In this document: one piece after another, positions 1 to 16,913 of the stretch
How the letters are laid out: each line of letters opens with the position of its first letter
Position numbering within the stretch: the stretch's first letter is position 1
From: a virus
Reading direction: 5' to 3' (one strand)
Length of the DNA stretch: 16,913 bases
Virus genome (UHGV): UHGV-1580312
Notes under the pieces: generated by a model
The model's input: only the letters and a program-made list of their open reading frames with translations
Told to the model about the DNA's origin: nothing
The model's database searches: none
Position numbers and translations under genes: made by a program

Positions 1-201
1 ACGCTGGAGCTGGTGTTCACCGCCGGCAGTGCCACGGTTACTCCGAAACTGAATGGAGTGGCTGGCCCGGCATTCCAGGTCATAAAAGACAGTCTGACAC
101 TGGGGCTGAATGCGCTGACGTTAACTGATATCACTAAAAATGCCGCGTACGGCGTCGATATCGGCAGCCTGGTGCTGGAAATCAATAATCCCGCAGCATA
201 A
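1..201 (+). CDS. 3' end of an unidentified ORF running off the window start (partial)
   Basis: Frame 1 is open from base 1 to TAA at 199-201 (...GVDIGSLVLEINNPAA*). No family recognised by eye. It sits immediately upstream of gpR, where P2-like phages carry lysis or accessory genes. Confidence 0.3.
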   Translation, partial: TLELVFTAGSATVTPKLNGVAGPAFQVIKDSLTLGLNALTLTDITKNAAYGVDIGSLVLEINNPAA

Positions 202-224
202 GGAAGAGCAGGAGAGCAAAACAG

Positions 225-692
225 ATGCTTAAGACAAACAGTCTGCGAGAGTCCATGCTTCATGGGTGTCGGTGGTGCCAGGCTAATCCCGAGAAATTCA
301 CCATTTTCGTGGAGAGCGGCAACATTGAAACGACCGGAGAAGCGCCCTCGTTTGTTTACCGCTATCAGATGGTGATGTTTGTCATGGATTACGCCGGAGA
401 GCTGGACGACCTCACGCTGCCGCTGCTGGCGTGGTTATCCGAAAATCAGCCACAGTTGTTGCTCAATCCGGAGCGTAATCAGGACATCAAATTTTCTGCC
501 GTTATCAATGACGATGACAGCGCCGATCTCCTGTTTACGCTCCCCCTGCGGGAACGCGTTCGCATCACGCGCAACAGTCAGGGCACACCGCAGGCAGAAC
601 ACCTGCCGGAGCCAAAACCCCGTCTGCCCTCTTCCGAAGGCGACTGGTCGCATGTATTCCAGGATGTGACGTGGGGTGAAAGCGATGGATAA
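225..692 (+). CDS. R: Tail completion protein, P2 gpR-like
   Basis: 155-aa ORF with ATG start and AGGAGA-like SD upstream. Size, position directly before an S-like gene, and sequence character fit P2 gpR. Its stop overlaps the next gene's start. Confidence 0.75.
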   Translation: MLKTNSLRESMLHGCRWCQANPEKFTIFVESGNIETTGEAPSFVYRYQMVMFVMDYAGELDDLTLPLLAWLSENQPQLLLNPERNQDIKFSAVINDDDSADLLFTLPLRERVRITRNSQGTPQAEHLPEPKPRLPSSEGDWSHVFQDVTWGESDG

Positions 693-1320
693 GGCATTCA
701 CCAGCGTGGATGAAACCTTTGAGGCTATCCGCGACAGCCTGAATCAGCAGGCCATCAATAACATCGCCAGAAAGCTGGCACAGGATTTACGTCGCGCCCA
801 GCAGGCACGTATCCGATCACAAAAAGCGCCGGACGGGACCGAATGGACACCACGCAGACGCCGCGTAACCCGGATACAGGAGCGCATTCGCTTTATCTGG
901 AATAACGAAGCACGCACGCTGAAAAACTGGCATCACGACACGGGGAAATACGGGCGAACCATTACCGGGTGGGATGAGGATAAAAACAATATCCGCACGT
1001 TTTACCGGGATGACATCGACCGTTTTCTGGAAATACGCACCCGGCGCATCAACCAGGACAGCACAAAGCGCGTCCCCATGTTTGTAAAACTGCGCACCGC
1101 CCGCTACCTGAAAGCCCGTGCAGATGCTTCCGGTGTGACGGTGGGTTACAGCGGCGTGGCCGCACGTATTGCCCGCGTTCATCAGTTCGGTGAGCGCGAT
1201 CAGGTTGCGCCGGGCATTTTCACCGATTACCCGGTACGTGAGCTGCTGGGTATCAGCCAGGCAGATGAGCGCCTGATTTATAACACGGTGCTGGGCCGGA
1301 TTGCGGAGGCTGTACGGTGA
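676..1320 (+). CDS. S: Virion morphogenesis / tail completion protein, P2 gpS-like
   Basis: ORF in the R-S-V position. The listed start is GTG at 676; an ATG at 685 overlaps the R stop (ATGGATAA) and may be the true start. The 3' end overlaps the gpV start (GTGA). Confidence 0.7.
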   Translation: MKAMDKAFTSVDETFEAIRDSLNQQAINNIARKLAQDLRRAQQARIRSQKAPDGTEWTPRRRRVTRIQERIRFIWNNEARTLKNWHHDTGKYGRTITGWDEDKNNIRTFYRDDIDRFLEIRTRRINQDSTKRVPMFVKLRTARYLKARADASGVTVGYSGVAARIARVHQFGERDQVAPGIFTDYPVRELLGISQADERLIYNTVLGRIAEAVR

Positions 1321-1898
1321 GCGCAGAACTCATGCGACTGCTGAGCAATATCATCCGCACCGGGATCATCTCTGAAGTTGATGAGAAGTCCTGGCGCGTG
1401 CGCGTTCGCAGCGGCGAACTGGAAACAGGCTGGCTGCGCTGGAACACCACGCGCGCGGGAGCCTTCAATGTGTGGCTGCCGCCATCACCAGGCGAACAGG
1501 TGGTAATTGCCTGCATTGGCGGCAACCCGGAAACCGCCATGATAATTGGCAGCCTGTGGAGTGATGCCAGTCCGGCCCCCGGCAAAAGCCTGAAAGAAAT
1601 CGTGATCAGCGCGCCGGACGGCGCGGTGTTCCGCTACGACGCAGACGCTGGCGCACTGAGCGCCAGCGGCATGAAAACGGCCACTTTACAGGCATCCGTC
1701 AGCGTGAAACTGGACACGCCCGTCGTGGAATGCACAAACCTTCTGAGAACGGCGACGCTTGACGTCACAAAAGGAGGAAAGATGAGCGGCAATATCACGC
1801 ACAGCGGCGGCAACTTCACCTCAAACGGCATCACAGTGCATACGCATAAACACGGTGGCGTGAAAGGCGGCAGCGATTCGACAGGAGGCCCGCAGTGA
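1317..1898 (+). CDS. V: Baseplate central spike protein, P2 gpV-like
   Basis: 193 aa. The N-terminus (...NIIRTGII...) and a C-terminal Gly-rich tip carrying HTHKH (HxH metal-binding-type motif) are typical of P2 gpV spike proteins. GTG start overlaps the S stop. Confidence 0.85.
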   Translation: MSAELMRLLSNIIRTGIISEVDEKSWRVRVRSGELETGWLRWNTTRAGAFNVWLPPSPGEQVVIACIGGNPETAMIIGSLWSDASPAPGKSLKEIVISAPDGAVFRYDADAGALSASGMKTATLQASVSVKLDTPVVECTNLLRTATLDVTKGGKMSGNITHSGGNFTSNGITVHTHKHGGVKGGSDSTGGPQ

Positions 1899-2245
1899 CA
1901 ACCCGCTACACAGGAATGAATCCGGACGGGACGGGAAACCTGAACGATATGGAGCACCTGAAACAGTCAGTCAGGGATATCCTGATCACCCCGCTGGCAA
2001 GCCGGGTTATGCGACGGGAATATGGCAGCCTTGTGCCTGATTTGATTGACGAACCCATGAATAACACAACTCGTCTGCAATGCATGAGTGCTGCCGTGAT
2101 TGCGCTGACACGATGGGAACCCCGCATTGCCCTGGACGCCATCGACGTTGTCTGGAAGGCAGGAGGCCGCGCCGGGGTGACGCTGTCGGGCACTGTCATG
2201 CAGACCATGCAGAATGTTGAATTAACCATCACGCTGAGAGAGTAA
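1895..2245 (+). CDS. W: Baseplate wedge protein, P2 gpW-like (GPW/gp25 family)
   Basis: 116 aa with N-terminus MTTRYTGMN..., the correct size for gpW/gp25-like proteins. GTG start overlaps the V stop (GTGA); synteny V-W-J. Confidence 0.85.
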   Translation: MTTRYTGMNPDGTGNLNDMEHLKQSVRDILITPLASRVMRREYGSLVPDLIDEPMNNTTRLQCMSAAVIALTRWEPRIALDAIDVVWKAGGRAGVTLSGTVMQTMQNVELTITLRE

Positions 2246-2248
2246 ATC

Positions 2249-3145
2249 ATGCCTGCTGTTGACCTTTCCCAGTTACCGGAACCCGCCATCATCGCGAAGC
2301 CTGATTTTGAGGCAATTCTGGCTGACACAAAGGCCATGATGATTGCGTCCTATCCTGCCGAACAGCGTGAAGCCGTCTCCGCCGCGCTGGAGCTGGAATC
2401 GGAACCCCTGAACGTTATCGCTCAAACCATGTCTTTTCGTGAAATGCTGTTACGCCAGCGGGTTAACGAGGGCGCACGCGCCTGCATGTTAAGCCACGGT
2501 TCAGGGACAAACCTGGACAACCTCGCGGGCAATATGAACACAAAGCGCCTGGTTATCACTCCGGCAACGGATACCACCGACGCGGTGATGGAGAGCGACA
2601 CCTCGCTGAGATTGCGGGCGCAACGGGCGTATGACGGCCTGAGTGTTGCTGGCCCGTCAGGTGCATACGAGTATTTTGCACGCAGCGCCAGCGGTCTGGT
2701 GCGTGATGCGCGGGCCATCAGCCCGTCTCCGGCCTGTGTGACGGTTTCCATCCTGTCCACTGAAGGCGACGGCACAGCAACGGAGGCGTTGCTTAATACC
2801 GTTCGCGCCGTTCTGAATGCAGAGGATACCCGCCCGGTGGCCGACCGCCTGACCGTACAGAGCGCCAGAATCGTGACATGGCGGCTGAATGCAAAACTGT
2901 ACTTTTACCCCGGCCCGGAATCCGAACCTATTCTGGCCGCGGCTGAATCGTCGTTCAGGAAGTGGCTGGCTGAGCAGGGGCTTATCGGTCAGGACGTGGC
3001 GTTGTCCGCCATTGCTGCCGCACTGCATGTGCACGGTGTGCAACGCGTGGAGATAATCGAACCCACACAGAATATGGCCATCAGCGACATACAGGCGGCG
3101 CGCTGTGAGTCATTCACCATCAGCGAAGGTGGACGCAATGAGTAA
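2249..3145 (+). CDS. J: Baseplate assembly protein, P2 gpJ-like
   Basis: 298 aa, ATG start preceded by GAGAGAG, in the W-J-I position. Its stop overlaps the gpI start. Confidence 0.85.
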   Translation: MPAVDLSQLPEPAIIAKPDFEAILADTKAMMIASYPAEQREAVSAALELESEPLNVIAQTMSFREMLLRQRVNEGARACMLSHGSGTNLDNLAGNMNTKRLVITPATDTTDAVMESDTSLRLRAQRAYDGLSVAGPSGAYEYFARSASGLVRDARAISPSPACVTVSILSTEGDGTATEALLNTVRAVLNAEDTRPVADRLTVQSARIVTWRLNAKLYFYPGPESEPILAAAESSFRKWLAEQGLIGQDVALSAIAAALHVHGVQRVEIIEPTQNMAISDIQAARCESFTISEGGRNE

Positions 3146-3746
3146 TTCGTTGTTACCACCATCAGCCAGCAATTTCATGCGTTGTGCCGAAGCCGTCGGA
3201 ACACGCATTACAGACATTCCGGTAGACCTCAACACGCTGTGGTCGCCGGACACCTGCCCGGTGCATCTGCTGCCTTATCTCGCCTGGGCGTTTTCCGTTG
3301 ACCGCTGGGATCGCAACTGGCCGGAAGAGACAAAGCGACAGGTGATTCGTGATGCATGGCTGATACACCGACACAAAGGGACCATCAGCGCACTGCGAAG
3401 AGCCGTGGAGCCTCTCGGCTACCTGATTGAAGTAAAGGAGTGGTGGCAACTCAACGAGGAGCCGGGAACATTTCGCATTGTTGTCGGAGTACTTGATCAG
3501 GGCATCACCGATGAAATGCATCAGGAACTTGAGCGCCTTATTGCGGATGCAAAACCAGTAAGTCGCCATCTGACGGGGCTGGCGATCAGCCTGAGTGTGA
3601 ACGGAAAGATTTTCGTTGGTACGGGATGCTATCACGGCGATGCCCTGACGGTTTATCCCTACACCCCGGAGTCCATTATTGTCGAAGGGGACTATTTCCC
3701 TGCCCCGGCCATTCATTTAATTGATAATCTGAGAGTAAACGCATGA
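3138..3746 (+). CDS. I: Baseplate/tail protein, P2 gpI-like
   Basis: ATG at 3138 preceded by GAAGGTGGA and overlapping the J stop (ATGAGTAA). The ORF-track start at 3105 lies inside J and is less likely. The stop overlaps the H start (ATGA). Confidence 0.8.
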   Translation: MSNSLLPPSASNFMRCAEAVGTRITDIPVDLNTLWSPDTCPVHLLPYLAWAFSVDRWDRNWPEETKRQVIRDAWLIHRHKGTISALRRAVEPLGYLIEVKEWWQLNEEPGTFRIVVGVLDQGITDEMHQELERLIADAKPVSRHLTGLAISLSVNGKIFVGTGCYHGDALTVYPYTPESIIVEGDYFPAPAIHLIDNLRVNA

Positions 3747-5308
3747 CAGTGAAATACTACGCTATTCTGACTAATCAGGGCGCGGCACGACTGGCTAACG
3801 CGACGATGCTCGGCAGTAAACTGAATCTGACGCAAATGGCCGTTGGTGATGCAAATGGTGTGTTACCAACACCAGACCCTGCACAAACAAAACTGATTAA
3901 CCAGAAACGCATTGCACCGCTGAATCTTCTGAGTGTTGACCCTAACAATCAGAGCCAGATTATTGCGGAGCAAATCATCCCTGAAAACGAGGGAGGATTC
4001 TGGATCCGTGAGATTGGTCTTTATGATGATGAAGGTGCACTCATTGCGGTGGCAAACTGCCCGGAAACGTACAAACCGCAGTTGCAGGAAGGCAGTGGAC
4101 GCACCCAGACTATCCGCATGATTCTGGTTGTCACGAACACCGAAGCCATCACGCTGAAAATCGACCCGTCTGTGGTTCTGGCAACCCGCAAATATGTGGA
4201 TGATAAAATATCAGAGCACGAACAATCACGACGTCACCCGGACGCCTCGCTGACCGTAAAAGGTTTTACTCAGTTAAGCAGTGCAATTAACAGTGAATCA
4301 GAAACACTGGCCGCAACACCGAAAGCGGTTAAGGCTGCATATGACCTGGCTAACGGGAAATATACCGCCCAGAACGCCACCACTACACAAAAAGGGATTG
4401 TTCAGCTCAGTAGCGCCACGAACAGCACGTCTGAAACGCTGGCAGCGACACCAAAAGCTGTTAAGGCGGTAATGGATGAAACGAACAAGAAAGCACCATT
4501 AAACAGCCCGGCACTGACCGGAACGCCAACAACACCAACAGCGCCACAGGGGGCTAATAGTACCCAGATCGCAAGCACGGCTTTCGTTATGGCCGCGATT
4601 GCCGCACTTGTAGATTCGTCACCTGATGCACTGAACACGCTGAACGAACTGGCTGCGGCGCTGGGCAATGACCCGAATTTTGCGACCACCATGACTAACG
4701 CGCTTGCGGGTAAGCAACCGAAGAATGCCACCCTGACGGCGCTGGCGAAGCTTGCTACATCAGCAGATAAACTCCCATATTTTACAGGGGCAGATCGTGC
4801 CGCGTTAACCGCGTTGACAAGTGTTGGACGTGCCATTCTTGGTAAAACCAGCACTCAGGGAGTTCTTGATTACCTTGGTTTGGGGGAAGGTTCTGCGCTG
4901 CCTGTTGGTGTGCCCGTTCCGTGGCCCTCAGCAACACCACCAACGGGCTGGCTGAAATGTAACGGCGCAGCATTTTCTTCTGAAATGTATCCCGGACTGG
5001 CAAAGGCTTACCCCACCAATAAATTACCGGATTTACGGGGTGAATTTATCCGTGGCTGGGATGATGGGCGCGGGATTGATGCGGGACGTACCCTGCTTTC
5101 AGGGCAGGATGGTACAAGTTTTTCTCATTACGGAGGTAATTTCGACATTGGGTCTGGTCATTCAATCAATAACTATGACCAAATTGTTTCTAACCAACCA
5201 AGCTTTTCCCGTTTTTCATTTGCAGGACCTTCACGAGGTGATGGGGTCAATTATGTAACCATTCGTCCTCGTAATATTGCGTTTAATTACATCGTAAGGG
5301 CAGCATGA
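3743..5308 (+). CDS. H: Tail fibre protein, P2 gpH-like; constant N-terminal/shaft region fused to variable C-terminal cassette V1 (from about 4877)
   Basis: 521 aa. N-terminal and central regions (tandem ...QLSSATNSTSETLAATPKAVKA... repeats, ...ALTALTSVGRAILGK...LDYLGL) look like P2 H / Mu S constant regions. The reading frame passes through crossover site s1 into a ~140-aa tip domain with the PDLRGEFIRGWDDGRG collar-like motif, ending ...RPRNIAFNYIVRAA*. Confidence 0.85.
   Translation: MTVKYYAILTNQGAARLANATMLGSKLNLTQMAVGDANGVLPTPDPAQTKLINQKRIAPLNLLSVDPNNQSQIIAEQIIPENEGGFWIREIGLYDDEGALIAVANCPETYKPQLQEGSGRTQTIRMILVVTNTEAITLKIDPSVVLATRKYVDDKISEHEQSRRHPDASLTVKGFTQLSSAINSESETLAATPKAVKAAYDLANGKYTAQNATTTQKGIVQLSSATNSTSETLAATPKAVKAVMDETNKKAPLNSPALTGTPTTPTAPQGANSTQIASTAFVMAAIAALVDSSPDALNTLNELAAALGNDPNFATTMTNALAGKQPKNATLTALAKLATSADKLPYFTGADRAALTALTSVGRAILGKTSTQGVLDYLGLGEGSALPVGVPVPWPSATPPTGWLKCNGAAFSSEMYPGLAKAYPTNKLPDLRGEFIRGWDDGRGIDAGRTLLSGQDGTSFSHYGGNFDIGSGHSINNYDQIVSNQPSFSRFSFAGPSRGDGVNYVTIRPRNIAFNYIVRAA
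4863..4888 (+). other. Serine-invertase crossover site s1 (hix/gix-like, 12-2-12)
   Basis: TTCTTGATTACC-TT-GGTTTGGGGGAA. The left half matches the classical hixL left half (TTCTTGAAAACC) at 10 of 12 positions. It lies exactly at the constant/variable boundary of H (codons L-G-L-G). Confidence 0.7.
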
Positions 5309-5327
5309 AAACGTTGGTTTGGGGGAA
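5302..5327 (+). other. Serine-invertase crossover site s2
   Basis: AGCATGAAAACG-TT-GGTTTGGGGGAA. The right half and central TT are identical to s1. The TGA stop of H/V1 (5306-5308) lies inside the left half-site. Confidence 0.65.
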
Positions 5328-5852
5328 GGCTCTGCACTGCCCGTTGGTGTACCTGTTCCGTGGCCCTCAGCCACTCCACCAACGGGCTGGCTGAAATGCA
5401 ACGGCGCAGCATTTTCTCCTGAAGATTACCCCAAACTGGCACAGGCTTACCCCGCGAACAAATTACCGGATCTACGGGGTGAATTTATCCGTGGCTGGGA
5501 TGATGGACGTGGCTTGGATGCTGGGCGTGCCTTGCTAAGTCTTCAGGATGACTCTTTTGAAGCGCACAGGCATGAGTCCTTTTTTTATGCGGGTATTTCA
5601 CGTAATGAGATCCCATTAAAAAATCTTCCAAGTTCAGACGAGATGCTGACTTTAAGTTCCACAACTAATGCCTTGTCCCCGGACGATATTGATGCCACCA
5701 ACTCGTTAATTGGTAATGACGATTACAACTGTCTTATCGAAGGGAATAAAAATAACAAACGAACAGCGACAGGACTGAGTACCAGTATTGTCGGCACAGC
5801 AGAAACACGCCCCCGCAACGTTGCATTCAATTACATCGTAAGAGCCGCATGA
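5316..5852 (+). other. Silent alternative tail-fibre C-terminal cassette V2 (no start codon or promoter of its own)
   Basis: The frame opens at the crossover site with GEGSALPVGVPVPWPSATPPTGWLKCNGAAF...PDLRGEFIRGWDDGRG, about 90% nucleotide identity to the V1 5' block by eye, then a divergent core, then the conserved ...RPRNVAFNYIVRAA* end. The only start available is TTG with no SD. Confidence 0.75.
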
Positions 5853-5871
5853 AAACGTTGGTTTGGGGGAA
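5846..5871 (+). other. Serine-invertase crossover site s3
   Basis: CGCATGAAAACG-TT-GGTTTGGGGGAA. The V2 stop TGA (5850-5852) is embedded in the left half-site. Confidence 0.65.
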
Positions 5872-6339
5872 GGCTCTGCACTGCCCGTTGGTGTGCCTGT
5901 TCCATGGCCCTTAGCAACACCACCAACGGGCTGGCTGAAATGTAACGGTGCAGCATTTTCTTCTGAAATGTACCCCAAACTGGCAAAAGCCTACCCCACT
6001 AATAAATTACCGGATTTACGCGGAGAATTTATCCGTGGCTGGGATGATGGGCGAGGAATTGATGCGGCACGCGCTTTATTGAGCATTCAAAACGGGATGT
6101 TGGAAAAACACCGCCATATTGTTGTAGCTAACGATGGATATGACACAAAAGATGAATGGGAGTTGGCTACGATTTTCAAAAAAACATATACACAAGGCAG
6201 GGGGCTTGATGCCACAAATACAGGAGGGAGTTTGATTCCATCACCAACGCTTCATTCACGAGGAAGTATTGGTAACACAGGTGGTAGTGAAACCCGCCCC
6301 CGCAATATTGCATTTAACTATATCGTGAGGGCGGCTTAG
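5860..6339 (+). other. Silent alternative tail-fibre C-terminal cassette V3
   Basis: Same conserved 5' block (GEGSALPVGVPVPWP...) and 3' end (...RPRNIAFNYIVRAA*) as V1/V2 with a different central core. No ATG or SD. Confidence 0.75.
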
Positions 6340-6345
6340 TTATAT

Positions 6346-6957
6346 TCAACTGGCTGCTGCCAGTGGTATTTCCGGCAAGTTGATATCTGGTACCATGTTT
6401 ATATCCATTGCGTTCAGCGCGTCTATATAATCCAGCACGGCATTAAGCCGGGTGGTTTCTGCCTGCGTCAACTTCCGCCCGGCCTGCAACTTCAACTGAA
6501 TCAGACTTATGGAAGCCATTGCCGCATCAGCCAGTGACTGGCGCTTGGTTTCTGCCGCTTCTACTGCGGCACGATGTTGTGCCTCAGTATCTGTCACCCA
6601 TTTTTCACCATCCCATTTATCGTATGGTGTTAACGGGGCGATAGTGGTTGTAGTTTTCGGGTAGTCACCCAGCGCCGTGATTTCTTCGGTGTTTCCCGTG
6701 TCAGTGCTATAGACGGTTTCACCACGATGGTCTGGCGCATACTCCCATGAACTTAAATTCTCCGAACGGCGGATAGCATAGCCCGCTTTATGTGCGCCCG
6801 GGGCATCTAAACAGGAATTTGCCGGAATACCGACACCCACAGCAAGATATTCAGTTGATTCGGAAATATATTCCCGTGTCTCACCATCATAGTTATAAAC
6901 GACGATGTTTCCTGCCTGTACGGCAATAAGGTCATCATTTAATATCGCGTTATTCAT
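6346..6957 (-). CDS. Tail fibre assembly chaperone (Tfa / P2 gpG / Mu U-like)
   Basis: 203 aa. The C-terminal half (...KWDGEKWVTDTEAQHRAAVEAAETKRQSLADAA...) has the character of Tfa-family chaperones. Its ATG overlaps the V4 stop (TAATG), so it is translationally coupled to V4 and co-oriented only with V4. Confidence 0.75.
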   Translation of the reverse strand: MNNAILNDDLIAVQAGNIVVYNYDGETREYISESTEYLAVGVGIPANSCLDAPGAHKAGYAIRRSENLSSWEYAPDHRGETVYSTDTGNTEEITALGDYPKTTTTIAPLTPYDKWDGEKWVTDTEAQHRAAVEAAETKRQSLADAAMASISLIQLKLQAGRKLTQAETTRLNAVLDYIDALNAMDINMVPDINLPEIPLAAAS

Positions 6958-7418
6958 TATGCGGTTCTCACAATATAATTGAAGGCAATATTGCGTGGGC
7001 GGTTTTCATTCCCATCTGAGGATTCCGTTCTGTATTGACTGGTAAATCTACCGTTAATTGCACCTTGCCGGACGGCGTTATCTGTCGACAACAGACTATC
7101 CCCTCTTTTGTCATTTGGCACCAGTACCGTGTTATCCCACGCATCCCATGACCGAATATTATGATAATGACTTCCTGTTAACCACCCCTGCATGCTTAAG
7201 ATGCCCCTTCCGGCATCCACCCCGCGCCCATCATCCCAGCCACGGATAAACTCACCGCGTAAATCAGGTAATTTTAACGTTGGGTAAACCTTTGCCAGAT
7301 TTGGGTACATTTCAGAAGAAAATGCTGCACCGTTACATTTCAGCCAGCCCGTTGGTGGTGTGGCTGAGGGCCATGGAACAGGCACACCAACGGGCAGTGC
7401 AGAGCCTTCCCCCAAACC
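6957..7418 (-). other. Silent alternative tail-fibre C-terminal cassette V4, inverted orientation
   Basis: The minus-strand frame gives ...NENVGLGEGSALPVGVPVPWPSATPPTGWLKCNGAAF...PDLRGEFIRGWDDGRG...RPRNIAFNYIVRTA*. The only upstream start is TTG with no SD. Confidence 0.75.
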
Positions 7419-7432
7419 AACGTTTTCGTTTT
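7407..7432 (-). other. Serine-invertase crossover site s4 (inverted relative to s1-s3)
   Basis: The minus strand reads AAAACGAAAACG-TT-GGTTTGGGGGAA, the same core as s2/s3. It lies 55 bp upstream of the invertase start on the opposite strand. Confidence 0.65.
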
Positions 7433-7486
7433 TATCCCTACCTATACCAACTATGTATTTTTCACGAAACAAAGAGGATGTTTTTT

Positions 7487-8086
7487 ATGCAAATTGGCTA
7501 TGTTCGTGTGTCAACAAATGACCAGAACACGGATTTACAACGCAATGCACTGAACTGCGCAGGATGTGAACTGATTTTTGAAGATAAAATCAGCGGAACG
7601 AAATCAGCCAGACCGGGATTGAAAAAACTGCTCAGAACGCTATCAGAAGGAGATACGCTGGTTGTCTGGAAGCTGGACAGACTGGGCAGAAGTATGAAAC
7701 ACCTGATCACGCTTATTGAGGAATTGCGGGAAAAAGGTGTTAATTTCCGTAGTCTGACGGACAGCATTGACACATCAACACCCATGGGGCGTTTCTTTTT
7801 TCACGTCATGGGGGCTTTAGCCGAAATGGAACGTGAATTAATTGTAGAGCGTACACTGGCCGGGCTGGCAGCAGCACGCGCACAAGGACGCATTGGCGGA
7901 CGTCGCCCGAAGTTGACAAAAGAACAACACGAGCAAATAGCGAGGCTGATTAAAAACGGTCATGACAGGAAACAACTGGCGATCATTTACGACATCGGCA
8001 TATCGACGATTTATCGTTATCACCCTGTAGGCGATATACAGGCTGAAGAAACAACCAGGCAGACTCAGGAAAATGAAAACCGCTAA
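7487..8086 (+). CDS. Site-specific serine DNA invertase (Hin/Gin/Cin/Pin/Min family)
   Basis: ATG at 7487 preceded by AAAGAGGA. The N-terminus MQIGYVRVSTNDQNTDLQ carries the catalytic Ser motif; ...GDTLVVWKLDRLGRSMKHL...FRSLTDSIDTS...MGALAEMERELI...GRIGGRRPKL and a C-terminal HTH are near-identical in pattern to Gin/Hin. The in-frame 5' extension to 7280 in the ORF track is antisense to cassette V4 and not credible as coding. Confidence 0.9.
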   Translation: MQIGYVRVSTNDQNTDLQRNALNCAGCELIFEDKISGTKSARPGLKKLLRTLSEGDTLVVWKLDRLGRSMKHLITLIEELREKGVNFRSLTDSIDTSTPMGRFFFHVMGALAEMERELIVERTLAGLAAARAQGRIGGRRPKLTKEQHEQIARLIKNGHDRKQLAIIYDIGISTIYRYHPVGDIQAEETTRQTQENENR

Positions 8087-8105
8087 TCTGACCATTAGCG
8101 GTTTT
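8076..8105. terminator. Bidirectional hairpin terminator shared by the convergent invertase and gpU genes
   Basis: Perfect 12-bp inverted repeat AAAACCGCTAAT-ctgacc-ATTAGCGGTTTT, with an A-run on one side and a T-run on the other. The invertase stop TAA (8084-8086) lies in the left arm. Confidence 0.5.
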
Positions 8106-8112
8106 GCGTTAA

Positions 8113-8607
8113 TCAAAACAGCCCTTTAACGGAGCTGGCCGCGCTGTTAAGGGATGATGTGACCTTATCTTTGAAGCCGGACAGCATATCACTGAACGAT
8201 GAGGATTGCAGGCGCTCCCGCAAATCCTCATCACAGCGTTCAAGAGTCAGTGAAAACTCTATCTTTTTCGCCTTACCGTAGCGATCAAACTCGGAGCGGG
8301 TCGTATTCGTTCCGGTCAGGACATACATGCCGTAAATCTGCCCGACACCATCAATCAGAGGCCAGGGGCGTCCTGTATATGCCTGCGTGGTCAGCAACGA
8401 AAGCGACACTTCGCCACCTGTAATTTCAGGATAAAGCACACCAGAAAGAACGATGCGATCATCGCCTGCCCCGATATACTGCCAGCTTGCTGAACGGTTA
8501 ACGCGTTCATTTTTCACATGCCGCCAGCTTTTGTTTTGCTGTAACTGCTGATGCGGCAACGTACGCAGCTCAAAAACAAACATGCCGTAGATCATCATCA
8601 TGGCCAT
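8113..8607 (-). CDS. U: Tail protein, P2 gpU-like
   Basis: 164 aa; the N-terminus M(A)MMMIYGMFVFELRTLP... and ...VLYPEITGG... resemble gpU. It follows the tape measure gene as in P2 (T then U). The true start may be one of the internal Met codons. Confidence 0.8.
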   Translation of the reverse strand: MAMMMIYGMFVFELRTLPHQQLQQNKSWRHVKNERVNRSASWQYIGAGDDRIVLSGVLYPEITGGEVSLSLLTTQAYTGRPWPLIDGVGQIYGMYVLTGTNTTRSEFDRYGKAKKIEFSLTLERCDEDLRERLQSSSFSDMLSGFKDKVTSSLNSAASSVKGLF

Positions 8608-8613
8608 GACTCC

Positions 8614-11457
8614 TCAATCTTTATCGTAAAAACTGCCACGCCCGGCACGGGCGCGCCGTTCCATTTCTGCCCTGACCATTTCACCGACCAGTTTCGCCAG
8701 TTCGCGGGGATTCTGCGTAACAACGTTATGCAGATGAACATGAATTTCACCACCAAATCCGGAGGCAACAGGCTCCCGGTTACGGGAAGTTACAGGAACT
8801 GATGCCACTGGAGATCGTATGGCCTCCGCCACCGGGCGGGAGCTGGCCGCAACAACAGGGACCAGCGCCGGAGGCAGCGGAGCCGGGACCACGGGGGTGA
8901 TATTCATTGCGGGGGCAGGCTTACTGACCTGTGCAATCTTCCGCTCCTGCCACTCCCCACGAACAGCAAGTGCGCGGGGCAGGTTCTTAAAGACAATATC
9001 GCCGGGGCCAATACGTTTTTTTGTCTCATCAACCAGCTTACCTGTGTTATCAGCAATTTTGCTGAGTCTGCGTAGCGTGCCGGTATTGCTGTCTGTGAGC
9101 GGTTTGTTGTCTTTGGGTTTATCGCCTCCGGTGCCATTGCCATTTTCCGCAGACTTCGGCGGATTGATTTTCGCAATGTCTCCCTGAAACAGAGCAACCT
9201 TGTCCTGAAGAATGGCCGCACGCTGTGCGTCTTCGATTTTCTTTCTCGCCCTTTCCGCTTCATCCGGAAGCACACCGAGTTTTTCAAGTATCCACGCCAG
9301 CGTATCCAGCAACATTTTTGCAGGCGTCAGAACAAGCTGTAGCGCGCCACCAAGAGCGTTACCGAATATCTCGCCAGCACTGGTACATTTATCCAGCGTT
9401 TCCTTGCTGGACTCCATCGGTGACAGCAGCGATTTAAACCAGTTAAACACCTGGCTGATCCCGCTTCCGATTGCGTCAAAAACAGGACCAAACCGTTCAA
9501 AGGTTTCACGCAACGGGTTCAGCCTTTCCATAATCCCGCTGAACACCCCGGCAAAAAATGCCCTGATGGGATCCCAGTATTTCCAGATAAGAACGGCAGC
9601 TCCGGCAAGCGCAGCCACGATAAGACCAACCGGACTGAACAGCGCCCCGATAGCGCCTCCCAGCAAAGAAACGGAACCCGTCACCATTCCCCACAGCGCA
9701 GGCAACACCCTGACGACATTCATTGACCGGGTAAGAATGTCAAAACCAAGACGCAGGGTGGCCAGCTTCCCGTAAAGCACCCCAATAACCAGTGACAACG
9801 AGCCAATCGTTGCAGTCATTGCCAGCAACGCACCGCCTGCTATCAGTAGCTGGCGCGTCAGTACCGGATGGGCCTGCGCCAGCGAGGTGATTTTTTCAAG
9901 CACCCGCGTGAGCCACTGCGTGACAGAACGCAGCGGACCGTCAACCAGATCACTGATGCGAATACGAAGACCTTCCCATGCGCTGTCGAGATTTTTCAGG
10001 TCCCCATCAAGATTATCGGCCATTACTTTTGCAACGCGATCGGCCTCTCCCCTTGCCCCCTGCAATTCTCTGGTCAGTTTTTGCAGCTCTCCTGAACCAG
10101 CCGCCGCAACAAGCGTCTGCAAACCAACGAACGCCTCTTCTCCGGCGATGTCCTTGAAGAAGGAGACCTGGTCCACCTGTCCGTATTTTTGTGTCGCCTT
10201 ATAGAGATCAAGCAGCACATCCTCCATCGGGCGCATTTTGCCTCTGGCGTCAGCAACTGACACCCCCAGCTCTTTCAGTGCATCAGCCGCAGCTTTTGGC
10301 GGTGATGCAAGGCGGGACAGACTTGCGCGCATGGCCGTGCCAGCATCGCTTCCGCGAAGACCATTATTGGCAAGCATCCCAGCCATAGCCGCCGCTTCTT
10401 CAAGACTGATACCAAGTTTTGCGGCAACCGGACCGGTATACTTCATGGTTTCGCCCAGCGCGCGTAAATCAGTATTGGTCCGGGTGAATGCCGCTGTCAG
10501 CGTATCGCCAACCCGGTCCATTTGATCGGCTGTCAGGTTGAACTGTGTGAGGATATTGGAGCCTATATCCGCCGTCTCGCCGAGTTCGACGCCACCTGCC
10601 AGCGCCATATTAAGAACACCGGGCAATGCGGCCTGAATGGCCTGCGGAGTAAAACCAGCCATTGCCAGAAAGCTCTGCCCACTGGCGGCATCACTCGCAG
10701 TAAACTGTGTTTCAGAGCCAAGTTTTAACGCCTGCTCACGCAGCGCCTTAAACTGCGGGCTGTTTTTGTCGATTCGCGTCAGTGCCTGAACGCGGGACAT
10801 CTCTTTGCCGAACCCGATCGCAGGCTGCAAAAAACGCCCGGCAGCATAGCCGCCCGCCGCTGCCGCACCAATTGCCAGCGCACCACCTGTTTTCAGTTTT
10901 CCCGCGGTTTCCTGCGCGCGCGAATACCGCTCACGCGCCCGCGTTACACGCGCAAGCGCCTGCCGTTCGCGTTCAAGCTGGTTGTTGTACTGTTCGGTGC
11001 GTCTGATGGCCTGCTGGATGGTGTTATCGCTGCCTGTCAGGGAAATGCCGTGGCGTTTCAGCTCTCCGCCAAGCTCCCGCATTTTCTGAATTTCCCGTGT
11101 GCGCGATTCATTCAGGCGTTCAAGCCGGGTGCTTAACTGCTGCATCAGCTTTTGTTGTTTTTCGCTGAGCACTGTACCCGTGCGTTGTAACTGATTAAGG
11201 GCGTTAAGCTGGCGTCGTGCTTTCACGATACCCGCATCCGCTTTACTGACAGCGTCGCGGGCGCGCTCAAATGATCGCGCCTGACGCTCGAGATTTTTGA
11301 TCGCCCCCTGCGTTCGCTGGATGGAGTCACCAAACTGCCCCATCAGGCGGCGGGCGTTTTCGGCAGGCCGGGTCAGCCTGTCAACGGCGCTGAAAGCGAC
11401 CCGGATATCAAGAGTCTTCATTGTCTGCATTCCCGCTGCGAAGTGCCGCCCGCTCAC
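8614..11457 (-). CDS. T: Tail tape measure protein, P2 gpT-like
   Basis: 947 aa with a coiled-coil-rich N-terminal half (many Q/R/E/L/A heptads), hydrophobic central segments and a Gly/Ala-rich region. Position between E' and U. The listed start is GTG at 11457; ATG alternatives are at 11430 and 11421. The 5' end overlaps the end of E'. Confidence 0.85.
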   Translation of the reverse strand: MSGRHFAAGMQTMKTLDIRVAFSAVDRLTRPAENARRLMGQFGDSIQRTQGAIKNLERQARSFERARDAVSKADAGIVKARRQLNALNQLQRTGTVLSEKQQKLMQQLSTRLERLNESRTREIQKMRELGGELKRHGISLTGSDNTIQQAIRRTEQYNNQLERERQALARVTRARERYSRAQETAGKLKTGGALAIGAAAAGGYAAGRFLQPAIGFGKEMSRVQALTRIDKNSPQFKALREQALKLGSETQFTASDAASGQSFLAMAGFTPQAIQAALPGVLNMALAGGVELGETADIGSNILTQFNLTADQMDRVGDTLTAAFTRTNTDLRALGETMKYTGPVAAKLGISLEEAAAMAGMLANNGLRGSDAGTAMRASLSRLASPPKAAADALKELGVSVADARGKMRPMEDVLLDLYKATQKYGQVDQVSFFKDIAGEEAFVGLQTLVAAAGSGELQKLTRELQGARGEADRVAKVMADNLDGDLKNLDSAWEGLRIRISDLVDGPLRSVTQWLTRVLEKITSLAQAHPVLTRQLLIAGGALLAMTATIGSLSLVIGVLYGKLATLRLGFDILTRSMNVVRVLPALWGMVTGSVSLLGGAIGALFSPVGLIVAALAGAAVLIWKYWDPIRAFFAGVFSGIMERLNPLRETFERFGPVFDAIGSGISQVFNWFKSLLSPMESSKETLDKCTSAGEIFGNALGGALQLVLTPAKMLLDTLAWILEKLGVLPDEAERARKKIEDAQRAAILQDKVALFQGDIAKINPPKSAENGNGTGGDKPKDNKPLTDSNTGTLRRLSKIADNTGKLVDETKKRIGPGDIVFKNLPRALAVRGEWQERKIAQVSKPAPAMNITPVVPAPLPPALVPVVAASSRPVAEAIRSPVASVPVTSRNREPVASGFGGEIHVHLHNVVTQNPRELAKLVGEMVRAEMERRARAGRGSFYDKD

Positions 11458-11937
11458 GCCAGCTAACCACTTCGCCGGGCGTCATCATGAAGATTTCGGC
11501 GGGCGACCAGTTAAAAATGGCGGCAATATCCGCCACAAAGTCTTCTATGTGCTCAAAGCACACAACCGTGATCAGGCTTCCGTCGCCTGTTCGCTCTTCC
11601 CGCCAGAGTCCGCACCGCTCAAAAAATTTACGGCAACCACACATAACTGAATAAAATCACGGGATGCCATTTTTTTGATCGTCACTTCATCCAGTCGTGG
11701 CGAGGTCACGCGTGACAGCAGCGTAAACATGGATTCCGCTTTCAGATTCAGCACATCAGACAGCGACAAATCTCGCAGAGATCCAGCCTGCTCAATAGCC
11801 CCGGTGATCTCCACATACGTGATTTTTTCGCCGCCTCGCTCAATTGGTTGGGTAAGTTTTACGCCACGCTCACTGGTTTCTTTCACAGTGTCAGTAACTA
11901 CCGTGTTTTCGGTATCGATGTTTTTCGTCTCTTTCAT
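11408..11937 (-). CDS. gpE+E' fusion made by programmed -1 ribosomal frameshift (E' extension ends at 11408)
   Basis: The -1 frame relative to E is open from the slippery site to the stop at 11408 (...FFERCGLWREERTGDG...). Slipping at T-TTT-TTG changes ...VNFLSG to ...VNFFERCG. The E' end overlaps the T start, as in P2. Confidence 0.65.
11572..11937 (-). CDS. E: Tail assembly chaperone, P2 gpE-like (frame 0 product)
   Basis: 121 aa; ATG at 11937 preceded by AAGGAG. It contains the TTTTTTG slippery heptamer near its 3' end and sits between the tube and tape measure genes. Confidence 0.75.
   Translation of the reverse strand: MKETKNIDTENTVVTDTVKETSERGVKLTQPIERGGEKITYVEITGAIEQAGSLRDLSLSDVLNLKAESMFTLLSRVTSPRLDEVTIKKMASRDFIQLCVVAVNFLSGADSGGKSEQATEA
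11620..11626 (-). other. -1 programmed frameshift slippery heptamer T TTT TTG (E/E')
   Basis: Read directly from the sequence: minus strand ...GTA AAT TTT TTG AGC... This is the same heptamer used by P2 E/E' and is analogous to lambda G/GT. Confidence 0.65.
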
Positions 11938-11991
11938 CAGGAAACTCCTTTCAGTCAGAGGCGACGCACTGCGCCGCCTGCATATTACTTA

Positions 11992-12504
11992 TCAGCCAAG
12001 CCCGAGCGCGGAACGGATGCGATCGGGCACAATGTCCTTGCCGTCCTTCCGGTAGATGTGGTTCAACAGGTCGATTTCCCACAGCGGGCGATCGTTAACG
12101 CTCAGCTTGTAGTAGGTGTTTTTGACAGCGTAAGTGTGTGATGTGGCTTCGCCCTGTTTGGCCTCCCCCATATCAATTTCCGTCACACGCCCGCGCATCT
12201 CGATTTCATACAGATCGCTTTCTGCATCGGTGTAGTATTCACCCGCAAAACGCAGCAGCGTGCCGTCAATCGTGCCGCCATATTTAAGGAACAGCGCACG
12301 AACAGCTCCCCCCATGACAAAGCTCGCATCAAGCGCGGAGTCGTCCAGACCGAGATCAATACTTACCGCCCCCATCATGCCACCACCCCGGTAGCTGTCG
12401 GTTTTGCGCGTCAGCTTAGGCAGAGTGACGGACGTCACCTTACCCACTTCGTTTTCACCATCCACAAACAGCGTAAAAAAGCGAAGATGTTTTGGTACAG
12501 CCAT
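11992..12504 (-). CDS. FII: Tail tube protein, P2 gpFII-like
   Basis: 170 aa; ATG preceded by GGGAGG. The start overlaps the sheath gene stop (TGATG). Size and position are typical of gpFII. Confidence 0.85.
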   Translation of the reverse strand: MAVPKHLRFFTLFVDGENEVGKVTSVTLPKLTRKTDSYRGGGMMGAVSIDLGLDDSALDASFVMGGAVRALFLKYGGTIDGTLLRFAGEYYTDAESDLYEIEMRGRVTEIDMGEAKQGEATSHTYAVKNTYYKLSVNDRPLWEIDLLNHIYRKDGKDIVPDRIRSALGLG

Positions 12505-13688
12505 CAGGCACCTCCCAGCACCGCAAATGCGGGACCAAAGAATTCATCAGTAAACGTCTGGTAAAGCTCCATGTCTTCCAGTGGCGGAACGGGCGTATAT
12601 TTGTAGCGAATACGCACACGTCCCTGACGTAAATCCGTGGTGCCGTTATCCACCACGTCATACCAGCACTCCGCGCCAATCAGTTTCCCGGCAGTAACCA
12701 GCGAATCCAGTTTTGCCCTGATGGCACTGATAACATCCTTCACGTTCGCAGGCGTCAGTGGACTGTCGATGGTTTCAAACTGCGCTTCCGCAATTGAATC
12801 AGCCAGCACCTGTGCGGTTCGGGTATACACCTCAAAGATGTAGGCGTTCGTTTCCGGTGTGCGGTTGCCCCAGAAGCGGAACCCGTTGCGACGAATAATG
12901 GTCGTGATTTCTTTGTTGTTGAGGCTGTTGGCATCGCTGTCTTCGGCCTGCAACGACCAGAACACATGCCTGGACATCCCCAGCACATTTTTAACCGGAA
13001 CGTTGGACAGTGATTTGTGCCATCCCTGCTCATGGTCAATGTACGCACGAAGGCCGCACGCATAGGCAGGCGCGGGGAACGTTTCGTTTTTGCCACTTTT
13101 CGGGTTGTAGGCGATGAAGTCCGGCCATAAGAGCATCACCTCACGTTCGTTGAATTTCTGGCGGTAGGTAATCACCTCAGCCATCGTGTTACAGCCGTGA
13201 CATGAGGCATACACAAACGCGCGCAGTTTACCCGCAATCACGCACAGGGATTTTGTCACCGCCTCCGTGTCCAGCTCCGGCGCGGCCAGAATACGCGGAC
13301 GGTATCCGATGCTTTCATCCTGCTCTGCAACAAGCAGCGCATACATCCCCGTATAGCTGCCGTCAGATTCAGAACCACCGATAACCAGTTGATCCTGCGT
13401 CTTTCCGTCTTCTTCTTTGTGTTCAGCCACGCGAACGACGATCACCTTTGTGCTCACCTGGTCTGCGATGGCCTTAAGCGCACGATAAAGCGTCCCCGTT
13501 GTCCCGCATTTTCCCAGCACGTCATTGACGCGGGTCAGCAGTGTGGGCTTGTTCAGCGGGAACAGCTTCGCGTCCGCATCATCCGCCGTTGCCACGATAC
13601 CGATAACGCTGGAATCAACATCGTTAATCGCTGTTACCAGGTCGGTATTTTCCGTAACACGGGCACCATGAAAACGAGTTTCACTCAT
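12504..13688 (-). CDS. FI: Contractile tail sheath protein, P2 gpFI-like
   Basis: 394 aa; multiple blocks (...FPLNKP...LKAIADQ...PRILAAPELDT...KLRAF...WPDF...DHEQGWHKSLSNV...RRNGFRFWGNRT...YTRTAQV...YKYTPVPPLE...) match the sheath family pattern. Confidence 0.9.
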   Translation of the reverse strand: MSETRFHGARVTENTDLVTAINDVDSSVIGIVATADDADAKLFPLNKPTLLTRVNDVLGKCGTTGTLYRALKAIADQVSTKVIVVRVAEHKEEDGKTQDQLVIGGSESDGSYTGMYALLVAEQDESIGYRPRILAAPELDTEAVTKSLCVIAGKLRAFVYASCHGCNTMAEVITYRQKFNEREVMLLWPDFIAYNPKSGKNETFPAPAYACGLRAYIDHEQGWHKSLSNVPVKNVLGMSRHVFWSLQAEDSDANSLNNKEITTIIRRNGFRFWGNRTPETNAYIFEVYTRTAQVLADSIAEAQFETIDSPLTPANVKDVISAIRAKLDSLVTAGKLIGAECWYDVVDNGTTDLRQGRVRIRYKYTPVPPLEDMELYQTFTDEFFGPAFAVLGGA

Positions 13689-13845
13689 AGCTTTAGCCCC
13701 TTGTATCCGTTAAATGATTCGGCAACAATCATCACCCACCACGCGCGTAATCTCACCCCTGTGCCGTTCTCCCGATCCGGCGACAACAAAAAGCAGTAAC
13801 CCCCTCCGCACGCACATGCGACCATGCCGCACAGGGAGGGAACAG

Positions 13846-14955
13846 ATGACCGATACCACCATGCAATTGCTCAGTCAGGGCACAGACCCCGTGAAAATGC
13901 CGGATTTTGATATTCTCGCGGAGGGTAAAACGCTGTCAGGCGTGGCAGAGCGCCTGATGAGCCTGTCACTGACCGACAACCGGGGATTTGACGCGGACCA
14001 GCTCACCATCACGCTGGATGATGCGGATGGTCAGTTGCAGCTACCGCCACGGGGCGCGCGCCTGACGGTTCTCATTGGCTGGAAAGGAGAACCGCTGACA
14101 GAAAAAGGCACTTACATTGTTGATGAAATCGCTCACGAAGGACCGCCGGACAGGCTGACTGTTTCAGCCAGAAGCGCAGATTTTCGGGATGAATTTAACG
14201 TTAAACGTGAGGTGTCCTGGCATGATGTGACCGTTGAGCGTGTGGTATCCGCCATCGCTCATCGGTATGGTCTGAAACCGCAAATCAGCGAAATGCTGAT
14301 GGATATCGAAATCGACCACGCCGACCAGACCGAAGAAAGCGATATGTCCTTCCTTACGCGCATGGCGGAAATGCTGGGCGCAATCACCACGGTAAAAAGC
14401 GGCAATCTGTTATTCATCATGCCAGGTGGTGGCGTGAACGCACAGGGCCAGCCGTTGCCATCGTTCGCCATCACACGCAGCAGCGGCGATCGCCATCAGT
14501 TCCGCATTGCTGACCGCGAGGCGTATACGGGGGTACGCGCTTACTGGCTTGATCTTAATTACGGGAAAAAGAAAAAAGTCAGCGTGAAACGCCGCAAACC
14601 GCCAAAACCCAAAAAGGAGAAAAGCAGCAGCCGTGAAGGTGATTATATGGAAGGCGCGGAAGGCAATGTGTTTGTGTTACGCAAGACTTATCAGAACGAG
14701 CAGGCAGCAAGACGCGCAGCGGCGGCAAAGTGGCAGCAGCTACAACGCGGAGCCGCATCATTTTCCATCACGCTGGCGCGTGGACGTGCAGAACTCTACC
14801 CCGAAATGCATGGCACGGTAACAGGATTTAAAAGCGAGATTGATAATCAGGACTGGATTATTGCAAAAGCCGAGCACACCATTGATAACAGCGGCTTTAC
14901 CACGCAGCTTGAGCTTGAGGCAAAAATCCCGGAATGGATAGCAGAAACAGCGTGA
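13846..14955 (+). CDS. D: Tail/baseplate hub protein, P2 gpD-like (late control D family)
   Basis: ATG at 13846 preceded by GGGAGGG. Motifs ...SLSLTDNRGFDADQLTITLDDADGQ...ARSADFR...SWHD...ESDMSFLTR...ITRSSGDRHQF...YTGV...EGDYMEGAEGNVF...KWQQLQRGAASFSITLARGRA...SGFTTQLELE fit gpD-family proteins. The ORF-track start at 13714 is less likely. Confidence 0.8.
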   Translation: MTDTTMQLLSQGTDPVKMPDFDILAEGKTLSGVAERLMSLSLTDNRGFDADQLTITLDDADGQLQLPPRGARLTVLIGWKGEPLTEKGTYIVDEIAHEGPPDRLTVSARSADFRDEFNVKREVSWHDVTVERVVSAIAHRYGLKPQISEMLMDIEIDHADQTEESDMSFLTRMAEMLGAITTVKSGNLLFIMPGGGVNAQGQPLPSFAITRSSGDRHQFRIADREAYTGVRAYWLDLNYGKKKKVSVKRRKPPKPKKEKSSSREGDYMEGAEGNVFVLRKTYQNEQAARRAAAAKWQQLQRGAASFSITLARGRAELYPEMHGTVTGFKSEIDNQDWIIAKAEHTIDNSGFTTQLELEAKIPEWIAETA

Positions 14956-15008
14956 ATGTCTTAAATGTATTAGTTCAGATATGTACTAGCAATAAACATA
15001 GTTAGAAA

Positions 15009-15024
15009 GGCCGCTAACGCGGCC
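15009..15024. terminator. GC hairpin between the convergent gpD and AT-rich ORF (likely terminator for the minus-strand gene)
   Basis: GGCCGC-taac-GCGGCC; on the minus strand it is followed by TTTCT directly downstream of the AT-rich ORF stop. It is weaker as a plus-strand terminator. Confidence 0.4.
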
Positions 15025-15046
15025 ATATTAATTAAAACTCCAGTTA

Positions 15047-16216
15047 CTAATATTGAGAAAGATAATCAGCGACTCCATCTGCAGGGTTTCGCCCACCAGT
15101 ATAAATTGTGCCTAATTCTTGAGGTGTAACATATGTTGTAGGCCAAATGGCCATATTTTTAAAATAGTTATCTATTTTTATTCTTTGAAGTTCTTTAAAG
15201 AGATAATCTTCTAAGTCATTTCTTTTTAGACAGTTAACATAATAAGCAGCCGCACTTGCTACTATATCTACAATTTGTAATTGAGGATACTCTTGTGATG
15301 AATGGAATGTCAAAGAACGAGCTTTAATTGGCAATTCAAATTTTCTTCGATCATAACCATATGCCTCCGTAATTTTTGATATATCCATAAATTTATCAAA
15401 AATATCTTTCTTCTCTGTAATAGCTTTGGAATCGTCATGCTTAATATAAAAACCATTAGGGTATAATTTACCCCATTCTACACAGTGTCTAAAGAGGCTT
15501 GGTATAGATGGATCTAATGTGCTTTTCTCAACACCTTCCAATATATCATCAATATCGCTTCTGGTAATACTAATTCTGTTTATTATATCTGTGAATATCT
15601 TATCACTTGAGCATATCTTTAACTCATCAATTACCCTGTAAAATTCATCAATTGACTCAGTCGATTGGCTTCTGATCATATTCATAAAACACTGATACAT
15701 TACCTCTGTTTTTTCCTCCCCACAGAAAGCAGGGAAACAGAAATAGTAAACATTAGACAGAGCTAGATTCTGTCCATTTATATAAAGATCTATTCCTCTA
15801 TTAGAGCACCACGTCTCGATCAAAATATCAACAATCTTTGCTGTTAGCATGTATTTTTTATCGACCAAGTATATTTTAACATTCTCTTCATTGACATATT
15901 TGCTTTCAAGAAGCCTAATGATGCCATCCTGACCAGATTTTCTACGTCTAAGAGTTTTAAAGTGGGCTTCTGTTGGAGATTTGCTTCCGGTTAGTTCTAA
16001 TGCCTTAAGCGCATCCTGTTTACTAATACTACTTGAACTTAAGGTAAAAACAGGTTGCAATGGATCGAGTAAATTTCCGCCAGTATTACCTGATTCATCA
16101 AAAAATATATCAGGCTTTATATACAACATTTTATTTATCTTTGCCGCTAAGTTTCTTTTTTTCTCATTTTCTCGCTTAATTTTATTATCTCGCCTACGTT
16201 GACTATTCTTTCCCAT
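15047..16216 (-). CDS. AT-rich cargo ORF of unknown function; possible DE-motif (DUF3800-like?) protein
   Basis: 389 aa; ATG preceded by GAGGT; own hairpin terminator. GC is roughly 25-30% against roughly 55-65% in the flanking phage genes. It has a basic N-terminal 29 aa followed by MLYIKPDIFFDESG and later QIVDIVASAAAY. The family assignment is from memory only and unverified. Confidence 0.7.
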   Translation of the reverse strand: MGKNSQRRRDNKIKRENEKKRNLAAKINKMLYIKPDIFFDESGNTGGNLLDPLQPVFTLSSSSISKQDALKALELTGSKSPTEAHFKTLRRRKSGQDGIIRLLESKYVNEENVKIYLVDKKYMLTAKIVDILIETWCSNRGIDLYINGQNLALSNVYYFCFPAFCGEEKTEVMYQCFMNMIRSQSTESIDEFYRVIDELKICSSDKIFTDIINRISITRSDIDDILEGVEKSTLDPSIPSLFRHCVEWGKLYPNGFYIKHDDSKAITEKKDIFDKFMDISKITEAYGYDRRKFELPIKARSLTFHSSQEYPQLQIVDIVASAAAYYVNCLKRNDLEDYLFKELQRIKIDNYFKNMAIWPTTYVTPQELGTIYTGGRNPADGVADYLSQY

Positions 16217-16320
16217 AAATACCTCACAATCTGAATTAGATATCCCAATTTAACGCATTAATAACATAATGTTATGATATCACACAATCAAAATAACGTG
16301 CTGATTTTAATGTATCAGGT

Positions 16321-16351
16321 TTGACTAGCTATTCTTTGATAAGCGAATAAT
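16321..16351 (+). promoter_or_regulatory. Candidate sigma70-type promoter upstream of the ogr-like gene
   Basis: TTGACT (16321-16326), 19-bp spacer, AATAAT (16346-16351), about 100 bp upstream of the ogr ATG. The spacing is longer than optimal, so this is weak. Confidence 0.25.
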
Positions 16352-16448
16352 AAGAATGTCAGCCCCTCAACTCAAAGCGGTTTAGTCAGTTGGAATCGGA
16401 GCTAGTAGAACTTAAAATAACAGAAGCACCACGTTAAGGGAGGTCTCT

Positions 16449-16709
16449 ATGTTCCGTTGTCCGCTTTGTGGCGCATCTGCCCGTATCCGCACAAGTCGTC
16501 CGGAAAATGATTCAAACACCGTGCGGCAAAAGTATTACCAGTGTAACAACCTGGAATGCGGCGTATGCTTCTCAACACTGGAAGCCTTCCATAAATTCAC
16601 ATCAAAACACGCCTCCGCCGTTCACTCTTCAGAAGGTATCCCGTGGCATGAGCTGCCAGCTTCACACAGGGGAAACAATCAGATGAGTTTGCCTTTACCT
16701 CAGAACTAA
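16449..16709 (+). CDS. ogr: Ogr/Delta-family zinc-finger late transcription activator
   Basis: 86 aa; GGGAGG SD. MFRCPLCGASARIRTSR...YYQCNNLECGVCF gives the C-x2-C...C-x4-C zinc-finger arrangement and N-terminal pattern of P2 Ogr. Position after gpD at the prophage right end. Confidence 0.85.
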   Translation: MFRCPLCGASARIRTSRPENDSNTVRQKYYQCNNLECGVCFSTLEAFHKFTSKHASAVHSSEGIPWHELPASHRGNNQMSLPLPQN

Positions 16710-16899
16710 CAGGCAGAATTGCCGGATTAACAAAAAAGCGATAGATTACGCGCGGGTGCCTTTCGGCTGATGGTCGGAGGGAATACCCGAAGGCCAGATG
16801 TGGAAAGGCCCCGGAAAACATCTCTGTTTAACCGAGGCCCTAACCGCATTACCTTGACAAGTGAAAGGTTAGCGCCTCTCCGGAAAAGGAGCAAGTGCT

Positions 16900-16913
16900 A
16901 TGTCGCAAAAATC
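16900..16913 (+). CDS. Possible 5' end of a gene running off the window (ATG TCG CAA AAA ...)
   Basis: ATG at 16900 preceded by AAAAGGAG with good spacing. Only four codons are visible. Confidence 0.2.

Follow-up and report, generated by a model that had tools for sequence, protein, structure and literature searches.

How many different tips can one tail-fibre gene present, and by what means could they be exchanged? The question is raised by a stretch of 16,913 nucleotides (hereafter the window) from virus genome UHGV-1580312, in which tail-fibre gene H ends in one of four related cassettes, the other three lying silent downstream beside a gene for a DNA invertase. We favour, with a probability of roughly 0.9, a switch of the Min type, working by multiple DNA inversions in the tail-fibre gene of a P2-like (Xuanwuvirus/P88-like) prophage of E. 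coli. The setting is a P2-like (Peduoviridae) tail module, with genes R, S, V, W, J, I and H along with FI, FII, E, T, U, D and Ogr. Pfam matches were obtained for gpR, S, V, W, J, I, gpU, the tape measure, tube and sheath proteins, gpD and Ogr, and the backbone matches that of Xuanwuvirus P88. The gpE assignment (11572-11937) is by position only, there being no Pfam match; neither H nor the DUF3800 protein matched an NCBIfam entry, and the latter had no match in PADLOC.

The sites at which Hin, Gin, Cin and Pin act comprise two imperfect 12-bp half-sites flanking an asymmetric 2-bp core, with partner sites in inverted orientation. Four 26-bp sites of this form, each with TT as its core, are present in the window, three of them direct and one inverted:

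4863-4888, plus strand: crossover site s1, TTCTTGATTACC-TT-GGTTTGGGGGAA, central TT at 4875-4876
5302-5327, plus strand: crossover site s2, AGCATGAAAACG-TT-GGTTTGGGGGAA, central TT at 5314-5315
5846-5871, plus strand: crossover site s3, CGCATGAAAACG-TT-GGTTTGGGGGAA, central TT at 5858-5859
7407-7432, minus strand: crossover site s4, AAAACGAAAACG-TT-GGTTTGGGGGAA as read on the minus strand, core at 7419-7420

When the window was searched for TTGGTTTGGGGGAAGG with up to three mismatches allowed, exactly four matches were returned, all perfect, three in direct orientation (4875, 5314 and 5858 on the plus strand) and one inverted (7405-7420 on the minus strand). The chance expectation is 0.17, and four copies were reached in none of 200 shuffles. 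Each copy lies within a 26-bp hix/gix/pix-like site that opens a Collar-domain cassette, much as a preliminary description of this DNA had proposed; the core common to all four is, more exactly, TTGGTTTGGGGGAAGG, the G preceding it being found only in s2-s4, s1 having C. The left half of s1 agrees at 10 of 12 positions with hixL, and all four sites closely resemble the e14 pix sites retrieved with the same motif, which are also of 26 bp with a 2-bp core and read ...AAACC/G-TT-GGTTTGGGAGAA. A scan for the exact internal-site pattern in a collection holding one genome per species matched only one Escherichia sp. genome, a result with little bearing on distribution since E. coli has a single representative there.

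The sites divide the locus into a constant part of H and a series of cassettes:

3743..4876, plus strand: constant N-terminal part of tail-fibre gene H, as far as the central TT of s1 (Pfam Phage_tail_fib and Phage_fiber_2)
4877..5313, plus strand: cassette V1, currently expressed, with a Collar domain and a stop codon at 5306-5308; an exact moving block in E. coli PO06021
5316..5857, plus strand: cassette V2, silent and direct, with a Collar domain and neither an ATG nor a Shine-Dalgarno sequence of its own
5860..6339, plus strand: cassette V3, silent and direct, with a Collar domain; the left end of an indivisible block, 5860-7418
6957..7418, minus strand: cassette V4, silent and inverted, with a Collar domain, and followed by tfa
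6346..6957, minus strand: tfa, the single tail-fibre assembly (chaperone) gene (Pfam Caudo_TAP, E = 9e-31)

All four cassettes combine a Pfam Collar domain with a divergent middle and a conserved C-terminal block. That block had been described as identical throughout, which is true of V1 and V3 (RPRNIAFNYIVRAA) but not of V2 (RPRNVAFNYIVRAA) or V4 (RPRNIAFNYIVRTA). At the other end, the 200 bp or so of near-identical coding sequence described earlier corresponds to about 215 bp following each site, 86-91% identical from cassette to cassette. A cassette unit begins with the right half-site, GGTTTGGGGGAA, and ends with the stop codon plus AAACG, and this last stretch forms the left half of the next site; the 3′ end of V1, for instance, is the left half of s2. 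Because the unit thus spans half-site to half-site, recombination at the central TT replaces one entire cassette by another and keeps the frame. V2, V3 and V4 are indeed all in frame with the constant part of H when spliced at that point, so that every cassette can be fused to it as had been suggested, and the picture of a constant H followed by four promoterless, startless cassettes holds.

Annotation suggests something different. PGAP treats V2, V3 and V4 as independent small ‘phage tail protein’ genes, separately expressed; they are annotated CDS in RefSeq, and each can be read as an open frame, of 158-177 aa, from a TTG. These ‘starts’, however, belong to the crossover site itself and lack a Shine-Dalgarno sequence, the ORFs encode only the Collar tip without the N-terminal fibre and baseplate-attachment domains, and in other genomes the same sequences form in-frame fusions with H. 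We consider separate expression exceedingly improbable and would annotate such small ORFs as silent cassettes, not genes. The ORF at 6957-7472, which continues 45 nt past s4 to a TTG, was considered as a second expressed product and rejected for want of a Shine-Dalgarno sequence upstream of that codon; a promoter scan found no convincing leftward sigma-70 site reading into V4.

Beside s4 lies the gene whose product would drive the exchanges:

7487..8086, plus strand: serine DNA invertase of 199 aa (Pfam Resolvase, E = 2e-51, and HTH_7)
7505..7576, no strand assigned: probable Fis-dependent recombinational enhancer, putative, at the 5′ end of the invertase gene, by homology
8076..8105, no strand assigned: hairpin between the converging invertase and gpU genes, scored by the scan as a minus-strand terminator only

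The gene is intact and of Gin/Pin type, and its position 54 bp from s4 agrees with the Hin/Gin-type invertase previously placed there, although the ORF start listed at 7280 is an upstream extension and the gene begins with the ATG at 7487. In Gin, Hin and Cin a Fis-bound enhancer acts in cis from within the 5′ part of the invertase gene. Here, the segment 7505-7576 aligns without gaps to nucleotides 19-90 of P1 cin, which are the Cin enhancer in the P1 record, and its nucleotide identity is 79-88% against 65-69% for the rest of the gene. Synonymous codons are modestly more conserved than elsewhere at nucleotides 1-54 and 73-108 of the gene. Reading Fis sites by eye against a degenerate consensus gave no clear call. 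The similarity to cin nevertheless makes a Fis-dependent enhancer at this position probable, and dependence of the switch on Fis and the enhancer is presumed on the same grounds. As for the enzyme, invertases of the Hin/Gin/Cin/Pin group are small serine recombinases whose catalytic domain, with the nucleophilic serine (S9 in Gin; PMC3575834), is N-terminal and whose HTH is C-terminal. Both features are present here: Ser9, in YVRVSTNDQ, and Met114 are conserved in alignment with Gin, Cin and Pin, and there is an HTH_7 domain. Sequence identity is 83% to PinE, 74% to Cin and 73% to Gin, and the best match of solved structure is Gin (4M6F, E = 2e-91). None of about 1,600 close relatives in a large homologue search is named Min. 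In NCBIfam the invertase had only sub-threshold matches, to other serine recombinases, and in PADLOC none.

On this reading the invertase would pair two inverted sites, cut at the 2-bp core and rotate the DNA, thereby inverting everything between them, probably with a requirement for host Fis bound to the enhancer in the first ~100 bp of the invertase gene. From the present arrangement, inversion between s1 and s4 would give H-V4-tfa in one step, while H-V2 and H-V3 would each need two, in keeping with the prediction that V2 and V3 become reachable only after a first inversion. With four sites and one invertase, 12 isomers can be reached. Each tip presumably confers a different receptor specificity.

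Is there evidence that such a switch works? In the enteropathogenic E. coli strain E2348/69, a three-cassette orthologue has been found by paired-end sequencing and PCR to flip, giving four coexisting variants (Goldberg et al. 2014, Genome Med, PMC4272514). Inversion was seen in growing cultures, minor forms made up 10-50% within a single colony, and the coordinates reported on NC_011601.1 were 1891695-1893703 and 1892127-1893703 (PMC4272514); these coincide with the sites of locus L003 in our set. The s1 x s4 inversion also distinguishes two assemblies of this strain from each other. The locus and prophage backbone are the same as in the window, the constant part of H is 99% identical, V1, V3, tfa and V4 are 97-99% identical, and s1, s2 and s4 are identical. 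The difference is that V2 is missing, leaving three sites, four isomers and three tips against the four, 12 and four of the window.

Other public sequences contain natural isomers of the window itself. E. coli PO06021 (L007) has the same five blocks (left flank, U1, U2, U3-tfa-V4, right flank) with no mismatches, V1 and V2 being swapped exactly at the central TT to give the order H-V2, V1, V3, an arrangement four inversions away from ours. In 266917_2 (L005) the order is H-V3 followed by tfa, V4, V2 and V1, all reversed, which is a two-step product, with 0-4 mismatches per block. The chimeric junctions predicted for H with V2, V3 and V4 all exist elsewhere as exact, ungapped matches: H-V2 over 742 nt in L007 and L035, H-V3 over 686 nt in L005, and H-V4 with tfa over 1273 nt in L025, the last being found without mismatch in E2348/69 assembly CP059840.2 also. 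At least four arrangements of the same blocks are known from public sequences, and both orientations of the segment between the sites occur (PO06021, 266917_2, IMG/VR contigs and the two E2348/69 assemblies), this evidence coming from relatives. Across loci with different downstream cassettes, the constant part of H remains 99-100% identical.

Isomers could also arise without any part played by the invertase, through RecA-dependent homologous recombination between the ~215-bp 5′ repeats, which at 86-91% identity are long enough for occasional exchange. In L005, V1 has differences at four positions near its start, within 50 nt, and a V1-type ‘GGTTCT’ occurs in the cassette nearest to s4; these differences suggest that some gene conversion may take place within the cassette repeats. 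As the origin of the isomers, however, the RecA route is hardly tenable. The blocks of PO06021 are all exact and bounded at the central TT; s1, a block boundary in natural isomers, has junctions that limit the crossover to 16 bp (4875-4890), core included, despite longer identical runs of 32-36 bp elsewhere in the repeats; and the abundance of minor forms in single colonies of E2348/69 is far above that to be expected from homologous recombination of diverged 215-bp repeats.

It might equally be asked whether the array in the window is a frozen relic of a past duplication or inversion, its switch inoperative. The window does come from a metagenome assembly (ENA ERZ27261499 k99_21174) with a single arrangement, and no convincing sigma-70-like site was found upstream of the invertase in the promoter scan. 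Against this, the invertase ORF is intact and matches the active E2348/69 enzyme at 197 of 199 residues (99%), differing only by V6I and E197K, the four sites are perfect, three of them identical to those of E2348/69 as noted above, and block-for-block identical elements occur in other arrangements. A relic is therefore very unlikely, and we infer that the inversion switch is almost certainly active in the window's own metagenomic contig.

Min-type multiple inversion is defined by a single invertase with more than two crossover sites, so that invertible segments overlap and isomers are numerous, and close parallels are found in p15B and the P1-like phage-plasmids (e.g. pMB9880_2, L011). There too the oriented sites used by the one serine invertase number more than two, tail-fibre cassettes without a start of their own are joined as 3′ ends to a constant 5′ part, and tfa is single; the sites have the same sequence, xxxATxAAAACG-TT-GGTTTGGGGGAA, and the cassettes are again of the Collar family. 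The invertase of the window is 94% identical to the P1/p15B-like plasmid enzyme at the Min position, the comparison being with that plasmid in place of p15B itself (X62121). Those systems differ in having a P1-type tail-fibre operon (S gene) on a plasmid prophage of ~95 kb with 6-7 sites, whereas here a chromosomal P2-like tail module has four. The two-state systems of Mu (G/Gin), P1 (C/Cin), e14 (P/Pin) and P88 have invertases 73-83% identical to ours; the P1 annotation locates the enhancer within the first part of the invertase gene, and in P88 the fibre genes and gpU flank the invertase just as they do here. In contrast to the four sites, four tips and one tfa of the window, they have two sites and two tips, each tip with its own tfa/U gene. 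The R64 shufflon (Rci/sfx, pilV) also shuffles alternative 3′ ends onto a constant 5′ part by means of multiple inverted-repeat sites, but there the recombinase, Rci, is of the tyrosine type, the sfx sites are unrelated and the product is a pilus adhesin. Since the recombinase here is a serine invertase (Pfam Resolvase), the window locus is no member of that type, and the name ‘shufflon’ given to it earlier does not apply in the strict sense.

Nor are multi-site versions rare in E. coli, as had been supposed. Of 5,426 complete genomes of this species, at least 714 contain cassette-to-cassette junctions; the number of sites in related loci, p15B/P1-like plasmids included, is 3-8, and examples are already published. 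The locus is a known kind of system in E. coli (p15B Min; the ‘shufflon’ of the E2348/69 P2 prophage) and adds nothing conceptual to either. It does account for how one prophage can present four receptor-binding tips, hedging its host range, and for the frequency with which short-read assemblies break or differ at this point. It should be of use in interpreting structural variation among otherwise identical E. coli prophages, and the swappable Collar-type tips form a natural library for phage or tailocin engineering.

What sits least comfortably with a Min-type switch is that a single tfa serves four tips and is antisense to H in six of the 12 isomers, some of which may therefore fail to make a functional fibre. 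The gene, with ~84% nucleotide identity to the tfa genes of HK97 and SfIV and no match in NCBIfam, has its start abutting the V4 stop codon. V3 and tfa are convergent within one indivisible block and so are never co-oriented, while H-V1 and H-V2 each have isomers with tfa co-transcribed and others with tfa antisense. A flip of tfa only, by recombination between the 61-nt blocks that end V3 and V4 in inverted orientation (repeat I4), was considered, but no locus with V3 and tfa both forward was seen. Three suggestions can be offered, all of them speculative and rather unlikely. The orientation of tfa could add a second layer to the switch: the chaperones of Mu and P2 reportedly stay on the fibre tip or alter its folding, and were that true of Tfa the number of adsorption phenotypes among the 12 isomers could exceed four. 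Alternatively, the tips V1-V3 may form another structural class, with no need of a chaperone. A separate suggestion is that tips may pass in trans between P2-like prophages and P1/p15B-like phage-plasmids sharing a cell, since sites, cassettes and 94%-identical invertases are common to both groups.

The sequence TTGGTTTGGGGGAAGG occurs exactly four times in the window with up to three mismatches tolerated, at 4875, 5314 and 5858 on the plus strand and at 7405-7420 on the minus strand, against 0.17 occurrences expected by chance; none of 200 shuffles reached four. These matches mark the crossover sites s1-s4, at which the cassettes V1 (currently expressed as the tip of tail-fibre gene H), V2 and V3 (silent, direct) and V4 (silent, inverted) begin. 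In s2 and s3, the left half consists of the preceding cassette's last codons, its TGA stop and AAACG, so that the cassette unit is bounded exactly by two central TT dinucleotides.

Features of the switch and its surroundings
gpR, S, V, W, J, I and H, plus strand: tail module
s1, 26 bp, plus strand: TTCTTGATTACC TT GGTTTGGGGGAA
s2, 26 bp, plus strand: AGCATGAAAACG TT GGTTTGGGGGAA
s3, 26 bp, plus strand: CGCATGAAAACG TT GGTTTGGGGGAA
s4, 26 bp, minus strand: AAAACGAAAACG TT GGTTTGGGGGAA
6346-6957, minus strand: tfa, the only tail-fibre assembly gene for the four cassettes
7487-8086: serine invertase, 199 aa, Resolvase and HTH_7 domains
Sheath FI, tube FII, E (by position alone, no Pfam match), tape measure T and gpU, minus strand, converging on the plus-strand genes
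gpD, a DUF3800 gene and ogr, further right

Each cassette opens with a Collar domain, encoded by the right half-site together with the ~215 bp after it, which are 86-91% identical between copies. At the N-terminus all four cassettes have ~75 residues in common, and at the C-terminus a block of 14, RPRN[IV]AFNYIVR[AT]A; the middle parts, of 55-100 residues, are unalignable between cassettes. Judged from sequence, this is the pattern that alternative receptor-binding tips should show. The region resembles the collar/tip portion of short and long tail fibres of known structure. V2, V3 and V4 have neither their own ATG nor their own Shine-Dalgarno sequence, and their listed TTG starts fall within the crossover sites. 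The reading frame is preserved when the constant part of H (ending at 4876) is spliced to 5316, 5860 or the reverse complement of 7418, as the preliminary description had proposed for cassettes brought in by inversion. Its account of the locus stands as a whole, save for three small details: the shared site core, the C-terminal block and the invertase start.

The comparison with Gin, Cin and Pin that it had suggested finds an invertase with intact domains, conserved Ser9 and Met114, and 83%, 74% and 73% identity to PinE, Cin and Gin, respectively, Gin being the best solved relative. As in the homologous Gin, Hin, Cin and Pin systems, dimers of the invertase would bind two inverted sites and cleave at the 2-bp core via Ser9, after which one dimer pair would rotate by 180 degrees and the DNA be religated (PMC3575834). 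The asymmetric TT core sets the orientation of each site, leaving s4 as the only partner for s1, s2 or s3 in the present arrangement.

Within the invertase gene, 7505-7576 aligns gap-free to nt 19-90 of P1 cin, which carry an enhancer annotation, and is more conserved than the remaining gene at both nucleotide and synonymous-codon level. When six invertase genes are compared, nt 1-54 and 73-108 (within 7487-7594 of the window) reach synonymous-codon identities of 0.64-0.74 and other parts 0.29-0.57. These two constrained patches lie at either end of the stretch given as the Cin enhancer in the P1 annotation. The near end of the putative enhancer lies ~95 bp from the s4 core, a spacing similar to that in hin. 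We infer that inversion here would depend on Fis.

A breadth-first search over permitted inversions reaches 12 isomers, with H joined to V1 in four, V2 in four, V3 in two and V4 in two. H-V4 is one step from the window's arrangement, H-V2 and H-V3 two, and the order seen in Escherichia coli PO06021 four.

Switching was judged from public sequences. In PO06021 (L007) the left flank, V1 (4877-5313), V2 (5316-5857), V3-tfa-V4 (5860-7418) and the right flank each match the window with 0 mismatches, and only the block order differs, with the cuts at the central TT: H-V2, V1, V3, tfa<, V4<. E. coli 266917_2 (L005) carries H-V3, tfa<, V4<, V2<, V1< and a fifth cassette, the order predicted from an s1 x s4 inversion and then s1 x s3. 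Artificial H|V2, H|V3 and H|V4+tfa junctions, constructed from the window sequence, found exact ungapped matches of 742 nt in L007 and L035, 686 nt in L005 and 1273 nt in L025, respectively. Junctions involving s1 place the exchange within a 16-bp interval, 4875-4890. Elsewhere the repeat has identical stretches of 32-36 bp, and this confinement points to site-specific exchange instead of homologous recombination.

Two assemblies of EPEC E2348/69 (NC_011601.1 and CP059840.2) hold a three-cassette version in opposite orientations, H-V1 in one and H-V4 then tfa in the other. Goldberg et al. 2014 (PMC4272514), by paired-end sequencing of single colonies, reported two overlapping inversions in this P2 prophage (NC_011601.1, 1891695-1893703 and 1892127-1893703) and three 215-bp inverted repeats, confirmed the coexistence of four variants by PCR, and named the locus a shufflon. 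Their coordinates coincide with s1, s2 and s4 of the E2348/69 locus (L003), whose sites are identical to the window's and whose invertase differs only by V6I and E197K; the orthologous system is thus experimentally active. Public sequences behave as a working switch predicts, and the reading of sequential inversions presenting four tips is supported by the isomers, the exact junctions and this active orthologue.

Public contigs L019, L025, L035, L075 and L076 begin or terminate a few bases from a crossover site or within the 215-bp repeat, which is where mixed isomers or the repeats would be expected to interrupt an assembly. The palindromic 'v3> <tfa <v4 v4> tfa> <v3' of IMG/VR contig L032 looks like a mis-assembly of two isomers. 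V1 of the closely related prophage L005 differs from the window's at four of its first 50 nt, suggesting gene conversion among cassette 5' repeats; its fifth cassette adjoins the invertase (locus 11730-12473), and a 1.9-kb DUF6645/SASA-domain gene (2845-4725) is inserted between its lysis and tail genes.

The preliminary description called multi-site systems rarer than two-form ones, but a 91-nt probe (cassette 3' end, s2 and next cassette 5' end; at least 80% covered) is found in 714 of 5,426 complete E. coli genomes, and IMG/VR contigs and E. coli loci carry 3-8 sites in many arrangements. P1/p15B-like plasmids share the sites and the cassette family and likewise possess only one tfa; in the Min position they have an invertase of 94% identity. 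The pix sites of e14 differ only slightly. One such phage-plasmid, the E. coli plasmid pMB9880_2 (L011; NZ_CP103764.1, locus 4110-8709), has seven sites of the window's sequence; its Collar cassettes are 88-92% identical to the window's and its invertase 94%. P1-like plasmids and P2-like prophages seem to have cassettes and invertases in common. With its four sites, the window's system belongs to the Min-type family, here transplanted into the tail module of a P2-like phage. It is not rare, nor is its kind new. The term shufflon does not strictly apply, since R64 shufflons use the tyrosine recombinase Rci rather than a serine invertase.

In the classical G, C and P segments and in phage P88, each tip comes with its own chaperone gene, whereas here one tfa serves four. 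The gene lies directly against V4 and converges with V3 inside one indivisible block, and is therefore antisense to the H operon in six isomers out of 12, the window's arrangement among them. V1-V3 may fold without Tfa; otherwise, some isomers would be defective or tfa orientation would add a phenotypic layer. The same design occurs in pMB9880_2 and many IMG/VR loci, and its presence in the P1-like plasmids suggests a tolerated, conserved property of the Min-type family.

The source is a 16.9-kb metagenome contig (ENA ERZ27261499 k99_21174) with a Xuanwuvirus/P88-like Peduoviridae backbone; in these phages, too, the stretch separating fibre genes from gpU contains a DNA invertase. In P2-like phages, cargo (moron) genes typically sit in the slot between gpD (13714-14955) and ogr (16449-16709), which is occupied here by the 389-aa DUF3800 protein gene (15047-16216, minus strand), without a match in PADLOC or NCBIfam. 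The two tail operons, co-directional in P2 itself, meet at 8076-8105 between the converging invertase and gpU genes, where a hairpin with a 12-bp stem scans as a minus-strand terminator only.

Follow-up and report, generated by a model that had tools for sequence, protein, structure and literature searches.

Inversion of tail-fibre genes at more than two recombination sites has reportedly been on record since 1990, when the Min system of p15B (sequence X62121), which is said to contain six mix sites, was described by Sandmeier and colleagues. In the EPEC strain E2348/69, a prophage 'shufflon' was found in four coexisting variants by PCR (Goldberg et al., 2014; PMC4272514), and a two-site fibre switch, with inversion visible in PacBio reads, was reported for the E. 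coli EC958 prophage Phi2 (Forde et al., 2014; PMC4134206). The kind of system that we describe here is thus already known, and the same prophage module has already been seen switching in EPEC E2348/69.

The window analyzed here is a single stretch of viral DNA of 16,913 nucleotides. Based on its sequence, the tail-fibre gene H module of the P2-like prophage in this window is very probably a Min-type (Din-family) multiple DNA inversion system (Table 1). As in other Din systems, a small serine recombinase with a resolvase domain and a C-terminal HTH adjoins the invertible DNA. More than two sites, overlapping invertible segments and several 3' cassettes for one fibre gene are characteristic of the Min type, as are the mix-like site sequences (compared with the p15B mix table) and the Min-like invertase. 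The invertase ORF is full length and contains the catalytic serine motif YVRVSTNDQ. A Min-type P1-like plasmid (locus L074), in which the site next to the invertase is mixM1''L', encodes an invertase identical to this protein at 175/181 positions (97%); the protein is 74% identical to P1 Cin and matches the Mu Gin structure 4m6f over residues 1-185 (E = 2e-91). Near the start of its gene, a stretch at the same gene position as the annotated P1 cin enhancer agrees with the latter at 57/72 positions (79%) compared to 67% gene-wide, the stretch being also conserved coding sequence. It carries two G-N13-C 15-mers spaced as in P1, a motif too loose to decide by itself, and is probably an enhancer with Fis sites.

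Table 1. Features of the fibre-inversion module; positions refer to the whole window.
Feature	Position	Strand	Description
H constant N-terminal part (P2 gpH-like)	3743-4874	+	Pfam Phage_tail_fib 2e-62, Phage_fiber_2 6.5e-42
Crossover site s1	4863-4888	+	TTCTTGATTACC TT GGTTTGGGGGAA; within H reading frame; 26/26 to p15B mixQ''R'
Cassette A, now joined to H (521-aa fibre)	4877-5308	+	H ORF 3743-5308; collar domain; TGA 5306-5308
Crossover site s2	5302-5327	+	AGCATGAAAACG TT GGTTTGGGGGAA; left half carries cassette A stop; 23/26 to p15B mixO''P'/mixP''Q'/mixN''O'
Cassette B, silent (predicted 556-aa fibre)	5316-5852	+	Pfam Collar 3.7e-14; TGA 5850-5852
Crossover site s3	5846-5871	+	CGCATGAAAACG TT GGTTTGGGGGAA; left half carries cassette B stop; 24/26 to p15B mixN''O'
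Cassette C, silent (predicted 537-aa fibre)	5860-6339	+	Pfam Collar 4.9e-15; TAG 6337-6339 outside any site
Tail-fibre assembly (chaperone) gene, tfa	6346-6957	-	Pfam Caudo_TAP 8.9e-31
Cassette D, silent (predicted 531-aa fibre)	6957-7418	-	Pfam Collar 1.6e-14; TAA 6957-6959 (minus strand) outside any site
Crossover site s4	7407-7432	-	AAAACGAAAACG TT GGTTTGGGGGAA on minus strand; sole inverted site; 24/26 to p15B mixM1''L'
Serine DNA invertase, Din family, Min-like	7487-8086	+	Pfam Resolvase 2e-51, HTH_7 1.4e-12
Putative recombinational enhancer (Fis sites), in invertase gene 5' end	7505-7576		Inferred from P1 cin enhancer alignment
Hairpin terminator between invertase gene and convergent gpU gene	8076-8105		12-pair stem, then T run

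The four 26-bp sites are genuine recombination sites of the well-known Min kind. In the whole window and on both strands, the 14-mer TTGGTTTGGGGGAA occurs exactly four times (4875-4888, 5314-5327, and 5858-5871 on the plus strand, 7407-7420 on the minus strand), compared to a chance expectation for exact copies of about 1e-4 in 2 x 16.9 kb. The other core-like matches, one of them inside cassette A at about 5188-5213, contain two mismatches each and are at chance level. A search for mix-like sites where the oppositely oriented tail block 8113-13688 begins and ends found none. Aligned with published family sites, all four sites resemble mix sites (PMC3241671, Table 3) at 23 to 26 of the 26 positions. 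The alignment also confirmed an asymmetry pointed out in an earlier, sequence-only reading of this DNA: TT followed by GGTTTGGGGGAA is common to all sites and the left halves differ. The sites follow the Din format of two imperfect 12-bp inverted half-sites around a 2-bp core, in which the inner AAAC(C/G) / (C/G)GTTT is conserved across the family; the central TT is present in 4/4, and sites s1-s3 point in one direction and s4 in the other. Read as TTCCCCCAAACC, the right halves agree with the majority published half-site at 10/12 positions, whereas the left halves agree at 8/12 (s1) or 6/12 (s2-s4). The left half of s1 retains the outer TTC and has TTAC where the family has AAAC; those of s2-s4 retain the inner AAAC and have lost the outer TTC, and the core AAACGTTGGTTT is exact in these three sites.

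To the right of TT, 184-195/215 nt are shared between sites. This homology stops abruptly to the left of TT (s1 and s4 match at 4/12 and then 4/24 positions), so that the sites form the left edge of repeats of 215-240 bp. These repeats are 85-92% identical and represent the conserved 5' ends of the four tail-collar cassettes. In a megablast search with 3743-8086 against the phage collection, no record covered at least 80% of the query; relatives were drawn from an E. coli genome collection and IMG/VR contigs and contain arrays of 2 to 13 sites. Across the E. coli relatives, the constant part of H is 98-99% identical, whatever cassette comes next. Cassette B is joined to H in L026 and L030, cassette C in L009, L048, and L041, and cassette D in L018, L031, and L032, and cassette A lies inverted beside the invertase in L004, L007, and L031. 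The ATG of tfa overlaps the stop codon of cassette D (TAATG at 6955-6959, minus strand). The four fibres in which H is joined to one of the cassettes probably recognize different receptors; for all four cassettes, the receptor specificity is an assumption.

Among the relatives, both orientations occur with exchange at the core, and the segments of natural isomers agree over their whole length from one TT to the next. L005 and L031 have identical flanks and both segments inverted, with 0 and 1 mismatches, and L048 and L063 share three segments that are 100% identical but rearranged; the assemblies compared come from different isolates and include draft contigs, and their repeats may be mis-assembled. 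The crossover intervals in the exact isomer pairs are 37 bp and 7 bp (TTGGTTT) long. Both contain TT, where the sequence-only reading had placed the crossover and away from which junctions would have spoken against it, and s1 is itself a published p15B mix site. Locus L005, from E. coli E2348/69, is the shufflon of Goldberg et al. (2014), and its published start coordinate, 1891695, is the central TT of s1 in L005. Simulated inversions of the window yielded 12 reachable isomers and four fibres. The same reading had expected inversion to create hybrid sites, but all 12 isomers hold only the same four 26-mers because only sequence on the right of TT is swapped by inversion and the right halves do not differ. 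Reassorted halves are visible only in relatives with polymorphic right halves.

The proposal that the TGA of a cassette lies inside the left half of the next site is borne out for cassettes A and B, i.e., for just two of the four. It does not follow that every rearrangement supplies a terminator. The stop lies to the left of the crossover point and is therefore part of its own cassette and moves along with it, and in 4/12 reachable isomers, those expressing C or D, translation stops outside any site. In the relatives, the same three positions of 65 cassette-end left halves are occupied by TGA (48), TAA (15), or TAG (2), with AAACG following in every case, and the six published p15B mix sites have the same pattern (PMC3241671). 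The stop codon sits at those positions that are most variable among published family half-sites. The small cassettes A and B are self-contained units, each composed of right half-site, cassette, and stop, then AAACG. The left half of the next site consists of the final codons of such a cassette, its stop, and five non-coding bases.

These features are consistent with the following mechanism. The invertase would bind the four sites, make cuts staggered by 2 bp at the central TT and, presumably assisted by a Fis-bound enhancer within its own gene, invert whatever DNA lies between two sites of opposite orientation. With s1-s3 in one orientation and s4 in the other, the first inversion would have to involve s4. 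Further inversions would then give rise to the 12 isomers, each of which joins the constant part of H in frame to one of the cassettes A to D. The left halves would be deliberately imperfect, by TTAC in place of AAAC in s1 and by the missing TTC in s2-s4.

Rearrangements between genomes could also arise by RecA-dependent homologous recombination between the inverted repeats, the 26-bp 'sites' being merely the repeat ends. The repeats are long enough for RecA, and the cassette 5' regions are mosaic, with right-half variants (GGTTTAGGAGAA and others) on different cassette types, as expected from gene conversion or homologous exchange. In the exact isomer pairs, however, the exchange can be narrowed to 7 bp and 37 bp at the very left edge of the repeat and never lies farther inside, and in the relatives, 18 entire 400-nt cassette starts recur without change behind at least two classes of left halves. 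Moreover, an intact Min-like invertase adjoins the array, and s1 is a known Min site. In the E2348/69 homologue, the minority orientation makes up 10-50% per colony, and the authors compute flipping rates far above random mutation (PMC4272514). We therefore regard RecA as a very improbable source of the inversions and favor site-specific inversion by the Min-like invertase. A link between one right-half variant and one cassette type was considered and rejected, as the same variant sits on A in one genome and on C or D in others. Such variants on differing cassettes point to additional gene conversion, and, since the cassette 5' ends are mosaic across genomes, homologous recombination or gene conversion evidently also acts on the repeats over evolutionary time.

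The array might also be a frozen relic that does not switch, for example because the invertase is unexpressed in the lysogen or because weak half-sites stay unbound, leaving H-A as the sole fibre. The window itself bears no sign of activity, and the left halves of s2-s4 are far from the majority half-site. In a promoter scan of 6200-8700, the invertase lacked a convincing sigma-70 promoter (1 match compared to 3.6 in shuffles), a result that is uninformative on transcription of the invertase and of the minus-strand tfa. Against a relic stand the full-length invertase ORF with its serine motif, the identical cores in 4/4 sites, and the nearly identical E2348/69 module, which switches in standard growth (PMC4272514); the same weak left halves, moreover, are those of functional p15B mix sites. 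There is thus only a slim chance that the array is frozen, and the intact parts, together with the close homologues, make it highly likely that the module in this window is active.

It is plausible that the left-half asymmetry biases which site pairs invert, as the sequence-only reading had suggested, and this fits the published data. A further idea, which we consider rather doubtful, is that the coding overlap serves to set inversion rates and is more than mere compaction. With the final codons and the stop placed in the left half, cassette-end sites could be forced to keep the inner AAAC and do without the outer TTC, with s1 keeping TTC and a degraded AAAC. If so, three weak half-site classes would build a hierarchy into the inversions, fibre-changing inversions (involving s1) would proceed at a different rate from silent reshuffling (s2 or s3 with s4), and a lysogen population would contain a programmed, non-uniform mix of fibres. 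In E2348/69, the s1 x s4-type inversion was 90 ± 3% forward and the s2 x s4-type inversion 49 ± 37% (PMC4272514, Table S1), figures that are compatible with a rate-setting role and are no proof of it.

The discovery value of this locus is small, and its use lies mainly in annotation. 'Phage tail protein' fragments following H would be read as silent alternative fibre tips and not as pseudogenes. The assembled orientation would be 1 of 12 interconvertible states, and therefore a host range or tailocin specificity read off one assembly would represent just one quarter of what the module can make. The comparative set, with its differing array sizes and its stops at fixed left-half positions, provides a useful account of how the cassette units are built.

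Among the known systems, the R64 shufflon follows the same logic, in that several sites join alternative C-terminal cassettes to one constant gene. It relies on the tyrosine recombinase Rci, which acts on 19-bp sfx sites, and diversifies a pilus adhesin, whereas the sole recombinase of our module is a serine invertase, its sites are of the 26-bp Din type, and its target is a phage fibre. An R64-type shufflon was dismissed on account of the recombinase class, and R64 is an analogue, not a relative. Cin/cix of P1 and Gin/gix of Mu are closer. Both have a Din-family invertase and 26-bp sites in which the half on the side of the invertible segment does not vary from site to site, unlike the outer half. 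In P1, moreover, the central dinucleotide is TT, the enhancer lies near the 5' end of the invertase gene, as would the putative one of the window, and the fibre gene has a constant and a variable portion; the cin stop codon in the outer half of cixL is a precedent for a stop within a site. Unlike the window, both systems are limited to two sites and two isomers, a separate assembly gene (U and U') accompanies each alternative fibre part, and the invertases are 74% (Cin) or less identical to ours. EC958 Phi2 is likewise an E. coli prophage fibre with Phage_fiber_2 repeats and a collar-domain cassette, and its 26-bp sites have a central TT and the right halves GGTTTAGGAGAA / GGTTTGGGGGAA within imperfect inverted repeats of about 227 bp, but it has two sites only, with the left halves TCCTCAATTACC and GAGAGATAAACG.

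The p15B Min system shares with the window more than two sites and hence overlapping invertible segments, a constant fibre 5' part with alternative 3' cassettes, and cassette-end sites in which a stop codon is followed by AAACG TT GGTTT. Sites s1 and s4 correspond to mixQ''R' (26/26) and mixM1''L' (24/26), and the likeness of the invertases runs through the Min-type P1-like plasmid (97%) and not through the p15B protein itself. The two systems differ in that p15B is a P1-like plasmid prophage with six sites and TAA as the cassette-end stop, whereas the window belongs to a chromosomal P2-like prophage (genes R-S-V-W-J-I-H) with four sites, 12 isomers, and TGA. The E2348/69 shufflon resides in the same P2-like prophage type and has a module about 97% identical to ours, comprising s1, an s2-type site, s4, cassettes A, C, and D, tfa, and the invertase. 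The window contains one extra unit, cassette B with s3, and therefore has 12 isomers and four alternative C termini, compared to four isomers and three C termini in E2348/69.

The window holds four exact copies of the 14-mer TTGGTTTGGGGGAA, on the plus strand at 4875, 5314, and 5858 and on the minus strand at 7407-7420, and these copies plus the 12 bases on their left give the 26-bp sites s1 to s4. What the sequence-only reading observed at these sites was right in every detail. The TGA of the open reading frame of H, the P2 gpH-like tail-fibre gene, lies in the left half of s2 (5306-5308) and that of the next cassette in the left half of s3 (5850-5852); the s1 left half TTCTTGATTACC is unlike those of s2-s4, and the central TT and right half GGTTTGGGGGAA are the same in all four sites. 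Right of the TT, the four copies are identical at 184-195 of 215 nt, whereas on its left the similarity between them is lost immediately, so that the sites form the left edge of repeats of 215-240 bp. Compared with the majority published half-site, the right halves (TTCCCCCAAACC) agree at 10 of 12 positions, the s1 left half at 8 (the outer TTC is kept and TTAC replaces AAAC), and the s2-s4 left halves at 6 (AAAC is kept and the outer TTC is lost). The stop codon occupies half-site positions 5-7, inside the stretch that varies most among published sites (positions 4-7). Within the variable portion of cassette A, positions 5188-5213 hold a weak Din-like quasi-site, TTCTAACCAACC-AA-GCTTTTCCCGTT, which departs from the inner core at two positions; with three equally good matches elsewhere in the window, it is probably a chance match.

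Positions of the crossover sites, cassettes and neighboring genes, and of paired fibre-constant left halves on two related contigs
Feature	Position	Strand	Description
s1	4863-4888	+	TTCTTGATTACC-TT-GGTTTGGGGGAA
s2	5302-5327	+	AGCATGAAAACG-TT-GGTTTGGGGGAA
s3	5846-5871	+	CGCATGAAAACG-TT-GGTTTGGGGGAA
s4	7407-7432	-	AAAACGAAAACG-TT-GGTTTGGGGGAA
Cassette A	4877-5308	+	in-frame fusion to H
Cassette B	5316-5852	+	silent
Cassette C	5860-6339	+	silent; own TAG 6337-6339, outside any site
Cassette D	6957-7418	-	silent; own TAA 6957-6959, outside any site
Tail-fibre assembly gene (tfa)	6346-6957	-	Caudo_TAP; after D, ATG overlapping D stop
Serine recombinase, 199 aa	7487-8086	+	Resolvase + HTH_7; start 67 bp past s4
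gpR, gpS, gpV, gpW, gpJ, gpI, H	225-5308 (H 3743-5308)	+	R-to-H block
gpU, tape measure, tube, sheath	8113-13688	-
gpD	13714-14955	+
DUF3800 protein gene, 389 aa	15047-16216	-	just past gpD, opposite strand
TTCTTGATTACC on L057	56, 1921	+, -	inverted pair
TTCTTGATTACC on L029	3954, 5959	same strand	direct pair

Each site is followed by a cassette of 143-178 aa with a Phage Tail Collar domain. Cassettes A-D share their first ~78 residues and last ~14 (RPRN[IV]AFNYIVR[AT]A) and differ in the middle; by analogy with the family, they would be expected to differ in receptor specificity. Simulating every inversion between oppositely oriented sites, with the cut at the TT, we reached 12 isomers, which express four fibres (A, 521 aa; B, 556 aa; C, 537 aa; D, 531 aa). 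The sequence-only reading had expected inversion to create hybrid sites, but all 12 isomers carry the same four 26-mers, and hybrid sites cannot accumulate because only DNA right of the TT is exchanged and the right halves are all identical. Nor does rearrangement supply the terminator, as had been proposed: the stop lies left of the crossover and moves with its own cassette, and in the four isomers expressing C or D it lies outside any site. The window has one tfa gene for all cassettes, and 6 of the 12 isomers place it and H on opposite strands; the P1-like plasmid L074, which has 13 sites, likewise has a single tfa gene (5436-6047). Either the small cassettes are chaperone-independent, or the same Tfa works for every cassette via the common C-terminal RPRNIAFNYIVRAA motif.

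Sites and cassettes were also mapped in 10 E. coli loci and 62 IMG/VR stretches containing the s1 left half. Comparing assemblies of different isolates, partly draft contigs, we found that one locus (L031) shows the E. coli E2348/69 arrangement after complete inversion between s1 and s4: its flanks are identical, and its two inverted segments carry 0 mismatches and 1 mismatch. The change of partner is bounded here by the final left-half base and base +36. A second pair of loci (L048 and L063) has the same flanks and three TT-to-TT segments that are 100% identical and changed in order and orientation, which places the switch between the left half's last base and base +6, a 7-bp interval (TTGGTTT). 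A check for junctions elsewhere found none in the isomer pairs, and these intervals support the site, with its proposed crossover at the central TT. In the full set of loci, 18 cassette starts, exact over 400 nt, stand behind at least two of the left-half classes (fibre-constant, cassette-end, invertase-side), and each of the 65 cassette-end left halves has TGA, TAA, or TAG at one fixed position, followed by invariant AAACG. Relatives with polymorphic right halves (GGTTTAGGAGAA, GGTTTGGGAGAA, and others) show reassorted left/right combinations at 14 of 41 left flanks, as ordinary products rather than a new class. The usual partner of the fibre-constant left half is the invertase-side left half; on two IMG/VR contigs, L057 and L029, the fibre-constant one occurs twice.

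The E2348/69 locus is ~97% identical to the window and lacks cassette B and s3. In this P2-like prophage, a "shufflon" with three inverted repeats and four PCR-confirmed variants has been described (Goldberg et al., 2014; PMC4272514). The published repeat begins ACCTTGGTTTGGGGGAA, and Table S1 of that study lists inversions at NC_011601.1 1891695-1893703 and 1892127-1893703; the first start coordinate, 1891695, coincides exactly with this locus's central TT of s1. In that study, the large inversion was 90 ± 3% forward and the small one 49 ± 37%, and the earlier idea that unequal left halves bias partner choice is reasonable, compatible with these values, and plausible. EC958 prophage Phi2 carries a two-site relative whose inversion is visible in PacBio reads (PMC4134206).

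Homologous recombination across the long repeats could in principle also act here, and the mosaic 5' ends of the cassettes show gene conversion over evolutionary time. However, it leaves unexplained that exact isomers always break only a few bases into the repeat, that switching rates in E2348/69 are high (PMC4272514), and that s1 is identical to a known Min site. It is also possible that the module is a frozen, inactive relic in this host, but no part of it shows any sign of decay.

Many matches to E. coli chromosomes and P1-like plasmids start exactly at s1 (query 1130-1133, window 4872-4875), and in the plasmids identity is 90-93% over the stretch from s1 through the invertase. On these alignments, P2-like prophages and P1-like phage-plasmids appear to have swapped the whole inversion module, its boundary being s1. 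The cassette 5' ends (first 75 nt, L001-L073) are mosaic: one 5' haplotype can accompany more than one cassette type, and, depending on the genome, right-half variant GGTTTAGGAGAA sits on A, C, or D. Such mosaicism suggests that, besides site-specific inversion, gene conversion or homologous exchange takes place between cassettes. Arrays among relatives range from 2 to 13 sites (6 in L058 and L069, 8 in L014, 13 in L074), and some cassette types are duplicated in one array (x2 twice in L014). Direct repeats of ~280 bp (family D1) span every junction, and unequal crossing-over at them would allow units to be added or removed.

The gene content of the window is that of a P2-like tail module. The sheath/tube/tape-measure/gpU block and the R-S-V-W-J-I-H block lie on opposite strands, with gpD back on the plus strand; in canonical P2, all of these tail genes run in one direction. 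The E. coli relatives have the same opposed-block layout as the window, and a search for mix-like sites at the borders of the opposed block (8113-13688) found none. The DUF3800 gene may be prophage cargo.

The module belongs to the Min type of multiple inversion systems and sits in a P2-like prophage. Of the six mix sites given for plasmid p15B among the Din-family sites in Table 3 of PMC3241671, mixQ''R' equals s1 (26/26), mixM1''L' and mixN''O' match s4 and s3, respectively, at 24/26, and three match s2 at 23/26 each. The p15B cassette-end sites GGCA-TAA-AAACG and CACA-TAA-AAACG carry a stop codon at the positions of the window's TGA. The invertase is identical at 175 of 181 residues to that of plasmid L074, which has 13 such sites and whose invertase-side site is mixM1''L'; it shares 74% identity with P1 Cin and matches Mu Gin structures (E = 2e-91). 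Nucleotides 7505-7576 agree at 57/72 with the annotated P1 cin enhancer at the same gene position, against a gene-wide identity of 67%, which is suggestive of a candidate recombinational enhancer; Fis dependence would be expected from what is known of the family. The two cix sites of P1 are, as in the window, alike in the segment-facing half and unlike in the outer half, and the cin TAA sits inside the outer half of cixL. Because P1 has the same pattern, half-site asymmetry and the overlap of stop and site are normal features of the family. Such modules were already described as a family for p15B in 1990, and for this prophage lineage in EPEC in 2014.

Follow-up and report, generated by a model that had tools for sequence, protein, structure and literature searches.

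Results

The window, by which we mean the whole stretch of 16,913 nucleotides that was analyzed, contains four alternative tail-fibre tip cassettes, V1 to V4, at the positions given in a preliminary description of this DNA. V1 (4883-5305, + strand) is fused to gene H, and the open reading frame of H including this fusion extends from 3743 to 5308 (+). The constant part of the gene (3743-4862, +) encodes a P2 gpH-like N-terminal domain and fibre repeats (PF12571, 210 bits; PF03406, 141 bits). The remaining cassettes are silent, with V2 (5322-5852, coding 5322-5849) and V3 (5866-6339, coding 5866-6336) on the + strand and V4 (6957-7412, coding 6960-7412) on the - strand. A tail fibre assembly (chaperone) gene, tfa (6346-6957, -), was identified by a PF02413 (Caudo_TAP) match of 107 bits against a cut-off of 22.1. 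Its start overlaps the V4 stop codon (TAATG). A Mu-like prophage encodes, after a V3-type tip, a Tfa to which this one is 77% identical. Of the cassettes only V4 is followed by tfa, and no chaperone gene comes after V1, V2 or V3. A small serine DNA invertase of the Gin/Pin/Cin/Hin family is encoded at 7487-8086 (+). It has an N-terminal resolvase domain and a C-terminal HTH (PF00239, 174 bits; PF02796, 48 bits), and over 191 amino acids it shares 73% identity with Gin of Mu.

Crossover site 1 (TTCTTGATTACC TT GGTTTGGGGGAA; 4863-4888, +) marks the junction between the constant part of H and V1, and is followed by site 2 (AGCATGAAAACG TT GGTTTGGGGGAA; 5302-5327, +), site 3 (CGCATGAAAACG TT GGTTTGGGGGAA; 5846-5871, +) and site 4 (AAAACGAAAACG TT GGTTTGGGGGAA; 7407-7432, -), which alone is oriented opposite to sites 1-3. 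All four 26-bp dyad sites carry an exact right half-site, where 0.01 matches would be expected by chance, and the sites align with gixL and gixR of Mu at the annotated boundaries of the G segment. Judged from sequence, the cassettes belong to a Gin-type shufflon of a P2-like E. coli prophage. The limits of the feature as first described match the right half-sites of crossover sites 1 (4889) and 4 (7418). In V1 and V2 the stop codon is part of the left half-site of the crossover site that comes next, which for V1 is site 2.

Natural isomers of this arrangement exist. When joined in silico, H::V2 and H::V3 give open, in-frame read-through, and uninterrupted H::V3 and H::V4-tfa junctions exist in other E. 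coli genomes, the latter among others in a second assembly of E2348/69. The predicted inversion is precisely what distinguishes the two E2348/69 assemblies. For a P2-like prophage shufflon of EPEC E2348/69, inversion was demonstrated experimentally (Goldberg et al. 2014, PMC4272514). It was described as having three inverted repeats, with four variants that coexist and three C termini as alternatives.

Each cassette is composed of an N block of 75 amino acids (GEGSALP...LSxQ), a variable core, and a C block of 14 amino acids (RPRN(I/V)AFNYIVR(A/T)A). In V1 these occupy 4883-5107, 5108-5263 and, including the stop codon, 5264-5308 (all +; C block RPRNIAFNYIVRAA). The corresponding parts are 5322-5546, 5547-5807 and 5808-5849 in V2, with the stop codon at 5850-5852 (+), and 6091-6294 (core) flanked by 5866-6090 and 6295-6336 in V3, with the stop codon at 6337-6339 (+). 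In V4 the order is reversed on the - strand, with the N block at 7188-7412, the core at 7002-7187, the C block at 6960-7001 and the stop codon at 6957-6959. Pairwise identity among the N blocks is 85-93%, and the C blocks are identical at 12-14 of 14 positions, with Ile replaced by Val in V2 and Ala by Thr in V4. The cores comprise 52 (V1), 87 (V2), 68 (V3) and 62 (V4) residues and have no detectable similarity to each other, as their local alignment scores are at the level of shuffled sequence (z = -1.6 to +0.4). These block measurements bear out the conserved-variable-conserved mosaic of four cassettes proposed in the preliminary description, as well as the dissimilarity of the cores. The core length of 60-90 residues given there should read 52-87, and the claim that the C block is identical in all four cassettes does not hold.

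The Phage Tail Collar profile (PF07484), a search that had been proposed together with the mosaic, matched all four cassettes (V1 51.7, V2 52.9, V3 55.7 and V4 53.7 bits) against a curated gathering cut-off of 24 bits. In both the T4 gp37 tip and gp12, the two blocks have their counterparts in the N-terminal and C-terminal portions, with E-values of 5e-30 and 3e-9 when a profile was used, and the V1 N block is homologous to gp37 from residue 811. In gp37 the collar domain D10 consists of residues 811-881 and 1010-1026, with D11 inserted between them (PMC6957217), and the block boundaries of the cassettes agree with those of D10 to ∼5 residues. By homology, the N and C blocks are the two halves of one discontinuous Phage Tail Collar domain, and the conserved-variable-conserved pattern would be a consequence of this discontinuous topology. 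AF2 monomer prediction modelled both collar parts with confidence and the core with low confidence (pLDDT 46-58).

It could alternatively be hypothesized that the flanks are conserved at the DNA level, to provide the invertase, or RecA-mediated gene conversion and cassette exchange, with homologous sequence. The N blocks do form repeats of 215-241 nt that are 85-88% complementary between the + strand cassettes and V4. The N block is also present in Mu-like and P1-like elements and might thus serve the horizontal exchange of tips as a recombination linker, and the two stop codons located within crossover half-sites would fit the same hypothesis. However, Gin-family recombination requires the 26-bp site alone, and nearly the whole N block is located downstream of this site. 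Conservation of both blocks extends to gp37 and gp12 of T4, proteins without an inversion system. Moreover, dS in the N block is high (0.39-0.66), and in the C block 6-10 of ∼10 synonymous sites differ versus 0-2 non-synonymous changes, so that synonymous sites are saturated while the protein is almost unchanged, which argues against recent homogenization. The dN/dS ratio of the N block is 0.10-0.27 overall and 0.14-0.27 between V1 and the other N blocks. We consider conservation at the DNA level unlikely, and as the main cause it is largely refuted by the dN/dS pattern; the flanks appear constant because selection acts on the protein fold rather than because of recombinase requirements.

The C block had been suggested to be a trimerization or processing element. 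The first part holds only insofar as the collar itself is trimeric. As for the second, a terminal, short and highly conserved block might be a processing element or an intramolecular chaperone that is removed after trimerization, as in fibres with a C-terminal S74 peptidase, and cleaved C-terminal chaperone domains do exist in some fibre classes (PMC12143355). Yet the Pfam HMM search returned no match to a protease-type, peptidase or chaperone domain in the cassettes, and 14 residues are too short for one. Furthermore, the gp37 C terminus NIAFNYIVRLA aligns with NIAFNYIVRAA of the cassettes, and the V1 C block also aligns with RPWNISLNYIIK of gp12. The homologous residues end the solved chains of gp37 (2XGF, ...NYIVRLA) and gp12, and in gp37 they are assigned to collar domain D10 (PMC6957217). 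AF2 likewise models the C block as a confident strand. Removal of the C block after trimerization is highly improbable in our view, and homology identifies the block as the closing strand of the collar and no processing signal.

The motifs at the start of the cores were all found as previously stated, i.e. HRH in V2 (EAHRHE, 5565-5573, +), HRH in V3 (EKHRHI, 6109-6117, +), HYH in V4 (GSHYHN, 7161-7169, -), and SHYGG in V1 (5123-5137, +). The two His of V2, V3 and V4 occupy the same offsets, 33 and 35 from the P of PDLRG. At these offsets V1 has H-Y-G, with His at 33 and Gly at 35, and hence the first His only. The collar family comprises 17,564 clusters at 50% identity (E <= 0.001). Among 114 representative relatives clustered at 50% identity, His is present at offset 33 in 56 and at offset 35 in 54, at a background His frequency of 1.7%, and the motif is beyond chance. 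The residue between the two His has 12 different identities in these relatives, and most of the remainder have I-x-G at offsets 33/35. Since about half of the relatives lack H-x-H, the collar scaffold does not require the motif.

Loss of the motif in related cassettes had been named as grounds for abandoning a metal site. We found H-x-H retained in V3-type and V4-type relatives with core identity down to ∼46-53%, and HRH retained in a relative of V2 (P0121). Both His are invariant in the alignment of the HxH class (A2, 34 sequences), while flanking residues vary freely. One relative (P0240) combines this collar with nine HxH motifs, the first of them at the matching offset. The H-x-H of V2-V4 aligns with His883/His885 of T4 gp37, both by MAFFT and with a profile of HxH-class cassettes, and with His445/His447 of T4 gp12 using the same profile. 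In gp12 these residues are the ligands of an octahedral zinc site on the three-fold axis (PMC3004832), and the gp37 tip has seven HxH motifs for seven iron ions (PMC6957217, PMC12609058). By homology, we infer that H-x-H in V2-V4 binds metal, with the His side chains placed relative to the trimer axis as in these homologues. The reading of the motif as a fibre metal site is thus supported by alignment to known ligands, but it is not general to such tips.

A receptor-contact motif, a catalytic motif or a functionless lineage marker are other possible explanations for H-x-H, and both its absence from so many related tips and the low confidence of the AF2 model in the motif region could be taken in their favor. 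However, the motif lies at the base of the insert next to the collar, whereas gp37 contacts receptors with its distal tip, a long way from there (PMC6957217). In two homologues of solved structure, the very columns to which it aligns hold metal ligands that were defined by experiment (PMC3004832). In addition, two invariant His with free middle and flanking residues form the pattern expected of ligands. We find it quite unlikely that H-x-H is anything other than a structural metal site. V1 represents a different case. Its relatives display HYG (P0127), HYA (P0140) and QRA (L007), so that the lone His is unconserved in its own class. With H-Y-G in V1 and Q-R-A in a V1-type relative, the V1 tip is probably without a metal site.

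The preliminary description also cited HTHKH of gpV beside the cassette motif. This sequence is present in the gpV spike tip (1839-1853, +; PF18946 GpV Apex motif, PF18715, PF04717), but it belongs to a different fold, the Pfam Apex motif, and is unrelated to the motif of the cassettes. It is a separate, analogous iron site outside the cassette system.

Discussion

Our results strongly favor the hypothesis that V1-V4 are alternative receptor-binding tips of gpH on one trimeric Phage Tail Collar scaffold, metal-clamped in V2-V4, and exchanged by Gin-type inversion; we regard it as very probable. According to this hypothesis the chain would build the first ∼75 residues of the collar, exit into a receptor-binding excursion of 52-87 residues, and come back as the last strand of 14 residues. 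In V2-V4 the excursion would open with H-x-H, the counterpart of the collar-proximal iron HxH of gp37 and of the zinc-binding His445/His447 of gp12. Each of three chains would contribute two His, and the resulting six would coordinate a single octahedral metal ion on the three-fold axis and so clamp the base of the insert, and the I-x-G of many relatives could form a hydrophobic plug. Each core may have its own receptor specificity. A Gin-type invertase would swap the tips by inversion between the 26-bp sites directly 5' of each collar block. Because of this position, each swap would join the constant shaft in frame to a complete collar-plus-insert module. The cassette boundaries may thereby be explained structurally, insofar that a recombination site directly upstream of a self-contained module would let any tip be attached to the shaft with the fold left intact.

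A more far-reaching hypothesis, and one we judge to be fairly unlikely, is that the axial position of the collar is two-state, i.e. either an H-x-H metal clamp or an I-x-G hydrophobic plug, with V1-type H-Y-G/Q-R-A as a further state. Single shufflons would routinely combine them, a given prophage would then switch between tips that depend on a metal and tips that do not, and the one-metal inserts of 52-87 residues would be minimal receptor-binding folds without a solved structure. If the assembly or stability of the fibre were in turn tied to the supply of iron or zinc, phase variation would alter assembly requirements together with host range.

From the collar hypothesis it is predicted that the V2, V3 and V4 tips require metal and that the V1 tip does not. 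For engineering of chimeric fibres in P2-type phages or tailocins, it suggests swapping at the collar while retaining the C-terminal strand of 14 residues. The design itself is already understood, its principles being known for T4 gp12 (2003), T4 gp37 (2010) and the shufflon (since 2014), and the gain is incremental.

The closest structural comparisons are found in T4. The gp37 tip (residues 811-1026, PDB 2XGF) shares the C-terminal strand of the cassettes, its first HxH (His883/885) is spaced from the GRxxLS anchor as in V2-V4, and a Tfa-like chaperone, T4 gp38, takes part in its assembly (PMC6957217), just as the cassette locus has tfa. Only the collar blocks and the first HxH of the cassettes align to gp37, however. 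The gp37 insert is a needle of 128 residues that binds Fe through seven HxH motifs and also includes a head subdomain, whereas the cassettes have 52-87 residues with one HxH (V2-V4) or none (V1), and a long six-stranded needle with about six or seven HxH iron sites and a distal head was found in none of V1-V4. Since the cores are far shorter and have one HxH versus seven, the insert need not fold as in gp37. T4 also differs from the cassette locus in that it does not switch tips by inversion. The receptor-binding region of gp12 (PDB 1OCY, 5LYE, 5IV5) consists of a collar and an inserted domain, from which the chain comes back as a C-terminal strand (GNETRPWNISLNYIIK versus ETRPRNIAFNYIVR). With a single HxH (His445/447) and one metal on the three-fold axis, it is a closer analogy to V2-V4 than gp37. 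On the other hand, gp12 has ∼30 extra residues between collar and HxH, a larger "knitted" head and low sequence identity to the cassettes; the gp12 head family PF14928 scored below its cut-off of 23.8 in V2 (17.4 bits) and gave no match in V1, V3 or V4.

At the level of the locus, the shufflon of EPEC E2348/69 is ∼96% identical to the window and contains H::V1, a V3-type cassette, tfa, V4 and the invertase. Its layout matches the published shufflon (PMC4272514), a study in which domain architecture and the HxH motif were outside the analysis. The window has one extra cassette, V2, and hence four sites.

In the G segment of Mu (Gin) and the C segment of P1 (Cin), inversion exchanges the 3' end of a tail-fibre gene, as it would here. 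Each alternative tip of Mu has its own chaperone gene (S-U, S'-U'), whereas the window has a single tfa that accompanies V4 alone. Phage Mu itself gave no collar-type match; a collar-type fibre of 256 amino acids is present in a Mu-like E. coli prophage (L009). The multi-site arrangement is analogous to the Min multiple-inversion system of p15B.

Results

The tips are exchanged by Gin-type inversion. The window represents a P2-like prophage's tail module, carrying genes V, W, J, I and H, the cassette region and an invertase gene, followed by U, T, E, FII, FI, D and ogr. Gene H (3743-5308, + strand) encodes the P2 gpH N-terminal domain and fibre repeats, and its 3' end is cassette V1. V2 (5319-5852) and V3 (5863-6339), both promoterless, come next in the orientation of H, the tail fibre assembly gene tfa (6346-6957) and cassette V4 (6957-7412) lie on the opposite (-) strand, and the serine invertase gene (7487-8086, +) encodes a protein 73% identical to Mu Gin. 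None of H, tfa and the invertase received a specific name from NCBIfam. From H to the invertase (3743-8086) the region is 95-98% identical to E. coli chromosomes; NZ_OY754453.1 covers it in full and a derivative of EPEC E2348/69 to 93%.

Three crossover sites on the + strand (4863-4888, 5302-5327 and 5846-5871) and one on the - strand (7407-7432) share the exact right half-site GGTTTGGGGGAA, for which 0.01 chance matches are expected, and all four align with the Mu gix sites at the annotated G-segment boundaries. The stops of V1 and V2 (GCA TGA) fall inside the left half-site of the next site (5302-5327 and 5846-5871), so that each + strand cassette abuts the following site with no spacer. In-silico exchange joined the constant part of H to V2 and to V3 in frame, and contiguous H::V4-tfa and H::V3 junctions are present in other E. 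coli genomes. The H::V3 fusion occurs at 100% identity in NZ_CP026723.1, where its layout (H::V3, then tfa, V4, V2 and V1 on the - strand) is that of the predicted two-step isomer. Moreover, two assemblies of E2348/69 differ by the predicted inversion of the whole segment; the contrast comes from CP059840.2, the NC_011601.1 and LT903847.1 copies being the same isomer.

The conserved-variable-conserved mosaic proposed in the preliminary description was confirmed by four-way alignment and by direct measurement of the blocks. Among the four cassettes the N-terminal block spans 75 residues with pairwise identities of 85-93%, and the variable cores of V1 to V4 comprise 52, 87, 68 and 62 residues, a range of 52-87 instead of the 60-90 first stated. 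Local alignments of core against core score about as shuffled sequence does (z from -1.6 to +0.4). The C-terminal block of 14 residues, previously called identical in all four, is conserved but only nearly identical (12-14 positions).

The flanks are the two halves of one collar domain. All four cassettes match Phage Tail Collar (PF07484) at more than twice the curated cut-off in the HMM search that had been proposed, and in searches against solved structures both blocks match two T4 fibre proteins, gp37 at the tip of the long fibre (2XGF) and gp12 of the short fibre; a profile search gave E-values of 5e-30 and 3e-9. Domain D10 of gp37 (residues 811-881 and 1010-1026) has the collar fold of gp12 and carries the receptor-binding domain D11 (882-1009) as an insertion (Islam et al., PMC6957217), and in the Bas63 paper (PMC12609058) the chain turns back to the collar in the same way; the block boundaries of the cassettes lie within about 5 residues of the D10/D11 boundaries. 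Consequently, the mosaic is one discontinuous domain with a variable insertion. The C-terminal block aligns with the extreme C terminus of gp37 (NIAFNYIVRLA) and with gp12 (ETRPWNISLNYIIK), and is the closing strand of the collar, not the processing element once suggested. The "collar domain" of the Ur-lambda paper denotes something else, namely the N-terminal ring of Stf, and has no bearing here.

Flanks this similar could also reflect recent gene conversion or a requirement of the recombinase. However, the 26-bp recombination sites occupy only the 5' edge of each N-terminal block, leaving its other ∼220 bp outside the site, and between cassettes these blocks show dS of 0.39-0.66 and dN/dS of 0.10-0.27. 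The C-terminal blocks differ from one another at 6-10 of about 10 synonymous sites but in just 0-2 amino acids. Low dN/dS, high synonymous divergence and the position of the sites together argue that selection at the protein level, rather than conversion or recombinase demand, holds the flanks.

The histidine motifs were found as described (V2 EAHRHE, V3 EKHRHI, V4 GSHYHN, V1 SHYGG, and HTHKH in gpV). MAFFT placed the H-x-H of V2-V4 on His883/His885 of gp37, the first of exactly seven HxH motifs in its tip, and the first histidine of V1 on His883. Seven iron ions are reported in the gp37 needle (PMC6957217, PMC12609058), a count equal to the number of motifs. A profile of 34 HxH-class cassettes reproduced the gp37 alignment and also placed the motif on His445/His447 of gp12, which coordinate zinc octahedrally on the three-fold axis (PMC3004832). 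The cassette motif was likewise aligned by MAFFT with the first of nine HxH in a 341-residue relative (P0240) that has the same collar blocks; its nine motifs occupy a 205-residue segment, the first at the V2-V4 offset. This protein is a gp37-like long needle on the present collar and links the one-HxH and many-HxH forms. The HTHKH of gpV belongs to another iron site, that at the apex of the spike (Pfam Apex motif); it parallels the cassette motif by analogy but is unrelated to it.

Since the first homologue search gave only near-identical V3-type proteins, conservation of the motif was judged from a 50%-clustered search of 1.84 billion representative proteins, which returned 17,564 relatives at E ≤ 0.001; 114 cassettes were extracted from the best 150 of these. 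Counted from the P of PDLRG, histidine stands at offset 33 in 56 and at offset 35 in 54 of the 114 (background 1.7%), the residue between them takes 12 identities, and the neighbouring columns are not rich in histidine. H-x-H is kept in V3-type cassettes down to 46% and in V4-type cassettes down to ∼53% core identity, contrary to what would be seen if the motif were not conserved among relatives. By these comparisons the motif is selectively conserved and shares homology with established metal ligands in the 114 cassettes' T4 counterparts, gp37 and gp12. The majority of those that lack H-x-H carry Ile at offset 33 together with Gly at offset 35 (QGDAIRNIxG), and I-x-G may be a hydrophobic substitute for the metal site. 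The best sequence match for V1 and V4, the phiTE short tail fibre (PDB 9CUY), is such a variant (QGDAIRNITG); it was ruled out as a structure for this class, only residues 3-92 being modelled (PMC11972413).

V1 itself has His33 and Gly35. Its class carries HYG or HYA, and a 79%-identical V1-type tip of strain DLI.5a has Q-R-A, so that the lone histidine is not under the same constraint. V1 is thus probably without an axial metal.

Related E. coli loci (L001-L011) hold three to five cassettes each, with HxH, HxG, IxG and other classes mixed. For one of them, L006 (strain 14EC047), the annotation gives a series of frameshifted pseudogenes, perhaps owing to errors in the assembly. Escherichia phage vB_EcoM-673R5 (ON470615.2, a 95-kb record) contains six matches to the V3 cassette at ∼64.7-65.9 kb (best 75% identity), suggesting a Min-like multi-cassette inversion region with the same collar-type tips.

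A single tfa gene accompanies the four cassettes. It adjoins V4 alone, overlaps it (TAATG) and is translationally coupled only to it. In a Mu-like E. coli prophage, a V3-type tip of 94% identity on a 256-residue fibre is followed by a Tfa of 77% identity (L009, 4771-5373), so that one chaperone type probably serves several tips with unrelated cores. Both here and in the H::V3 isomer, tfa and H are on opposite strands. Transcription of tfa in this orientation by read-through from the F operon, which runs in the other direction than in P2, was considered, but a terminator-like hairpin (8076-8105; AAAACCGCTAATGGTCAGATTAGCGGTTTT) separates gpU from the invertase and speaks against it. The hairpin has a 12-bp stem with A and T runs at its flanks, extends over the final invertase codons and the short intergenic stretch up to the stop of the convergent gpU gene, and looks bidirectional.

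The FI-FII-E-T-U tail block (8113-13688, -) is inverted with respect to canonical P2, in which FI to D are co-directional with V-W-J-I-H-G. Here gpU (PF06995) is on the - strand, and gpD (PF05954) and ogr remain on + (13714-14955 and 16449-16709). All E. coli relatives inspected likewise have U and T on the - strand, downstream of the invertase gene (gpU only in one). Inversion of this block by the same invertase was rejected, as neither flanking inverted repeats nor gix-like sites were found. Between gpD and ogr lies an AT-rich cargo gene (15047-16216, -; 33-36% GC against ∼55% for the phage) whose 389-residue product matches DUF3800 (PF12686, E 3.5e-10); a PADLOC search gave no defence-family match, and the gene is probably a moron.

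Discussion

According to our hypothesis, in V2-V4 six histidines from three chains would bind one ion at the base of the insert, V1 would bind no such ion, and the cores would set receptor specificity. We consider the overall account of the cassettes very probable and their architecture firmer still; actual metal binding, argued from homology, is likely, if a degree less so.

The H-x-H/I-x-G dimorphism and the one shared chaperone gene are minor points, for which a non-exhaustive literature search found no description. Earlier publications already cover the split collar into which a receptor-binding domain is inserted, the HxH metal sites, and this shufflon. By sequencing, Goldberg et al. (2014; PMC4272514) identified a P2-like prophage locus of EPEC E2348/69 as a shufflon: it has three inverted repeats, four variants coexist, and the C terminus comes in three alternative forms. 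This layout agrees with the E2348/69 homologue of the present locus. What the window contributes to these known systems is a member that has four cassettes and whose inserts are short and of the single-HxH kind.

Follow-up and report, generated by a model that had tools for sequence, protein, structure and literature searches.

The inverted FI-to-U tail block of P88-like prophages is standard in a large clade of P2-like phages and faces gpD across a predicted two-way late promoter

In the record of phage P2, the tail genes FI-FII-E-E'-T-U-D-ogr all run in one direction, shared with H and G, and the F operon ends with D, directly next to U. In the viral genome UHGV-1580312, a stretch of 16,913 nucleotides that we refer to as the window, the segment from FI to U instead lies on the strand opposite to its neighbors, which leaves D separated from the FI-U operon. 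How did this orientation arise, is it stable, and how could D be expressed once detached from the operon that carries it in P2? We consider it highly probable that the window derives from a P88-like prophage in which a single ancestral inversion of FI-U became fixed, that the layout is static, and that Ogr would control both sides of the FI-D junction through one shared dyad.

The window covers the tail region of an E. coli prophage of the P88 type (Xuanwuvirus, Peduoviridae). The Peduoviridae late genes R, S, V, W, J, I, H, FI, FII, E/E', T, U and D are present together with an Ogr/Delta zinc finger, every one of them with a Pfam match, and BLASTP of the window proteins against P2 proteins gives 25-74% identity. 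Positions 7200-15000 match the E. coli PO06021 chromosome with 100% identity, as part of a complete P2-like prophage located beside ihfA. Phages 500465-2 (95.6% identical), P88, P884B11, Citrobacter Shae_phiSM, PhiR44_2 and Chuche each match as a single collinear BLAST piece at 92-96% identity. For P88, which the taxonomy line of its record classifies under Peduoviridae, Xuanwuvirus, the match amounts to 93.5% nucleotide identity over 96% of positions 7200-15000 in one collinear piece, and the assignment to Xuanwuvirus is made on this identity and collinearity within the window, which covers part of the prophage. The RefSeq annotation of P88 shows the same gene order and strands over invertase-U-T-E-FII-FI-D, gp44-gp49 being minus-strand genes and gp51 (D) a plus-strand gene. 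Both P88 and phiSM have been described as active (PMC5285337, PMC6456863). The window prophage differs from P88 and other Xuanwuvirus members in its set of tail-fibre cassettes and in the presence of a low-GC DUF3800 gene between D and ogr.

The open reading frame table and Pfam matches place FI, FII, E/E', T and U on the minus strand, at 8113-13688, and R (225-692), S, V, W, J, I, H (3743-5308), further fibre cassettes, an invertase, gpD and ogr on the plus strand. Read in the direction of transcription, the block starts with the tail sheath gene gpFI (12504-13688; PF04984, PF22671 and PF17482), followed by the tail tube gene gpFII (11992-12504; PF04985, E=8e-46), the tail assembly chaperone gpE (11572-11937; weak Phage_TAC_7 match), its E' extension in the -1 frame (11408-11626; PF06528 Phage_P2_GpE, E=2.6e-12), the tape measure gene gpT (8614-11421; PF10145) and the tail protein gene gpU (8113-8607; PF06995, E=1.5e-38). 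We place the start of gpT at the ATG at 11421, in agreement with the PGAP and P88 annotations; the open frame reaches a GTG at 11457. A slippery heptamer, T TTT TTG, lies at 11626-11620 in the E frame, and the GpE-family domain encoded in the -1 frame overlaps the start of T: the E/E' arrangement upstream of the tape measure gene is thus intact, with a predicted -1 frameshift at the same heptamer as in P2, whose homologous genes are 32-49% identical to those of the window. To the right, the start codon of FI (13686-13688, CAT on the plus strand) and the ATG of D (13846) diverge across 157 bp, and the baseplate hub/late control gene gpD itself (13846-14955; PF05954; 97% identical to P88 D by tblastn) lies outside the inverted block, as does the ogr/delta-like late activator gene (16449-16709; PF04606, E=4.7e-14). 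To the left, the stop codons of the invertase (8084-8086) and of U (8113-8115) converge with a gap of 26 bp. The original prediction had described FI to U on the minus strand between a 26-bp convergent and a 157-bp divergent gap as a clean inversion relative to P2; every coordinate checks, and the internal gene order and overlaps of the block are kept.

The layout turns out to be widespread and uniform. A collinear, single-strand match covering at least 80% of the query was found in 1103 of 5426 complete E. coli genomes. As a probe for the P2-type arrangement we used a synthetic junction in which the 3' end of U is joined to the start of D, requiring at least 80% coverage; this canonical junction occurs in 0 of the 1414 E. 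coli genomes that contain its halves. Beyond E. coli, we used gpD as an anchor in a collection holding one genome per species and scored its neighbors by tblastn. Wherever D was 61-99% identical to that of the window, FI-U was encoded on the other strand and FI adjoined D (57/57 scorable loci); wherever D was 48-53% identical, the genes stood in P2 order (22/22). The inverted layout occurs in prophages of about 30 genera of Enterobacterales, among them Salmonella, Symbiopectobacterium, Edwardsiella, Serratia, Kluyvera, Erwinia, Enterobacter, Pantoea, Kosakonia, Citrobacter, Pectobacterium, Brenneria, Klebsiella, Xenorhabdus, Photorhabdus, Providencia, Morganella, Hafnia and Yersinia. In a collection of viral contigs, 75 of 80 loci are inverted, four are too short for scoring and one is rearranged.

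We also examined a contig (L084, IMGVR_UViG_2654587728_000014) in which a P88-like tape measure gene is split within the locus 433-7576: residues 1-442 are encoded on the minus strand at 6251-7576 and residues 444-935 on the plus strand at 433-1914. The two halves are separated by U, by two copies of an invertase and by fibre fragments. Two prophage copies could have recombined here, or the contig could be chimeric.

The same arrangement is found in described phages of other genera. Salmonella phages SEN4/SEN5 (Senquatrovirus) have an inverted FI-U block divergent from D, as in the window and as seen in the annotation of SEN5, and Klebsiella phages Kp4871-3 (Reginaelenavirus) and Kp4847-1 (Reipivirus) share it; the D proteins of phages from these three genera are 63-71% identical to that of the window and fall into the same clade in D and FI trees. 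The inversion was originally presented as a departure from P2 synteny, with a lineage-specific layout offered as a second alternative. Synteny comparison supports the latter, since this orientation is standard in described P2-like phages of Xuanwuvirus, Senquatrovirus, Reginaelenavirus and Reipivirus, an outcome that the original prediction had itself named as refuting it; the arrangement is ordinary and no new rearrangement. The layout is thus already known in the sense that it is visible in every deposited genome of these genera. We found no remark on the inversion in the literature on Xuanwuvirus, on P88 (PMC5285337) and on C. rodentium (PMC6456863), nor in the papers on SEN4/SEN5 (PMC5261728) and Serratia PP4 (PMC9826266). 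For the annotation of prophages, the orientation should be flagged neither as misassembled nor as recently rearranged or made by an invertase; it is a reliable synteny marker of a large and common P2-like clade, present in about one fifth of complete E. coli genomes.

Which of the two orders came first can be read from more distant relatives. FI-to-U-to-D are co-directional in phiCTX, in Mannheimia phiMhaA1 and in Vibrio MAR, and since these outgroups keep the P2 order, that order is ancestral. We built neighbour-joining trees (distance-based only; rooted on a Vibrio phage, with capped distances and length filtering), which agreed with a first run, for one gene outside the block (D) and three genes inside it (FI, U and FII). 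The inverted loci are monophyletic in all four (bootstraps: D and FI, 40/40 each; U, 38/40; FII, 30/40). That D and FI each recover a single clade, with outgroups in P2 order, points to one ancient, fixed inversion. In the common ancestor of a large P2-like group of Enterobacterales, the segment comprising the PF promoter and FI-FII-E/E'-T-U would have been inverted once and then fixed; as a result FI is now transcribed away from D, and U towards whatever follows the tail-fibre genes, which in the window is the invertase.

The trees and identities also bear on a different origin, in which the ancestor of the clade acquired a foreign FI-U module from a distant phage of the P2 family and received it in reverse. 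Such a replacement could account for one feature of the data: the FI, FII and U of the window fall outside the pair formed by P2 and phiCTX, whereas D groups with P2. FI, FII and U of P2 are 66, 55 and 51% identical to those of phiCTX, versus 46, 42 and 46% to those of the window phage, while the D of P2 is 49% identical to the window protein and 42% to that of phiCTX. Judged from these values, D and the sheath-tube module of canonical P2-like phages do not share one history, and the tail module is mosaic. An exchange between the lineages of P2 and phiCTX, however, explains the incongruence equally well. Moreover, the genes of the block (FI 46, FII 42, E 32, T 33, U 46% identity) are about as close to P2 as those around it (V 46, W 44, D 49, ogr 42%), a per-gene comparison that mosaicism makes only partly informative as a test for a module swap, and the inverted set forms the same clade in the D and FI trees. 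We therefore regard module replacement as improbable and retain a single inversion of the resident block as the preferred origin.

The gene that abuts the U end of the block encodes a serine recombinase (7487-8086, plus strand, with the PGAP start at 7487; Resolvase and HTH_7 domains) of the tail-fibre switching region, and the original prediction had suggested that an ancient inversion might be linked to it. If this invertase had made the block, it might still be switching it today. By the features of Gin-, Cin- or Hin-type switched segments, the block has no inverted sites at both ends and no second orientation (0 of the 1414 E. coli genomes). A repeat search of the window found no inverted repeats pairing the two ends of the block; the sole long inverted repeats are those of the tail-fibre cassettes, where the invertase-proximal site at 7187-7427 pairs with 4872-6089, and this site has no match near 13689-13845. 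An invertase lies next to U in only 5 of the 57 inverted loci of the one-genome-per-species survey, and SEN5, unlike the window, has none between its fibre genes and U. Conversely, a canonical-layout prophage of Mixta sp. (locus 3988-5820) carries a related invertase directly upstream of FI and co-directional with it, which indicates that the invertase occupies the fibre-to-tail junction in both layouts. The proposed link is thus not borne out: an invertase origin is very unlikely, and the enzyme borders the block on the left and has no part in how it is inverted. Misassembly, likewise raised at the outset as a possibility, has next to no probability: the adjacent 240-nt tail-fibre repeats can confuse assemblers and nothing else was found in its favor, but no repeat flanks 8087-13845, the same junctions recur both in the 1103 complete genomes of E. 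coli and in phages, induced or plaque-forming, that were sequenced independently (P88 and Shae_phiSM are examples), and no genome contains the alternative junction.

At the convergence of the invertase and U, the hairpin that had been proposed to serve both genes was located at 8076-8105. Its sequence, AAAACCGCTAAT-CTGACC-ATTAGCGGTTTT, forms a 12-bp stem with an A run on one side and a T run on the other, and it overlaps the stop codon of the invertase. The predicted fold is stable on both strands, with -16.9 kcal/mol on the plus strand and -15.6 kcal/mol on the minus strand (z about -4.5 and -4.2), and none of 200 shuffled sequences folds as well. This element is likely a bidirectional intrinsic terminator for the two convergent transcripts, a role suggested by its sequence and by analogy.

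The region on the other side of the invertase, at 4872-7427, is a tail-fibre switching region with several cassettes. Its collar-domain repeats, about 240 nt long, comprise direct copies at 4872-5086, 5307-5547 and 5851-6089 and an inverted copy at 7187-7427, with 85-88% complementarity between the inverted pairs. The sole tail-fibre assembly chaperone gene (6346-6957) is on the minus strand, so that in the present orientation H is without a downstream chaperone gene.

With the block inverted, D would need a promoter of its own in the 157-bp divergent region, as originally proposed, and it appears to have one. Promoters that depend on Ogr/Delta are recognized by a TGT-N12-ACA dyad about 55 bp upstream of the start, combined with a weak -35. 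An exact search of the window for TGT-N12-ACA gave two matches, no more than expected by chance and neither of them in the FI-D spacer; the element in the spacer came to light only with one mismatch permitted and with the spacers of relatives in an alignment. Among 55 distinct FI-D intergenic regions from the inverted clade, the exact dyad is present in 31, compared with a mean of 2.6 and a maximum of 7 in shuffled sequences, and 54 of the 55 carry it with at most one mismatch. In the window this putative Ogr/Delta-type activator dyad occupies 13768-13785 (center 13776.5) and reads TCT-N12-ACA, whereas most relatives have TGT-N12-ACA; a matching TCT-N12-ACAACAAAAGC element also occurs in the P-O divergent region of the window prophage.

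On either side of the dyad we identified a candidate -10 hexamer. For the leftward FI late promoter this is GATGAT, on the minus strand at 13728-13733, which corresponds to conserved AT..TC columns in 54 relatives; for the rightward gpD late promoter it is GACCAT, on the plus strand at 13820-13825, in conserved aA..aT columns. The two hexamers are symmetric, each centered 46 bp from the center of the dyad. Predicted transcription starts would fall at about 13721 (minus strand) and 13832 (plus strand), placing the dyad at about -55.5 for both. A Shine-Dalgarno sequence for gpD, GGGAGGG, lies at 13834-13840, so that a D transcript with the predicted start would have a leader of no more than about 14 nt, with the Shine-Dalgarno at its very 5' end. 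This short leader speaks against the promoter model, as does the TCT of the window dyad in place of TGT. Unlike in P2, D would be provided with its own promoter and Shine-Dalgarno. A sigma-70 consensus scan found no promoter in the FI-D spacer, which is expected of activator-dependent promoters but is not counted here as positive evidence.

This design is reminiscent of a late promoter pair in P2 itself, which has an Ogr-type dyad at about -55. In the record of P2, the divergent promoters PP and PO are assigned a single activator site (3057-3087), and their transcription starts lie 55.5 bp on either side of a dyad that we located within this site, so that one dyad is common to two divergent late promoters, as we propose for FI and D. 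By this analogy, and given the conservation of the spacer, one shared Ogr site most likely drives FI and D divergently: the ogr/delta-like activator would presumably bind the dyad, and a single bound site near -55.5 would serve both the leftward FI-U promoter and the rightward D promoter. The symmetry of the site may also suggest how the operon came through its rearrangement, as an inversion that carried PF along would need only a new -10 on the D side. We lean somewhat toward the reading that the inversion brought the symmetric PF dyad beside D, where it would have become a two-way promoter, splitting D from the F operon and leaving one Ogr site across the clade. No description of the PF dyad as such a two-way promoter was found in the literature searched.

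The conservation of the dyad is a direct observation; the promoter roles, like that of the terminator, are assigned from sequence conservation and analogy. The shared promoter is the only modestly new element of this locus, and as a prediction it makes a small, testable addition to the model of P2 late regulation. If true, it would provide a tidy example of a palindromic activator site that lets an operon survive inversion.

Between D and ogr, the window carries a gene for a 389-aa DUF3800 protein on the minus strand (15047-16216), where P88 and most relatives have ogr directly after D. Its GC content is about 0.34-0.41, compared with about 0.55 for the prophage, and the gene has the appearance of inserted cargo. 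PADLOC returned no match for either the DUF3800 protein or the invertase. In the PO06021 record (26903-27756), PGAP annotates gpD as a protein of 266 aa that starts at the position equivalent to 14155 in the window, alongside a pseudo fragment. In the window the reading frame that begins at 13846 is open over all 369 aa and matches P88 gpD, and the shorter gpD of PO06021 is probably an annotation artefact.

Follow-up and report, generated by a model that had tools for sequence, protein, structure and literature searches.

Between the late control gene gpD and the late-gene activator ogr of an E. coli P88-like prophage (Xuanwuvirus, Peduoviridae) lies a foreign island with a single gene, and we consider it probable that this is a horizontally acquired one-gene cassette in a swappable slot, encoding a nuclease that defends the lysogen against superinfection. 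The window analysed is the whole 16,913-nucleotide stretch of UHGV virus genome UHGV-1580312, and the slot lies at the right, att-proximal end of the prophage. That the gene is a real cargo moron is clear, and as a single-gene defence candidate from a known family it is plausible. We are somewhat more doubtful than confident about a broader proposal. In it, the stand-alone DUF3800 protein, a long form of its family, would constitute a new anti-phage system of one gene that acts through RNase H-like cleavage of infection-specific, RNA-containing nucleic acid, and the D-ogr junction would be an unnamed P2-like hotspot, filled in about one-third of the P88-like prophages in E. coli, where at least eight single-gene cargos, most of them unknown, occupy it.

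The island spans positions 14956-16407 (1452 bp). A blastn comparison with the empty junction of phage P88, where the gpD stop directly abuts the ogr leader, breaks at 14955 and 16408. An earlier note, made from the letters of the window, had described one minus-strand ORF of 389 amino acids between two genes that are normally adjacent, and the ORF list, the Pfam matches of both flanks and the P88 junction bear this out. The left end given there also stands, while the right end moves from 16448 to 16407 because comparison with P88 places 16408-16448 in the conserved ogr leader, outside the insertion. The island has a GC content of 33.2%, compared with 53.4% for the remaining window, so that the low GC is real and the earlier figure of 25-30% slightly too low. 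Sliding GC drops from 0.50-0.57 to 0.28-0.35 across the island, and GC3 is 26% versus 58% in gpD. The ORF occupies 15047-16216 of the minus strand and is the only notable one in the island.

The left conserved flank is gpD, encoding the late control D/tail protein on the plus strand (PF05954, E = 4e-17). It falls within an ORF at 13714-14955, with a P88-equivalent start at 13855 that was set from the gpD length in the P88 annotation, and it is 99-100% identical to D in viral contigs bearing the same island. On the right is ogr, at 16449-16709 on the plus strand (PF04606, E = 5e-14). Short “frame” sequences border the cassette on both sides. In the left frame (14956-15005), the first ∼20-25 nt align among alleles with different cargo, with homology to two such junctions, L001 and L002, running to 14977 and 14973, respectively. 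The right frame (16367-16407) is common to all cargo-bearing alleles in the alignment and provides the −35 element of a candidate sigma-70-like ogr promoter, TTGGAA-17-TAAAAT, at 16390-16418 on the plus strand. This candidate, a consensus match only, spans the boundary between the island and the ogr leader and is kept as TTGGAG-17-TAGAAT in other alleles. The right frame was also considered as a degenerate, att-like duplicate of the gpD 3′ end, a reading that was rejected when the alignment scores fell within the shuffle distribution in four of four alleles.

A search of 5426 complete E. coli genomes located the same cassette in 36, O104:H4 outbreak strains among them, at 99.9% identity or more, in one copy each and always at D-ogr, and the ORF is intact in all 36. 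The junction itself was found in ∼1200 genomes (1202), and 720 have an empty copy. Each of the non-empty junctions sampled carries a single gene that differs between alleles, and at least seven other single genes sit in the same frame; the cargos of the slot encode DUF3800, DUF2971, HEPN-like and YecA-family proteins as well as proteins of 132/221, 201 and 384 amino acids. The DUF2971 cargo matches the PADLOC candidate PDC-S31, and one cargo has a weak match to HEPN_RiboL-PSP (E = 1.2e-4) that lies below the Pfam cut-off. Inspection of this junction in related prophages had been recommended in the earlier note, and different single-gene cargo does indeed occupy it. The pattern expected of a core gene, with all relatives carrying it at phage GC, is not what was found, given the 720 empty copies and the foreign GC and GC3. 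The island therefore counts as cargo and not as part of the core: P88 and most related prophages lack it, and some carry other genes in its place. With unrelated genes at one position between core genes, alongside empty alleles, the junction qualifies as a prophage cargo hotspot.

Within the island, the upstream region, gene and hairpin form a mobile cassette (15006-16366, minus strand) with 80% nucleotide identity to a Klebsiella chromosomal island. The suggestion that the gene is an autonomous moron fits this well, as the gene, its 150 upstream nucleotides and the hairpin recur together in what is a Klebsiella defence island. A Shine-Dalgarno sequence, GAGG, lies at 16222-16225 on the minus strand, 5 nt before the ATG at 16216, in agreement with the ribosome-binding site first proposed, and GGAGG/GAGG is kept in the Klebsiella cassette and in a further cassette, L033. 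Between the convergent gpD and DUF3800 genes is a GC-rich hairpin, GGCCGC-TAAC-GCGGCC (15009-15024), that is probably a bidirectional terminator or an RNA stabiliser. The gene had been credited with its own hairpin terminator; the hairpin is present, and its tail on the minus strand is only TTTCT. A stretch of 20-24 nt at the downstream position of the hairpin is kept in the Klebsiella and L033 cassettes.

The upstream regulatory region (16217-16366, minus strand) travels with the gene and contains a conserved, imperfect inverted repeat at ∼16325-16355. A sigma-70-like candidate promoter, TTGAGT-17-TATTAT, lies at 16375-16347 on the minus strand, with its −10 element within this region and its −35 element just outside, and is matched at the consensus level only. 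The flanks are conserved among close relatives only, and some orthologues have just ∼100-120 nt of flank. A structured RNA of the DUF3800 type was sought in the island and rejected: the Rfam motifs DUF3800-I to -XI, drum and skipping-rope had no match at E values up to 10 in 14800-16913, nor at the gathering threshold in the window and four homologue loci, the upstream RNA folded no better than shuffles (z = 0.73), and no compensatory pairs were seen in a four-sequence alignment of the upstream region.

The product is a stand-alone, long-form DUF3800 protein of 389 amino acids, as indicated by Pfam, PHROG, an AF2 model and an alignment of relatives. The Pfam DUF3800 model (PF12686) scores 41.2 bits against a gathering cut-off of 21, with amino acids 37-325 covering model positions 2-148 of 149. 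The gene family carries the RefSeq name DUF3800 and matches PHROG 12991, and is thus already described by name. The idea of an undescribed gene therefore does not hold, while the site, which is unnamed in the literature searched, may be undescribed as suggested. Searches against NCBIfam gave no matching model, PADLOC-DB 2.0 returned no families at E values up to 1, and no signal peptide, virulence-family, transposase-family or TPR match was found. The PHROG match starts at amino acid 33, which prompted consideration of a shorter start at Met31. This start was discarded, since the first 35 residues are kept as protein sequence down to 42% identity (M1, N4, S5 and R9 are at least 90% conserved across genera) and the upstream ATG is preceded by GAGG. 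The N-terminus is basic, with 13 Lys or Arg among the first 35 residues and a helix at residues 3-32, and this 35-residue element is confined to the present gammaproteobacterial clade, being missing from most of 1745 cluster representatives.

The basic N-terminus and the DESG and QxxD motifs that the earlier note had pointed out are all present and conserved in relatives, with DESG at Asp40-Gly43 and QxxD at Gln314-Ile-Val-Asp317. Asp40, Glu41, Glu134 and Asp317 are invariant in 71 relatives at 25-47% identity, while Asp261 and Gln314 are at least 90% conserved in the same set, and full-length conservation extends across Gammaproteobacteria down to 42% identity. In the AF2 model (pLDDT 84.8, pTM 0.83), the acidic residues are carried by a predicted mixed β-sheet core (b1-b2-b3-aA-b4-…-b5-a) with an RNase H-like arrangement, so that the guess of a DUF3800 protein with an RNase H-like fold agrees with both the Pfam score and the model. 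The set of conserved acidic residues is complete: the model places Asp40 and Glu41 on strand 1, Glu134 on helix A, Asp261 after strand 4 and Asp317 on the helix after strand 5, with a helical insertion of ∼100 residues at 146-251. This topology suggests that Asp40, Glu41, Glu134, Asp261 and Asp317 cluster and that the protein may be catalytic. The fold of the predicted core comes nearest to that of type 2 RNase H. A link to RNase HII at the sequence level was tried and rejected: hhalign against E. coli RNase HII, with the query verified against 7uwe_C, gave a probability of 0.2%, no Pfam RNase HII match was found, and the Foldseek E value was 0.2. There was no sequence match in the PDB and no significant PDB structure by Foldseek, and a fold search of BFVD matched other uncharacterised DUF3800 proteins only.

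The genomic neighbourhoods of orthologues may point toward defence. In Klebsiella, the orthologue is directly downstream of Shango (SngB 2e-186, SngC 6e-280) and Septu (PtuA 8e-172, PtuB 3e-78); in Aeromonas, it adjoins Hachiman (HamA 4e-114, HamB E = 0) and a TIR protein; and in V. cholerae, it adjoins a type I R-M system. An orthologue from a metagenomic island occurs with LmuB and with a distant DUF3800-like protein that matches the PADLOC candidate PDC-S51. The Proteus orthologue is a moron after the tail-tip gene J of a lambdoid prophage, those on viral contigs adjoin Fic and an AAA_15/21 ATPase or DUF2971, and others are found in plasmids and non-phage islands. Around the orthologues in Pseudomonas, Shewanella and Photobacterium, recognisable defence genes were absent. 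Among ∼10 contexts, a small sample without a statistical background, five abut Shango, Septu, Hachiman, type I R-M or Lamassu-like systems and four are prophage moron sites. From this genomic association the DUF3800 protein is probably, not provably, an anti-phage defence nuclease.

In the proposed mechanism, the cassette would have been acquired horizontally with its own upstream region, ribosome-binding site, gene and hairpin, and the gene would be expressed in the lysogen. The protein would act as a metal-dependent nuclease, protecting the lysogen, and hence the prophage, from superinfecting phages or other mobile elements. Its substrate would probably contain RNA, for example a structured RNA or a hybrid of RNA and DNA, because the DE[S/A]G strand resembles that of type 2 RNase H and the family has repeated links to RNA and msDNA.

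A phage-borne gene next to the late activator ogr could instead serve the phage, either by aiding its own lytic cycle or by disarming a host system, for example through attack on R-loops, guide RNAs or the msDNA of retrons. Removal of RNA/DNA hybrids is within the reach of RNase H-like enzymes, and P2-like prophages encounter both retrons and CRISPR in E. coli. However, only 36 of ∼1200 genomes carry the gene, which leaves ∼97% of related prophages without it, so that lytic growth does not need it; it is read from its own region, convergently to gpD; and its orthologues occupy chromosomal defence islands, plasmids and non-phage islands, a placement more typical of defence than of anti-defence genes. 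We regard this explanation as unlikely. It is far less probable still that the protein, as a transposase or homing-type nuclease, placed its own gene at D-ogr. The RNase H-like fold also occurs in DDE transposases, the cassette measures ∼1.4 kb with one gene, and a short direct repeat, CAAYTTAGA, borders the cargo in several alleles, but the transposon or IS reading was rejected, as the island ends have no terminal inverted repeats, each genome has exactly one copy at the same site, and no transposase family is matched. Orthologue flanks are also unconserved, and unrelated genes fill the same frame, therefore the slot and not the gene explains the position.

The presence of the cassette in pathogens such as O104:H4, and the many morons without a known role, would fit a neutral hitch-hiker or a lysogenic-conversion gene for host physiology or virulence. 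This is improbable for a gene that is intact and nearly invariant in every carrier, and whose product has neither a signal peptide nor a virulence-family match; its full-length conservation and invariant acidic residues indicate purifying selection on an enzyme. We give similarly little credence to an addiction or abortive-infection role, which overlaps with defence, in which the nuclease would be a toxin curbed by a cis-encoded ncRNA from the ∼150-nt upstream region, as in type III toxin-antitoxin systems, and would serve chiefly to keep the prophage stable. DUF3800 genes have a specific association with eleven unrelated structured RNA motifs (PMC5737381), and the upstream region with its inverted repeat accompanies the gene in both E. 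coli and Klebsiella. Against this role are the absence of Rfam matches in the window and homologue loci, the shuffle-level folding without compensatory pairs, and the short flanks that are unconserved beyond close relatives.

If the defence reading is correct, the D-ogr slot would offer more new defence genes in a small space, and the cassette would give practical access to the DUF3800 family, which has long lacked an explanation, with its type VII retrons, Cas12a2/a3 accessories and 11 orphan RNA motifs. The E. coli cassette is the simplest DUF3800 form, one gene with its own signals in a natural P2-like carrier of well-studied strains, therefore direct cloning and testing are possible, and the other unknown single genes of the slot could be screened likewise. 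Without a phage phenotype, the gene would be an ordinary prophage moron.

In the literature searched, no phenotype was found for any stand-alone DUF3800 protein and no biochemical activity was reported for DUF3800. The protein described here resembles the family in passing the Pfam threshold, in its defining N-terminal DE and C-terminal QxxD, and in a fold that agrees with earlier predictions of an RNase H2-like fold (PMC7736814) or an RNase H fold with a rearrangement (PMC10910872). It differs from most members as a stand-alone long form of ∼360-390 amino acids with a helical insertion and a clade-specific N-terminal helix. Type VII retrons, in which DUF3800 is predicted to be the nuclease partner (PMC7736814), combine a reverse transcriptase, an ncRNA and DUF3800 and share the domain family and defence context. 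Unlike these, the island holds no reverse transcriptase, msr/msd or second gene and no Rfam or PADLOC retron match, and the QxxD glutamine present here is missing in the type VII retron proteins (PMC7736814). The family further occurs as an accessory at Cas12a2/a3 loci and at some of type VI (PMC10910872, PMC13594972, PMC12669027), where TPR-DUF3800 proteins share the catalytic-domain family and the association with immunity; here, there is no TPR domain, and the neighbours are phage tail and late genes, with no cas genes or CRISPR array nearby. Compared with type 2 RNase H (RNase HII/H2A/HIII), the protein has no detectable profile relationship and contains a large helical insertion, while the invariant Glu134 on helix A is a feature as in type 1 RNase H. 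The PADLOC candidate PDC-S51 is likewise a single-gene candidate, and its distant DUF3800-like protein aligns over the C-terminal catalytic motifs (hhalign E = 7.7e-5) and is encoded 3 kb from an orthologue of the 389-amino acid gene, although the latter's product matches none of the PDC-S51 models and shows no similarity in pairwise BLASTP.

The slot can be compared with the known hotspots of P2-like prophages, which are old/tin between gpA and gpQ, Z/fun within the tail genes, and minor int-proximal sites. As at those sites, unrelated accessory genes with foreign GC and their own signals are swapped between core genes of near-identical phages. The D-ogr slot differs in its position, in its cargo, a single gene in every case seen here, and in that almost none of these genes match a validated defence system. 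The literature searched, including 10.1101/2024.10.15.618418, does not name it as a hotspot, and neither Rousset 2022, Vassallo 2022 nor Moura de Sousa 2026 names the position; the “third hotspot” described in Egorov 2024 may be this slot.

The window corresponds to the tail-gene and late-gene end of a P2-like prophage, and its GC content, in 300-nt windows, drops from 0.50-0.57 to 0.28-0.35 at ∼15000-16350, between gpD (ORF 13714-14955; PF05954) and ogr (16449-16709; PF04606). The earlier note described a low-GC island with one uncharacterised 389-aa ORF at this position, and the GC and ORF scans bear this out: a sole minus-strand ORF (15047-16216) fills the island, and the ORF scan found no meaningful further ORF of at least 20 aa in its flanks. 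Overall GC is 33.2%, compared to 53.4% in the remainder of the window, so the low GC stands but the proposed 25-30% does not; GC3 is 26% in the island gene versus 58% in gpD. Similarly, the proposed extent of 14956-16448 holds at its left edge, while blastn breakpoints against phage P88 (14955 and 16408) move the right boundary to 16407.

The ribosome-binding site that had been proposed is seen as GAGG, 5 nt 5′ of the ATG. Where a terminator had been claimed, gpD and the island gene converge on a perfect hairpin with a 6-bp GC stem (GGCCGC-TAAC-GCGGCC, 15009-15024). Its tail on the minus strand is only TTTCT, so that intrinsic termination of the island gene would be weak. Related cassettes keep a stretch of 20-24 nt at the same downstream position. 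An imperfect inverted repeat is also found at about 16325-16355 (minus strand), about 110-140 nt 5′ of the DUF3800 start, and is perfect in Klebsiella cassettes (CTCACTATTT-n14-AAATAGTGAG). RNA structure is unsupported for this repeat, which could be an operator.

The flanking genes, stated to be normally adjacent, are so in P88, where the blastn flanks lie 1 nt apart. Megablast of phage genomes matched both genes in 11 P88-like records (Xuanwuvirus and Gemsvirus; Peduoviridae) and the island in none of them, as expected of cargo rather than core. The flanks span 570 bp in P88, PhiR44_2, Chuche, Shae_phiSM and P884B11, compared to 2021 bp here, and phages 500465-2 and 520873 carry different genes at the junction. 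This junction type was found in 1202 of 5426 complete E. coli genomes, with at least one intact empty junction in 720 of the 1202. The exact island (at least 99.9% identity) occurs in 36 genomes, including O104:H4 C227-11, 2011C-3493 and HUSEC2011, as a single copy and always between gpD and ogr. PO06021 is 100% identical across the 2-kb query, and its prophage end reads gpD - DUF3800 - ogr - hok | ihfA. The window likewise holds a hok/sok-type toxin-antitoxin locus 3′ of ogr (16754-16913, plus strand, running beyond the window end), with a sok-like RNA match of 48 bits, under the Rfam cut-off of 59, and a Hok/Gef ORF that starts at 16900 and is truncated by the window end; Hok/Gef is the RefSeq annotation there, immediately before the prophage/ihfA boundary.

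Comparing related prophages at this junction, a check proposed in the earlier note, revealed other single genes alongside the empty alleles. Among the sampled genomes, these encode a DUF2971 protein matching the PADLOC candidate PDC-S31, a protein of 340 aa weakly matching HEPN_RiboL-PSP (E = 1.2e-4, under the Pfam cut-off), a YecA-family protein, and proteins without a family match of 132/221 aa (the 221-aa one also in EPEC E2348/69), 201 aa and 384 aa. Evenly spaced samples of the match lists put occupancy at roughly 30-40% of junctions, an estimate rather than a count. All cargo-bearing alleles have in common short frame sequences immediately inside gpD and ogr (14956-14985 and 16367-16420 here), and the right frame contains a sigma-70-like site (TTGGAR-17-TARAAT, 16390-16418), a consensus match that could drive ogr. 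In most alleles, a 7-9-bp direct repeat, CAAYTTAGA, is present at both cargo borders, with one copy in the empty P88 site; it might have arisen as a target duplication, or have served as microhomology in insertion or deletion. An origin of the right frame as a duplicate of the gpD 3′ end was tested and is unsupported.

Since the same frame holds unrelated genes, cargo would most simply be exchanged by recombination through the conserved flanks, in line with the rapid swapping at other P2 hotspots (PMC13586616). The cassette at 15006-16366, comprising the gene, 150 nt upstream and 41 nt downstream including the hairpin, aligns to a Klebsiella chromosomal island with 80% nucleotide identity, and the coding region alone is common to more distant orthologues. 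In the two Klebsiella loci with the closest non-E. coli copy (L004 and L006, 9600-17000), the cassette island lies within a few kb of the integrase/CI end of a P2/186-like prophage, marked by Phage_CI_repr, CP76 and Fil. Such closeness may have helped the cassette to move into P2-like phages.

DUF3800, the family singled out in the earlier note, is matched in Pfam with 41.2 bits (cut-off 21), and PHROG 12991 (function unknown) with E = 7e-187; there is no match in NCBIfam or PADLOC and no sequence relative in the PDB. Full-length homologues with 42-86% identity occur throughout Gammaproteobacteria, in Klebsiella, Citrobacter, Serratia, Proteus, Yersinia, Pseudomonas, Aeromonas, Shewanella, Vibrio, Halomonas and Psychrobacter. 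When 1.84 billion cluster representatives were searched with a profile, 1745 relatives emerged at E ≤ 1e-3; the majority are about 360 aa long and start at profile position ∼35, which points to the basic 35-residue N-terminus as a clade-specific addition. This segment is as highly basic as had been claimed (13 K/R, pI 11.1) and is kept as protein within the clade, supporting the ATG at 16216 as the start.

The AlphaFold2 model (pLDDT 84.8, pTM 0.83) has a long N-terminal helix (3-32), strands at 36-42, 56-62 and 113-119, a helix (120-139), an all-helical insertion (146-251), a strand (256-261) followed by a hairpin (283-294) and another strand (299-305), and a helix (311-331). Foldseek against the PDB gave nothing significant, the top matches being RNase HII (E = 0.2), and hhalign with E. 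coli RNase HII, its sequence checked against 7uwe_C, found no relationship. Across 71 relatives with 25-47% identity, D40, E41, K120, E134, W248, D317 and P359 are invariant, and conservation reaches 90% or more at G43, N44, T45, G46, D130, D261, S263 and Q314. D40/E41 are on strand 1, E134 on helix A, D261 at the end of strand 4, and D317 on the helix after strand 5; by topology, these would be the canonical carboxylate positions of an RNase H-like fold. All this is consistent with what had been predicted for the family (PMC7736814; PMC10910872).

The Klebsiella orthologue is in an island adjoining smpB (ssrA region), directly after Shango and Septu (SngB 2e-186, SngC 6e-280; PtuA 8e-172, PtuB 3e-78); in Aeromonas, a TIR_2 protein and Hachiman (HamA 4e-114, HamB E = 0) flank the orthologue, which belongs to an integrase island located at tRNA genes. 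Orthologues adjoin a type I R-M system and IS110 in V. cholerae, accompany an FRG-domain protein in plasmid or Tn3 contexts in Yersinia, and lie 3′ of tail-tip J in a lambdoid prophage of Proteus. On one viral contig (L036), the gene lies 3′ of a homologue of gpD and is accompanied by Fic and an AAA_15/21 ATPase. In a lambdoid-type contig (L035, 6001-8701), an orthologue with 69% identity adjoins a gene for a DUF2971 protein; at gpD-ogr of other E. coli prophages, DUF2971 takes the place of DUF3800. A metagenomic island (L051) has LmuB (Lamassu-like) and then a distant DUF3800-like protein of 370 aa (3840-4952), 16 nt 3′ of the LmuB_C-domain gene and 3 kb from the island-gene orthologue; this protein, a possible Lamassu-type effector, matches PADLOC candidate PDC-S51 (E = 5e-109). 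Contexts in Pseudomonas, Shewanella and Photobacterium were uninformative. No partner gene is conserved among these neighbourhoods, so that the protein would function on its own or rely on host factors.

Papers on DUF3800 predict an RNase H-like nuclease and link it to 11 unrelated structured RNA motifs (PMC5737381); it also partners, or is fused to, type VII retron reverse transcriptases (PMC7736814) and, in TPR-fused form, accompanies Cas12a2/a3 and some type VI CRISPR loci as an accessory (PMC10910872; PMC13594972; PMC12669027); no experimental activity or phenotype was found in the literature searched. Hotspots that have been named in P2 lie at gpA-gpQ (old/tin), at Z/fun in the tail genes and at minor positions close to int (PMC9122126; PMC9519451; PMC13586616). 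The gpD-ogr junction is absent by name from the literature searched, and may be included in the “third hotspot” of Egorov 2024 (10.1101/2024.10.15.618418). At a position of the Z/fun type, the window has a recombinase/invertase gene (7487-8086, plus strand) among the tail-fibre genes. The sheath-tube-tape measure-gpU block (8113-13688, minus strand) is on the strand opposite to gpD, an orientation identical in P88, 500465-2 and 520873. A 626-aa DUF6645 protein between the lysis and tail genes (L018, the same prophage, 3622-5502), of which the window holds the last ∼200 nt (1-201, 3′ end), may be another accessory gene.

The feature is real, its interpretation in the earlier note is correct, and the identity of cassette and family is established with near certainty. 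The gene is cargo acquired by the prophage and would be expressed in the lysogen as a stand-alone RNase H-like nuclease that probably defends against phages or mobile elements; an RNA-containing substrate is proposed tentatively. An enzyme that benefits the phage or counters host defence is unlikely, given that the gene is missing from 97% of relatives and occurs in non-phage defence islands. We consider it rather improbable that the protein is the toxin of an RNA-controlled or addiction module, for which no RNA was found, and equally so that it is a neutral or unrelated conversion gene, as strong conservation indicates a selected enzyme. Least of all is a selfish transposable element to be expected, with a single copy and terminal inverted repeats absent at the island ends.

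As a predicted defence nuclease, the protein is a directly testable stand-alone member of an unexplained, immunity-linked family, and the island points to a well-populated, little-described cargo slot between gpD and ogr. Prophage hotspot cargo and the DUF3800 family are both known kinds, and the island gene belongs to both.
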